Assembly: GCA_034005635.1 (NCBI GenBank)
Contig: JAVEUJ010000001.1
Span: forward strand, 1 to 47,331
Direction of reading: 5' to 3'
DNA: 47,331 bases
Origin: Kiritimatiellia bacterium
GTDB lineage: Bacteria > Verrucomicrobiota > Kiritimatiellia > CAIQIC01 > Lenti-01
Numbering within the stretch: position 1 is the stretch's first letter; every line of letters starts with the position of its first letter. Under the pieces are notes generated by a model. The model searched no databases. It was not told the DNA's origin and worked only from the letters and a program-made list of their open reading frames with translations. Below, piece by piece: positions 1 to 47,331 of this stretch. Both the position numbers and the translations under genes were made by a program.

Positions 1-90
1 CAGCATCACGCCCAGAAAGGCGGCGGCAGCATCTGCCGCGCCAGCCAAGATGCTGCAGAAGGCGTCGAAATTGTCACGGGGGGCTTGCAT
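1..90 (-). CDS. 5' end of an unidentified protein gene (runs off the left edge)
   Basis: Reverse-strand ATG at 90-88 opens MQAPRDNFDAFCSILAGAADAAAAFLGVML. Third codon positions are mostly G/C, as in the confident genes here. It is absent from the ORF track because it is truncated. Product unknown. Confidence 0.35.
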   Translation of the reverse strand, partial: MQAPRDNFDAFCSILAGAADAAAAFLGVML

Positions 91-198
91 AGTCTCGGGG
101 GTACCATACGAAAAGGGCGGCAGAGCGACAATCGAAGATTTCGGTAAGCCTGAGAGAGTTGCAAAGGGCATTCCATCTATCCGCAGCACTAACCGTTG

Positions 199-360
199 GG
201 GCGCATCCCCGTTTCGTTGATCGAATGGAGCTCACGGGTTTACCTGTTCAGCCTGAAGGTGGTACTACAAACACCGCCCGTTTGTAGTCCACGCTTCAGC
301 GTGCGGCTGTCCGTTATTTCAACGAGGTGACGATGGAAGCCAATGAAACGGGGATGCGCC
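199..360. mobile_element. MITE-like non-autonomous element, family A (~162 bp)
   Basis: Perfect 16-bp terminal inverted repeats GGCGCATCCCCGTTTC (200-215) / GAAACGGGGATGCGCC (345-360). They are directly flanked by a perfect 9-bp direct repeat TAACCGTTG (190-198 and 361-369), the signature of a target-site duplication. No ORF inside. Internal hairpins: ACTACAAAC 264-272 / GTTTGTAGT 280-288, and CACGC-ttca-GCGTG 290-303. Confidence 0.6.
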
Positions 361-422
361 TAACCGTTGTTCGCAGTCACTTCACACTGGCGGGGGGGCG
401 GGCAGGGCGGTAGGATGAAAGG

Positions 423-1529
423 ATGGGTAATGCAGGTAAAACTGTAGCGGTGGGCCTGAGCGGCGGTCTGGATTCGGCGATTGCCGCCTGGCGGTTGCTG
501 CAGGAGGGTTGGCATGTCGTGGGTCTAACGATGAGCATCTGGGATGGGACCACCCCCATGGCAGACTCTGACCGGACCAGTTGCTTTGGACCGGGAGAAG
601 TCCGGCATCTGCAGGCAGCCGCGGCGATGGCCGAACGCTTGGGAATCGAACACCGGGTAATTTGCCTGGCAGATGAATTTCGCCACAAGGTGCTGGACGA
701 TTTTCGTGCAGAATATTTGGCGGGGCGTACCCCGAATCCCTGTGTTCAATGCAACCAGTTCATTAAATTTGGTGCGCTTTTGGATGTGGCACGAGCGCAG
801 GGGGTGGAATTTGATTATTTTGCCACCGGGCACTATGCCCGGGTGGCGCGGGACGCGACCAGCCGCCGCTGGCAACTTTTACGTGGTCGGGACCAGAGCA
901 AGGATCAATCGTATTTTTTATCACGCTTGCGGCAGGACCAGTTGCAGGCGCTTCTCTTGCCGCTGGGTGATCTGCTGAAAGCAGACGTCCGGATCATGGC
1001 TCAAGATCTCGGCTGGCAGGAACTGGCGGAGCGGGAAGAGAGTCAAGATTTTGCCTGTGGCCATTATGCGGCTCTATTCCAGGACGCGGATACCGCGCCG
1101 GGGGATGTGGTGACGCGTGATGGAACGAAGCTGGGACACCATCGCGGGATTGTCCATTACACTGTTGGCCAGCGCAAGGGCTTGGGGCTGGGCGGGGGGG
1201 GCACTCCCTGGCATGTGTTAGAAATTGATGCCCTGCGAAACCGGCTAGTGGTGGGGGCGAAAGAGGACCTTTACCGTCACCGGCTGACAGCCGCCGAGGT
1301 GAATTGGGTGGGTCTGGCGGAGGCGCCGATCGATGCCTTCCACTGCGGGGTGCAAATTCGCCAGCAGCATCAGGCGGCAGCCGCTACGGTCTCTCTAAAA
1401 GTGGATCAGCTCCTGGTCGAATTTGATGAGCCGCAACTGGCCGTGACGCCTGGGCAAATCGCCGTTTTTTACGAGGGAGAGAGAGTGTTGGCGTCGGGGG
1501 TGATCGCCGACAACCGATCGACTACTTGA
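423..1529 (+). CDS. mnmA: tRNA 2-thiouridine(34) synthase MnmA
   Basis: 368-aa ORF. N-terminal PP-loop VAVGLSGGLDSAIAA, NPCVQCN motif and DQSYFL string are typical of MnmA/TrmU. Confidence 0.9.
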   Translation: MGNAGKTVAVGLSGGLDSAIAAWRLLQEGWHVVGLTMSIWDGTTPMADSDRTSCFGPGEVRHLQAAAAMAERLGIEHRVICLADEFRHKVLDDFRAEYLAGRTPNPCVQCNQFIKFGALLDVARAQGVEFDYFATGHYARVARDATSRRWQLLRGRDQSKDQSYFLSRLRQDQLQALLLPLGDLLKADVRIMAQDLGWQELAEREESQDFACGHYAALFQDADTAPGDVVTRDGTKLGHHRGIVHYTVGQRKGLGLGGGGTPWHVLEIDALRNRLVVGAKEDLYRHRLTAAEVNWVGLAEAPIDAFHCGVQIRQQHQAAAATVSLKVDQLLVEFDEPQLAVTPGQIAVFYEGERVLASGVIADNRSTT

Positions 1530-2112
1530 TCAGCCAAACGCGATCAAGTTCGAGAACGAAGGTTTCGGCCCGTCCGTCGCCGGCGAGAATCTGTATCCGT
1601 GAAAGAGCCTGACCGGGGTAGGCCGGCAGGTCGAGCCGGTCGCCGTGATGGATGGCATAGAGTTCGGGGAACGGAATTTCCACTGTCTGCCAGTCCCCGC
1701 TAGTTTCGAAATCAAAAGCGTAGCCATTAGGCGCGTTTGGCGTGGATTCCACCCGGACTTGATAGCGCTTACCGTCACCCCTCAACCCCAGACATAAGGC
1801 GCGATAGGCAGAAACATCGAGGGTGTCGAAATCGCGTTGAATCGATGAAAACCCGCCGCCATTCGCCAGAGATATTGTGCCGCTAAAGACAGCGTTACCG
1901 GCTTCGTTGATTTCCAGATTGCTGCTGGAGCGACCGCCCATAACTGCATCGTTCTCGATCTGCCAGCCACCCGTGCCGGTTTCAGATGCGAATTGGTGTA
2001 GCGTGCGGTTGGAAGAAACCGCGTTTGGAACAGTTGTCAGGGGTGTGGCATGGGTGCAGCCAACAGAGCCGAAAACAAGGGCCGACAGCACTAACGCTAG
2101 AAGGGGTTTCAT
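1522..2112 (-). CDS. CIA30-domain lipoprotein (complex I intermediate-associated protein 30-like)
   Basis: Track ORF is 1522..2163. I place the start at MKPLLALVLSALVFGSVGC, a lipoprotein-type signal with a Cys lipobox. The body carries WQIENDAVMGGRSSS and NGGGFSS strings typical of the CIA30 fold. It overlaps the mnmA 3' end convergently by 8 nt. Confidence 0.6.
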   Translation of the reverse strand: MKPLLALVLSALVFGSVGCTHATPLTTVPNAVSSNRTLHQFASETGTGGWQIENDAVMGGRSSSNLEINEAGNAVFSGTISLANGGGFSSIQRDFDTLDVSAYRALCLGLRGDGKRYQVRVESTPNAPNGYAFDFETSGDWQTVEIPFPELYAIHHGDRLDLPAYPGQALSRIQILAGDGRAETFVLELDRVWLIK

Positions 2113-2191
2113 CAAGCAGTTCTCCTTTTCCCTGCAACCGTAGCACAGGTACGTAGAAAGCAAAAAGCGTGTGCGGCAGTGGCAGCTCCTC

Positions 2192-4525
2192 TTAACGTTT
2201 CACGGCTTGGATGGCCTTGAGGACTTTCTCCGGCATAAACGGGAATTCGTAGAGGCGGGCGCCGGTGGCATTGTAGATGGCGTTGGCAAACACCGGAGCG
2301 GGGCCATTGATACAGATTTCTGACACGCTCTTGGCACCGAACGGGCCGGAGTGTTCGTAAGACGGCACCAGAATGGCCTTGATCGGGGGCTTATCGCGCA
2401 TCGAGAAGATGTGGTATTCGGCAAAGGAGGGGTTGGTCATCCGCCCATTTTGGAACAGATACTGCTCGGTCAAGGCGTAGGAAATACCGTTGAGGGTGCC
2501 GCCCTCGGTCTGGCCTTCACAGAGGGCCGGATTAATGGCGGTGCCGCAGTCAATGGTAGAAACATACTGCAACACGCGAATCATGCCGGTCCAGGTATCC
2601 ACCTCGATTTCCGCAAAGTGCGCGGCGAAAGGCGGTGGGGACTTTTCGGTGAAGTGCGAACCGGTACCGATGATTTGATACTGGTTTTTGGCGTAGAGCG
2701 CGTAGCAGGCAATGTCGCCGTACGAGACTTTTTGAGAGCCATCGGCGTTCTGCACGTGGCTGGCAACGCACTGGACCTGATCCACCGGGAGGTTGAGGAT
2801 CTCCGCGCCAGTTTTGAGAATCTGGCGCTTGGCGTCGGCGGCGGCTTTGCGCGCGGCCTCGCCGGAGAGATAGGTGGTGGAGGAGGCATAGGCACCGACA
2901 TCGAACGGGGTCATGTCGGTATCCGACGAGTAGACGATCATCTTATCAGTGGTCGTCGCCAATTCCTCGGCGGCGATCTGGGCCAGGACGGTATCGGAGC
3001 CGGTGCCCAAGTCGGTGGCACCGACGAGCAGGTTGAACGAACCGTCTTCGTTGATTTTGATGGTGGCGCCGCCCATATCAATGTGGGGAATGGAGGACCC
3101 CTGCATCAGGCAGGCCATGCCGATACCGCGGCGGTAGCGGCCGGTTTTCTCACGCCAATCGGTGCGCTTATCCCAGCCGATAGCCTCAGCACCTTGGGTG
3201 ATGCATTCGGCGAGGGCACAGGAGTCGATCGTCATAGCCGTGCCTTCCTTGCCTTCGCCGAGGGCGGCGAAGATGGGAGAGGTCTCGCCAGTGCGAATGT
3301 GGTTCTGGCGACGGAATTCGATAGGGTTCATTCCAATGGCTTCGGCCATCTTATCGATGGTGGATTCCATGGCGAAAAAGGCCTGGGTCGCACCAAAGCC
3401 GCGGTAGGCACCACCGACGGGCAGGTTGGTATAGAGCACCTTGCCATCGAAGTGGATGTTTTCGCAGCGGTAGAGGGGTAGCACCTTGGAACCACAGCAG
3501 GAGACAACAGTGAGGCCATGGCCGCCATAGGCGCCCGTATTATTCCAGCAGTCCATGCCAATGGCAGTGATGGTGCCGTCCTTTTTTACGCCGGCGCGCA
3601 GGCGGATGCGAATGGGATGGCGGGTGCGGCCAGTAATAAAGTTTTCTTCGCGGGTAAACTGCCAGAAAGCGGGGCGTCCGGTGCGCAGGGCGACCAGCGC
3701 AACAATATCTTCCAGCAGGACTTCCTGCTTGGAGCCAAAGCCGCCGCCGATGCGAGGCTTGATTACGCGAACTTTCTGTACGGGGATGCCCAATGCCTGC
3801 GCGACAATGCGGCGGCAGTGGAAGGGGACTTGCGTGGAGGTGGTGATGATCACACGTCCGGAAGAATCGATATGGGCGAGTGACGTGTAGGGCTCGATCG
3901 GGCAGTGTTGGGCATAGGGGGTTTCGTAGGTATCATCAAAGGTGAAATCAGCTTCCTGCATGCCCTTGTCAAAGTCACCGGTTTCGCAGCCAACCAGTGC
4001 GACGAGGTTCTTCTTGGGTTCATACGGAATGGGGATGGGGATACACGCTTCGGGTTCATCATGGATGATGGGGGCGCCTTCAGCCATGGCCTCATCGATG
4101 GTGAAAACGGGGGGGAGCAGTTCGTACTTAACCTTGATCTTTTCCAGCGCGGCTTCGGCCTGTTCCGCCGTTTCAGCGGCGACGGCAGCGACGCGGTCGC
4201 CGACATGACGAACCTTGGTGTCAAAGATAAAGGTGTCATAGGGCGAGGGCTCGGGGTAGCCTTGGCCGGCGGTGCAGTGGATGTTGCGGGGCACGTTGCC
4301 ATGCCAGAGGACGATTTTCACCCCGGGCATTTTCTCGGCCTTGGAGACATCGATGGACGTGATGCGGGCATGGGGGTGGGGGCTCCACAGCATCTTGACG
4401 ATCAGGGCATCGCGGGGGGCCAAATCGCCGACGTAAGAATCTTTACCGAGGGCCAATTGCTTGGCATCGATTTTGGTGACCGAGTGGTTGACTTGTTTGA
4501 AGTTGGCAGTGGGATTTTCGCTCAT
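2192..4525 (-). CDS. Molybdopterin-binding large subunit of a xanthine dehydrogenase/aldehyde oxidoreductase-family enzyme
   Basis: Track ORF is 838 aa. Start moved to MSENPTANF (ATG at 4525, AGGAG just upstream). RIGGGFGSKQE and GGAYRGFGATQ motifs belong to the Mo-hydroxylase family. The active-site loop reads AYRGFG, not the AYRCSFR of form-I CO dehydrogenase. Confidence 0.85.
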   Translation of the reverse strand: MSENPTANFKQVNHSVTKIDAKQLALGKDSYVGDLAPRDALIVKMLWSPHPHARITSIDVSKAEKMPGVKIVLWHGNVPRNIHCTAGQGYPEPSPYDTFIFDTKVRHVGDRVAAVAAETAEQAEAALEKIKVKYELLPPVFTIDEAMAEGAPIIHDEPEACIPIPIPYEPKKNLVALVGCETGDFDKGMQEADFTFDDTYETPYAQHCPIEPYTSLAHIDSSGRVIITTSTQVPFHCRRIVAQALGIPVQKVRVIKPRIGGGFGSKQEVLLEDIVALVALRTGRPAFWQFTREENFITGRTRHPIRIRLRAGVKKDGTITAIGMDCWNNTGAYGGHGLTVVSCCGSKVLPLYRCENIHFDGKVLYTNLPVGGAYRGFGATQAFFAMESTIDKMAEAIGMNPIEFRRQNHIRTGETSPIFAALGEGKEGTAMTIDSCALAECITQGAEAIGWDKRTDWREKTGRYRRGIGMACLMQGSSIPHIDMGGATIKINEDGSFNLLVGATDLGTGSDTVLAQIAAEELATTTDKMIVYSSDTDMTPFDVGAYASSTTYLSGEAARKAAADAKRQILKTGAEILNLPVDQVQCVASHVQNADGSQKVSYGDIACYALYAKNQYQIIGTGSHFTEKSPPPFAAHFAEIEVDTWTGMIRVLQYVSTIDCGTAINPALCEGQTEGGTLNGISYALTEQYLFQNGRMTNPSFAEYHIFSMRDKPPIKAILVPSYEHSGPFGAKSVSEICINGPAPVFANAIYNATGARLYEFPFMPEKVLKAIQAVKR

Positions 4526-4589
4526 GGGAATGCTCCTGGGCTGGGGGTTCAGGATTCGGGGTTCTGGGGAAAGATCATTGGATCCGGGT

Positions 4590-5081
4590 TCAGGACTTGG
4601 GGGTTTTGGCTTCCTGGCGGTCCAGGACACGACGCAGCGCGTCCCAGATTTTCTCATAGCCAGTGCAGCGGCAGAGATTGCCGTCCATATATTCGCGGAC
4701 GGTTTCATCGTCGAACTGCGTCTCGGTTTCCATGAGGGCGGTGGCCGACATGATCATGCCGGGGATGCAGTAGCCGCACTGGACGGCGCCGCCATCAATA
4801 AGCTCCTGCTGGAACTCGGAAGGTTTGTCGTGACTGCCAACGCTTTCGATGGTGCGCACTTCGTGGCCCTCCGCTTGCATCGCGTAGAGCAGGCAGGAGT
4901 AGACGGCCCGCCCATCCATCAGAACGGTGCAGGCGCCACAGACACCTTGGCCGCAGCCAAATTTGGCGCCCTTGTAGCCTTCGCGACGCAGCAGGTCCAA
5001 GAGTTTTTCGTCGGGCTCGGTGATAAAGGTTTTGTTTTCACCGTTGATGGTGAAGCTGACCGTCGGTGGATTCTTTTTCAT
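4590..5081 (-). CDS. [2Fe-2S]-binding small subunit of the Mo-hydroxylase
   Basis: Start at MKKNPPTVSFTINGE. Cys clusters CGQGVCGACTV and QCGYCIPG...CRCTGY are typical of CoxS/XdhA-type small subunits. Its start overlaps the stop of the upstream FAD subunit by 1 nt. Confidence 0.85.
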   Translation of the reverse strand: MKKNPPTVSFTINGENKTFITEPDEKLLDLLRREGYKGAKFGCGQGVCGACTVLMDGRAVYSCLLYAMQAEGHEVRTIESVGSHDKPSEFQQELIDGGAVQCGYCIPGMIMSATALMETETQFDDETVREYMDGNLCRCTGYEKIWDALRRVLDRQEAKTPKS

Positions 5082-5926
5082 TATTCGCCTCTCCCGCGGG
5101 CAAATGTAGCGGCCCGCTCCAATGCATCTAAAATTGAAATCTCGGCCAAGTGCCGTGAATATTCGGGACTCTGTCCTTCGCAACTGCGCCACGGGACACT
5201 GTTCGCCATCTTGGTGGATGCCTCTTTAAAGACGTCGCTGACGGCTTCTTTACCGACCAACGCGGCTTCGACATTGGGAAGCCGCCGGGGATAGGGAATG
5301 GCGCTGCCCGCGGCGATGCGTGCCGATTGGATGGTCGTCCCTTCCAATTCCAGCACGGCGGCAATGGTGACCATGCTAAAGGCTGCCGACGTGCGGGTGA
5401 CCTTGACGGAGCCGAAGCCATGGTGGGCCTGGAGGGCTGGAACCTTGACGGCGGTCAGGATGTTGCCGTCGAGAAAGCGTTTGGCAGGCTGGGTCGCAAA
5501 ATATTCATCGGCTGAATATTCATCTTCATGGCCCGAGTAGACCACCATGCGGGCGTTCATGGCCAGCAAGACAACCGGGAGATCGGCCCAGGGGAAGACG
5601 CGACAGATGTTACCGCCGATGGTGGACACATTGCGGATTTGGTGGGTGGAGATGCGCCGGCAAATTTCATGCATGGCCCAGCGGGGCGCGCGGTAGCGCT
5701 GAATGTCAGCGAGCGGGGTGGTGGCGCCAATCCGATAGAAATCGCCGTCAGGGCGGATGTAGGACAACCCCAGGCGGGTGATGTCGACGGCTGTCACCGG
5801 GGTGTGGTCCTGCATAAAGTGCAGGGCGGTACCGCCGGCAAGGATCATACCTTTTGTGCCGAGCTCGCGCAGGTTGTCACGAGCGGCCGCCAAGCTGGCC
5901 GGACGGAGGAATTCACACAATTTCAT
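5081..5926 (-). CDS. FAD-binding medium subunit of the Mo-hydroxylase (CoxM/XdhB-like)
   Basis: 281-aa ORF with the ILAGGTAL FAD-binding string. It is the first gene of an M-S-L ordered operon on the minus strand. Confidence 0.8.
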   Translation of the reverse strand: MKLCEFLRPASLAAARDNLRELGTKGMILAGGTALHFMQDHTPVTAVDITRLGLSYIRPDGDFYRIGATTPLADIQRYRAPRWAMHEICRRISTHQIRNVSTIGGNICRVFPWADLPVVLLAMNARMVVYSGHEDEYSADEYFATQPAKRFLDGNILTAVKVPALQAHHGFGSVKVTRTSAAFSMVTIAAVLELEGTTIQSARIAAGSAIPYPRRLPNVEAALVGKEAVSDVFKEASTKMANSVPWRSCEGQSPEYSRHLAEISILDALERAATFARGRGE

Positions 5927-6071
5927 AAAGGGCTCCTTAATACTGGGGCTAAATAACGGGCAAAAGTATAGCGGGGGAGTGCGTAACGGGAAAGCTCAAA
6001 AATTCAATTTAGTTAAGTCAATAAGTCAAGCGGTTCACTTCATTAAGGAAAATCTTATCCTTGTTTGAAGG

Positions 6072-6264
6072 GGGCGCACGACAAAATTCAGGCAAGATGG
6101 GGGTATAAAATGTAGGGGTCGAGCTTGCTCGATCCCTCAAGTGTTTTAAGCCCAAGCCGCCGCCATTTTCGAAAAAGCTCAGTCGCAGTCCCAACCTCAG
6201 AGTGTCGGGACGCCCCTACAGAACAGGCCCAGGATGGAACCCAGCAGATTTTTGTCGTGCGCCC
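6072..6264. mobile_element. MITE-like element, family B, copy 1 (~193 bp)
   Basis: Perfect 15-bp terminal inverted repeats GGGCGCACGACAAAA (6072-6086) / TTTTGTCGTGCGCCC (6250-6264). Flanking 9-mers GTTTGAAGG (6063-6071) and GTTTCAAGC (6265-6273) match 7/9. Identical blocks of 24, 31 and 23 nt are shared with the copy at 40786-40979. No credible ORF. Confidence 0.6.
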
Positions 6265-6326
6265 GTTTCAAGCCCCCCACATCCAAGAGGGCTTTCTTTT
6301 GCAGGCGGGAGGTGTAGGATGGCGGC

Positions 6327-7286
6327 ATGACTGAGAGGAAATTAAGCTGGATCATGGCGAGCATACTACTTGTTTCAGGCTGCGGGCACTCGGCGGACAC
6401 GATGGCACCAGAAAATTCTGTTGTGGCGGAGGTGGTACCGGTAGACGTGTCGGGCGAACGGGCGTTGGAGGAAGTCCAGCAGTTCGTGGCGCTGGGGCCG
6501 CGTCTTTCCGGCACGGAGGGGGGCGAGCGGGCAGCGCACTATTTGGCGGCGCGCCTGCGGGAGTTGGGGGTGGAGACCGAAATTCAGGAATTCAACGATG
6601 CGTCGCCGAATGGAACGATTCTATTTCGCAATGTAATCGGACGGATTCCAGGCAACGGCGCCAGCAAGCAGATCCTTCTCTTCGGCTCACACTTTGATAC
6701 CAAGATTGGAATTGCGGACGATTTCGCGGGGGCCAACGATTCTGGGTCGAGCACGGGGTTGCTGCTGGAGATGGCGCGGGCATTTCAGGAAACGGCACCG
6801 CATCCCATGGAAATCCGCTTGGCGTTTTTTGATGGCGAAGAGAGCATGCAGGAATACGGCCCGACTGACGGGCTGCATGGGAGTCGGTATCTGGCGCAGC
6901 ACATGGAGGCAGATGGCAGCTTGGCCGATATTGCGGCGATGATCCTGCTGGATATGGTGGGCGCAAGCAACCTGACCGTGACGATTCCACGCAATAGTAC
7001 GCCGGCACTGGTAGCTCAGGTTTTTGGTGCGGCTCGGGCCGAGGGCGTGCGACGCTACTTTCAATTGTATCCAGCTCATATCCTGGATGATCATGTTCCC
7101 TTTCTGGAGCGCGGCGTGCCGGCGATCAACCTGATCGACTTCCAGTTTGGCAGCGAGCCGGGCCGGAACGATTACTGGCACACGCCGGAGGATACGCTGG
7201 ACAAGCTGTCGGCCGAAAGTCTGGGTATTGTGGGCCGGGTGGCGGCGCGTATGGCTGGGCAACTGATGCAGCCCACACCGAAATAA
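6327..7286 (+). CDS. M28-family metallopeptidase (aminopeptidase/glutaminyl-cyclase-like), lipoprotein
   Basis: Signal peptide with lipobox LLVSGC. Metal-ligand strings GSHFDT, ANDSGSSTGLLLE and FFDGEE are typical of peptidase family M28. Confidence 0.8.
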   Translation: MTERKLSWIMASILLVSGCGHSADTMAPENSVVAEVVPVDVSGERALEEVQQFVALGPRLSGTEGGERAAHYLAARLRELGVETEIQEFNDASPNGTILFRNVIGRIPGNGASKQILLFGSHFDTKIGIADDFAGANDSGSSTGLLLEMARAFQETAPHPMEIRLAFFDGEESMQEYGPTDGLHGSRYLAQHMEADGSLADIAAMILLDMVGASNLTVTIPRNSTPALVAQVFGAARAEGVRRYFQLYPAHILDDHVPFLERGVPAINLIDFQFGSEPGRNDYWHTPEDTLDKLSAESLGIVGRVAARMAGQLMQPTPK

Positions 7287-7370
7287 TGAGATCCCGGGGT
7301 ATTTTGGCTGGACAGTGGACGGGGGCGGGGTCCAGCATTCAGGGACACTAACCCTATAAGGAAACCGACG

Positions 7371-8672
7371 ATGTTCAACGTTCAAGCTGAAACCATGCCT
7401 GTGGGAGAATTGCGCAAGCTGCAGGGGCAGCGGTTGCGGGCCTTGGTCGAGCGCGCCTATGACCACGTGCCCTTCTATCGCACAAAAATGCTGGAACAAG
7501 GGGTAAAACCTGAAGATATCCGCAGCATTGAGGACGTGGTCAAACTACCCTTCATTACCAAGGCGGACTTCCGCGAGCAGTACCCGTTTGGAATGTTTGG
7601 CGTGCCGCAAAAAGAAATTGTCCGAATCCATGCCAGTTCCGGTACCACCGGCAAACCGACCGTTGTAGGGTACACGCGCGCCGACATCGAAAACTGGGCG
7701 GAATGCGCGGCACGCTCGCTGGCGTGCGGGGGAGCGACCGCCGAAGATACCGTGCAAGTGGCCTACGGCTACGGCTTGTTCACCGGGGGACTGGGCATGC
7801 ACTACGGGGCGGAAAAACTGGGTGCGGCTGCTCTGCCCATGTCAGCGGGCAACACCGAAAAACAGATCATGCTGATGAAGGATTTTCGTGTGACGGTGCT
7901 CTGCTGCACTCCGAGCTATGCCCTGCAAATTGCAGAAGTAGCGGCCACCATGGGGGTGGACCTTATGAAGCTGCCACTGAAAAGCGGCAATTTCGGCGCG
8001 GAACCCTGGACCGAAGCCATGCGCCAGCGCATCGAAGAGGTGTTGCCGCTGAAGGCGTTGGATGTCTATGGGCTTTCCGAAGTGGCAGGACCGGGGGTTG
8101 CCAACGAATGCCTCGAACAACATGGCCTGCACGTCTTCGAAGACCATTTTTATCCCGAGATTATCGACCCTGCGACAGGCCACCCGGTGCCGGATGGAGA
8201 AAAAGGCGAACTGGTTTTTACCTGCCTGACCAAGGAAGGCGTACCCCTGATCCGCTACTGCACCCGTGACATCACGATGATTTTGAATGAAGGAGTGTGC
8301 CCCTGCGGCCGAACCAGCCGGAAGATCGCGCGCCTGATGGGCCGCACCGACGATATGCTGATCATCCGCGGGGTGAACGTCTTCCCGTCGCAGGTGGAAG
8401 ACGTCCTGGTACGCATCGAGGGTGTATATCCGCAGTACCTTATTATTGTAGACCGCAAGGGCAATCTCGACACCATCGAGATTCAAGTGGAAGTGACCGA
8501 AAGCCTCTTCAGCGATGAAGTGCGCAAACTTGAAGCCCTGCGCGATCAAATCCACCACCAGATCAAGACCATGCTGAATGTCAGCGCGAAAATCACCCTG
8601 GTAGAACCCAAAACCATCGAGCGTACGCTCGGCAAAGCCAAGCGGGTCCAGGACCGGCGCAAACTGTCGTAA
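7371..8672 (+). CDS. paaK: Phenylacetate--CoA ligase
   Basis: 433 aa. The N-terminus ([25 protein letters not shown]) and the [12 protein letters not shown]-binding loop are typical of PaaK-type ligases. Confidence 0.85.
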
Positions 8673-8688
8673 GAATAAGGAGCCCATC

Positions 8689-9120
8689 ATGAAGGTACGT
8701 CAAATTTCAGTTTTTCTAGAGAATCGTTCGGGGCGTCTGGCCAGCGTACTGTCCGAGGTCGCCAAGGCCGGTGTCAATATCCGCGCGCTATCCCTGGCGG
8801 ATACCAGCGATTTCGGCATTCTACGGCTGATTGTGGACAATGTGGACGCCGGGGTGAAGGCTCTGAAAGACAGTGGCCACACCGTATCGCTGACCGAGGT
8901 GCTGGCGGTGGAAGTTCCAGACCGTCCGGGAGGGTTGGCCGGAATCCTCGAGGCGCTGTCGCAGGCAGACCTCAACGTGGAATATATGTATGCGTTCGTG
9001 TGCCGCGCAACCGAAAAGGCCGTCGTGGTCTTTCGGTTTGAGGATGCCAACGCGGCCATCACCGCGTTGAAGACGGCGGACATTTCGATTCTGCCAGCCG
9101 ATACCGTGTATTCTTTCTGA
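8689..9120 (+). CDS. ACT domain-containing protein
   Basis: 143 aa. Tandem ACT-like segments (VFLENRSGRLASVLSEVAKAGVNIRALS; VPDRPGGLAGILEALSQADLNVEYMY). It sits immediately downstream of paaK, a common pairing. Confidence 0.75.
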   Translation: MKVRQISVFLENRSGRLASVLSEVAKAGVNIRALSLADTSDFGILRLIVDNVDAGVKALKDSGHTVSLTEVLAVEVPDRPGGLAGILEALSQADLNVEYMYAFVCRATEKAVVVFRFEDANAAITALKTADISILPADTVYSF

Positions 9121-9154
9121 CCAGAATCGCAAACTGTTGGCCGGGCATCGCGGC

Positions 9155-9184
9155 TTGACGCGGTAAGGGCACGAGGGATATAGT
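9155..9184 (+). promoter_or_regulatory. Putative sigma70-type promoter of rpmB
   Basis: TTGACG (9155-9160), an 18-nt spacer, then TATAGT (9179-9184), about 35 nt upstream of the rpmB ATG. Pattern match only. Confidence 0.35.
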
Positions 9185-9217
9185 GCGCGGACTTTAACTT
9201 TAGGTGAGGAGAAATCA

Positions 9218-9445
9218 ATGGCATCATCATGTGAAATTTGTGGCAAGGGCACGTCGGTCGGGTCTCGAATCATCCGCCACGGCTTGGAAAAGAAAAAAGG
9301 TGGCATCGGGCTGCATACCACCGCGGTGACCAAGCGCACGTTCAAACCCAATTTGCAAAAAATGCGGGCCAAGGTGGGCGGCGGAGTGAAGACCTTGACG
9401 GTTTGTACATCGTGCCTCAAGGCGGGCAAGGTAATTAAGGCCTAA
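9218..9445 (+). CDS. rpmB: 50S ribosomal protein L28
   Basis: 75 aa. CEICGKGTSVG...KRTFKPNLQK pattern of bL28. GAGGAG Shine-Dalgarno upstream. Confidence 0.85.
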   Translation: MASSCEICGKGTSVGSRIIRHGLEKKKGGIGLHTTAVTKRTFKPNLQKMRAKVGGGVKTLTVCTSCLKAGKVIKA

Positions 9446-9484
9446 GCACGGACGGATTGTCCGTCCGGCTAATCGCCCTGCGAC

Positions 9485-9524
9485 AACACCCCGCCGCTCG
9501 CGAGCGACGAGGTGTTTTGCTTTG
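9485..9524 (+). terminator. Intrinsic terminator after rpmB
   Basis: GC-rich hairpin AACACC..GCCGCTCG/CGAGCGAC..GGTGTT (9485-9516) followed by TTGCTTTG. It overlaps the TTG-extended track start of the next ORF, which supports the 9558 start for gltA. Confidence 0.5.
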
Positions 9525-9557
9525 GTACTCGGACCCGTAACATTGCGAAAGGAAGCC

Positions 9558-10859
9558 ATGAGTACATCCTCTGAGAATAAGGCCGTTCTGAGTGTGGACG
9601 GCCGGAGCGTGGAACTGGGCCGACTGACAGGCTCAACGGGCGAACGTGCCCTGGATCTGAGCCAACTGAAGGCCCAGACCGGATGCATGTCTTTCGATCC
9701 GGGAATGGCTAACACCGCCGTGTGCCGTAGCGCCATCACCTTTGTGGATGGCGAGCGGGGCATCCTACTGCACCGGGGCTATTCCATCGAGGACCTGACC
9801 GCCAACAGCAGCTTTATCGAAGTCGCCTACCTGCTGATCCATGGCATACTGCCAACCGAGCGCCAGCAGAAAAAGTTTTCCTCACTGCTGAACTTCCACT
9901 CCATGCTGCACGAGGACATGCGCAGCTTCTTTGGTAAATACCCAGAAGGCGCGCATCCAATGGCCGTACTGTCGGCCATGGTGGTTTCGCTGTCGAGTTT
10001 CTATCCCGAATTGCGGCAGAACGGCGACAAGGAGGAGATTGACACCACCGTCGCGCGCCTGTTGTCAAAACTGCGCACTATTGCGGCTTTTTCATATAAG
10101 AAGTCGATTGGTGAGCCCTACGTCTATCCGAGCCACAAGTACAGCTATTGCGAGAACTTCCTGAACATGATGTTCAACTCGCCGGTATCACCCTATAAGG
10201 CCAGCGATGAAGATGTACGGCTGATGAATCAATTGCTGATTCTGCACGCTGACCATGAACAGAATGCCTCGACAACCGCCGTGCGCATGGTGGGCAGCAC
10301 GGGTGCCAATCTCTATGCCTGTATATCGGCTGGAGTCTGCGCACTGTGGGGACCGCTGCATGGCGGAGCCAATCAGGCCGTGGTTGAGATGCTCGATCAG
10401 ATTCAGAAAGATGGCCTGACGGCGGATCAAGTTGTCGCTCGCGCCAAGGACAAGAACGACCCGTTCAAGTTGATGGGCTTCGGCCATCGAATCTACAAGT
10501 CGTACGATCCACGAGCTAAAATCGCCAAGAAGCTGTGTACGGATGTCTTGAGTCGGAAGAATCTGAGCAACGCCATGGTGGATACCGCCATGGCGCTGGA
10601 GGAGCGGGCTCTTCAAGATCCTTATTTCCAGGAGCGCAATCTTTATCCCAATGTCGATTTCTATACCGGGCTGATTTATCAGGCCATGGGCTTTCCCAAG
10701 GAAATGTACCCTGTTCTGTTTGCGCTGGGAAGACTGCCGGGATGGATTGCCCATTGGCAGGAAATGCGCCAGGACTCAGAGCAAAAGCTGTTGCGTCCCC
10801 GACAGATCTATACCGGGCCAGGGCGGACCGACTACGTGCCCACCGCGGCACGCGGGTAG
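9558..10859 (+). CDS. gltA: Citrate synthase
   Basis: Start at MSTSSENKAV (GGAAG upstream). Carries the citrate synthase signature GFGHRIYKSYDPRA. Confidence 0.9.
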   Translation: MSTSSENKAVLSVDGRSVELGRLTGSTGERALDLSQLKAQTGCMSFDPGMANTAVCRSAITFVDGERGILLHRGYSIEDLTANSSFIEVAYLLIHGILPTERQQKKFSSLLNFHSMLHEDMRSFFGKYPEGAHPMAVLSAMVVSLSSFYPELRQNGDKEEIDTTVARLLSKLRTIAAFSYKKSIGEPYVYPSHKYSYCENFLNMMFNSPVSPYKASDEDVRLMNQLLILHADHEQNASTTAVRMVGSTGANLYACISAGVCALWGPLHGGANQAVVEMLDQIQKDGLTADQVVARAKDKNDPFKLMGFGHRIYKSYDPRAKIAKKLCTDVLSRKNLSNAMVDTAMALEERALQDPYFQERNLYPNVDFYTGLIYQAMGFPKEMYPVLFALGRLPGWIAHWQEMRQDSEQKLLRPRQIYTGPGRTDYVPTAARG

Positions 10860-10866
10860 GGTGGCG

Positions 10867-11289
10867 ATGGCTAATACGTCACCCAATCGAAAGTCCGTTA
10901 AGACCGCGGAGAATGCCTCCCGGAAGACAAAGGACACGCATGTGGAACTAGCCTTTCTCGAAGGGGTACGCGCACGTTTGCCGCAGCATCCGGCCGTCCT
11001 TGAATCCTTAGGGTGCTTGTACACCGAAATGGGACGCTACCAAGAGGGGTTGCAGGCCGATCGCGAAATGGTCAGTCTCCAGCCGACCTCGCCGCTGGCC
11101 TGGTACAATCTAGCCTGCAGCTTGTCCCTGACCGGACAGGCCAATAACGCCTTCCAAGCTCTCGAAAAGGCTGTGGCGCTGGGCTATGACGATGCCGAAT
11201 GGCTGCAGGAAGATGACGATTTTGCCCCGCTCCGTTCCGATCCCCGTTTCGAGCGCATTCTGGCCCGGCTGATGGCCGCGCAGGATTGA
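10867..11289 (+). CDS. TPR-repeat protein
   Basis: Start at MANTSPNRK (ATG 10867). TPR-like helices (LGCLYTEMGRYQEGLQ, AWYNLACSLSLTGQANNAFQALEKAVALGY). Function unknown. Confidence 0.6.
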   Translation: MANTSPNRKSVKTAENASRKTKDTHVELAFLEGVRARLPQHPAVLESLGCLYTEMGRYQEGLQADREMVSLQPTSPLAWYNLACSLSLTGQANNAFQALEKAVALGYDDAEWLQEDDDFAPLRSDPRFERILARLMAAQD

Positions 11290-11396
11290 CCGAAACGGAG
11301 GAGCGGGGGGGGTGGGGGATAAGGCGAGATGAGGTGAGGGTTCAAGGGTCAGGCCGAGCAGAGTGTTTACCATTGAGCGGCTTGCGAAAATTCAAC

Positions 11397-11444
11397 GGAC
11401 GACACGGAGGTCGTCTCTCTGGTGGACACGGAGGTCGTCTCTCT
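11397..11444. repeat. 2 x 24-bp tandem direct repeat in a convergent spacer
   Basis: GGACGACACGGAGGTCGTCTCTCT (11397-11420) and GGTGGACACGGAGGTCGTCTCTCT (11421-11444) are 22/24 identical. Unit 1 contains the hairpin GACGAC-acggag-GTCGTC. Confidence 0.7.
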
Positions 11445-11549
11445 GGGCATGGATATTGCCCATTTTGGGGATTTCTGGAGAGTCGGGCTCCGTCCCGACC
11501 ATGGTTTTCGCTACCGAATTCTGGGCCGACAAAGGCCTCCCCACATTCC

Positions 11550-12098
11550 CTATATCCCCATCACCGTCAGTGCAATTCCGGCGACAGCCGAACCGGCCAG
11601 CAGATGCAGGGGCGGAATTCGTTTCCAGAGGATCAAGCCCAGGCCGATCGCGAAAATCAGCACGGGTGAAATTGAGGCGAGTGCCACGCCTTGGGGAACA
11701 AGCGCCAGACCCAAGCGAATACCGGTGGCGGTGAGCAGCCCGACCAGCGCTGGCATCAGTCCGTGCATCGCCGCACGGAACGCCGGTTTTTCACGCAAAT
11801 GCATGGCCAGCACACCTAACATCATTAAGAGAATTGCTCCCGGCAGGCACACCCCAACCGTGGCCGCGATGGACCCGCTGATTCCAGCGACTTGGTAGCC
11901 GGCAAAAGTAGCCAGATTCACGGCGATCGGCCCAGGTGTGGCCTCTGAAATCGCCAGCATGTCCATGAACCGTCCGGGTGGCAGCCAGCCCTGTGTCTCG
12001 ACCTCGCTCTGCATCAGCGGAATCATGTTGTAGCCTCCGCCGACACTGAACAGGCTGATTTTGAAAAAGGCCCAAAACAGGAGAATATGCGGATTCAT
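11550..12098 (-). CDS. chrA: Chromate transporter family protein (short-chain CHR, second half)
   Basis: Start at MNPHILLFWAFFKISLFSVGGGY (ATG 12098), with the FxxGGG CHR motif and multiple TM helices. The 386-aa track ORF is an out-of-frame upstream extension over the preceding gene. There is a 4-nt ATGA overlap with the upstream chrA half. Confidence 0.8.
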   Translation of the reverse strand: MNPHILLFWAFFKISLFSVGGGYNMIPLMQSEVETQGWLPPGRFMDMLAISEATPGPIAVNLATFAGYQVAGISGSIAATVGVCLPGAILLMMLGVLAMHLREKPAFRAAMHGLMPALVGLLTATGIRLGLALVPQGVALASISPVLIFAIGLGLILWKRIPPLHLLAGSAVAGIALTVMGI

Positions 12099-12652
12099 GG
12101 TGCAGCCTTGGGTTTGCGGCGCACGACATGCACGACCAGGCCGATGCCAGCCCCGGTCAGAATCAGCGGGACCGGCCCCAGCACGCGGCTGAGCATCAAG
12201 CCGGCTCCTACGGCGGCACCCAACAGCAGCAGGGGGGAGCGCAGATTGGCGACGCCCAGTCGGATGGCTGCACCGGCAATTAGGGCGACTACCGCCGGGC
12301 GCAAGCCGGCCAGCGCGCCCGCCACCCACCGGTTGTCCCAGCGCGTACCCACCAGTGCGGCCAACGCCAGAATCACAAAGAACGCGGGCAGGGCCACAGC
12401 GATTGCAGCCAAGATGGCCGCACGCTTGCCCCCCCCCCGCAGACCTGTCAAAACCGCAAAATTGACGATAATTACCCCTGGTACCGACTGCGCGATGGCA
12501 TAGTCCTCCGCGACTTCCGCGGGCGTCATCCAGCGGCGACGGCCCACCAGTTCGGCTTCGAACACCGGCAGCGCGGCCATGCCACCGCCGAAGGCCGTGG
12601 CACCGATCCGCAGAAAGCTCCAGATCAAGGCAGCATGGGATGGACGATTCAT
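12095..12652 (-). CDS. chrA: Chromate transporter family protein (short-chain CHR, first half)
   Basis: Start at MNRPSHAALIWSFLRIGATAFGGG (ATG 12652; an alternative ATG lies at 12673). CHR motif present and the protein is hydrophobic throughout. Confidence 0.8.
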   Translation of the reverse strand: MNRPSHAALIWSFLRIGATAFGGGMAALPVFEAELVGRRRWMTPAEVAEDYAIAQSVPGVIIVNFAVLTGLRGGGKRAAILAAIAVALPAFFVILALAALVGTRWDNRWVAGALAGLRPAVVALIAGAAIRLGVANLRSPLLLLGAAVGAGLMLSRVLGPVPLILTGAGIGLVVHVVRRKPKAAP

Positions 12653-12816
12653 GCCAATCACGATAACACGCATCAGCTTGAACACCATCCGGAAATGGGG
12701 CGGGGGGCAAAGCTGGCGCGACTTAGGCTGTTTTATAGTGGGCTTGGAGAGCAAAACAGCCGCGGCTATTTCCAGCCGCCCAATTGTGATAAGGTAAAGG
12801 CACAAAAAACCACAGC

Positions 12817-13986
12817 ATGAAACTAATCGACGGCATTCCAGTATGGGGCGATCCCATTGAAGCAAACGCGTTAGCGCAAATCCGACGCTGTGCGAAAACC
12901 GCGGATCGCGTGGCACTGATGGCTGACCACCACAAGGGCTATGCTGTGCCCATCGGTGGCGTGGTGGCCTACACGGACAAAATCAGCCCATCCGGTGTCG
13001 GCTACGACATTGGCTGTGGCAACAAGGCCGTTCGCCTTGATGCCAAGGCCGACGATGTCCGCCGCGATATCCGCCAGATCATGGATGATATATTTGCGCG
13101 GCTCACGTTTGGCATTGGCCTGCAAAATTCTGTGCGGGTAGATCACGAGCTGTTTGATGACGAGACCTGGAAGCTCGATGCGGTGCGTCCCCTGAAGGCT
13201 CTGGCACGGGATCAACTTGGAACCATCGGTGGAGGGAACCACTACGTCGATATCCTGATCGACGAACTGGACCGCGTTTGGATTGGCGTCCATTTTGGAT
13301 CGCGCGGATTGGGATTCAAAACCGCCTCCTGGTTTTTGAAAAAGGGTGGAGCGAAAGACGGCATGGATGTGGATCCACTGGTGATTTCAGCGGAATCGGC
13401 ACTCGGCACCGATTATCTCGCCTGCATGCATCTCGCCGGGCGCTATGCCTACGCCGGACGCGACTGGGTTTGCGCAGAAACTGCGCGACTGCTGGGAGCC
13501 AACATCTTGGAAGAGGTGCACAATCATCACAACTTCGCTTGGCGCGAGACACATGGCGGGAAACAACTCTGGGTAGTGCGCAAAGGGGCCACACCGGCAT
13601 TTCCAGGACAGAAAAGCTTCATCGGCGGCTCGATGGGCGACATTAGCGCCATTGTCGAGGGAGTCGAAAACGATCTGGCCCAGTGGTCGCTATATTCCAC
13701 GGTGCATGGTGCCGGGCGCACGATGGGGCGGATGGAAGCCAAAGGAAAAGTCAACCATCGCACGGGCGAATGCCTGCGCCCCGGGAAGGTTACGCCCGAA
13801 ATGATGAACCAAAGCATAGCCGACTTTGGCACTGAACTGCGCGGCGGGGACTTGGATGAATCACCCCACTGTTACAAAGACCTGCAACGTGTCCTCGACG
13901 CCCACGCCGGTACCATCAACATCCTGCACACCCTGCGCCCCATTGGCGTAGCCATGGCCCCCAGCAAAGAATCGTACCGAAATTAG
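12817..13986 (+). CDS. rtcB: RNA-splicing ligase RtcB family protein
   Basis: 389 aa. Metal and GMP-histidine motifs of RtcB are present: MADHHKGYAVPIGGV, YDIGCGN, GGGNHYVD, HNHHNF. Confidence 0.9.
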   Translation: MKLIDGIPVWGDPIEANALAQIRRCAKTADRVALMADHHKGYAVPIGGVVAYTDKISPSGVGYDIGCGNKAVRLDAKADDVRRDIRQIMDDIFARLTFGIGLQNSVRVDHELFDDETWKLDAVRPLKALARDQLGTIGGGNHYVDILIDELDRVWIGVHFGSRGLGFKTASWFLKKGGAKDGMDVDPLVISAESALGTDYLACMHLAGRYAYAGRDWVCAETARLLGANILEEVHNHHNFAWRETHGGKQLWVVRKGATPAFPGQKSFIGGSMGDISAIVEGVENDLAQWSLYSTVHGAGRTMGRMEAKGKVNHRTGECLRPGKVTPEMMNQSIADFGTELRGGDLDESPHCYKDLQRVLDAHAGTINILHTLRPIGVAMAPSKESYRN

Positions 13987-14017
13987 ATCAAGACTCCTGG
14001 GTTTGAGGGAGCTCCCT

Positions 14018-14239
14018 TCAGTCATCTTCGCAATCAATCAATTCCCACATCTCGTTTTGGTGCAGCTCAATTGGATTTGCATTCCTTTTAATGAATTCGT
14101 CAACCGGTAACCCATCGATAGAAGGCGCGCGTTTCACGCGCTTCTGCTTCCCTTTCACAAAGATCGTCTCGTAGTGCTCCCGCTGCCGTTTTTTCTTGGC
14201 TTTCTTGACGGGAGTACGGTTTCGCTTCTGTTTGCTCAT
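14018..14239 (-). CDS. Hypothetical small protein with a very basic N-terminus and acidic C-terminus
   Basis: 73-aa ORF starting MSKQKRNRTPVKKAKKKRQRE and ending WELIDCEDD. Visibly more AT-rich than its neighbours. It lies 7 nt downstream of the 143-aa ORF. No motif recognised. Confidence 0.45.
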   Translation of the reverse strand: MSKQKRNRTPVKKAKKKRQREHYETIFVKGKQKRVKRAPSIDGLPVDEFIKRNANPIELHQNEMWELIDCEDD

Positions 14240-14246
14240 CCCCGCA

Positions 14247-14678
14247 TTATATGGAGGTTATTTGGTAGGTGAAGGCAAATCCGGCGTCTTTCGTTTTCTT
14301 CTCTAAAGCCGGGCGGAGTGTTTTGAAATTGAAAGTATAGCTGTATTTTTTCCCCAAGAGGTTGGATTGCTCCTCTATACCTCCTTCTCTCGCACCTCGT
14401 CCAGTCTTGTAGGTTTCCTTCTTGAATCCGAAACCAGGACTGTTGTTGAAACCACTCCCGCCCGCCAGACCAAACCCTGATTCTTTGAGCATTTCCGTGA
14501 AGCAGACCTCGCGTTTGTTTTCGTCTATTCGGTATGTCGCGGTGTACACAAGCTTCTTTCTGGAGAGGAAAGACTTCCGTTCTGCAACGACATGCCGCAC
14601 GGTGAACACCCCATTCTTTTCCGATACCACGGCGGGGATGGCGGCAATCACCTGTTTCAGATCTTCTTGTAAACTCAT
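14247..14678 (-). CDS. Hypothetical protein
   Basis: 143-aa ORF with a central Gly-rich linker (GFGLAGGSGFNNSPGFGF). AT-rich relative to the window. No motif recognised. Confidence 0.5.
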   Translation of the reverse strand: MSLQEDLKQVIAAIPAVVSEKNGVFTVRHVVAERKSFLSRKKLVYTATYRIDENKREVCFTEMLKESGFGLAGGSGFNNSPGFGFKKETYKTGRGAREGGIEEQSNLLGKKYSYTFNFKTLRPALEKKTKDAGFAFTYQITSI

Positions 14679-15046
14679 TGATCGTTCCTTTCGTGATCTA
14701 ATTTACTGTGACAGCTATGATCAGTGTAACGCGTGAAATAACTGTAATCTTGGCGTAGTGAGTTGTCGATGGCGTCTTACTGCACATATGATATATGTTG
14801 AGTAAAATGGTAGGGAAAGGAGGGGGGCCGGGTATGGCGGGGGGGGGGGTGCACGACCACCTATTATTCAAACGAGAGCATTTCCAATAATGTCGTAGCC
14901 CCTCCATCCCCCGACGAGGTCGTCAGGGGCTCCAAAAACGATTGGAATGGAGCCGGGTGAGTTTTTGACAAATGATGTCGGCGCGGTAGGTTGAACTATC
15001 CCGTATGAACTGGACTATTTGCTGTAGAGAAAGGGCGGGCCAGACC

Positions 15047-16399
15047 ATGATAAATTCTGATTCGGTGTTGACTGCGCTGCGTGTCGTGATTGATCCGGAC
15101 TTCCAGAAGGACATCGTAACGCTGGGATTCATCAAAGATTTGGTGATCCAGGATGGCCGCGTGTCGTTCAAGATCGAGCTGACCACCCCGGCGTGTCCCA
15201 TCCGTGATCAGTTCCACGATTTGGCCGAGCAAGCGGTCCGCCGCCTCTCAGGCGTGAAGGATGTCCAGATCACCATGACGGCGCAGGAACGGGCTCCACG
15301 GCGACTGGCGCACGGCAGCGGTCTGGCCCAGACCGCCACCATCTTGGCGGTGACTTCTTGCAAGGGCGGCGTTGGAAAATCCACCGTGGCGGCAATGCTG
15401 GCCGTCAATCTTGCACGGCGCGGCCATCGGGTCGGCATGCTGGATGCCGATATTTTCGGGCCCTCGGCGCCGACGTTATTCAACCTTCACGATCCCGAAT
15501 TGCGCAACACCACCGATGGCTATCTGATACCCAAGCGCTGGGAGGAGAACCTGCAGATCATGTCGTTCGGATTCTTGCTGGGCGACAAACCGGCGGTCAT
15601 GCGCGGACCCATGGTCTCGAACGTCGTGCAGCAACTCCTGCATCAGGTGGAGTGGGGGCCCCTGGACTATCTGATAATCGACTTTCCTCCGGGGACAGGT
15701 GACATCCAGCTCACGCTGTCCCAGTCGGTCCAGATCGATGCCGCGGTAATCGTGACGACGCCCCACGAGCTATCGCTGACCGATGTTCGCAAGGGCATCA
15801 TGATGTTCGATAAAGTTGACGTCCCGGTAATCGGGGTAATCGAAAATATGGCCTATTTCGAGTGCGACGGTTGCGGCAAACGGCATGAAATCTTCGGGCC
15901 AGCGGGTGGGGAAACTCTGCACGAGCGCTTTGGACTCGAAACCTTGGCCGTGCTGCCGATCCGCCCTGCCATCAGCGGACGGCTGGAGTTGATCGCCACG
16001 GCACCGGAGGCGGCCGCGGCGACGGATACAGTGATTCGTGCACTGGGTCGCCAAGCATTGATTCGCCCCGAACGACCGCAGGCTAAGGCCACGCCGACGC
16101 ATATTGAGCTTCACTGGGGCGACGGTCGAGTCGAGCGCGTTCCCAATCGAGCACTACGCTTGGCCTGCAGTTGTGCCCTGTGTGTCGACGAAATGAGTCG
16201 TAAATCGGTGCTTGATCCGGCCACGGTGCCAGACGACATCCACGCGACAGAACTTTGGACCATCGGTAATTATGCGCTGGGCGTTGTTTGGTCCGATGGT
16301 CATTCCACGGGTTATTTCCCGTTTCAGACGATTGAGGCGCTGGTCGCCGAGACCGGCAAACAATTCACTACTATATCGGCCAAACAAGCGCCCATATAA
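15047..16399 (+). CDS. Fe-S cluster carrier ATPase, Mrp/NBP35/ApbC family, with DUF59 N-domain and DUF971 C-domain (HCF101-type architecture)
   Basis: Start at MINSDSVL (ATG 15047). The N-terminal segment LRVVIDPDFQKDIVTLGFIK is DUF59/MIP18-like. Deviant Walker A CKGGVGKST. Cluster-ligand motif ECDGCGK. The C-terminal ~90 aa (HIELHWGDGRVERVP...YALGVVWSDGHSTGYFPF) resembles DUF971. Confidence 0.85.
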   Translation: MINSDSVLTALRVVIDPDFQKDIVTLGFIKDLVIQDGRVSFKIELTTPACPIRDQFHDLAEQAVRRLSGVKDVQITMTAQERAPRRLAHGSGLAQTATILAVTSCKGGVGKSTVAAMLAVNLARRGHRVGMLDADIFGPSAPTLFNLHDPELRNTTDGYLIPKRWEENLQIMSFGFLLGDKPAVMRGPMVSNVVQQLLHQVEWGPLDYLIIDFPPGTGDIQLTLSQSVQIDAAVIVTTPHELSLTDVRKGIMMFDKVDVPVIGVIENMAYFECDGCGKRHEIFGPAGGETLHERFGLETLAVLPIRPAISGRLELIATAPEAAAATDTVIRALGRQALIRPERPQAKATPTHIELHWGDGRVERVPNRALRLACSCALCVDEMSRKSVLDPATVPDDIHATELWTIGNYALGVVWSDGHSTGYFPFQTIEALVAETGKQFTTISAKQAPI

Positions 16400-16435
16400 C
16401 TAGACAATAGGGGGAGGGTGTGGTGAAATAGTAGC

Positions 16436-16843
16436 ATGATCCATTTACCTAAACCCGTCGAATATGCGTTGATGGCCCTGGGGGAAATGCAGGCTGGCAA
16501 GCCGGGGCAGTTATTTTCTGTACGCACGCTGGCCGACCGCCTTGGCATTCCCTATGATCGGACCGGCAAAGTGTTACAGGCCATGGGGCGGGCTGGGATC
16601 CTGCGCTCCGTGCAGGGCAAATACGGGGGATACCAGATTGCTCGCGATCTGGATGACGTCTCGCTGGCCACGCTAATGACTGTCGTGGTTGGACCGCGGG
16701 CCATTGCTGAATGCCTGCAGCCGGGGCAGATCTGCCCGCATCGTGACCGGTGCACTATCCGGCGCGGGATCGTTCGCATTGCGGCCAAAACTCGGGTGTT
16801 TTTGGAATCGATTCCTATTCGGGAGATGATTGATCCATGTTAA
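16436..16843 (+). CDS. Rrf2-family transcriptional regulator
   Basis: 135 aa. Typical Rrf2 N-terminal winged helix (PVEYALMALGEM...FSVRTLADRLGIPYDRTGKVLQAMGRAGILRS). Cys residues are present in the C-terminal half. Located directly upstream of sufB. Confidence 0.8.
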   Translation: MIHLPKPVEYALMALGEMQAGKPGQLFSVRTLADRLGIPYDRTGKVLQAMGRAGILRSVQGKYGGYQIARDLDDVSLATLMTVVVGPRAIAECLQPGQICPHRDRCTIRRGIVRIAAKTRVFLESIPIREMIDPC

Positions 16844-17086
16844 GTCAATTATGCCTCTACGCCCAAAAGCAGCGGCTCACTCGGAGGGTTCGCCCTAAAT
16901 TGGGCGTGTGATTCAGGCTTTGGGTAGCGCGATCCCGACACACCCTGTGGTCGGGAGAGCTGATCAATCCTGTTCTTCAAGACCGCCTTTCTAAATCGGA
17001 CTTAATTTAGCTCATATAAAAATTTGCAACCCGCCGCGGCCCGGTTTAGGTTTCGTCAGAACCATAAGAAGTTAAACAGGGTTGTC

Positions 17087-18529
17087 ATGATGCAAATCGA
17101 TCAATTACAGCGCCGCGGGCGTGAATATAAATTTGGCTTTGAAACCAAGATCGAACAAGACACCTTCCCCAAGGGTCTGAACGAAGACGTTGTCCGGGCC
17201 ATTTCGAAGCGCAAGGGGGAACCGGACTTCTTGCTCGATTTTCGGCTCAAGGCCTATGCTTGGTGGAAAGAACAACCAGCCCCTACTTGGGCGGCAGTGG
17301 AGTTTCCGCCAATCGATTTCCAAGACATCCGCTATTTCTCGGCTCCCAAGTCGATGGCGGGCGCTCCCCGCGGCCTGGATGAAATCGATCCTAAGCTGTT
17401 GCGCACTTTTACCCGGCTGGGTATTCCGCTCCAAGAACACGAACGGCTCGGGGGCGTGGCCGTTGATGCGGTATTCGACAGCGTGTCGGTCGGCACTACC
17501 CACCAGAAAATGCTGGCGGAACATGGCATCATCTTCTGCTCATTTTCCGAAGCGGCCCGGCGCCACCCTGATCTGGTGCAGAAGTATCTGGGCTGCGTGG
17601 TGCCGGCCACCGATAATTTCTATGCGGCCTTGAACTCCGCCGTATTTTCCGACGGATCGTTCGTCTACATCCCCAAGGGCGTCAAGTGCCCGGTGGATCT
17701 ATCCACCTATTTCCGGATCAATGCCGAGGGAACGGGCCAGTTCGAGCGCACCCTGATCATTGCGGAAGCGGGTGCCGAGGTGTCCTACGTGGAGGGCTGC
17801 ACAGCCCCATCGCGCTCGAAGAATCAGCTCCACGCCGCCATCGTCGAATTGATCGCTTTTGATGATGCTCGGATTAAGTATGCGACTGTCCAGAACTGGT
17901 ATGGCGGCGACGAAGAGGGCCGCGGCGGGATCTACAACTTCGTGATCAAGCGCGGCCGCTGCGAAGGGAAGCGCTCCAAAATTTCCTGGACGCAAGTTGA
18001 GGCCGGGGCGGCGATCACCTGGAAATACCCGAGCGTGGTTCTGAAAGGGGACGATTCGGTTGGTGAGTTCTATTCGGTGGCTCTGACCAACAACCACATG
18101 CAGGCCGACACCGGGACCAAGATGATCCATATTGGCAAAAATACCAGCAGCACGATTGTCTCCAAAGGCATTGCCTGCGACCAATCGAAGAACAGCTACC
18201 GGGGATTGGTGCGGATCACGCCCGGTGCGGAGAACGCGCGCAACTATTCGCAATGCGATTCCATGCTGGTAGGGGACGCTTGCTCGGCCAATACATTCCC
18301 GTACCTGGAGGTGCGCAATCCCACCGCCATCGTGGAACACGAGGCCACTACCTCGCGCCTGAGCGCTGACCAGTTGTTCTATTTGCAGTCGCGCGGCCTT
18401 GATACGGAAGGAGCCGTGTCCTTGCTAGTCAATGGTTTTTGCAAAGATGTGTTCAAGATGCTGCCGCTAGAGTTTTTGGTGGAGGCCGTGAACATGTTGG
18501 AAATGAAACTCGAACACAGTGTGGGATAA
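17087..18529 (+). CDS. sufB: Fe-S cluster assembly protein SufB
   Basis: Start at MMQIDQLQ (ATG 17087). SufB-typical N-terminus ([23 protein letters not shown]) and C-terminal beta-helix region. Confidence 0.9.
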
Positions 18530-18540
18530 GGAGTTTGACC

Positions 18541-19302
18541 ATGTTACGCATTCAATCACTATTTGCTCGCATCAAGGAAGGCCCAGCCATTCTCCACGGC
18601 ATCGACTTGGAGGTGAACCCAGGAGAAATCCACGCCATCATGGGCCCCAACGGCTCGGGAAAAAGCACGCTGGCCCGCATTTTGGCAGGGCATCCCGATT
18701 ATGAAGTCACCAGCGGCGACATCCAGTTCAAAGTCGGCGGTGATTGGCGCAGTCTGCTCGAACTGGAGCCTCACGAACGAGCCTGGGCCGGTTTGTTCTT
18801 GGCGTTCCAGTATCCTGTTGATGTGCCCGGCGTGAGCAACTCCGCCTTCCTGCATGCGTCTTACAACGCGATCCGCCGTTCTCGAAAAGAGCCGGAAATG
18901 GATGCCGTTGAGTTCCGAGACTTGTTGGTTGAGAAGATTGCCCTGATCAGCATGGATCCGGCCTATCTGGAACGCGCAGTCAACTTGGACTTCTCGGGCG
19001 GTGAGAAGAAACGCAACGAAATTTTGCAGATGGCAGTGCTTGCGCCGCAACTAGCCGTGCTGGATGAAACCGACTCGGGCCTCGACGTCGATTCGCTGCG
19101 GATCGTGGCCGAGGCGGTCAAACAACTGCATACGACACACAACTCGGTGCTGCTGATCACCCATTACCAACGCATGCTTGATTACATCACGCCGGATCAC
19201 GTGCACATTATGATGGACGGACGCCTGGTGCGTTCCGGAGATGCCGATCTGGCCCGAGCTGTCGAAGACCGGGGATACGACTGGCTGAAGGTACCCGCAT
19301 GA
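18541..19302 (+). CDS. sufC: Fe-S cluster assembly ATPase SufC
   Basis: Start at MLRIQSLF (ATG 18541). Walker A GPNGSGKST, ABC signature FSGGEKKRNE, Walker B LAVLDETDSGLD. Confidence 0.9.
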   Translation: MLRIQSLFARIKEGPAILHGIDLEVNPGEIHAIMGPNGSGKSTLARILAGHPDYEVTSGDIQFKVGGDWRSLLELEPHERAWAGLFLAFQYPVDVPGVSNSAFLHASYNAIRRSRKEPEMDAVEFRDLLVEKIALISMDPAYLERAVNLDFSGGEKKRNEILQMAVLAPQLAVLDETDSGLDVDSLRIVAEAVKQLHTTHNSVLLITHYQRMLDYITPDHVHIMMDGRLVRSGDADLARAVEDRGYDWLKVPA

Positions 19303-20585
19303 AAACTCGCTTTGTACCACTTGGCGAGTCTTACAAGGCGCTCTTTGCGGCGTGTAGTGCCGGGACCCAACCGGACTGGCTTGCTGTCCGTCGGAAAGGG
19401 GCTATTGACCGTTTGCGCCGAGACGGCTTGCCGACGCGCCAAGTTGAAGTGTGGAAGTATACCGATATCTCCCCACTGGCTGAACGCGCCCTTGTACTGC
19501 CGGCGAGAATCAACTCACGGAGTGCGCTGCCACCGAATTTGCCCTTTTGGCATGAGGACGACCTGAATATCGTTTTCGTGGATGGTCAGTTCTCACCAGA
19601 GCAGTCCAGCGCTGTGCAATCTGACGAAATTCAGGTGGTGCGGCTGAACGATTTGGCCACGAATCCAGAGACGGCGCCATCTGATATGCTGGCTTCCGCC
19701 TTGATGAATGCAGCTTTCCGCCGTGATGGCGTGTTGGTGCGTATTCCAGCCCACTGCCAGCTCGAACGCCGCATCCATTTTGTGCTGCTTCATGCCAGCA
19801 AGACACCCGATGCCATCCTCGCACCGTGGCTCGCAGTCGTAGCAGAAGAATCCGCTGAGGCCCGCATTGCGATCACGGCGCTATCGATCTCCGAATCACC
19901 CTGCCTGCATGTACCGCGAGTATTTGTGTCCGCAGCGGCAGGCGCCCAACTTGCTGTTAGCCAGTCACAGTTGATGAATGACCAATCCTGGCAATTGGGA
20001 ACCACGCGGATCGAACAGCACCGCGACAGCCGCGTGACCCATCTCGAAGCCGCAGTCGGTGCGGCGCTCGCTCGGCACGACTTGGCGGCGGTACTGCTGG
20101 AGTCCGGGGCTGAAGTTGAGCTGAACGGTTTGTATGTTCAACGCAACCACCGGCATGTCGATTTTCACACCTGGATTGAGCACCGCCAGCCAAACTGCCG
20201 TAGCCGTCAGGTCTACAAGGGGATTGTAGACGACCATGCCGCAGCGGTCTTCAATGGGGCTGTGCGGGTGCATCCGGGTGCTTCCGGGACGGATGGCTAT
20301 CAATTGAACCGGACGCTGCTCATGAGTCGGGACGCACAGGTGTTCAGCAAGCCAGAACTGCTGATCGACAATGATGATGTGAAGTGCTCGCATGGCGCCA
20401 CCATCGGCCAAATCAGCGCACAAGAGTTATTCTATCTCCAGAGCCGCGGCATTCCCGAAGCGCAGGCGCGCCACATGCTGTCACGGGCCTTCGTGGAGGA
20501 TGTCCTGTTCCGGCAAAAAGATGCACGGCAGCGCGCGGACCTCGATATCCTGCTGGACCACTATTTTCCTACTGGCCATGACTAA
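19299..20585 (+). CDS. sufD: Fe-S cluster assembly protein SufD
   Basis: 428 aa, between sufC and sufS. The C-terminal region is paralogous to SufB ([27 protein letters not shown]). Overlaps sufC by 4 nt. Confidence 0.85.
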   Translation: MKTRFVPLGESYKALFAACSAGTQPDWLAVRRKGAIDRLRRDGLPTRQVEVWKYTDISPLAERALVLPARINSRSALPPNLPFWHEDDLNIVFVDGQFSPEQSSAVQSDEIQVVRLNDLATNPETAPSDMLASALMNAAFRRDGVLVRIPAHCQLERRIHFVLLHASKTPDAILAPWLAVVAEESAEARIAITALSISESPCLHVPRVFVSAAAGAQLAVSQSQLMNDQSWQLGTTRIEQHRDSRVTHLEAAVGAALARHDLAAVLLESGAEVELNGLYVQRNHRHVDFHTWIEHRQPNCRSRQVYKGIVDDHAAAVFNGAVRVHPGASGTDGYQLNRTLLMSRDAQVFSKPELLIDNDDVKCSHGATIGQISAQELFYLQSRGIPEAQARHMLSRAFVEDVLFRQKDARQRADLDILLDHYFPTGHD

Positions 20586-21816
20586 AAATCCGACCATCGA
20601 TGTCCACTTGTCGGCAGCCATCCGCGAGCAATTCGTCTGCCTGCGGGAGGGAGGCCGCCAACCGCCTCTCGTCTATCTGGACAGCGCCTCCACGGCGCTG
20701 AAACCCGAGGGCGTGATTGCCGCGTTGACGGGCTACTACCGCGATATGCCGGCCAACATCCACCGCGGACTCTACCCCATGAGTGAGGCCGCTACAGCAG
20801 CGTTCGAGGCCGCGCGGGTGAGCGTACAAAAATTTATCAATGCCCGCGAGTCCCGCGAAATCATTTTCACCAGCGGCGCAACGGATGCCATCAATCTCGT
20901 GGCGCGCGGGTTTGGCGATGGGCTTCGTGCCGGCGATGAAGTCCTGATCACCGGGCTAGAGCACCATGCCAATATCGTGCCGTGGCAGTTGCTGCGCGAG
21001 CGGCGCGGCATCGTGCTCCGCGTGGTGCCGATGAATGCCCAGGGCGACGTGCCACTTGATACCTTCCGTGCGGCACTGAATGGGCGAACCCGACTGGTCG
21101 CCTTTACCGCCGTTTCAAATGCTTTGGGTACAGAGCTGCCCGTGACAGAAATGGTCAAATTGGCACATGCCGCCGGTGCGATCACCCTGATCGATGCCGC
21201 GCAAGCGGTGGCGTGCCGCCAGGTGGACGTGCAAGCATGGAACTGCGACTTCTTGGCATTTTCCGGCCACAAGCTGTTTGGTCCGACGGGGATCGGGGTG
21301 CTGTACGGACGCGAAGCTCTGTTGCAGGCCATGCCCCCCGTCAAGGGCGGCGGCGACATGATCCGTTCGGTGACCTTCACGCACACGACCTATAATGAAT
21401 TGCCGCATAAATTCGAGGCCGGCACGCCGCCAATTGCTCAGGCCATCGGACTGGGTGCCGCGATCGATTGGGTTACGACTCTGGGCTTTGACCGGATCGA
21501 AGCGCATGAGAAACTCTTGGTGGAAACCACGCTGAAGCGTCTGGAGGATTTGCCCGGGGTGCACATCATCGGCCGACCCCGAAAGCGGCGCAGCATCATC
21601 TCTTTTACGCTCGATGGTATCCATCCGCATGATGCCGGAACCATCCTGGGTGAAGGTGGCGTGGCGATTCGGGCGGGCCATCACTGCGCCCAGCCCGCCA
21701 TGGAGCACTTCGGTATTCCGGCCACGATCCGAGCCTCGTTCTCTATCTACAATACGCTTGCGGACGTGGAGGCGCTGATAGCCGGTCTGCGCCGTGTGCA
21801 GGAGATCATGCTGTGA
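20578..21816 (+). CDS. sufS: Cysteine desulfurase SufS
   Basis: Start at MTKNPTIDV (ATG 20578, overlapping the sufD stop). PLP-lysine context FSGHKLFGPTGIGVLYG and catalytic Cys loop RAGHHCAQP. Confidence 0.9.
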   Translation: MTKNPTIDVHLSAAIREQFVCLREGGRQPPLVYLDSASTALKPEGVIAALTGYYRDMPANIHRGLYPMSEAATAAFEAARVSVQKFINARESREIIFTSGATDAINLVARGFGDGLRAGDEVLITGLEHHANIVPWQLLRERRGIVLRVVPMNAQGDVPLDTFRAALNGRTRLVAFTAVSNALGTELPVTEMVKLAHAAGAITLIDAAQAVACRQVDVQAWNCDFLAFSGHKLFGPTGIGVLYGREALLQAMPPVKGGGDMIRSVTFTHTTYNELPHKFEAGTPPIAQAIGLGAAIDWVTTLGFDRIEAHEKLLVETTLKRLEDLPGVHIIGRPRKRRSIISFTLDGIHPHDAGTILGEGGVAIRAGHHCAQPAMEHFGIPATIRASFSIYNTLADVEALIAGLRRVQEIML

Positions 21817-22289
21817 GCGTGACCGACGAAATCTATCAAGAACTGATCCTGCACCATAGCCGTCGGCCACGTCATTATGGTCCTCTGCCGGACGCCACGC
21901 ATGCTGCCGCCGGCGACAATCCGCTCTGCGGTGATCGCTACGAAGTCCGGCTCCGGGTGGACGAGGCGGGCATCATCCGGGATGCCGCTTTCGAGGGCAG
22001 CGGCTGCGCCATTTCCAAGGCAGCGGCCTCCTTGATGCTCGATGCGGTGATCGGGTTGTCACGGGACGAATTCGAGAATCAATTCCGTCTATTCCATGCC
22101 CTGGTGAGCGGCGAGGCTCCGTCACCGGAGGCCGCAAAAAAGCTGGGCAAGCTGGCCGCCTTTTCCGGGATCTGGAAATATCCTTCGCGTGTCAAATGCG
22201 CCATCCTATGTTGGCACGCTGTGCATAGCGCCCTGATTGGCCAAAATCGTGCCAGCACCGAAGGATCGTCGTCTCCTGCTACAGTCTAA
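21813..22289 (+). CDS. sufU: SufU/IscU-like sulfur-transfer scaffold protein
   Basis: GTG start overlapping the sufS stop. Three conserved Cys contexts: NPLCGD, GSGCAISKAAASLM, RVKCAILCW. Confidence 0.8.
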   Translation: MSVTDEIYQELILHHSRRPRHYGPLPDATHAAAGDNPLCGDRYEVRLRVDEAGIIRDAAFEGSGCAISKAAASLMLDAVIGLSRDEFENQFRLFHALVSGEAPSPEAAKKLGKLAAFSGIWKYPSRVKCAILCWHAVHSALIGQNRASTEGSSSPATV

Positions 22290-22314
22290 GCCGTGGATTT
22301 CATCAACAGGAAAG

Positions 22315-22338
22315 TATCGGTGTTTATAAACACCGATA
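22315..22338. terminator. Perfect 24-bp palindrome, likely bidirectional terminator between sufU and parC
   Basis: TATCGGTGTTTA|TAAACACCGATA read directly. It sits in the convergent spacer between the two stop codons. Confidence 0.5.
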
Positions 22339-22409
22339 AGTGGGTATCGAACAAACCGCATGGCCGCCCACACCGGAGTTGCAGAGCGCAAGCCTCTGGC
22401 TCTTACAGA

Positions 22410-24515
22410 CTATTGCAGCAGGGCCCCTTTGGGACCAGCCTTGGTATCCCAGTTGCGGGGTTTCTGGGTGGCAATGGATGAGACGCGCTTGGTGGTCATT
22501 TGGATGCCGCGGGTCTTGGGGGTGCGGATGGCAACCTTTTGGGTCTCAAATTCCTGCTGATGGATCTGCTGGCCTTTGCGGGGGCTATACTTGACATAGA
22601 GCGTGGCGGGCTGGTCGGCAGAAAAGAAGAGAGCCTTGGGCTTCTCGGCTTCAGGAGCACAGAAGTAGTCCTTGTTCTGAATGATACCGCCAAAAGTGAA
22701 GCGTTTGAGGTGGGTGATCCGACCGGCTTCGTAAACCAGAGTCATCACGCGGTCGCGGTCGTAGATGGCGGCATAGAGGAGGTTCTTATCGACGAAGAGT
22801 TTTTCGGGCGGCGGAATGACGCGGTAGCTGCAGTCGTCCCAGACCAGGATGAGCTTGTCGTAGGAGGAGCAGCGGAAGGCGGGTTCGCCGTCCACGTCGC
22901 CATAACCGAGGTAGCCGCGTTCGCGATCCAAGATGATGGGCAATTCCTTGGCGGTGAGTTCGCGCATTTCGATGGTGTCGAACTTGGCTTCCCGGGTGCG
23001 GCGGGGATAGAGGTCCGCATAGTCGCGGTAGAGATTCTTGAGATACTTGATCGTATAGGCGGTGACATCGGTGAGGTTATTCTCGACGGCAGCAAAGTCG
23101 GCGAGAAGATCGTCTTCCTCTTTACGCGACTTATTGATGTCGTAGAGGGAAATCCGGCGAATAGGAATACTGAGGAGCATGTCGAGATCGGCCTGGCTGA
23201 TGTCACGGCGGAGCTGATCGCGGAAAGGCGCGAGCCCGTCGAGAATGGCCTGTTTGACTTCGATGGCGGTCTTGCATTCTTCGATGCGCTTATAAATGCG
23301 ATGAATGATGAAGAGCCGGACCAGCGAGGCGGAGTGGAGGGCTTCATCAATTTTCTTGCGCTCGATCTCGAGTTCCTTGCGCAGGAGATACAAGAGCCGC
23401 TGGGTATTGTGGCGCAGCATGTCGTGCACCGACATTTCAACCGGGCGCTGATCGCGAATGACGACGGGGCGCAGGCTGGCGGAAGTTTCGCACAGAGTGA
23501 AGGCATAGAGCGCCTGAATGGCCTGGGAGATATCAGCGTCATTGGGCAGTGCAATTTCGATTTCGACCTTGCCCGCGGTGTAGTCATGAATGGCTTTGGT
23601 CTTGATCTTGCCTTTTTTGACGGCGTCTTCGATGGAGCTGATGAGGCTTTCGGTGGTGACGCCATAGGGCAGTTCGCGAACCACCAGGGTGGCTTCATCT
23701 TTCTGGTCAATGACCGCGCGCAGGCGCACTTTGCCACGGCCTTCATCGTATTCGCGCGCATCAATCAACCCGCCCTGAAGGAAGTCGGGGAGCAAGTGGA
23801 AGGGCTTTTTCTGAAGAATGGCAATTTGTGCCAGAAGGAGTTCGCCGAAGTTGTGCGGCAGGATACGGGTGGAGAGACCAACTGCAATTCCTTCTGCACC
23901 CAGCATGAGCAGGAGCGGCAGTTTAGCGGGCAGGACGACGGGTTCTTTTCGGCGTCCGTCATAGGTGGGAATAAAGTCGGTGAGGTCGTCGTTGAAAAGC
24001 TGAGTGGCGGCGAGGTCGGTCAGGCGGCATTCGATATAGCGCGGGGCGGCAGCGGGATCGCCGGTGTGGAGATTGCCAAAGTTGCCCTGGCCTTCAATGA
24101 GATAGCCGCGGTTGACGATCGCGACCAGGGCATCGCCGATGGAGGCGTCGCCGTGAGGGTGAAACTGCATGGTATAGCCAACGATGTTGGCGACCTTGAT
24201 CAGGCGCCCATCATCATTTTGGTTCAGCGAATACAGGATGCGGCGCTGGACGGGTTTGAGTCCGTCTTCAATCTCAGGGATGGCGCGGTCACGGATGACA
24301 TAGGAGGCGTATTGCAGAAAATTGTCGTCCATCAACCGGTGCAAAGGACCCTCGCCCAGTCCCTTGTCATCGGCAGAAGGCGGGGGCGGGGGCGGGGGGG
24401 TAGCGGGCTTGGAGACGGCCTGGGCTGTTGATACTTTAGGCTTAGCCTTGCGCTTACGGCCAGAACGAGGCGCGCCTTCGGAATCGTCGAATAGAGATGG
24501 TTGAAAGTCGGTCAT
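22410..24515 (-). CDS. parC: Type IIA topoisomerase A subunit (topoisomerase IV ParC-like)
   Basis: Start at MTDFQPSLF (ATG 24515). KPVQRRILYSL, FHPHGDASIGDAL and the catalytic-Tyr context AAPRYIECRL are present. Short C-terminal domain with no GyrA box seen. No B subunit adjacent. Confidence 0.8.
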   Translation of the reverse strand: MTDFQPSLFDDSEGAPRSGRKRKAKPKVSTAQAVSKPATPPPPPPPSADDKGLGEGPLHRLMDDNFLQYASYVIRDRAIPEIEDGLKPVQRRILYSLNQNDDGRLIKVANIVGYTMQFHPHGDASIGDALVAIVNRGYLIEGQGNFGNLHTGDPAAAPRYIECRLTDLAATQLFNDDLTDFIPTYDGRRKEPVVLPAKLPLLLMLGAEGIAVGLSTRILPHNFGELLLAQIAILQKKPFHLLPDFLQGGLIDAREYDEGRGKVRLRAVIDQKDEATLVVRELPYGVTTESLISSIEDAVKKGKIKTKAIHDYTAGKVEIEIALPNDADISQAIQALYAFTLCETSASLRPVVIRDQRPVEMSVHDMLRHNTQRLLYLLRKELEIERKKIDEALHSASLVRLFIIHRIYKRIEECKTAIEVKQAILDGLAPFRDQLRRDISQADLDMLLSIPIRRISLYDINKSRKEEDDLLADFAAVENNLTDVTAYTIKYLKNLYRDYADLYPRRTREAKFDTIEMRELTAKELPIILDRERGYLGYGDVDGEPAFRCSSYDKLILVWDDCSYRVIPPPEKLFVDKNLLYAAIYDRDRVMTLVYEAGRITHLKRFTFGGIIQNKDYFCAPEAEKPKALFFSADQPATLYVKYSPRKGQQIHQQEFETQKVAIRTPKTRGIQMTTKRVSSIATQKPRNWDTKAGPKGALLQ

Positions 24516-24697
24516 GGTGGTGAACAGGGGGGGATTATACCGAGGCGGAGGTCTGCTGACAAGCCACGCCATAAATTACGATGTTTTGCTCCACCGCGCT
24601 CCACCGCGACGCTCGGCGGCAAGGGCCGGTTGACCCCCGCCTAACCCGCCCATGCCTCCCTTAGAGGGCGACTGGGCGGAAAGGAGAGGGCAGAGCG

Positions 24698-26371
24698 CTA
24701 TTGCAGCACGGCGCCGATGTCGGCCGGGCCCACCAACCGCTGGTAGCGGGACAGCCAGCCGGTAGTGACTTTCGATTTGAAGGGCTTGAGTTTGGCCGCG
24801 CGCACTTTGAGCTCTTTCTCCGATACCAGCAGGTTGATCGTGTAGGCGGGGATATCCACCTCAATTTTGTCGCCTGTCTTGACGAGAGCAATGGGGCCAC
24901 CGTCGGCCGCTTCGGGAGAAACATGACCGATGGCCGCACCTCGTGTGGCGCCGCTAAAGCGGCCGTCGGTGATGAGCGCGACTTCCTTGTCGAGCCCCAT
25001 GCCGGCCAAAGCCGAGGTGGGCGCGAGCATTTCGCGCATGCCTGGTCCGCCCTTAGGGCCTTCATAACGGATGACAACAATATCGCCCTTTTTAATCTTG
25101 CGGCCATAGATAGCGGCAATGGCGGCTTCTTCACTATCAAACACGCGGGCAGTACCCGTTGTGACTAGCATTTCCGGAGCAACGGCCGAGCGTTTGACGA
25201 CGGCACCGCGCGGGGCAATGTTGCCGAAAAGAACCGCGAGACCACCGGTCGGACTGAAGGGATCCTTGAGCGGGCGCAATACCTTGGGATTGCGATTGGC
25301 CGCGCTGGAAATATTCTGGGCAACGGTTTTGCCGGTCACGGTCGGCAGGCGGGTATCCAGCAGGTTGCCTTTAGCGAGTTCTTTCATCACGGCTGGAACG
25401 CCGCCGGCCAGATGCAGGTCCTGGATTAAGTCGGGCCCCGCAGGGCTCAAGTGACACAAGTTGGGGGTGGTGGAGCTAATCTCGTTGATAGGTTTGAGGG
25501 GCAGGGGAACGCCCGCTTCATGGGCGATGGCACACAGATGTAACACGCTGTTCGTGGAGCAGCCCAAGGCCATATCAACACGCAGGGCATTGGTGAATGC
25601 CGCGGGCGTTAGGATATCACGTGGACGCAGGTTCTTTTTCAGCACGTTCATAATTTGCATGCCCGCCTCCTTGGCGAGGCGATAGCGCGCCGCGGCGATG
25701 GCGGGAATAGTCCCGTTGCCGGGCAGGGCCATACCGATGGCTTCGCACAGGCAGTTCATGGAATTGGCGGTGAACATTCCCGAACACGACCCGCAACCCG
25801 GGCAGGCGGTTTCTTCGTAGTCCATCAGTTCTCGTTCACTGATGGTGCCTGCCTTGCAAGCCCCGACGGCTTCGAAGACATTAGACAAACTGAGATGCCG
25901 TCCATCGAAATCGCCGCCCAGCATGGGGCCGCCACTGATGACAATGGAGGGAATATTAATGCGCGCGGCCGCCATCAGCATGCCGGGAATTATTTTATCG
26001 CAATTGGGAATCAGCACCAGGGCATCAAAGCAGTGGGCCATCGCCAAGGTTTCGACGGAGTCAGCAATCAATTCGCGGGAGGGCAGGGAGTAGCGCATGC
26101 CGGGATGCCCCATGGCGATGCCATCGCAAACCCCGATGGCTGGCACCAGAATGGGGGTGCCACCGGCCATGCGCACGCCGGCCTTGGCCGCATCGGCAAT
26201 CTTGTCGAGGTGAATGTGTCCGGGAATAATTTCATTAAAAGCGGAAACCACCCCAATGAGTGGGCGCTTCATTTCTTCGGCGGACATGCCCAGCGCGTAG
26301 AGGAGGGAGCGGTGCGGGGCGCGTTCAGGGCCTTTCAGCACCATATCGCTGATACGTTGTTTGGTCGCCAT
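24698..26371 (-). CDS. ilvD: Dihydroxy-acid dehydratase
   Basis: 557 aa. Typical IlvD strings: [26 protein letters not shown]-like ([12 protein letters not shown]). Confidence 0.92.
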
Positions 26372-26481
26372 GGTCGATCTCCTTGAATGATTGGTTCCCG
26401 CGCGGACCGCGGTTTAATTTGAGACACTCCGTCAAAACTCACAGGGATTCAAGTGGAAATAGAAATTAACTGCGGTGCGGG

Positions 26482-27639
26482 TCAATACAGCAACTGATCA
26501 GCCCATTGGCGGCCGCGGCTCGAAAAATCCCACGTGCCTTGAACTGAAGTAAAATAGCCGCGCCCATTGCGTCCAATGGTTTCGGGATAGGCTCGGGCCA
26601 CGGCATAACGCCGATTACCCAGAAGTTTGATCTCTGCGGGCGTGGCATTGCGTCCCACCAGGGGGATGCCGGACTCCGACATGGCGAGCCATAGCGGTCC
26701 TCCATCGTGTGGTGCCCCGGACCAGAGGGCTGGAAAGCGCCGGAAGAAATCAGGGGTGCGCCCCCGCACCACGACTTCAGCCGCGCGTGGAACCGAGGCC
26801 AGATAGGTGGCCATGGTCAGGCCGGGATCGCGGACATGAGCGGCATAAAAGTCCAGCGGATCCAGCCCAAATAAGTTACCGCCATTGTAATTGCCAAAGG
26901 GGTTTTGCATTTTTTGTTCGCGAGCGCGCACGTCGTAGCGGGCATGGAGCATGACCCCGATTTCCCAATGCAGGTGGGCACGCTGTACTGGAATGGGCGG
27001 GCGGGTATTACTGGTGTGGCCCATCGTCCCGAGTATATCGCCAGGATTGACAACCAGTCCCGGGCGCACCCCAAAACGAATATCCGCTAAATGGGCGTAT
27101 AGCGTATAGACCACTGCGGGTTCGGTTGAGCCATCGCGCCGGGATATGAGACCCAGGGAAGGATCCGGATGCTCGATTACAATATATTTGCCGTAGTTGG
27201 AGGCTCCAGAACTGGAATTGACGAAGGCCACTCGCCCAGCGGCAACCGCATAAACGGGGTCTTCGGGTGTTCCACGGCGGTCGCGCTGAACGGCGGCGAT
27301 GTCCACGCCTTCATGGAAGATAGCTCTGCCGCTTCCGTCGCTGCGGATACTGCCATACTTGGCAGAATCCACGCGGCCGGATCCGGTGGGCATCAGTACG
27401 CCGGGTTCATCAGGGTTGAGCAGGTTGGTCTGTGGCGACGGGGCCACCATGGCTTGCCAAACGGGTGGCGGCGCCAAAGATTCAGCTCCCAGGACGGCCA
27501 CTGTCGGCAGGGGGGTGGGAGCTGGATGACAGCCACCTTGCCGCAGGGCCAGCCAGCGGAAAATAAAAAAATCCAGCGCCAACAGGGGAATAATCCAAGC
27601 CAGGTGGCGCAGGGGGGACTTGCGCACTCGATACGGCAT
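26482..27639 (-). CDS. M23-family metallopeptidase (membrane-anchored)
   Basis: N-terminal TM segment. HxxxD (FHEGVDIAA) and HxH (HLHWEIG) zinc motifs of LytM/M23 peptidases. Confidence 0.8.
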   Translation of the reverse strand: MPYRVRKSPLRHLAWIIPLLALDFFIFRWLALRQGGCHPAPTPLPTVAVLGAESLAPPPVWQAMVAPSPQTNLLNPDEPGVLMPTGSGRVDSAKYGSIRSDGSGRAIFHEGVDIAAVQRDRRGTPEDPVYAVAAGRVAFVNSSSGASNYGKYIVIEHPDPSLGLISRRDGSTEPAVVYTLYAHLADIRFGVRPGLVVNPGDILGTMGHTSNTRPPIPVQRAHLHWEIGVMLHARYDVRAREQKMQNPFGNYNGGNLFGLDPLDFYAAHVRDPGLTMATYLASVPRAAEVVVRGRTPDFFRRFPALWSGAPHDGGPLWLAMSESGIPLVGRNATPAEIKLLGNRRYAVARAYPETIGRNGRGYFTSVQGTWDFSSRGRQWADQLLY

Positions 27640-27645
27640 GACCGG

Positions 27646-28212
27646 TCAGACGGCCATGATATCTTTTTCTTTGGCCGCCACCAGGCTGTCGATTTTTTTG
27701 ACATAGGCATCGGTGGTCTTCTGAACGTCGTCGAGAGCGCGGTCGCGGTCGTCCTCGCTGATGGACGATACCTTTTCCAGGGCCTTGATGCCATCGTTGG
27801 CTTCGCGGCGTACGGCACGGATCGCTACCCGGGCTTCTTCGCCCATGCGGTTGGCAACCTTGACCAGATCCTTGCGCCGTTCTTCGCTCAGTTCTGGAAT
27901 GGGCACGCGGATGAGGCGACCATCATTGAGGGGCGTGACCCCAATGTTGGCGGCCAGGATGGCCTTTTCAATCGCGGGCAGGGATGACGGGTCATAGGGT
28001 TTGATGACGATCAGGCGCGGTTCGGGTGTACTGATCAGGGCCATTTGATTGAGGCGCGTCTGGGTGCCATAGCACTCCACATTAATCTGATCCACTAGAT
28101 TGGTGGAGGCCTTGCCGGTGCGCAGTCCGGACAGGCCTTGTTGGAGATGCTCGCCGGTCTTCTCCATTTTTTCTTCGGCTCCCAGCAGGACATCGTCTAA
28201 AGATTCGCTCAT
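27646..28212 (-). CDS. frr: Ribosome recycling factor
   Basis: 188 aa. Classic RRF pattern along its full length (LSGLRTGKAS, IKPYD, IPIPELSEERRKDLVK). Confidence 0.92.
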   Translation of the reverse strand: MSESLDDVLLGAEEKMEKTGEHLQQGLSGLRTGKASTNLVDQINVECYGTQTRLNQMALISTPEPRLIVIKPYDPSSLPAIEKAILAANIGVTPLNDGRLIRVPIPELSEERRKDLVKVANRMGEEARVAIRAVRREANDGIKALEKVSSISEDDRDRALDDVQKTTDAYVKKIDSLVAAKEKDIMAV

Positions 28213-28230
28213 GGTTTTCCTTTCGGTGGT

Positions 28231-28950
28231 TCAGGCCGTGACCAAGGTGCCGGCTTTTTCGCCCCGCACCACGCGGAGCAGTTCTCCGCACTTAAAAAAG
28301 TCAAAAACAAGTATAGGGATTTGGTTGTCCATGCAAAGCGAAAAGGCGGCGGCATCCATGATCTTCAGGCGGCGGGAGAGCGCTTCAGAATAGGTCAGGC
28401 GGTCGAATTTGACCGCGTCGGGATGGAGGACGGGGTCAGCGTCGTAGATACCATCGACCTTGGTGGCCTTGAGTAGGACGTTGGCACCGATCTCTGCTGC
28501 ACGCAGGGCGGCGGCGCTATCCGTGGTGAAGAAGGGGCTGCCGGTGCCGCCGCCCATCAGCACGACCGTGCCGGCTTCGAGCAGCTCTAGGGCACGGCGG
28601 AACGTAAAAAGTTCGCAGAAAGCCGGCATGGCGGTCGCGGATAGCGTGACGGCCGGCACACCCGCGGCCTCCAGTGCCGATTGCAGGGCCAGGCTGTTGA
28701 TCAGCGTGGCAAACATGCCCATGTTGTCGCCATGGGCGCGGCCAAAGCCCCGGTCCTGTCCTTTTAGGCCACGAAAAATATTGCCACCGCCGATCACCAC
28801 GCCGACCTGCACGCCCATCTGGCGCACGTCCTTAATCTGTGTGGCCATCTGCGCCAGGATGTCATCCGACAGGCAGTTGCCAGTTTTGAGATCGCGGAGT
28901 ACTTCGCCGCTGAGTTTGAGGAGGATTCGGTTGTAAGCGGGTTTTGTCAT
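28231..28950 (-). CDS. pyrH: UMP kinase
   Basis: 239 aa with YNRILLKLSGE and GGGNIFRG motifs. Canonical pyrH-frr pair. Confidence 0.92.
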   Translation of the reverse strand: MTKPAYNRILLKLSGEVLRDLKTGNCLSDDILAQMATQIKDVRQMGVQVGVVIGGGNIFRGLKGQDRGFGRAHGDNMGMFATLINSLALQSALEAAGVPAVTLSATAMPAFCELFTFRRALELLEAGTVVLMGGGTGSPFFTTDSAAALRAAEIGANVLLKATKVDGIYDADPVLHPDAVKFDRLTYSEALSRRLKIMDAAAFSLCMDNQIPILVFDFFKCGELLRVVRGEKAGTLVTA

Positions 28951-28967
28951 GGTCAGAACCTTTCGAG

Positions 28968-29288
28968 TTAGAGCGTGTGGCCGGGAGTAGAACAGACGGG
29001 CGGATCACCCTCGGGGGTTCCCAGGGTATACTCACCGCCGGACGGGCAGGCCGGGATTTGCGGCAGATACTCGGGAACCAGCGCTGCCAAGTTTTCGGGG
29101 AACCCGCCCTGTTCCGAGGCATGGCGTTTGCAGGCCTGGGAGATGGCTTCCAGATTCATGGCACATTCCGCCGTGTGCTGCTGGGTCTGGTTCTGAAAAA
29201 AGGCTGGCAGGGCGATGGCGGCTAGCAGCAGCAGAATCGCCACTACGATGGTGGCTTCGACGACGGTCATTCCAGAGTTGCGGTTCAT
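28968..29288 (-). CDS. Prepilin-type N-terminal cleavage/methylation-domain protein (pseudopilin-like)
   Basis: 106 aa. The N-terminus NSG|MTVVEATIVVAILLLLAAIALP has Gly, Glu at +5 and a hydrophobic helix, as in type IV pilin/T2SS pseudopilins. 4-nt overlap with the upstream thioesterase gene. Confidence 0.65.
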   Translation of the reverse strand: MNRNSGMTVVEATIVVAILLLLAAIALPAFFQNQTQQHTAECAMNLEAISQACKRHASEQGGFPENLAALVPEYLPQIPACPSGGEYTLGTPEGDPPVCSTPGHTL

Positions 29289-29674
29289 GCCAGATGCTCC
29301 TTCAATTGTTCGCGAATTGGCGCGGGGATGGGTAGGGGAGTACGCTGTATAAAATTATAATGGACAACGACGGCATGGCCCTGAGCGCTCAACTCTCCGT
29401 TTTGCCAAGCCTCTTGATGGACCGTAAACGACGATTGGCCGATCTCGGCGACGCGGGTACGAATTTCAATATCGGCCCCTAGCTGCATCGGTGCCAGAAA
29501 ATCCACATCGATGTGGGCCATGATGAGATTCCAGTGCTCGAGTTCCATTTCAGGATTAAAAAAGCGAAATAACGGCTCGCGCCCCAGTTCGAACCACATG
29601 GGCAAGCGAGTATTATTGATGTGACGCAGACCATCTACATCGCCAAACCGGGGTGTTATAATCTTGCTGAACAT
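29285..29674 (-). CDS. Acyl-CoA thioesterase, 4HBT/YbgC-like hotdog fold
   Basis: 129 aa. The N-terminal RFGDVDGLRHINN catalytic-Asp context is typical of 4HBT thioesterases. Confidence 0.75.
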   Translation of the reverse strand: MFSKIITPRFGDVDGLRHINNTRLPMWFELGREPLFRFFNPEMELEHWNLIMAHIDVDFLAPMQLGADIEIRTRVAEIGQSSFTVHQEAWQNGELSAQGHAVVVHYNFIQRTPLPIPAPIREQLKEHLA

Positions 29675-29857
29675 ATGGGGTCGTTGGTTTTGTTAATGAA
29701 AGGCCCGTATTAAACGGTGGACCTGCTCCCGAGTAAAGCGGAAAGCTTGGGTGAGCGGGGCCAGCCCACAGCTTGTCCGCCAAGAAAAAGACTTTGCGGG
29801 GCGTGGCAATCCGGTAGAGTGCCGCGGAACCAACCCTATTTTGAACAGGAGATTTCG

Positions 29858-30646
29858 ATGCTCAGAACGAAACGTTTCGACTATGTCCCCTTTGAACAGG
29901 TCCATCTGCACCCATCTGTGGCCAACCACCGGCCATTGCAGGAGGCCAAAGTCGCTCACTTTGCGGAGGACATTTTGCAAAACGGGCTATTGGAACCCAT
30001 CGTAGTGTGGGAACGCAATCCCGGCGAATACTTCCTGGTTGGCGGGTTCCATCGCCATGCGGCCATTCGGCGGATCCGAACAAAGAATCCGGGCTATTTC
30101 GATCGCATCGATGTACGGGTCGTCCAGGGTGATCTGGATGAAATCCAGGCACTGAACCTCAAGTTGAACGCCGACCGTCTCGATGCGCGCATCACGGATT
30201 ACTTCGATGCTATTTTGTTTATGTCCAACGCCAACTGGGACACAGGGCGCATTGCACGCTTTCTGGACAAGACCGAATCCTGGATTGAGGATATTTTACG
30301 TTACGCTCCGGGAATGGCCCCGCGGGTCCGGCATCTGCTGGAGCAGAACAAAATCAGTTGGAGCAAGGCCAAAGCTATTGGCAAAGCCGTGATGTCAGCG
30401 CCGCCCGGCGAAGAACGCGCGGTGCTGGAAGCTCAACTGGAGGCGCTCCAAAAGCCCGCGGAACCGTCTGCGCCCCGACCGCTGACCTACCGTGACGCCG
30501 TCAAGCGCTTAAAGAAGCGCGACGAGACATTCACAGTTTCCGGTCCTGATGTGCTGGCGCTTTTGCAGGTGGTCCGCTCCAAAACAGTTCCCCCTGAAAC
30601 CATCGAAAGGGTCCGTCGTGCCTTTCCCAGCCTGCTGGATTGCTAG
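29858..30646 (+). CDS. ParB/Srx-fold N-terminal domain protein with probable HTH
   Basis: Start at MLRTKRFDYVP (ATG 29858, AGGAG upstream). The string LLEPIVVWERNPGEYFLVGGFHRHAAIRRI matches the ParB/sulfiredoxin fold, but with GGFHRH in place of the ParB GERRxR box. The segment WDTGRIARFLDKTESWIEDILRYA looks like an HTH. Confidence 0.6.
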   Translation: MLRTKRFDYVPFEQVHLHPSVANHRPLQEAKVAHFAEDILQNGLLEPIVVWERNPGEYFLVGGFHRHAAIRRIRTKNPGYFDRIDVRVVQGDLDEIQALNLKLNADRLDARITDYFDAILFMSNANWDTGRIARFLDKTESWIEDILRYAPGMAPRVRHLLEQNKISWSKAKAIGKAVMSAPPGEERAVLEAQLEALQKPAEPSAPRPLTYRDAVKRLKKRDETFTVSGPDVLALLQVVRSKTVPPETIERVRRAFPSLLDC

Positions 30647-30685
30647 CCCGACGTGGTCATCAACGGGGAGGACTACAGAGTGATC

Positions 30686-30703
30686 CAAGCTAGGTTTAGC
30701 TTG
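30686..30703 (+). terminator. Hairpin after the ParB-like gene
   Basis: CAAGCTA-ggtt-TAGCTTG, 40 nt past the stop codon. No U-tract follows, so terminator function is uncertain. Confidence 0.25.
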
Positions 30704-30740
30704 TGAGAGGGCAGGGGGGAGGGTAGATATAAGGTTTATT

Positions 30741-31622
30741 ATGAAACTCAATCCATCCATTCCCATGCTCTGTGGCTTGGTGCTGGCACTCTCGCTCGGC
30801 GGAGGCTGCACCCTCATGCGCAAAGGTGCCGCCCGTATCATCTCGCCCATGGCCACACAGTTATCCGATGGCTTGATGCATCAGGACGATGTCGAATTAG
30901 TACGCGATGGTGCGCCGGCGTTTTTGCTGGTGCTCGATGCCCTCGCCGAAGGCCATACTGAGAATCCCACGGTGCTGCTGGCCGCGGCAGAAGCCCAATT
31001 AGCCTATGCTACCGGCTTTGTCGACAAAGCGAACCGAGAGCGGACCAAGAAGATGTACACCAAAGCCAAGAATTATGGTCTGCGAGTTCTGGCTTACCAC
31101 CACAAGCGGTTTGCCGCCACGCTGGACGGTACGTGCGCCGAGTTTGCCGAGTCCCTGAAGGGATTTCGTAAGAAGGACGCCCCAGCGTTAATCACCACTG
31201 CCACGGCCTGGGTGATGTGGATTATCGCCAATGCCGACTCTCCGGCGGCCCTGGGGGACATGCCCAAAGTGCTGGCAATGATGGAATGCGTTCGCACCCT
31301 GGATCCGGACATCCGGCAGGGTGGGGTCGATCTGTTCTATGGTATTTACTACACCGTGCTGCCCCTCGGGGGGGGCCGCGACTTAGACAAGGCGCGCGCC
31401 CACTTTGAACGCAGCATGGAGGTGGGGGGGGCCAATTACTTACTGAATCAGGTGACGTTTGCCGAGTTCTATGCCCGCTATGCCTTCGACCGCGATCTGT
31501 TTGAGTCAACCCTCACCACCGTAGTCAATGCCACACCCGACGTGCCAGAATATACCCTGATGAACGCGGTCGCCCAAATGCGTGCCCGCACGCTGCTCGA
31601 TGAAATCGACGAATTTTTCTAA
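30741..31622 (+). CDS. TatT-like TPR lipoprotein associated with a TRAP transporter
   Basis: Lipoprotein signal LALSLGGGC. All-helical TPR-like body. Its position directly upstream of dctP-dctQ-dctM matches the TPR-protein-associated TRAP (TPAT) layout first described in Treponema pallidum. Confidence 0.55.
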   Translation: MKLNPSIPMLCGLVLALSLGGGCTLMRKGAARIISPMATQLSDGLMHQDDVELVRDGAPAFLLVLDALAEGHTENPTVLLAAAEAQLAYATGFVDKANRERTKKMYTKAKNYGLRVLAYHHKRFAATLDGTCAEFAESLKGFRKKDAPALITTATAWVMWIIANADSPAALGDMPKVLAMMECVRTLDPDIRQGGVDLFYGIYYTVLPLGGGRDLDKARAHFERSMEVGGANYLLNQVTFAEFYARYAFDRDLFESTLTTVVNATPDVPEYTLMNAVAQMRARTLLDEIDEFF

Positions 31623-31637
31623 CGCAAAGGAGATCCC

Positions 31638-32636
31638 ATGACTATCCGCCATTTTTCACTTCTATTGGCCGTGGCCATCGCCGGCCTGACCGCTGTTCCG
31701 GCCCGCGCTCAAGTACGCTTGAATCTAGCTACCATGGCCCCTGACGGCAGCATTTGGATGCAGGCCCTGAACGATGCCAAGGCCGAGATCGAAACGGTCA
31801 CGGGCGGGGCCGTCAAGGTCCGCATCTATCCGGGGGGCATCATGGGCAGCGAGAAGGACGTCCTCTTCAAAATTCGCAGTGGACAGCTCCATGGCGGTGG
31901 GTTCATGGGTTATGCCATCAGCACCATCTGTCCGGATGCCGCGGCACTGATGTTCCCGCTGACCCTGCGCAACCACGCCGAGGCCGACGCCGCCTTGGAA
32001 GCCATGCGCGGATTTCTGGCAACGAATGCCCGTCAGAACGGATTTGAGGTGATGGGCTGGACCGAGGTGGGTTTCAGCTACGCCTACAGCATGAAGCCGT
32101 TCTCCAATCTGGAAGAGCTGCGCGCGACAAAGGTGTGGGGCTTGGATGCCCCCATGTTGATCGATCTGTTTTCTGCGGCCCATATTTCCTCGATCCCGGC
32201 CAATGTCACCGACGTGCTGCCATCGTTGCAAACCGGGGCGCTGGAAACCGTGTTTGGACCACCCACCGCCGCAGTGGCGGTTCAATGGCACACCCGTGTT
32301 CGCTATTATTATGAAATGTGGCTGACCTACTCCGTTGGCGGCGTCTTTCTGTCGAGCGCCGGGTGGCAGATGGTGCCCGCGCAACACCAGGAAAGTGTTA
32401 GGGCCAGCTTTGACAAGCATTGTCGCTTGCTGACGCCCAAGGTTCGCAAAAGCGATGCCGATGCGCTGGATTTCATGCGCCAGCAAGGAGTGGTGGCCAT
32501 ACCTGAAACAGCCGAAGGTCGTGCAGACTTTGAACGCGTCGCTGCTCTGGCACTCGAAAAAGTCAAAGGTAAGGTATTTTCGGCGGGAGCCTGGGACCTG
32601 TTGCAAACGACCTTGAAGAATCTGCGCGGTTCGTGA
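31638..32636 (+). CDS. dctP: TRAP transporter substrate-binding protein
   Basis: 332 aa. Signal peptide and a DctP-family pattern (LNLATMAPDGSIWMQAL...IYPGG..GSEKD). Followed by the Q and M genes. Confidence 0.8.
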   Translation: MTIRHFSLLLAVAIAGLTAVPARAQVRLNLATMAPDGSIWMQALNDAKAEIETVTGGAVKVRIYPGGIMGSEKDVLFKIRSGQLHGGGFMGYAISTICPDAAALMFPLTLRNHAEADAALEAMRGFLATNARQNGFEVMGWTEVGFSYAYSMKPFSNLEELRATKVWGLDAPMLIDLFSAAHISSIPANVTDVLPSLQTGALETVFGPPTAAVAVQWHTRVRYYYEMWLTYSVGGVFLSSAGWQMVPAQHQESVRASFDKHCRLLTPKVRKSDADALDFMRQQGVVAIPETAEGRADFERVAALALEKVKGKVFSAGAWDLLQTTLKNLRGS

Positions 32637-33175
32637 GCACCTGGCTGGCCAACATCTGTCGCCACAGCTGCGACTGGCTGGATCGCTTGGAGCGGGGCCT
32701 GTTGACGCTGCTGATGACTAGCATGGTGGCGCTGGCCGCGGTGCAGATCCTCTTGCGTAATGTTTGGCAGACCGGCTTCCAGTGGGCGGAACCTCTGCTG
32801 GGGATGGGCCTGCTGTGGTTGACCATGCTCGGGGCGCTGGCGGCCACTGGCCTGGGGCGACATATCGCTATTGATCTGGCCGCCGCGCTGTTGCCCAAAA
32901 AAGGCGCAATCTGGATCCGGCGAGCCATTGCCCTGTTTGCTTCCATCGTGTGTGGCATCCTCGCGTGGGCTGCCGGACGCTATGTCGGCTTCCAACGTAG
33001 CATGGCCATGGGAGACCTATTTGGCTGGCCGCAGTGGAAATTCTTCATGGTCATTCCCGTCACCTTCTGGCTCATGGCCATTCGCTTTGCTGGTCGGACA
33101 TTTTTGCCAGCCACGTGGCGTGCTACGGCCACGGATCTTGAGAGCTTGGCGGGGGAGGGGAGGGGCTCCCTATGA
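32633..33175 (+). CDS. dctQ: TRAP transporter small permease
   Basis: 180 aa with about four TM helices. GTG start overlaps the dctP stop. Position between P and M. Confidence 0.7.
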   Translation: MSTWLANICRHSCDWLDRLERGLLTLLMTSMVALAAVQILLRNVWQTGFQWAEPLLGMGLLWLTMLGALAATGLGRHIAIDLAAALLPKKGAIWIRRAIALFASIVCGILAWAAGRYVGFQRSMAMGDLFGWPQWKFFMVIPVTFWLMAIRFAGRTFLPATWRATATDLESLAGEGRGSL

Positions 33176-34434
33176 CCTGGTTTATTATCGGCGTTGCCCT
33201 GCTCGGTGTACCAATGTTTGTGGTATTCGGGGCTCTGGCCATGGTGGCCTATCATTCCAGCGGCATGGATTTTGCCATCGTTATTGGCGAGCTGACGCGA
33301 TTGACGAACATGCCGATGCTGCAGGCGCTGCCGATGTTTGCCCTGGCCGGCTATGTACTGGCTGGCAGCCGCGCATCTGAGCGCCTGCTGCGGATCACAC
33401 GGGCCGGTTTTGGATGGATGCCCGGCGGGCTGGCCATGGTCTGCATCGTGACCTGCACGTTCATGACGGCATTTACGGGCGCCTCGGGCGTGACCATTGT
33501 CGCGTTGGGCGGCCTGCTGCTGCCGGCGCTGCTCAAGGACGGCTACCGTGAGAAAGCCGCCCTGGGCCTGGTGACCAGTGGCGGCAATATGGGTGTACTA
33601 TTTGTGCCCAGCCTGCCTTTGATTCTCTATGCCATCATTGCCCAGCCCATTTCGCCCACGGTAACAGTCAACGCAGTTTTTCGCGCCGGAGTGCTGCCCG
33701 GTCTGCTGGCACTGGGCGTCCTGTGCGCGTATGGATTTTGGGCGGGTGTCAGAGCTCGCATCCCGCGCCATCCTTTCCAACGCCGCGAATTGGCGGCGGC
33801 TTTGTGGGAAGCCAAATGGGAGCTGCCACTGCCGTTTGTCGTCCTCGGCGGTATCTATGGTGGCTGGCTGGTCGCCAGCGAAGCGGCCGTCATCACCGCT
33901 GCGTATGTCCTGATTATTGAAGTGCTGGTCTACCGTGAAATCCCCATCCGCAAGCTCACCATTATTGTCCGCGACTCAGTCGTCTTGGTGGGTGGGGTGC
34001 TGCTAATTTTGGGCATGGGTATGGCCATCACCAATTTCCTAATTTTTGAGCAAGTGCCGCAATTGATTTTGGAGTGGGTAGGGGCACGTATCGAAAGTCC
34101 GCTGGTGTTTCTGATCACCCTGAATCTGTTTCTGCTGGTGGTTGGCTGCATCATGGATATCTATACCGCCACGATTGTTATTGTGCCGCTGCTGGCACCT
34201 ATGGCCATCCGCTACGGTATTGATCCGGTCCATCTCGCCATCATTTTTCTGGCTAATCTGGCCATTGGCTACAGCACACCGCCGGTCGGTATGAATCTCT
34301 TCATTGCCGCCATGCGCCTGAATCGGCCACTGATGAAACTCGCCGCGGCCTCGCTGGCGCTCATGGGGCTCATGCTGGGCATCTTAGTGCTGATTACGTA
34401 TTGGCCAGCACTGAGTCTGGCCCTGGTGAAGTAA
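33172..34434 (+). CDS. dctM: TRAP transporter large permease
   Basis: 420 aa, polytopic, with typical DctM strings (FTGASGVTIVALGGLLLP, YSTPPVGMNLF). Confidence 0.88.
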   Translation: MTWFIIGVALLGVPMFVVFGALAMVAYHSSGMDFAIVIGELTRLTNMPMLQALPMFALAGYVLAGSRASERLLRITRAGFGWMPGGLAMVCIVTCTFMTAFTGASGVTIVALGGLLLPALLKDGYREKAALGLVTSGGNMGVLFVPSLPLILYAIIAQPISPTVTVNAVFRAGVLPGLLALGVLCAYGFWAGVRARIPRHPFQRRELAAALWEAKWELPLPFVVLGGIYGGWLVASEAAVITAAYVLIIEVLVYREIPIRKLTIIVRDSVVLVGGVLLILGMGMAITNFLIFEQVPQLILEWVGARIESPLVFLITLNLFLLVVGCIMDIYTATIVIVPLLAPMAIRYGIDPVHLAIIFLANLAIGYSTPPVGMNLFIAAMRLNRPLMKLAAASLALMGLMLGILVLITYWPALSLALVK

Positions 34435-34445
34435 CCACCCAACGG

Positions 34446-34467
34446 GGTCGCGCAGCTAACTGCGCGG
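34446..34467 (+). terminator. GC hairpin just after dctM
   Basis: GTCGCGCAG-ctaa-CTGCGCGGC, 12 nt past the dctM stop. No U-tract follows. Confidence 0.3.
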
Positions 34468-34594
34468 CATAAACGCTAGTACGGGCACGGATAGGTTGCC
34501 GCTCCTCATCAGTGACTTTTTAACAAGTTATCGTCGGGGCGATAATCCTAATATAGTCGACTATACCACTACATATAGGTGGTCTATATTGCAT

Positions 34595-34622
34595 TACGCA
34601 ACATAATATGTATTATGCGACG
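34595..34622 (-). other. dif-like (XerC/XerD-type) 28-bp recombination site candidate
   Basis: The reverse strand reads ACGTCGCATAA-TACATA-TTATGTTGCGT. My hand alignment to E. coli dif (GGTGCGCATAA-TGTATA-TTATGTTAAAT) gives 19/28 matches. These include the inner CGCATAA and TTATGTT arms around a 6-bp centre. Located in an AT-rich convergent spacer. Confidence 0.3.
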
Positions 34623-34682
34623 TTCCTGTTACGCCCCCTACAAACTGGTTTATGGATGAGAAACAGATCCTTTAAATAGAAA

Positions 34683-34715
34683 CAGCCCGGCGGTACCGCG
34701 GGTACCGTCGGGCTG
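34683..34715 (-). terminator. Intrinsic terminator of the rubredoxin gene
   Basis: 15-bp stem CAGCCCGGCGGTACC-gcg-GGTACCGTCGGGCTG with one G.T pair, 17 nt past the rubredoxin stop. On the minus strand it is followed by TTTTCTATTT. Confidence 0.6.
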
Positions 34716-34732
34716 GACAGAGTATAGATTGA

Positions 34733-34891
34733 TCAGTCTTGGGCGATGAAAGAATCTTTACCTACGCCACACACCGGGCAAACCCAGGTGTCTGGGATAT
34801 CTTCAAATTTGGTTCCGGGCTCGATGCCACCATCGGGGTCGCCAACGGTGGGATCATAAACATAGCCACAAACTGTGCACAGATACGTCAT
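34733..34891 (-). CDS. Rubredoxin (52 aa, absent from the ORF track)
   Basis: My own translation of the reverse strand gives [52 protein letters not shown]. It has both CxxCG knuckles (CTVCGY, CPVCGV) and the canonical spacing and aromatic residues. A terminator lies downstream. Confidence 0.85.
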
Positions 34892-34929
34892 GGTTTTCTT
34901 CCTTGCGGGTTTTGGTTTTATTTTTAGAT

Positions 34930-36024
34930 TTAGAGGATTGAATCCCGGCTCGGTTGCTCACGTAATTTGGCCAGCAGTGCTTTGATGTTCTGGGCATGCG
35001 CTTTGTCGCAAACCAAGGTGACACCGTCCGCTTGAACAACCACAAGGTCACGAACGCCCACAAGTGCCGTCAGGCGCCCTTCGCTTACGATAATATTGCG
35101 GGTGCTATCGATCGCGGCGCAATCGCCCTGGATAGCATTGCCCTGCTCGTCGATTGGCAAATGCGCCTCCAGTGCCGGCCAGGAGCCGACGTCGTCCCAC
35201 GGGAAACGGCCCTTGCAGATGACGATATTGGCTGCCTTTTCCATCACGGCATAGTCAATGGATATCTTGCGCAGATCCGGAAAATCTCGTTCCAATGCCT
35301 GATGAAATTCTGCGTCATCTGCGCAGGCGGCCCAGACATCCATTCGCTCGGCCAGCGTCGGCTGGAACTGGGCGAAGGCGCTTTGGATGCTGCGAATCGA
35401 CCAGATAAACATCCCGGAATTCCAGGCATAGCGCCCGGTTTGCAGATAACCGGTGGCGGTCTCCCGGTCTGGTTTTTCGACAAAACGGCGTACGCGAAGA
35501 AATTCGATGTCGCCGCACGTTTTCCAGGACTCGCCCGCCTCGATATAGCCATAAGCGCTGCTGGGCTCTGTCGGTTCAATGCCGATGGTCAAGAGGACAT
35601 CCTCTTCCGCGCAAAGGGCCATTCCGCAGGTCAGGGTCTCGCGGAATACCGGCAAATCGCCGATAATGTGATCAGCGGTCAGTACCGCAAAGACGGCGTT
35701 GGGATTGCGTCGTTTGATCCAGGCCGCGCCCGCGGCAATGGCGGCGGCCGTATCGCGTCCAACCGGCTCGCCCAGCACGCCCACGGGACTCCCCTCCCCC
35801 AGCAAGTCTCGAATTGGCGCGACCAGCGCCGCGTTGGTTACGATCAATATCCGTTCGGGCGGCACTACGCCGCTAAGGCGTTCGACCGCCTGAACAATCA
35901 GCGGCTGACCACCGGCCAGGGCGAGCATTTGCTTGGGACGGCGCGCTGTACTCAACGGCCAAAACCGCTCGCCCTTGCCACCGGCCATGATCACGGCATA
36001 GAAATTTTCACTACTCATATTCAT
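34930..36024 (-). CDS. manC: Mannose-1-phosphate guanylyltransferase (nucleotidyltransferase only, no PMI domain)
   Basis: 364 aa. N-terminal [17 protein letters not shown] sugar-nucleotidyltransferase loop and overall ManC/CpsB-like length. An alternative ATG lies at 36018. Confidence 0.8.
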
Positions 36025-36031
36025 TCACCAC

Positions 36032-36156
36032 TTTTCCACACTATGGAAAACTTTCTTCCACAGCATGGAAGATTTGATTGATACTTTTCCACGCTATGGA
36101 AAATAGTTGGCTCGGTTTTCCACACCATGGAAGATTTTCTTCCATACTGTGGAAAA
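36032..36156. promoter_or_regulatory. Array of five phased 19-bp palindromes (core TTCCA-N5-TGGAA)
   Basis: S1 36032-36050 TTTTCCACACTATGGAAAA. S2 36054-36072 TCTTCCACAGCATGGAAGA. S3 36085-36103 TTTTCCACGCTATGGAAAA. S4 36116-36134 TTTTCCACACCATGGAAGA. S5 36138-36156 TCTTCCATACTGTGGAAAA. Centre spacings are 22/31/31/22 bp. The repeat itself is certain; its function is unknown. Confidence 0.75.
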
Positions 36157-36184
36157 CGGGGGCTGGCGAGTATCGCGCCAGACC

Positions 36185-38593
36185 CTAGAAAACGACCGGT
36201 TGCATCCATTCGGGCAGATCGGCGGGGTCCACCGGGACTGCTTCGGCGGCCACGGGTTTCTTGACTTTTTCGGTCTGTTGTTGCTCTTGGCGCGCTTCGG
36301 CTTGCATCTGCTCAATTTCGCGCTGCATTTGGGCAATGCGTTCTTCGGCTGCTTGGCGAGTGGCCTGCTCTTCTGCGATGCGAACGGCGGCCTCTTCTGC
36401 GGCATTGCGTTGGTGCTCGGTCACGTCCTGGGCAATGCGTAGGGCTTCCGCCTGCTGGGCTTCTTTTTCGGCTAAGCGAGCCCTTTCTTCGGCGGACGCG
36501 GCGGCAACCCTGGCTTCGGCTTCCTGCTGGATCCGTTGCAGGTTCGTCTGGCGCTGGGCTTCAGCCTCTGCCAGAGCCGCCTCCGCAGCGGCTTTGCGGG
36601 CTTCAAACTCGAGCACGCGCTGCTCAGTTTCTTCGCGTAACTGCCGTGCCTTTTCTTCCTGCTGGGCCATGATTTCGGCCTGACGCACGGCTTCCAACGC
36701 TTCCTTTTCCTGCTGGGCCAGTGCGCGCTGCTGTTCGGCTAACGCCTTCTTCGCTTCTGCCTCGGCACGGGCGGCGTCTTGCTTGGCCTTCCATTCGGCT
36801 GCCTTCTGGGCGGCCTCTTCCTCGCGAGCTTGGAGAGCTTCGGCCTTCTGCCGAGCGAGTTCAGCCTTGCGAGCTTCAGCGGCCGCTTTGTCTTGCTCGG
36901 CGATCAGGCGATCAGCTTCAGCTTTTGCCTCTCGTTCGATTGCCTGCTGCTGAGCGAGTTCTGCAGCGGCGGCCTTCTTTTCTTCAGCGGCCAGACGTTT
37001 GGCTTCAATCTTCTCTAGGCGGGCCGCTTTTTTGTCCGCAGCGGCTTGGCGCTTGGCTTCGATCTTGGCTAGACGGGCAGCTTTTTTCTCTTCGGCTGCT
37101 TGGCGATTGGCTTCAATGTCGGCCAATCGTTTTTCCTCTTTCAAGCGCGCTTTTTCGTCTTGTTGCACTTGAGCGATTTCTGCCTTGGTCGGCAGGGTGC
37201 TAACCAACGGGACTATATCGGGCTGAGCATCTGTCATCGGCACCACCAACAGGCTGGTGGGCGGCACAGCAAGTGGCTCTTCTTGCGCCATGTCCCCCTC
37301 CCCTTCCGGGAGCAGGGATTCTAGCATCGGCTCAGCCGGAATTCCCGGCTCGAGTTCTGCTTCCAGAATGGGCGTATCAACTTCTATATCGGATTCCGGC
37401 AGAATCACCTCGTCCGACTGGAATTCTGTGACGGCTAGTTCAGGAGTCAGCGCATCTGGCACGTCCAGTTCGGCGGCGACCTCTGCTTCAACGAGAGCGG
37501 GTTCATCGGCCTGCGATGGGATCACGTCCACTTCCGGGACGGGGGGTTCTTCTATGGGAAGGGACGCGATTTGCTCCGCTTCTTCAGTGGGCGGTACCTC
37601 CGGGATATCCCCTTCACTATCCGTTTCGATCGGGAGTGGGTCATCCGCTTGGGCGAGATCGACCACCGTTTCAGGCTCAACGGCTTCAGGCAAAATTTCG
37701 GCAGGGACTTCCGCCAGTTCCTCGACAAGTTGGACGGGGGATTCTTCCTGAATCGCCGCTACATCCGTCGTCGGCAGATCCGAGGATTTCGGGACGGATT
37801 CGGCTGCGTCACCCTCGACCGGAACGGGTTCAGCCAGGGCCTCAGCGACGGGTTCGACCGCTGCCGCTTCCTGGGCGATCCGGGCCGATTCGTCCAACAC
37901 CGCCTGCTTTTGCAGCAGGGCTAAGACCGCGCCAATCATCAATTCATCGGCGGTCTTGCCCTGAGCGCGCAATTCGCCACGAAGTGCATCGGCGACAATG
38001 TGCTCGGCAATGCGCTGGCCCCCGTCGCCCTGAGACTCGATGAGCTGTGCTACCGTCACATTGCTTTCCGCCGCCAGTTTGATCAAACTGTTTTGGGCGC
38101 TAAGCAGCAGCGATTGCATCGCTGGTTCTGACAGTGCTCCCGCCTGCGCCAGAACATTCTGCTCCGGGTGCAGCATGTCAATCCAGTGCTCCGTCATGTC
38201 GGTCGTGGTTTGAACCGTGTAGCATGAATCGACAATGACATAGTACCGCCGTGAAATTTGGTCGACCGTGCCGGCAAAGGAATAGGTAACCCCCTCCTTC
38301 AAAGATGCAAATTTAGGGGCCATATCTTCGAGCACCCAGACGGTGCCAGCCGCCTTCAAGCGCATAGGCAAATAGGTTTTGCGGTCGAGCCGCCGCGCGC
38401 GCTTGCCGGGCAGGGATTCCAGCGTATCGGAAAACAGGATGGCACGAGCCCAAGCGTTTTGGGGCGTACGCAAGAGCGAGTTCGCTTCAATTTTGACATA
38501 GGAATCCGGTGCGCTGGCTGCAACCGCCCAGGAGAGGCTTCCCGCCACGATTCCGGCCGCCACGACCAAGGCCCACTTCATATGATTTATCAT
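36185..38593 (-). CDS. Large exported protein: N-terminal globular region, acidic Pro/Glu-rich spacer, long charged Ala/Glu/Lys/Gln helical (TolA-domain-II-like) C-terminal region
   Basis: Start chosen at MINHMKWALVVAAGIVAGSLSWAVA, which gives a signal/anchor sequence (the track ORF begins at 38674). About 250 aa are non-repetitive. A PE-rich segment follows (EPVAEALAEPVPVEGD...). About 330 aa of EAKRQAAEEKKAARL-type sequence then runs nearly to the C-terminus. No enzymatic motif recognised. Confidence 0.7.
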   Translation of the reverse strand: MINHMKWALVVAAGIVAGSLSWAVAASAPDSYVKIEANSLLRTPQNAWARAILFSDTLESLPGKRARRLDRKTYLPMRLKAAGTVWVLEDMAPKFASLKEGVTYSFAGTVDQISRRYYVIVDSCYTVQTTTDMTEHWIDMLHPEQNVLAQAGALSEPAMQSLLLSAQNSLIKLAAESNVTVAQLIESQGDGGQRIAEHIVADALRGELRAQGKTADELMIGAVLALLQKQAVLDESARIAQEAAAVEPVAEALAEPVPVEGDAAESVPKSSDLPTTDVAAIQEESPVQLVEELAEVPAEILPEAVEPETVVDLAQADDPLPIETDSEGDIPEVPPTEEAEQIASLPIEEPPVPEVDVIPSQADEPALVEAEVAAELDVPDALTPELAVTEFQSDEVILPESDIEVDTPILEAELEPGIPAEPMLESLLPEGEGDMAQEEPLAVPPTSLLVVPMTDAQPDIVPLVSTLPTKAEIAQVQQDEKARLKEEKRLADIEANRQAAEEKKAARLAKIEAKRQAAADKKAARLEKIEAKRLAAEEKKAAAAELAQQQAIEREAKAEADRLIAEQDKAAAEARKAELARQKAEALQAREEEAAQKAAEWKAKQDAARAEAEAKKALAEQQRALAQQEKEALEAVRQAEIMAQQEEKARQLREETEQRVLEFEARKAAAEAALAEAEAQRQTNLQRIQQEAEARVAAASAEERARLAEKEAQQAEALRIAQDVTEHQRNAAEEAAVRIAEEQATRQAAEERIAQMQREIEQMQAEARQEQQQTEKVKKPVAAEAVPVDPADLPEWMQPVVF
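36956..37117. repeat. 3 x 54-bp in-frame tandem repeat inside the 829-aa gene
   Basis: GGCTTC(A/G)AT landmarks at 37001, 37055 and 37109 (54-nt period). The units encode IEANRQAAEEKKAARLAK / IEAKRQAAADKKAARLEK / IEAKRLAAEEKKAAAAEL. Confidence 0.7.
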
Positions 38594-38654
38594 CCCGCCA
38601 CCTTTTCTAAAAGAATGCTCCGATATATAGCCATCCCCACCGCTGAAATCAAGT

Positions 38655-40058
38655 CTATCCTTGCCCTTTGCCATCTGTTTTGGCTTCGTTGCCGGCCTCG
38701 GCGCTAGCGGCGGGAGTCTGTGCCGTGCGTGCCTCGCGGCGCAGGTGGTCCCAGTGTTCCATCCGCTTGCGAATCACCTCTTCATAGCCTTGGGATACCG
38801 GTTGATAGTAGACCTTATCAGTCGGCATATATTCCTGATCGACAAAATGCCCTTCAAAATCATGTGCATATTGGTAGCCGACATGACCCAACTCCTGTGC
38901 GCCCCGCTTGCTGCCGGTGCTGCGCAAGGGTTTGGGGACGGGCAAGGTCCGGCCTTCCTTGATATCCGCCAAAGCCGCCTCAATACCCAGATAGGCGGCA
39001 TTGCTCTTGGGAGCCGTGGCCAGATACGTCGTGGCCTGGGCTAGCGCGATGCGCGCCTCCGGCATGCCGACAAAGTCGACCGCGTGCAGAGTTGCCACTG
39101 CGACGGTCAATCCGCGCGGATCCGCATTGCCAATATCCTCGCTGGCCAGAATGACCAGACGGCGGGCAATGAAGCGCGGATCCTCACCCGCATACACCAT
39201 CTTAGCCAACCAATAGAGCGCGGCATGGGGGTCCGATCCGCGCACACTCTTGATGAATGCCGAAATGGTGTCGTAGTGGCCATCCTCGTCGTGATCGTAA
39301 AGAATGGCCTTCTTCTGGATGCTTTCCTCCGTCACCGCGCGGGTGATGTGGATGCGGCCATCCGGGTCCGGAGCGGTTGTCAGCGCCGCGATTTCCAACG
39401 CGTTGAGCGCGCGGCGGGCATCTCCCTCACACACTGCAGCCAGGTGGTCCATGGCATTGTCATCCATCTGGATTTTGAGATGCCCGAGTCCTTCCGGGCG
39501 AACCAGTGCCCGTTGCAACAGCGTACGGATGGCTTCCACTCCCAGGGGTTCCAATTGAAAGACTTGGCTGCGCGATACCAGCGGGTTGTTGATGAAAAAG
39601 AACGGGTTGTGCGTGGTCGCGCCAATCAGGGTGACGGCCCCCTCCTCTACGTACGGCAAAAGGACATCCTGCTGGGCCTTGTTGAAGCGATGGATTTCAT
39701 CGATGAACAAAATGGTCTCGCGCCGCGATACCACCCGCCGCTGGCGCGCCGCCTCGAGTGATTTGCGCAAACCAGCCACATTTGATAGCACACCGCTGGA
39801 GCGATCGAAGGCGCGCTTGGTGACGGATGCGATGACCTCCGCCAAGGACGTCTTGCCGCAGCCGGGCGGGCCGTAGAGGATAATGCTAGAAAGTCGATCT
39901 GCCTCGATGGCCCGCCGTAGCAGCTTGCCTGGCCCCAGCATGTGGTCCTGCCCTGCAATATCTTCCAACACCTGCGGACGCATCCGGGCCGCCAATGGGC
40001 GGTGCATAGGTGGTGCGTCTGGTGAAATATCTATCGGGCTTTCAAATAAGTCGCTCAT
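38655..40058 (-). CDS. rarA: Replication-associated recombination protein A (AAA+ ATPase RarA/MgsA)
   Basis: Start at MSDLFESPID (ATG 40058). Walker A GPPGCGKTS, Walker B LFIDEIHRFNK, and a MgsA C-terminal region (YLAKMVYAGEDPRFIARRL). Confidence 0.9.
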   Translation of the reverse strand: MSDLFESPIDISPDAPPMHRPLAARMRPQVLEDIAGQDHMLGPGKLLRRAIEADRLSSIILYGPPGCGKTSLAEVIASVTKRAFDRSSGVLSNVAGLRKSLEAARQRRVVSRRETILFIDEIHRFNKAQQDVLLPYVEEGAVTLIGATTHNPFFFINNPLVSRSQVFQLEPLGVEAIRTLLQRALVRPEGLGHLKIQMDDNAMDHLAAVCEGDARRALNALEIAALTTAPDPDGRIHITRAVTEESIQKKAILYDHDEDGHYDTISAFIKSVRGSDPHAALYWLAKMVYAGEDPRFIARRLVILASEDIGNADPRGLTVAVATLHAVDFVGMPEARIALAQATTYLATAPKSNAAYLGIEAALADIKEGRTLPVPKPLRSTGSKRGAQELGHVGYQYAHDFEGHFVDQEYMPTDKVYYQPVSQGYEEVIRKRMEHWDHLRREARTAQTPAASAEAGNEAKTDGKGQG

Positions 40059-40147
40059 GGGATGATGGGCAGCATGCCAAATCCTCCCCTTCCCCCCAAT
40101 CCTTTTCTTGGCGGTGAGCCGCAACTTGAGCTACGCTTACCCCCATC

Positions 40148-40765
40148 ATGAAATCCAAGCTGCCGCTGCTGCTGTTCTTCATCTATCTGGCCGAGTGCCT
40201 CCTGCTGGCCATCCATCCGGTTTCGCGCCCGACCTGGTGGTCTGAAAACATCACCGTGTGGGTGGTGCTGGCCCCCATCGTCTGGCTGTATATTCGCGGA
40301 ATTCGTTTTTCAAATACAGCCTATGTCCTGATGTCCGTGTTGATCTACCTGCACACTATCGGTGGGCACTATACCTTCGCGGAAGTGCCATTCGCCTGGG
40401 TGACAGAGTGGCTCGGGGCCCAGCGGAATCATTTCGACCGTCTGGCGCATTTTACAGTCGGGTTCTATGCGTTTCCGATTATGGAATACATTGAAGGCCG
40501 CGACTACAGCCGTAACCGGGGATTCAGTATCGTGTTTGCACTGGCGGCCATTCTGGCGATTGCCGGCTTGTTTGAAATTGTGGAATGGCTCTACGCCGCC
40601 GCATCCGATCCCGTGGCTGGAGCGGAATTCCTGGGGTCGCAAGGCGACATCTGGGACGCGCAAAAGGACATGCTCGCGGACGGCCTGGGCGCAGTGGCCG
40701 CCTGCCTTGCCTATGGCTGGGTGTACCGCGGCCGCCGCCCCCCTCCCCTGCCCCGACCCGCCTGA
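40148..40765 (+). CDS. DUF2238/YjdF-like inner-membrane protein
   Basis: 205 aa with multiple TM helices. The strings GGHYTFAEVPF and RNHFDRLAHFTVGF match my memory of the YjdF family. Confidence 0.55.
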   Translation: MKSKLPLLLFFIYLAECLLLAIHPVSRPTWWSENITVWVVLAPIVWLYIRGIRFSNTAYVLMSVLIYLHTIGGHYTFAEVPFAWVTEWLGAQRNHFDRLAHFTVGFYAFPIMEYIEGRDYSRNRGFSIVFALAAILAIAGLFEIVEWLYAAASDPVAGAEFLGSQGDIWDAQKDMLADGLGAVAACLAYGWVYRGRRPPPLPRPA

Positions 40766-40785
40766 CGCAGTTTAGGGTATTTTGC

Positions 40786-40979
40786 AGGCGCACGACAAAA
40801 TTCAGGCAAGGTGTGATTTTGAAATGTAGGGGTCGAGCTTGCTCGATCCCTCCTCGAGGACGTTGAGCCAAGGTCGCCCCTTTTCGGAACAGCCCGGTCG
40901 CAGTTCCGACCTCAGAGTGTCGGGACGCCCCAACAAAACAGGCACAAGGCGGAACCGTGAAGATTCTTGTCGTACGTCT
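40786..40979. mobile_element. MITE-like element, family B, copy 2 (~194 bp, more decayed)
   Basis: The termini AGGCGCACGACAAAA (40786-40800) and TCTTGTCGTACGTCT (40965-40979) match 12/15 as an inverted repeat. Flanking 9-mers GTATTTTGC (40777-40785) and GTATTCTGC (40980-40988) match 8/9. It has the same orientation as copy 1 at 6072-6264 and shares long identical blocks with it. Confidence 0.55.
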
Positions 40980-41070
40980 GTATTCTGCAGAGTCGTTCTC
41001 TGGGAGTATACATATTACAATACATATAGTACAATCGTTACACTATCTATATCGGGATGGGGAGCGGTCC

Positions 41071-42327
41071 TTAAACGGGAGGAGGCCTAGATATATCGCC
41101 GCCGCCCAGTGCAGCAAAAGCCTCCGGAAAGGGTTCCAGGACGCGCGGCAAAACGCCCTTGAGAAAAGAGATCACGACACCGTAGTTGCTGACGGGCACC
41201 TGGCGGCTGGCGGCGGATTCGAGGCGGGAGAGCATCTCGCGGCGATTGATCATGCAGGCGCCGCAGTGAATCACCAGGCGATACCGTTCGAGATCGGCGG
41301 GCCAGTCGCGCCCGGCGACCACGTCAATTTCCAGCGTCTTGCCAGTTTTTTCTCGCAGCCAGCGCGGAATCTTTTTACGGCCAATATCATCTTCGAGCGC
41401 ATGATGGGAACAGGCTTCTCCGATTAGAATCCGGTCGCCATCTTGCAGGGTATCAATCACGCGCGCCGCGCGAACCATGGCGGGCAGATCGCCCTTGAGG
41501 CGCGCGAGCAGGATGGAAAATGTGGTGCAGCGGACCGTTGGCGGAGTCTCGGCCACCATCCGGTCCACCACTTGCGAATCGCAGATCACCAGGTCGGGGG
41601 GGGCGGCCAATTTGGCGAGTGCGGCGAGGTAGTTGGTCTCTGTGACCACGATGGACATGGCGGCACCGTCAAGTGCTGCGCGGATAGCCTGGACTTGGGG
41701 CAGGATGAGACGCCCCTGGGGAGCCTCTTGGTCCAGCGGAACAATCAAGACCACAAGCCCCCCGGGGGGCACGGCCCCCCCATAGAAATCCGGTTGGTGT
41801 AATGACCCTTCCGGCGTGAGGCGGCGGAGGGCCTCCTTGAAAGCATGGACCATGCCCTCGCGCTTTTCCGGAACCACCGACGACTCAATCATCTCCGGCG
41901 TTGCCGCGCGAACTCGCTCCAAAAAAGCGCGGGAAGGCGGCCGCACATCTGTCTTGGTGATGACCGCGAGCAAGGGGCGGTTGGCAGACGTAATTTCTTG
42001 TACGAGGCGGTCTTCATGTTCGGACCAGACATCGGGCTCGACTACCAGCACCGCCACATCGCTGCGGCCCAAGACGGCGTGCATTCGCTGCCGGCGCTGC
42101 TCGCCCAAAAGTGTGGTGTCGTCCACCCCCCCCGTATCGATGAACACCACTGGTCCCAACGGTGGCAACTCCATGGTCTTTTCAACGGGATCGGTGGTGG
42201 TTCCCGGTGTGGGCGAGGTAATGGCGACATCCTGCCCAGCCACCTGGTTAAGGAACGTGGATTTTCCCACGTTGGTTCGCCCAAACAACCCAATGTGCAG
42301 GCGCATGGATTTCGGCGTCTTCTCCAT
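41071..42327 (-). CDS. hydF: [FeFe]-hydrogenase maturation GTPase HydF
   Basis: Start at MEKTPKSMRLHIGLFGRTNVGKST (ATG 42327; the track ORF is extended upstream over mutL). G1 motif GRTNVGKST, G3 motif DTGG, and the C-terminal cluster motif CSHH...HCGAC characteristic of HydF. Confidence 0.8.
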   Translation of the reverse strand: MEKTPKSMRLHIGLFGRTNVGKSTFLNQVAGQDVAITSPTPGTTTDPVEKTMELPPLGPVVFIDTGGVDDTTLLGEQRRQRMHAVLGRSDVAVLVVEPDVWSEHEDRLVQEITSANRPLLAVITKTDVRPPSRAFLERVRAATPEMIESSVVPEKREGMVHAFKEALRRLTPEGSLHQPDFYGGAVPPGGLVVLIVPLDQEAPQGRLILPQVQAIRAALDGAAMSIVVTETNYLAALAKLAAPPDLVICDSQVVDRMVAETPPTVRCTTFSILLARLKGDLPAMVRAARVIDTLQDGDRILIGEACSHHALEDDIGRKKIPRWLREKTGKTLEIDVVAGRDWPADLERYRLVIHCGACMINRREMLSRLESAASRQVPVSNYGVVISFLKGVLPRVLEPFPEAFAALGGGDISRPPPV

Positions 42328-44135
42328 CAATCGCGGCCAAACTTTCGGTTCAATTCGCGGGTGCTGAACAAGATCACGGTGGGTTTGCCACGGGGCGAGG
42401 TGTAGGGCATTTCGGTGCGGGCCAGATCGCGGATCAGGGCCTGCAACTCCGCATCGGTCAACTCCCGCTGGAGTCCAACCGCCTGTTGACCGGCTGTTGC
42501 GGCAATAATCGGACGGGCCCAGTCCCGGGCACTGCCCTTGCCGCCCTGCATCAACCCATCGGCGATGTCCGATAGCAGCGGGCCGGGGGCTACTTCCGCC
42601 AGCCATACCGGCAGGGAATCGACTAAAAAGGTGTCGGTGCCGAACTCCGCTAGGCCGAATCCCATGCGGGTGAGTAGTTCCAGATGCTGGTGGAGGGTCT
42701 GTCTCTGGGCCGGGGAAGGCTGGATCGTCACCGGCGGCAGCAACCCTTGGGATGGCACGGCGCCCTTCTCCATGGCGCTCAAAAGGCGCTCATAAAGCAC
42801 CCGTTCGTGGGCGGAACGGGGGTCCATTAAGACCAGACCCGCATCAGTTTCCAGCACGACATACAGCCCCCCTACCCGGCCCAAAACCCGATAGCGCCCC
42901 CACGGCGTAGTCTCGGGATCACTCGCTGAGGTCTCTGGCACTGGCGGGGGCGTCCAATCCAGCCGAGGCTGAACGTGGGCCACGGGCACGGGTGGCGTGC
43001 TCAGCGGCGCAGACGGCGCCGTTGGGGTTGGGATTGGCGAAGGGACCGGGTGCGGGGCCGACGGAGCCGAGGTAGCGAAGGGTGCATCTGAGCGATCCGG
43101 CATTTTGCGTCCGGGCAAATCTGGACCGCTAATGGCCATGCGGATGGCTTCGATGATGACATCGCGCACTTCAGTAGGACGGCGAAAACGAACTTCTTTT
43201 TTAGCGGGATGCACATTGACATCGATCAGGTCAGGCGGCAGGTCAATGCACAGGAAAAGCGGCGCATAGCGCCCACCTGCCAACACACTGCGGTAGGCGT
43301 TTTGAATGGCATAATTTATGATTGGCGACCCCGCGGGGCGGCCATTGATAAACATCACCTGCCATTCGCGGTCGAGTCGACTGAATGGCGGAACGCCGGC
43401 ATATCCCCCAATTTCCACCACGCCATTGCCAAAGTTTAGCGGACGCAGATGGGCTGCAACTTCTTCACCGTAGAGATCGCGAATGCGCTCGAACAGGCCG
43501 TCGGTCGCGGGCAGATTGTAGATTTCCTCGTCATCGGCGCGCAGGACAAAGGCGATACGCGTATGGGCTAAGGCCTCCAGTAGAAACGCCTGACGGATAT
43601 GCGTGAACTCTGTCTGAGCGGTCCGCATGAATTTCCGCCGTGCCGGCACATTGAAAAATAGGTTCCGCACCGCAATTTCGGTGCCCGGCGGCACACCGGC
43701 ATCGCGCACATCCTGAATCTTGCCACCAAAGATCAATATCTCGGTGCCGACAGGAGAGTCCGCACGGTTGGTCGCCAGGGTGAACTGCGAGACCGAGGCA
43801 ATCGCCGCCAGCGCTTCCCCGCGGAACCCCATCGTGGCAATGGTATCTAAATCCGTTAAATCACGAAGCTTACTGGTGGCATGACGCTCAATGGAAAGCA
43901 GGGCGTTGTCGCGATCCATGCCCGCACCATCATCACGTACTCGTACCAAGCGGCGACCGCCATCCACTACTTCGACTTCGATCCGGGTGGCACCGGCATC
44001 GATCGCATTCTCCACCAGCTCTTTCAGGACGGAACCGGGACGCTCGACCACCTCCCCCGCGGCGATCTGGTTGATCACCGCATCGGATAATACTCGAATG
44101 TGGGCGGGGGCAGACATGCGGGTTTGTTGTAGCAA
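42327..44135 (-). CDS. mutL: DNA mismatch repair protein MutL
   Basis: 602 aa. GHKL ATPase N-terminus (IAAGEVVERPGSVLKELVENAIDAGA). The C-terminal string DPRSAHERVLYE corresponds to the DQHA(x)2E(x)4E endonuclease region. Confidence 0.9.
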   Translation of the reverse strand: MLQQTRMSAPAHIRVLSDAVINQIAAGEVVERPGSVLKELVENAIDAGATRIEVEVVDGGRRLVRVRDDGAGMDRDNALLSIERHATSKLRDLTDLDTIATMGFRGEALAAIASVSQFTLATNRADSPVGTEILIFGGKIQDVRDAGVPPGTEIAVRNLFFNVPARRKFMRTAQTEFTHIRQAFLLEALAHTRIAFVLRADDEEIYNLPATDGLFERIRDLYGEEVAAHLRPLNFGNGVVEIGGYAGVPPFSRLDREWQVMFINGRPAGSPIINYAIQNAYRSVLAGGRYAPLFLCIDLPPDLIDVNVHPAKKEVRFRRPTEVRDVIIEAIRMAISGPDLPGRKMPDRSDAPFATSAPSAPHPVPSPIPTPTAPSAPLSTPPVPVAHVQPRLDWTPPPVPETSASDPETTPWGRYRVLGRVGGLYVVLETDAGLVLMDPRSAHERVLYERLLSAMEKGAVPSQGLLPPVTIQPSPAQRQTLHQHLELLTRMGFGLAEFGTDTFLVDSLPVWLAEVAPGPLLSDIADGLMQGGKGSARDWARPIIAATAGQQAVGLQRELTDAELQALIRDLARTEMPYTSPRGKPTVILFSTRELNRKFGRD

Positions 44136-44242
44136 ACGGTTCCGCTAAACAGGAGGAAAAAGTGCTCAGGGGCATTTGTTAAATGGCCGCCCCCCAGTCG
44201 GGATCAGCAGCTTTTTCCGTCAAAACCACCATTCGTGGCTTT

Positions 44243-44271
44243 GCAAATTAGCATCCTTATGGCAAATTAGC
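44243..44271 (+). promoter_or_regulatory. Two copies of the near-palindromic 10-mer GCAAATTAGC just upstream of proB
   Basis: GCAAATTAGC at 44243-44252 and 44262-44271 (19-bp period). The second copy ends 7 nt before the proB ATG. Function not known. Confidence 0.3.
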
Positions 44272-44278
44272 TCCTGTT

Positions 44279-45424
44279 ATGCCCCATCCAACAGCCAGAA
44301 CCAACTTGACCTCTTCCCGGCGCGTCGTCGTGAAGATCGGGACCCGTGTGCTCGTTCAGCGCAATGGCCGCCTCGATACCCGCCGGATGTCCCAACTGGT
44401 AGATGGCTTGGCGGCTTTGCGCCACGAGGGGCGCGAAATCATCGTGGTCTCCTCCGGGGCCATTGCCTGCGGCCTTCAGGCCTTAGGTGTGAAGAAGAGA
44501 CCGACCGACCTGCCCACCCTTCAGATGGCAGCCGCTGTTGGACAATCCCGCCTGATGGCAGCCTACGACCGGCTATTCACGAAAAAAAAGTGCCAAATCG
44601 GACAGGTCCTGCTGACCCATGATGATTTGGAGCACCGCCGCCGCCACCTCAACGCGCGCAACAGCATCCTCAAACTTTTGGAATATGGCGTCATCCCCAT
44701 CGTGAACGAAAATGACGCGGTATCCGTCGATGAAATCAAATTTGGCGATAACGATGCCCTAGCCTCGCGCACGGCCATGCTCGTCGAAGCCGATCTGCTT
44801 GTGCTGCTCACGACGGTCAGTGGTTTCCACCAGTTGGATGCACGCGGGCGCCGCCGTAAAATCAATTTTCTGCCCGGCGTAGATGCCGAGACGCTCTCGC
44901 ATGCCACGGGCAAAGGCAGCGACTTCTCGACCGGTGGCATGGCCAGCAAGCTGACGTCGGCCGCTGAAGCCGCGCGCATAGGTATCCCCGTTGTCATTGC
45001 CAATGGCCGCAGCGAAGGCATCTTGCAAAAAATCGTGGCGGGCGCTCATGTGGGTACCCTGATGGCGCCGCTCACTGCCAGCAATGGTAACGGTGCTCTG
45101 AACCGACGCCGGCGCTGGGTGGCCTTCTTTCACCATGCCAAGGGGCACCTCACTGTTGACGCTGGTGCCTGTGTGGCGCTGCTTAAACAAGGCTGCAGCC
45201 TGCTGCCGGTCGGCATCCGCGACGTGACAGGTAATTTTCTGCCCGGCGATCTGGTCGATATTCATGACCCCGAAGGGCGGCTCATCGCGCGCGGTCTCAC
45301 GGAATATTCCAGCGTTGAAATCCGATTGCTCAAAGGCCTGAAAACAAAGGCCATCCGGGAGCGCCTCGGCCAGGCCGCCCCTGATGAACTCATTCATCGC
45401 GACAATTTGGTACTAAACCCCTGA
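44279..45424 (+). CDS. proB: Glutamate 5-kinase (with C-terminal PUA domain)
   Basis: 381 aa. VVVKIGTRVL, VVSSGAIA and NENDAV motifs, plus a PUA-like C-terminus. Confidence 0.92.
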   Translation: MPHPTARTNLTSSRRVVVKIGTRVLVQRNGRLDTRRMSQLVDGLAALRHEGREIIVVSSGAIACGLQALGVKKRPTDLPTLQMAAAVGQSRLMAAYDRLFTKKKCQIGQVLLTHDDLEHRRRHLNARNSILKLLEYGVIPIVNENDAVSVDEIKFGDNDALASRTAMLVEADLLVLLTTVSGFHQLDARGRRRKINFLPGVDAETLSHATGKGSDFSTGGMASKLTSAAEAARIGIPVVIANGRSEGILQKIVAGAHVGTLMAPLTASNGNGALNRRRRWVAFFHHAKGHLTVDAGACVALLKQGCSLLPVGIRDVTGNFLPGDLVDIHDPEGRLIARGLTEYSSVEIRLLKGLKTKAIRERLGQAAPDELIHRDNLVLNP

Positions 45425-45470
45425 GCGACTGTATCTGTAACACCCTAACCTGTTCAACCCGAGGTTTTTC

Positions 45471-46727
45471 ATGACACTGCACGAAACAATGATACAAATG
45501 GGCGACCGCGCCGTTGCGGCCGAACGCCAGTTGACCACTCTGGGCACTCGCCGTAAAAACCTCATTCTGGAAGCCATGGCGGACTCGCTCGATGCCAGTC
45601 GCGCCCAAATCAAAGAAGCCAATGCCCGCGACATGGCGGCCGGACGCGAGGCGGGCCTTTCCGATGCCATGCTCGATCGGCTGCTGCTGAGCGACAAACG
45701 GATGGACTCCATGATCAGTGGGGTTCGCGCCCTGGTTGCCCTCAAGGATCCCGTCGGTGAAAAAATTTCCCGCTGGGTGCGTCCCAACGGATTAATCATC
45801 AAAAAAATCCGCACCCCCATCGGGGTGATCGGCATCATATTTGAGTCGCGGCCTAATGTGACCGTCGATGCAGCGGCGCTGTGTTTCAAGACCTCCAATG
45901 CCGTCATTTTACGCGGCGGCCGCGAAGCCATTGAATCCAATATGGCCTTGGTCGATGCCTTGCAGGCTGGCGGTGCACTGAAGGGGCTACCGCCCCACTC
46001 CATCCAGCTCATCACTACGCTGGATCATGATGCCGTGCGCGAATTAGTTCAGCTCCAGGGCCGCGTCGATCTCGTCATTCCGCGAGGCGGCGAAGCGCTT
46101 ATCCGCGCCGTGACCGAACAGGCACGGGTGCCAGTGATCAAGCACTACCAGGGCGTCTGCCACATATATGTGGATGCTGCCGCCGATCAGGCCAAAGCAC
46201 TCGATATCATTGAGAATGCCAAGTGCAGCCGACCTGGCGTTTGTAACGCAGTCGAAAAAGTCCTCGTTCACAAAACCATCGCCGCCGAATTTCTGCCCAA
46301 ACTGGACGAACGACTGGCGGCCAAGCGGGTCGAGTTGCGCGGTGACCCGGCCGCCTGCACCATCGTTCCCTCTTGGATCCCGGCTACCTCAGAGGATTGG
46401 GACGCGGAATACCTCGATCTCATCCTGACTGTTGGGGTGGTACCCACGCTCGAAGCCGCCATCGATCATATCGGTCGCCACAGCTCCCATCACTCCGATG
46501 GTATTGTAACCGAGGATGAAGACGCTCAGACGGTCTTTAATCAGCAAGTGGACTCCGCCTGCGTCTACACCAATGCCTCAACCCGTTTCACCGATGGCGG
46601 CGAGTTTGGCATGGGCGCAGAAATTGGAATTTCTACTGATAAACTTCATGCACGCGGCCCCATGGGCCTTGAGGAGCTGACCACCTACAAATATATTATC
46701 CTCGGTAATGGCCAAATCCGCACGTGA
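45471..46727 (+). CDS. proA: Glutamate-5-semialdehyde dehydrogenase
   Basis: 418 aa. ProA-typical strings (IGVIGIIFESRPNVTVDAAALCFKTSNAVILRGG, CNAVEKVLVH, HSDGIVTED). Confidence 0.92.
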   Translation: MTLHETMIQMGDRAVAAERQLTTLGTRRKNLILEAMADSLDASRAQIKEANARDMAAGREAGLSDAMLDRLLLSDKRMDSMISGVRALVALKDPVGEKISRWVRPNGLIIKKIRTPIGVIGIIFESRPNVTVDAAALCFKTSNAVILRGGREAIESNMALVDALQAGGALKGLPPHSIQLITTLDHDAVRELVQLQGRVDLVIPRGGEALIRAVTEQARVPVIKHYQGVCHIYVDAAADQAKALDIIENAKCSRPGVCNAVEKVLVHKTIAAEFLPKLDERLAAKRVELRGDPAACTIVPSWIPATSEDWDAEYLDLILTVGVVPTLEAAIDHIGRHSSHHSDGIVTEDEDAQTVFNQQVDSACVYTNASTRFTDGGEFGMGAEIGISTDKLHARGPMGLEELTTYKYIILGNGQIRT

Positions 46728-46759
46728 GTCCAGCCAACTCGGACTTGCCCTTTCCCATC

Positions 46760-47331
46760 ATGAACCGTCTATCCATCGATGACCGCCAAATCGCCGCCTT
46801 TGCGGAATTTCTGAAACAGTCTAGTTCGGTTGCGCCCTTCGATTTCTGCACCCGCAGTGAAGGCTTTATTTATCCCCAGCGTAAGCATGAAGGTGTACTG
46901 GAAACATTCTTCTTTGCCTGCGCCCACCAGTTTGGTTTTTGGACCCTCGATGGCGATCGCTGGAACGCCCCAATGGTGGCGTGCATCGATGGGCATGACC
47001 TCAAGGGCTCCGATTATCTGTTCCGCGCCTGTACCCGCGCCGCACAAAATAATCCGGCGGTCTTTCTACCAGCCACCCTGGCTACCATGACCGATGCGCA
47101 GTTCGCCGATCTATTCCTGGATGATGCCGAGTGCAATCCCCTGCCCATGTGGGCGGAGCACCTGGCGCTGATTCGCGGTTATGCGCAGTGGTTTGTGCAG
47201 CACACCACAGCGCCCGCGCTGCTGCTGCAACAGATCGCCACCAGCCCAACTCCCCTGCAAACACTGTTGCATCGTCTGGCCGAGATCCCCGGCTATGCTG
47301 AGGATCCCCTTCAGAAAAAAGCCATGCTGCT
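46760..47331 (+). CDS. Truncated ORF, possibly a DUF2419/queuosine-salvage (Qng1-like) family protein
   Basis: My own translation from ATG 46760 stays open for 190 codons to the window edge (MNRLSIDDRQIAAFAEFLKQ...FFFACAHQFGFWT...YAEDPLQKKAMLL). The FxFW and DPxxKKAxL strings resemble my memory of DUF2419 proteins. The track ORFs here in other frames look like shadows. Confidence 0.45.
   Translation, partial: MNRLSIDDRQIAAFAEFLKQSSSVAPFDFCTRSEGFIYPQRKHEGVLETFFFACAHQFGFWTLDGDRWNAPMVACIDGHDLKGSDYLFRACTRAAQNNPAVFLPATLATMTDAQFADLFLDDAECNPLPMWAEHLALIRGYAQWFVQHTTAPALLLQQIATSPTPLQTLLHRLAEIPGYAEDPLQKKAML

Follow-up and report, generated by a model that had tools for sequence, protein, structure and literature searches.

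A helically phased palindrome array upstream of manC belongs to a mosaic repeat family dispersed in Kiritimatiellia genomes

The window analyzed here is a stretch of 47,331 nucleotides from the genome of a Kiritimatiellia bacterium (contig JAVEUJ010000001.1). A 160-bp spacer in it, between an 829-aa gene and manC, is filled over 125 bp by an array of five 19-bp palindromes (S1 to S5, positions 36032-36156) with centre-to-centre distances of 22, 31, 31 and 22 bp. When the letters were read directly, the palindromes, their coordinates, their spacing and their share of the spacer were exactly those given by an earlier sequence-only reading of this DNA. The features at the locus are listed below in the order of their positions; units and linkers carry no strand.

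29717-30646: ParB/Noc-like orphan gene, 5.4 kb from the array
34930..36024, strand -: manC, mannose-1-phosphate guanylyltransferase (Pfam NTP_transferase 9e-40, plus the ManC beta-helix), downstream of the array
36032..36050: unit S1, TTTTCCACACTATGGAAAA, the one closest to manC, whose first ATG is 7 nt away and whose probable start (36018) is 13 nt away
36051..36053: short linker CTT, 3 bp, which sets the 22-bp spacing between S1 and S2
36054..36072: unit S2, TCTTCCACAGCATGGAAGA, with a symmetric T>C / A>G variant in both outer arms
36073..36084: long linker TTTGATTGATAC, 12 bp, 31-bp spacing, without kinship to the family consensus linker ATTTTTCGCGAT
36085..36103: unit S3, TTTTCCACGCTATGGAAAA
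36104..36115: long linker TAGTTGGCTCGG, 12 bp, 31-bp spacing, likewise without kinship to the consensus linker
36116..36134: unit S4, TTTTCCACACCATGGAAGA
36135..36137: short linker TTT, 3 bp, 22-bp spacing between S4 and S5
36138..36156: unit S5, TCTTCCATACTGTGGAAAA
36160..36185, strand -: GC-rich hairpin (RNA fold), directly 3' of the stop codon of the 829-aa gene
36185..38674, strand -: 829-aa gene, upstream of the array, without a Pfam or NCBIfam family

The core TTCCAY-N3-RTGGAA, with at most one mismatch allowed, matches five times in the 47-kb window, and all five matches are S1 to S5. The number expected by chance is 0.41 (sd 0.62), and none of 100 shuffles contained five matches. The earlier statement that there is no second copy of the palindrome thus holds within the window; it does not hold in the clade, where we found at least 100 further loci.

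As for the flanking genes, manC probably starts at its second ATG (36018), which is likelier than the first because relatives begin with M-x-x-E-N. The 7 nt previously reported between S1 and the manC ATG hold for the first ATG. The product of the 829-aa gene has an N-terminal membrane anchor, an acidic Pro/Glu-rich linker and a Lys/Ala/Glu coiled coil. The hairpin that follows the stop codon of this gene looks like a terminator stem, and the sole T-run 3' of it is an arm of S5. It is not kept in the manC spacers of relatives and lies outside the repeat family described below.

The gene order RarA, 829-aa gene, manC, rubredoxin is conserved in relatives. Comparison of the orthologous manC spacers bore out the earlier reading in that the palindromes are retained: five syntenic species with ManC identities of 77-100% have 1, 2, 3, 2 (plus one degenerate) and 5 units, and in 5/5 of them the last unit lies 11-13 nt before the manC ATG. 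Units are absent at manC in remoter relatives, where ManC identity is 60-65% and synteny is different. The S3 unit (TTTTCCATAGCGTGGAAAA in the manC sense) also occurs in the manC spacers of loci L124 and L126, with a near-copy in L125, and the ancestral unit of the manC spacer is probably S3. Retention is not confined to manC, since the spacer upstream of pheS contains arrays in four genomes and one other gene pair likewise in four. Arrays grow and shrink through gain and loss of whole units.

We then consider the extent of the family across genomes. The scan covered one genome per species, the source genome lying outside it, and recorded pairs of cores 4-30 bp apart. It returned at least 117 such stretches, the chance expectation being about one by our own estimate. 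Among the stretches listed, 100 fall in 29 species-level metagenome-assembled genomes (MAGs) of Kiritimatiellia, Verrucomicrobiota or 'Lentisphaerae', with up to nine array loci per MAG among the matches listed. The MAGs with the repeat family come from gut, rumen, digester and sediment. An array comprises 2-8 units of the form TTTTCCA-YRSYR-TGGAAAA. The array beside manC is one copy of this family, a mosaic repeat dispersed across the Kiritimatiellia clade. For about 12 arrays the end of a contig is no more than roughly 100 bp away, which is expected because repeats break assemblies. In approximately 109 kb of unselected flanking DNA there was one further array; this low density outside the selected loci suggests that arrays number tens rather than hundreds per genome.

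Viral contigs bear similar tandem palindromes as well, but yielded no candidate of use. One such set is situated just upstream of a terminase large subunit, and it is probably a packaging site.

The unit itself is tightly defined. Across 358 sites the arms do not vary, C or G occupies the centre without exception (358/358), and the flanks of the centre obey Y-R / Y-R. A variant unit, GGTTCCA...TGGAAAA, belongs to JAFTAH01. Each arm has 7 bp and is AT-rich, in a host genome of 58% GC. Outside the 19-mer the information content is at most 0.4 bits per position, and there is no tag. If the centre base, C or G, is taken to set the polarity of a unit, adjacent units have the same orientation in 157 pairs and opposite orientation in 61, and polarity shows neither alternation nor correlation with gene direction.

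Spacing between units is restricted to a few values. The spacing scan admitted 19-45 bp, and the counts are 98 for 22 bp, 91 for 31 bp, 14 for 30 bp, 13 for 32 bp and 7 for 42 bp. They correspond to three linker classes: A/T linkers of 3 bp (CTT/AAT/AAA) with a 22-bp period, linkers of 11-13 bp with a 30-32-bp period, and a 23-bp linker containing a GC hairpin (ATCCCGC-N4-GCGGGAT) with a period of about 42 bp. The linker between S1 and S2 is of the most frequent 3-bp type in the family (CTT/AAG, 35/97). The 11-13-bp linkers have the consensus ATTTTTCGCGAT or AACGGGCCGAT; roughly two thirds of the 12-bp linkers share ATTTTTCGCGAT, across genomes, and arrays L043, L048 and L118 are made up of near-identical 31-bp units. 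Even so, the 47 linkers without kinship to the consensus linker still give a spacing of 30-32 bp only.

To derive genomic contexts, we masked the arrays and called genes with a codon log-odds model, and key cases were checked with Pfam. A greedy longest-ORF caller had placed 64 arrays 'inside' ORFs, since stop codons are scarce in the units and a GC content of 58% makes for long antisense ORFs; GC3 alone discriminated poorly. Array-bearing spacers are co-directional in 68% of cases, divergent in 16% and convergent in 16%, against a background of 71/13/15 at the same loci. Gene starts facing arrays (82) and gene ends facing them (79) are similarly numerous, and their distance distributions are alike. 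Pfam matches on both flanking genes confirmed convergent placement in 5/5 cases tested, and a divergent case (thiL-like/pheS) was also confirmed. The neighbours of the arrays are unrelated housekeeping genes.

In at least three coding genes an array forms an in-frame insertion. The TatD/YcfH homologue at locus L073 has an 11-residue insertion relative to PDB 1yix precisely at a two-unit array, a dihydroorotase-like gene (L019) contains an array in which four units span 93 bp (31 codons), and an ABC permease gene (L021) contains a three-unit array. A search for genes that accompany the arrays gave no DNA-binding family among the small proteins beside them, no DNA-binding gene recurrently adjoining them, and nothing recurrent among genes with arrays on both sides.

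Taken together, the invariant arms, the C or G centre and the spacing that is kept regardless of linker sequence favour phased binding of a dimeric protein on one face of the DNA. The explanation that we propose, and to which we give about an even chance, is a dispersed mosaic repeat family in which each unit is bound by one dimer of an abundant, putative sequence-specific DNA-binding protein. The centres of the two half-sites would be 10 bp apart, and periods of 22, 31 and 42 bp would put every dimer on the same helix face, so that the dimers would be able to contact each other and coat the DNA cooperatively. The resulting nucleoprotein block would span 40-240 bp. At manC it would extend from the end of the upstream gene up to the manC ribosome-binding site and could act as a barrier, as an insulator or by promoter occlusion. 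Such an effect would belong to the element in general and would not amount to a circuit dedicated to manC. The data show the dispersed family, its geometry and contexts, the copies inside genes and the retention at manC; the binding, the identity of the binder and its physiological effect are our inference.

A more far-reaching version, which we put forward tentatively and consider somewhat doubtful, is that the arrays are chromosomal landing pads of a novel architectural DNA-binding system of Kiritimatiellia. A putative, abundant dimeric protein would recognise TTTTCCA-YRSYR-TGGAAAA and polymerise on one DNA face at tens of loci, forming transcriptional or topological barriers or nucleoid-organising points. 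The arrays themselves would evolve as mobile mosaic repeats, able to enter even coding sequences. The proteins of the ParB family bind palindromes dispersed over a replicon, and sopC is a phased tandem array; the half-sites are TGTTTCAC in parS and ATTTCCC in the Noc NBS. Among the sites of this family (parS, Noc NBS, F-plasmid sopC, RK2 KorB OB), the halves of parS and NBS resemble the Kiritimatiellia half-site TTTTCCAC. Unlike parS, the Kiritimatiellia unit has three additional central base pairs and occurs in arrays, not as single sites. The orphan ParB/Noc-like protein encoded in the window is, speculatively, a candidate binder.

Alternatively, the arrays may be a selfish mobile or expanding repeat without host function, its units or 22/31-bp modules copied by a putative transposase, by slippage or by gene conversion, with the regularity of spacing merely mirroring the length of the copied module. 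In-frame copies inside genes, together with shifts in copy number in close relatives (from one to five units at the orthologous manC spacer), would fit such an element, and so would the arrays of near-identical 31-bp units and a placement among spacer types that looks random. Moreover, consensus ATTTTTCGCGAT linkers are common to several genomes, and therefore copying of a 31-bp unit, instead of selection, may account for part of the regular spacing. Yet we consider this explanation unlikely, as inheritance of a module would have to account for the 47 unrelated linkers that hold 30-32 bp, for a 22-bp spacing that is nearly exceptionless, and for three linker classes that all approximate integral helical turns. 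The same spacers are also occupied down to 77% ManC identity. Direct reading found no target-site duplications at either the window copy or the L073 copy, and no transposase family is recurrent near arrays: all-against-all clustering of 619 neighbouring proteins gave only orthologous housekeeping contexts and no transposase. No RAYT adjoins an array in the array-bearing loci searched; the REPs that flank the one weak RAYT match (L038:3899-4540) are of a different kind, GC-rich and GTAG-tagged.

Another possibility is a REP-like element acting at the RNA level, with hairpins that would end transcripts, stabilise or process them, or influence translation of the gene downstream; at manC, a hairpin would lie 11-13 nt before the start codon, a distance that is constant in five species. 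The palindromes do fold as RNA, and the whole manC spacer reaches -76.6 kcal/mol (z = -9.7 vs shuffled controls), so that such a role is conceivable. One unit scored as terminator-like, and the outer arm positions show weak co-variation. However, the single-unit hairpins are weak (-4.5 to -7.1 kcal/mol), and the arms are conserved as sequence and not merely as pairing, compensatory variants being almost absent. At positions +/-2 the bases even anti-covary, with pairing observed 167 times vs 194 expected under independence. There is neither an excess at the 3' ends of genes (79 vs 82) nor strand polarity with respect to genes, arrays are present in divergent spacers too, and linker steps of about one DNA helical turn would be meaningless for RNA. 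When Rfam covariance models were applied to the manC spacer, the best matches scored 15.1 and 13.4 bits, nowhere near the respective gathering thresholds (100 and 40). Overall, an RNA-level function is improbable, and the weak single hairpins, the lack of pairing co-variation at +/-2 and the lack of strand bias also speak against the leader-RNA hairpins listed in the sequence-only reading.

The option favoured in that reading was an operator array for a dimeric protein over the manC promoter. Its geometrical part, dyad symmetry and helical phasing, stands and is stronger over 29 genomes; its specificity for the manC promoter does not. Palindromes of comparable design are known from the ARG boxes of ArgR and from NrdR boxes, which are 16-19 bp long and 2, 3 or 4 helical turns apart; the dimers bound to them lie on one DNA face and interact, and the operators are in the promoters of one regulon. 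The Kiritimatiellia palindromes are similarly phased in whole helical turns but, unlike ARG and NrdR boxes, are placed regardless of promoters. A transcription factor for manC, or for a regulon including manC, would be consistent with the retention of at least one unit in the manC spacer of five species. Against this, the motif is found beside unrelated housekeeping genes, as frequently next to the ends of genes as next to their starts, inside coding genes, and in convergent spacers, which count against an operator because promoters are not expected there. The scatter over many unrelated intergenic sites is the very observation that the sequence-only reading had named as telling against it, and it means that the array is not a manC-specific switch. 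The operator or regulon interpretation is therefore largely refuted, and we assign it a very low probability.

Equally little credence is due to a datA/DARS-type cluster of DnaA boxes by which DnaA would be titrated or recycled. DARS sites contain head-to-head DnaA boxes, and the array resembles DnaA-box clusters (datA, DARS, B. subtilis DBCs) in being intergenic and in containing a good DnaA box, TTTTCCACA. Three exact copies of this 9-mer are present where they had been placed before; it fits TTWTNCACA and is the commonest half-site 9-mer of the family (230/716). Nevertheless, these are only 32% of the half-sites, TTTTCCACG, TTTTCCATA, TTTTCCATG and TTTTCCATT are frequent too, about one third of the half-sites have T at position 8, and only about half have A at position 9. 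Thus, unlike in DnaA-box clusters, most half-sites violate the box, and a strict, obligatory dyad with an invariant C/G centre is foreign to DnaA boxes. Tens of arrays per genome, some of them inside genes, are far too many loci. In the window, TTWTNCACA is not enriched (3 found vs 2.07 expected). Among the loci examined, no array is linked to dnaA/oriC: tblastn with an approximate E. coli DnaA query found no dnaA in 1.06 Mb of array-bearing loci (about 100 arrays), and near the array the local cumulative GC skew reaches a weak maximum instead of a minimum. The centromere- or iteron-like site, also proposed earlier, is contradicted by the many loci per genome and by their position beside housekeeping genes.

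Among known kinds of elements, a dispersed mosaic repeat of the BIME/RPE type is nearest to the array family; REPs and BIMEs (bacterial interspersed mosaic elements) are those of Enterobacteria and Pseudomonas, and RPEs are Rickettsia palindromic elements. Like REPs, the unit is short, palindromic, multi-copy and mainly extragenic (358 units, about 100 loci, 29 genomes); like BIMEs, the arrays are mosaics with a few fixed linker lengths that have their own motifs; and like both, they include occasional intragenic copies and vary in copy number among relatives. BIMEs bind the host proteins IHF, gyrase and Pol I (PMC2817692, PMC3333891). There are also clear differences. REPs are defined by a conserved tetranucleotide tag, GTAG or CGTC, that borders the palindrome on one side (PMC3733652), whereas the Kiritimatiellia unit has no such tag, and its AT-rich 7-bp arms differ from the GC-rich stems of REPs. 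REPs are found predominantly downstream of coding regions (PMC3733652), in contrast to the absence of any 3'-end preference here. The units of BIMEs alternate in orientation (PMC2817692), whereas those of Kiritimatiellia are mostly direct. Finally, neither REPs nor BIMEs share the periods of whole helical turns whatever the linker, or the use of one unit common to 29 species.

RPEs are palindromic repeats that can be located in frame in protein-coding genes, where they add a peptide segment to an otherwise conserved protein (PMC3733652, PMC10969869), and they have been reported to be CGTC-tagged (PMC3733652). The in-frame arrays in the TatD/YcfH, dihydroorotase-like and ABC permease genes are similar to RPEs in this respect. 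RPEs, however, are single elements of about 100-150 bp, whereas the Kiritimatiellia element is an array of untagged 19-bp units and is mostly intergenic.

A full-text literature search found TTTTCCACA only in primers and HIV sequences, and a search for palindromic repeats of Kiritimatiellia returned only mentions of CRISPR. GTAG repeats have been described in the PVC superphylum, including Opitutus terrae, but their unit is different (PMC3733652). The family thus appears to be an undescribed dispersed repeat of a poorly studied PVC class. In practical terms, its recognition spares the locus mis-annotation as a manC regulator site or as a DnaA/oriC-type element, and it draws attention to repeats that break assemblies and to read-through ORFs that can mislead gene callers. 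Biologically, several traits that tend to occur apart come together in the family, namely BIME-like mosaics, RPE-like in-frame insertions, operator-like helical phasing and a single unit conserved across 29 species. If a dedicated binder exists, the arrays supply both the consensus and the spacing rule by which it may be found.

The spacer upstream of manC in the window contains the five 19-bp palindromes (units S1 to S5) claimed in the sequence-only reading, and direct reading reproduced their coordinates exactly. Re-reading also bore out the centre-to-centre distances of 22, 31, 31 and 22 bp and the extent of the array, 125 of the 160 bases of the spacer. The genes on either side are both encoded on the minus strand.

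34930-36024, minus strand, manC, the downstream gene (NTP_transferase and ManC beta-helix)
36032-36050, palindrome S1 (direct reading)
36054-36072, palindrome S2 (direct reading)
36085-36103, palindrome S3 (direct reading)
36116-36134, palindrome S4 (direct reading)
36138-36156, palindrome S5 (direct reading)
36160-36185, GC-rich hairpin after the stop codon of the 829-aa gene (RNA fold)
36185-38674, minus strand, 829-aa ORF, the upstream gene (searched against Pfam and NCBIfam)

The 47-kb window has five matches to the core TTCCAY-N3-RTGGAA at up to one mismatch, compared with 0.41 expected by chance, and none of 100 shuffled windows reached that number. All five belong to the manC array, in agreement with the claim that the window holds no second copy. 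The true manC start (window 36016-36024) is probably the second ATG (36018) rather than 36024, judging by relatives, which begin with M-x-x-E-N. Between the last palindrome and the manC start lies a GG-rich, Shine-Dalgarno-like stretch. The 829-aa protein fell into no family of Pfam or NCBIfam. It combines a membrane anchor at the N terminus with a long, acidic linker rich in Pro and Glu and a Lys/Ala/Glu coiled coil, and is TolA-like in appearance. Its gene sits between rarA and manC in every relative (L068, L123-L126 and L128; L numbers denote loci from other genomes, with coordinates local to each locus).

We scanned a collection with one genome per bacterial or archaeal species (596 Gb) for two cores 4-30 bp apart. 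This revealed at least 117 stretches, compared with about one expected by chance according to our own estimate. Among the matches listed, 29 species-level MAGs account for 100 stretches; their labels are Kiritimatiellae, Verrucomicrobiota or ‘Lentisphaerae’, and the richest of them has at least nine separate array contigs. ManC homologues assign the window to Kiritimatiellae. About a dozen of the listed arrays come within ~100 bp of the end of their contig, a position expected of repeats, which break assemblies. Unselected flanking DNA (~109 kb) contained one further array and ~6% of 8-kb loci a second one, frequencies from which we estimate tens of arrays per genome. Full-text literature searches turned up no account of a repeat of this kind in these bacteria.

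The consensus of 358 units is TTTTCCA-Y-R-S-Y-R-TGGAAAA. The arms are invariant or nearly so, and the central base, which the search pattern had left free, is C or G in every unit. Arrays contain two to eight units, mostly in direct polarity as judged by the central base. The spacing scan admitted any distance of 19-45 bp, yet spacing is strongly quantised: the short class comprises 22 bp (n = 98), 21 bp (n = 6) and 23 bp (n = 0), the middle class 31 bp (n = 91), 30 bp (n = 14) and 32 bp (n = 13), and the long class ~42 bp (n = 7). The corresponding linkers fall into three classes. The 3-bp linkers are A/T-rich, chiefly CTT/AAG. Among the 11-13-bp linkers, about two thirds of the 12-mers are ATTTTTCGCGAT-like in different genomes; the 47 linkers unlike this consensus, a group to which both 12-mers of the window belong, nonetheless give a spacing of 30-32 bp only. 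The 23-bp linker with the conserved GC hairpin ATCCCGC-N4-GCGGGAT recurs in different genomes as the mosaic's third module. The five-unit layout of the window (22-30/31-31-22) was found again in L040, L050, L068, L084 and L119. In JAFTAH01 (GC 0.69) one outer arm is G/C-rich (GGTTCCATGGCGTGGAAAA), an asymmetry identical in all copies; three arrays lie inside 3-4 kb there, flanking genes on both sides, one of which encodes an ATPase_2 plus ArsR-type HTH protein.

L006:2645-2902, L009:3434-3588, L098:543-771 and L115:3093-3330, units spaced ~42 bp apart with the 23-bp GC-hairpin linker
L075:1319-4498 and L091:4080-6265, arrays of the JAFTAH01 variant

To characterize the genomic context of arrays, genes were called by a codon log-odds model with arrays masked; calls without a Pfam check are approximate. 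Of the spacers with arrays, 68% are co-directional, 16% divergent and 16% convergent, compared with a background of 71, 13 and 15% in the same loci. Gene ends face arrays about as often as gene starts do (79 versus 82), at nearly identically distributed distances (medians of 53 and 55 bp, respectively). All five convergent spacers tested were confirmed by Pfam matches on both flanking genes (e.g. Na/Pi cotransporter versus PhoU, adenosine deaminase versus ferredoxin), and a sixth separates DNA polymerase III delta' from DUF2238 in L126. The divergent spacer between a thiL-like gene and pheS is filled end to end by eight units. The downstream neighbours are unrelated housekeeping genes (pheS, ddl, IF-2B family, ABC transporter parts, aconitase, ligase, trpA), with no enrichment of transcription factor, transposase or replication genes, and unit polarity does not correlate with gene direction.

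The gene order RarA, 8xx-aa protein, manC, rubredoxin is conserved in relatives. Their manC spacers contain one unit in L123 (89% ManC identity), two in L124 (83%), three in L125 (79%) and two plus a degenerate one in L126 (77%), compared with five in the window. In all five species the last unit lies 11-13 nt from the manC start codon. Unit TTTTCCATAGCGTGGAAAA, identical to S3, is common to the spacers of the window, L124 and L126, and among strains of the same species the spacer is identical. More distant relatives (ManC identity 60-65%, other synteny) lack units altogether in the 21 kb covered for each. Arrays also occupy the pheS upstream spacer in four genomes (L094, L104, L115 and L116, with 3, 3, 8 and 4 units) and the spacer of a second orthologous gene pair, likewise in four (L018, L035, L052 and L118). 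These occupied orthologous spacers with differing unit counts indicate that elements persist at given positions through long divergence, with unit number changing.

Certain arrays belong to the reading frames of real genes. A two-unit array (L073:5604-5644) encodes FSTAWKKSFHTMEN within a TatD/YcfH hydrolase, an 11-residue insertion relative to E. coli YcfH (PDB 1yix) in an otherwise collinear alignment (E = 7e-52). A four-unit array of exactly 93 bp, or 31 codons, lies within a dihydroorotase-like amidohydrolase (L019:4921-5013), and a three-unit array separates the two Pfam domains of an ABC permease (L021:4386-4457). In this respect the arrays resemble Rickettsia palindromic elements and some intragenic REPs, for which in-frame copies within genes have been described (PMC3733652, PMC10969869).

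The closest known kind of repeat is REP/BIME (repetitive extragenic palindromes/bacterial interspersed mosaic elements), but several defining features fail. TTTTCCA units lack the GTAG or CGTC tag that defines REPs (PMC3733652), do not alternate in orientation as BIME units do (PMC2817692), and their arrays show no excess at 3' ends. No association with RAYTs (REP-associated Y1 transposases) was found in the loci examined. We therefore class the TTTTCCA repeat as a distinct form of dispersed palindromic repeat, outside the REP superfamilies. One genome has both: in L038, GC-rich REPs that end in CTAC/GTAG (GGGCTCAGCAAGCTGAGCCCCTAC; L038:3860-4730) stand to either side of a RAYT-like ORF, a separate, conventional REP system beside the TTTTCCA arrays.

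L038:3899-4540, minus strand, RAYT-like ORF (weak tblastn match, E = 1.3e-4; no Pfam match)

What might such arrays do? Half-site centres lie 10 bp apart within a unit, the distance from one unit to the next is 2, 3 or 4 helical turns irrespective of the linker sequence, and conserved recognition reaches into the central YRSYR. We read these features as the mark of a dimeric protein of helix-turn-helix type that contacts successive major grooves on one face. ARG-box and NrdR-box pairs are known to have the same geometry, and the arrays resemble them as phased palindromes. On these features, the arrays are most likely phased platforms for the putative binding of an abundant protein, carried on a BIME-like repeat that spreads and changes size. 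The chief rival is a merely selfish repeat, its spacing inherited from copied 22- and 31-bp modules. Consensus linkers shared between genomes and the intragenic copies speak for it, whereas constant spacing across unrelated linkers and the long occupation of the same spacers argue against it.

A purely RNA-structural role, including the leader hairpins suggested earlier, fits poorly. Single-unit hairpins are weak (-4.5 to -7.1 kcal/mol), and it is the arm sequence rather than pairing that is kept: positions +/-2 are paired in 167 units, fewer than the 194 predicted by independence. Arrays show neither 3'-end nor strand bias and no Rfam family match, and the ~10-bp linker step is meaningful only for double-stranded DNA. 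Nevertheless, pairing between neighbouring units gives the manC spacer as a whole a very stable fold (-76.6 kcal/mol, z = -9.7), and the transcribed spacer may thus have some RNA-level effect. A cluster of DnaA boxes is improbable. TTWTNCACA matches just 32% of half-sites, since about one third have T at position 8 and no more than about half have A at position 9; over the whole window this pattern is not enriched (3 versus 2.07 expected), and no dnaA homologue was found in 1.06 Mb of array-bearing DNA. Cumulative GC skew over the window (1-47331) has a weak maximum at ~33-35 kb, then declines, with no minimum at the locus, a profile confounded by gene strand and too local for calling a terminus. 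The reading favoured originally, an operator array serving the manC promoter alone, does not stand up to its own refutation test, as the motif is dispersed among unrelated genes. With many loci in each genome, the arrays cannot be a centromere or an iteron.

Tandem TTCCAY-N3-RTGGAA palindromes with other outer bases, spaced 20-22 bp, also occur in other phyla and phage contigs.

L007, L015, L055, L076, L079 and L107, Bacteroidales/Prevotella
L041 and L074, proteobacteria
L082, Streptomyces (29 bp spacing)
L130 and L133, viral contigs

The three copies in L130, directly upstream of a gene for the terminase large subunit, may constitute a packaging site. Given these occurrences, a protein family of wider distribution may recognize the core. 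Within the window, a speculative candidate binder is encoded by an orphan, divergent ParB/Noc-like gene with no adjoining parA, syntenic in L124 and L126.

29717-30646, plus strand, ParB/Noc-like gene (NCBIfam Noc model, 1e-5)

The L124 orthologue aligns with Spo0J (PDB 1vz0) through the helix-turn-helix. The candidacy stems from the half-site TTTTCCAC, which resembles half-sites of both parS (TGTTTCAC) and the Noc site (ATTTCCC).

If the arrays are binding platforms, each putative dimer would bind successive major grooves on one DNA face and neighbouring dimers would make side-by-side contacts; the repeat itself would spread and change size as BIMEs do. Bound protein at manC would then extend from the end of the upstream gene through to the ribosome-binding site, and could block read-through or occlude the promoter. 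Such an effect would be generic to the element.
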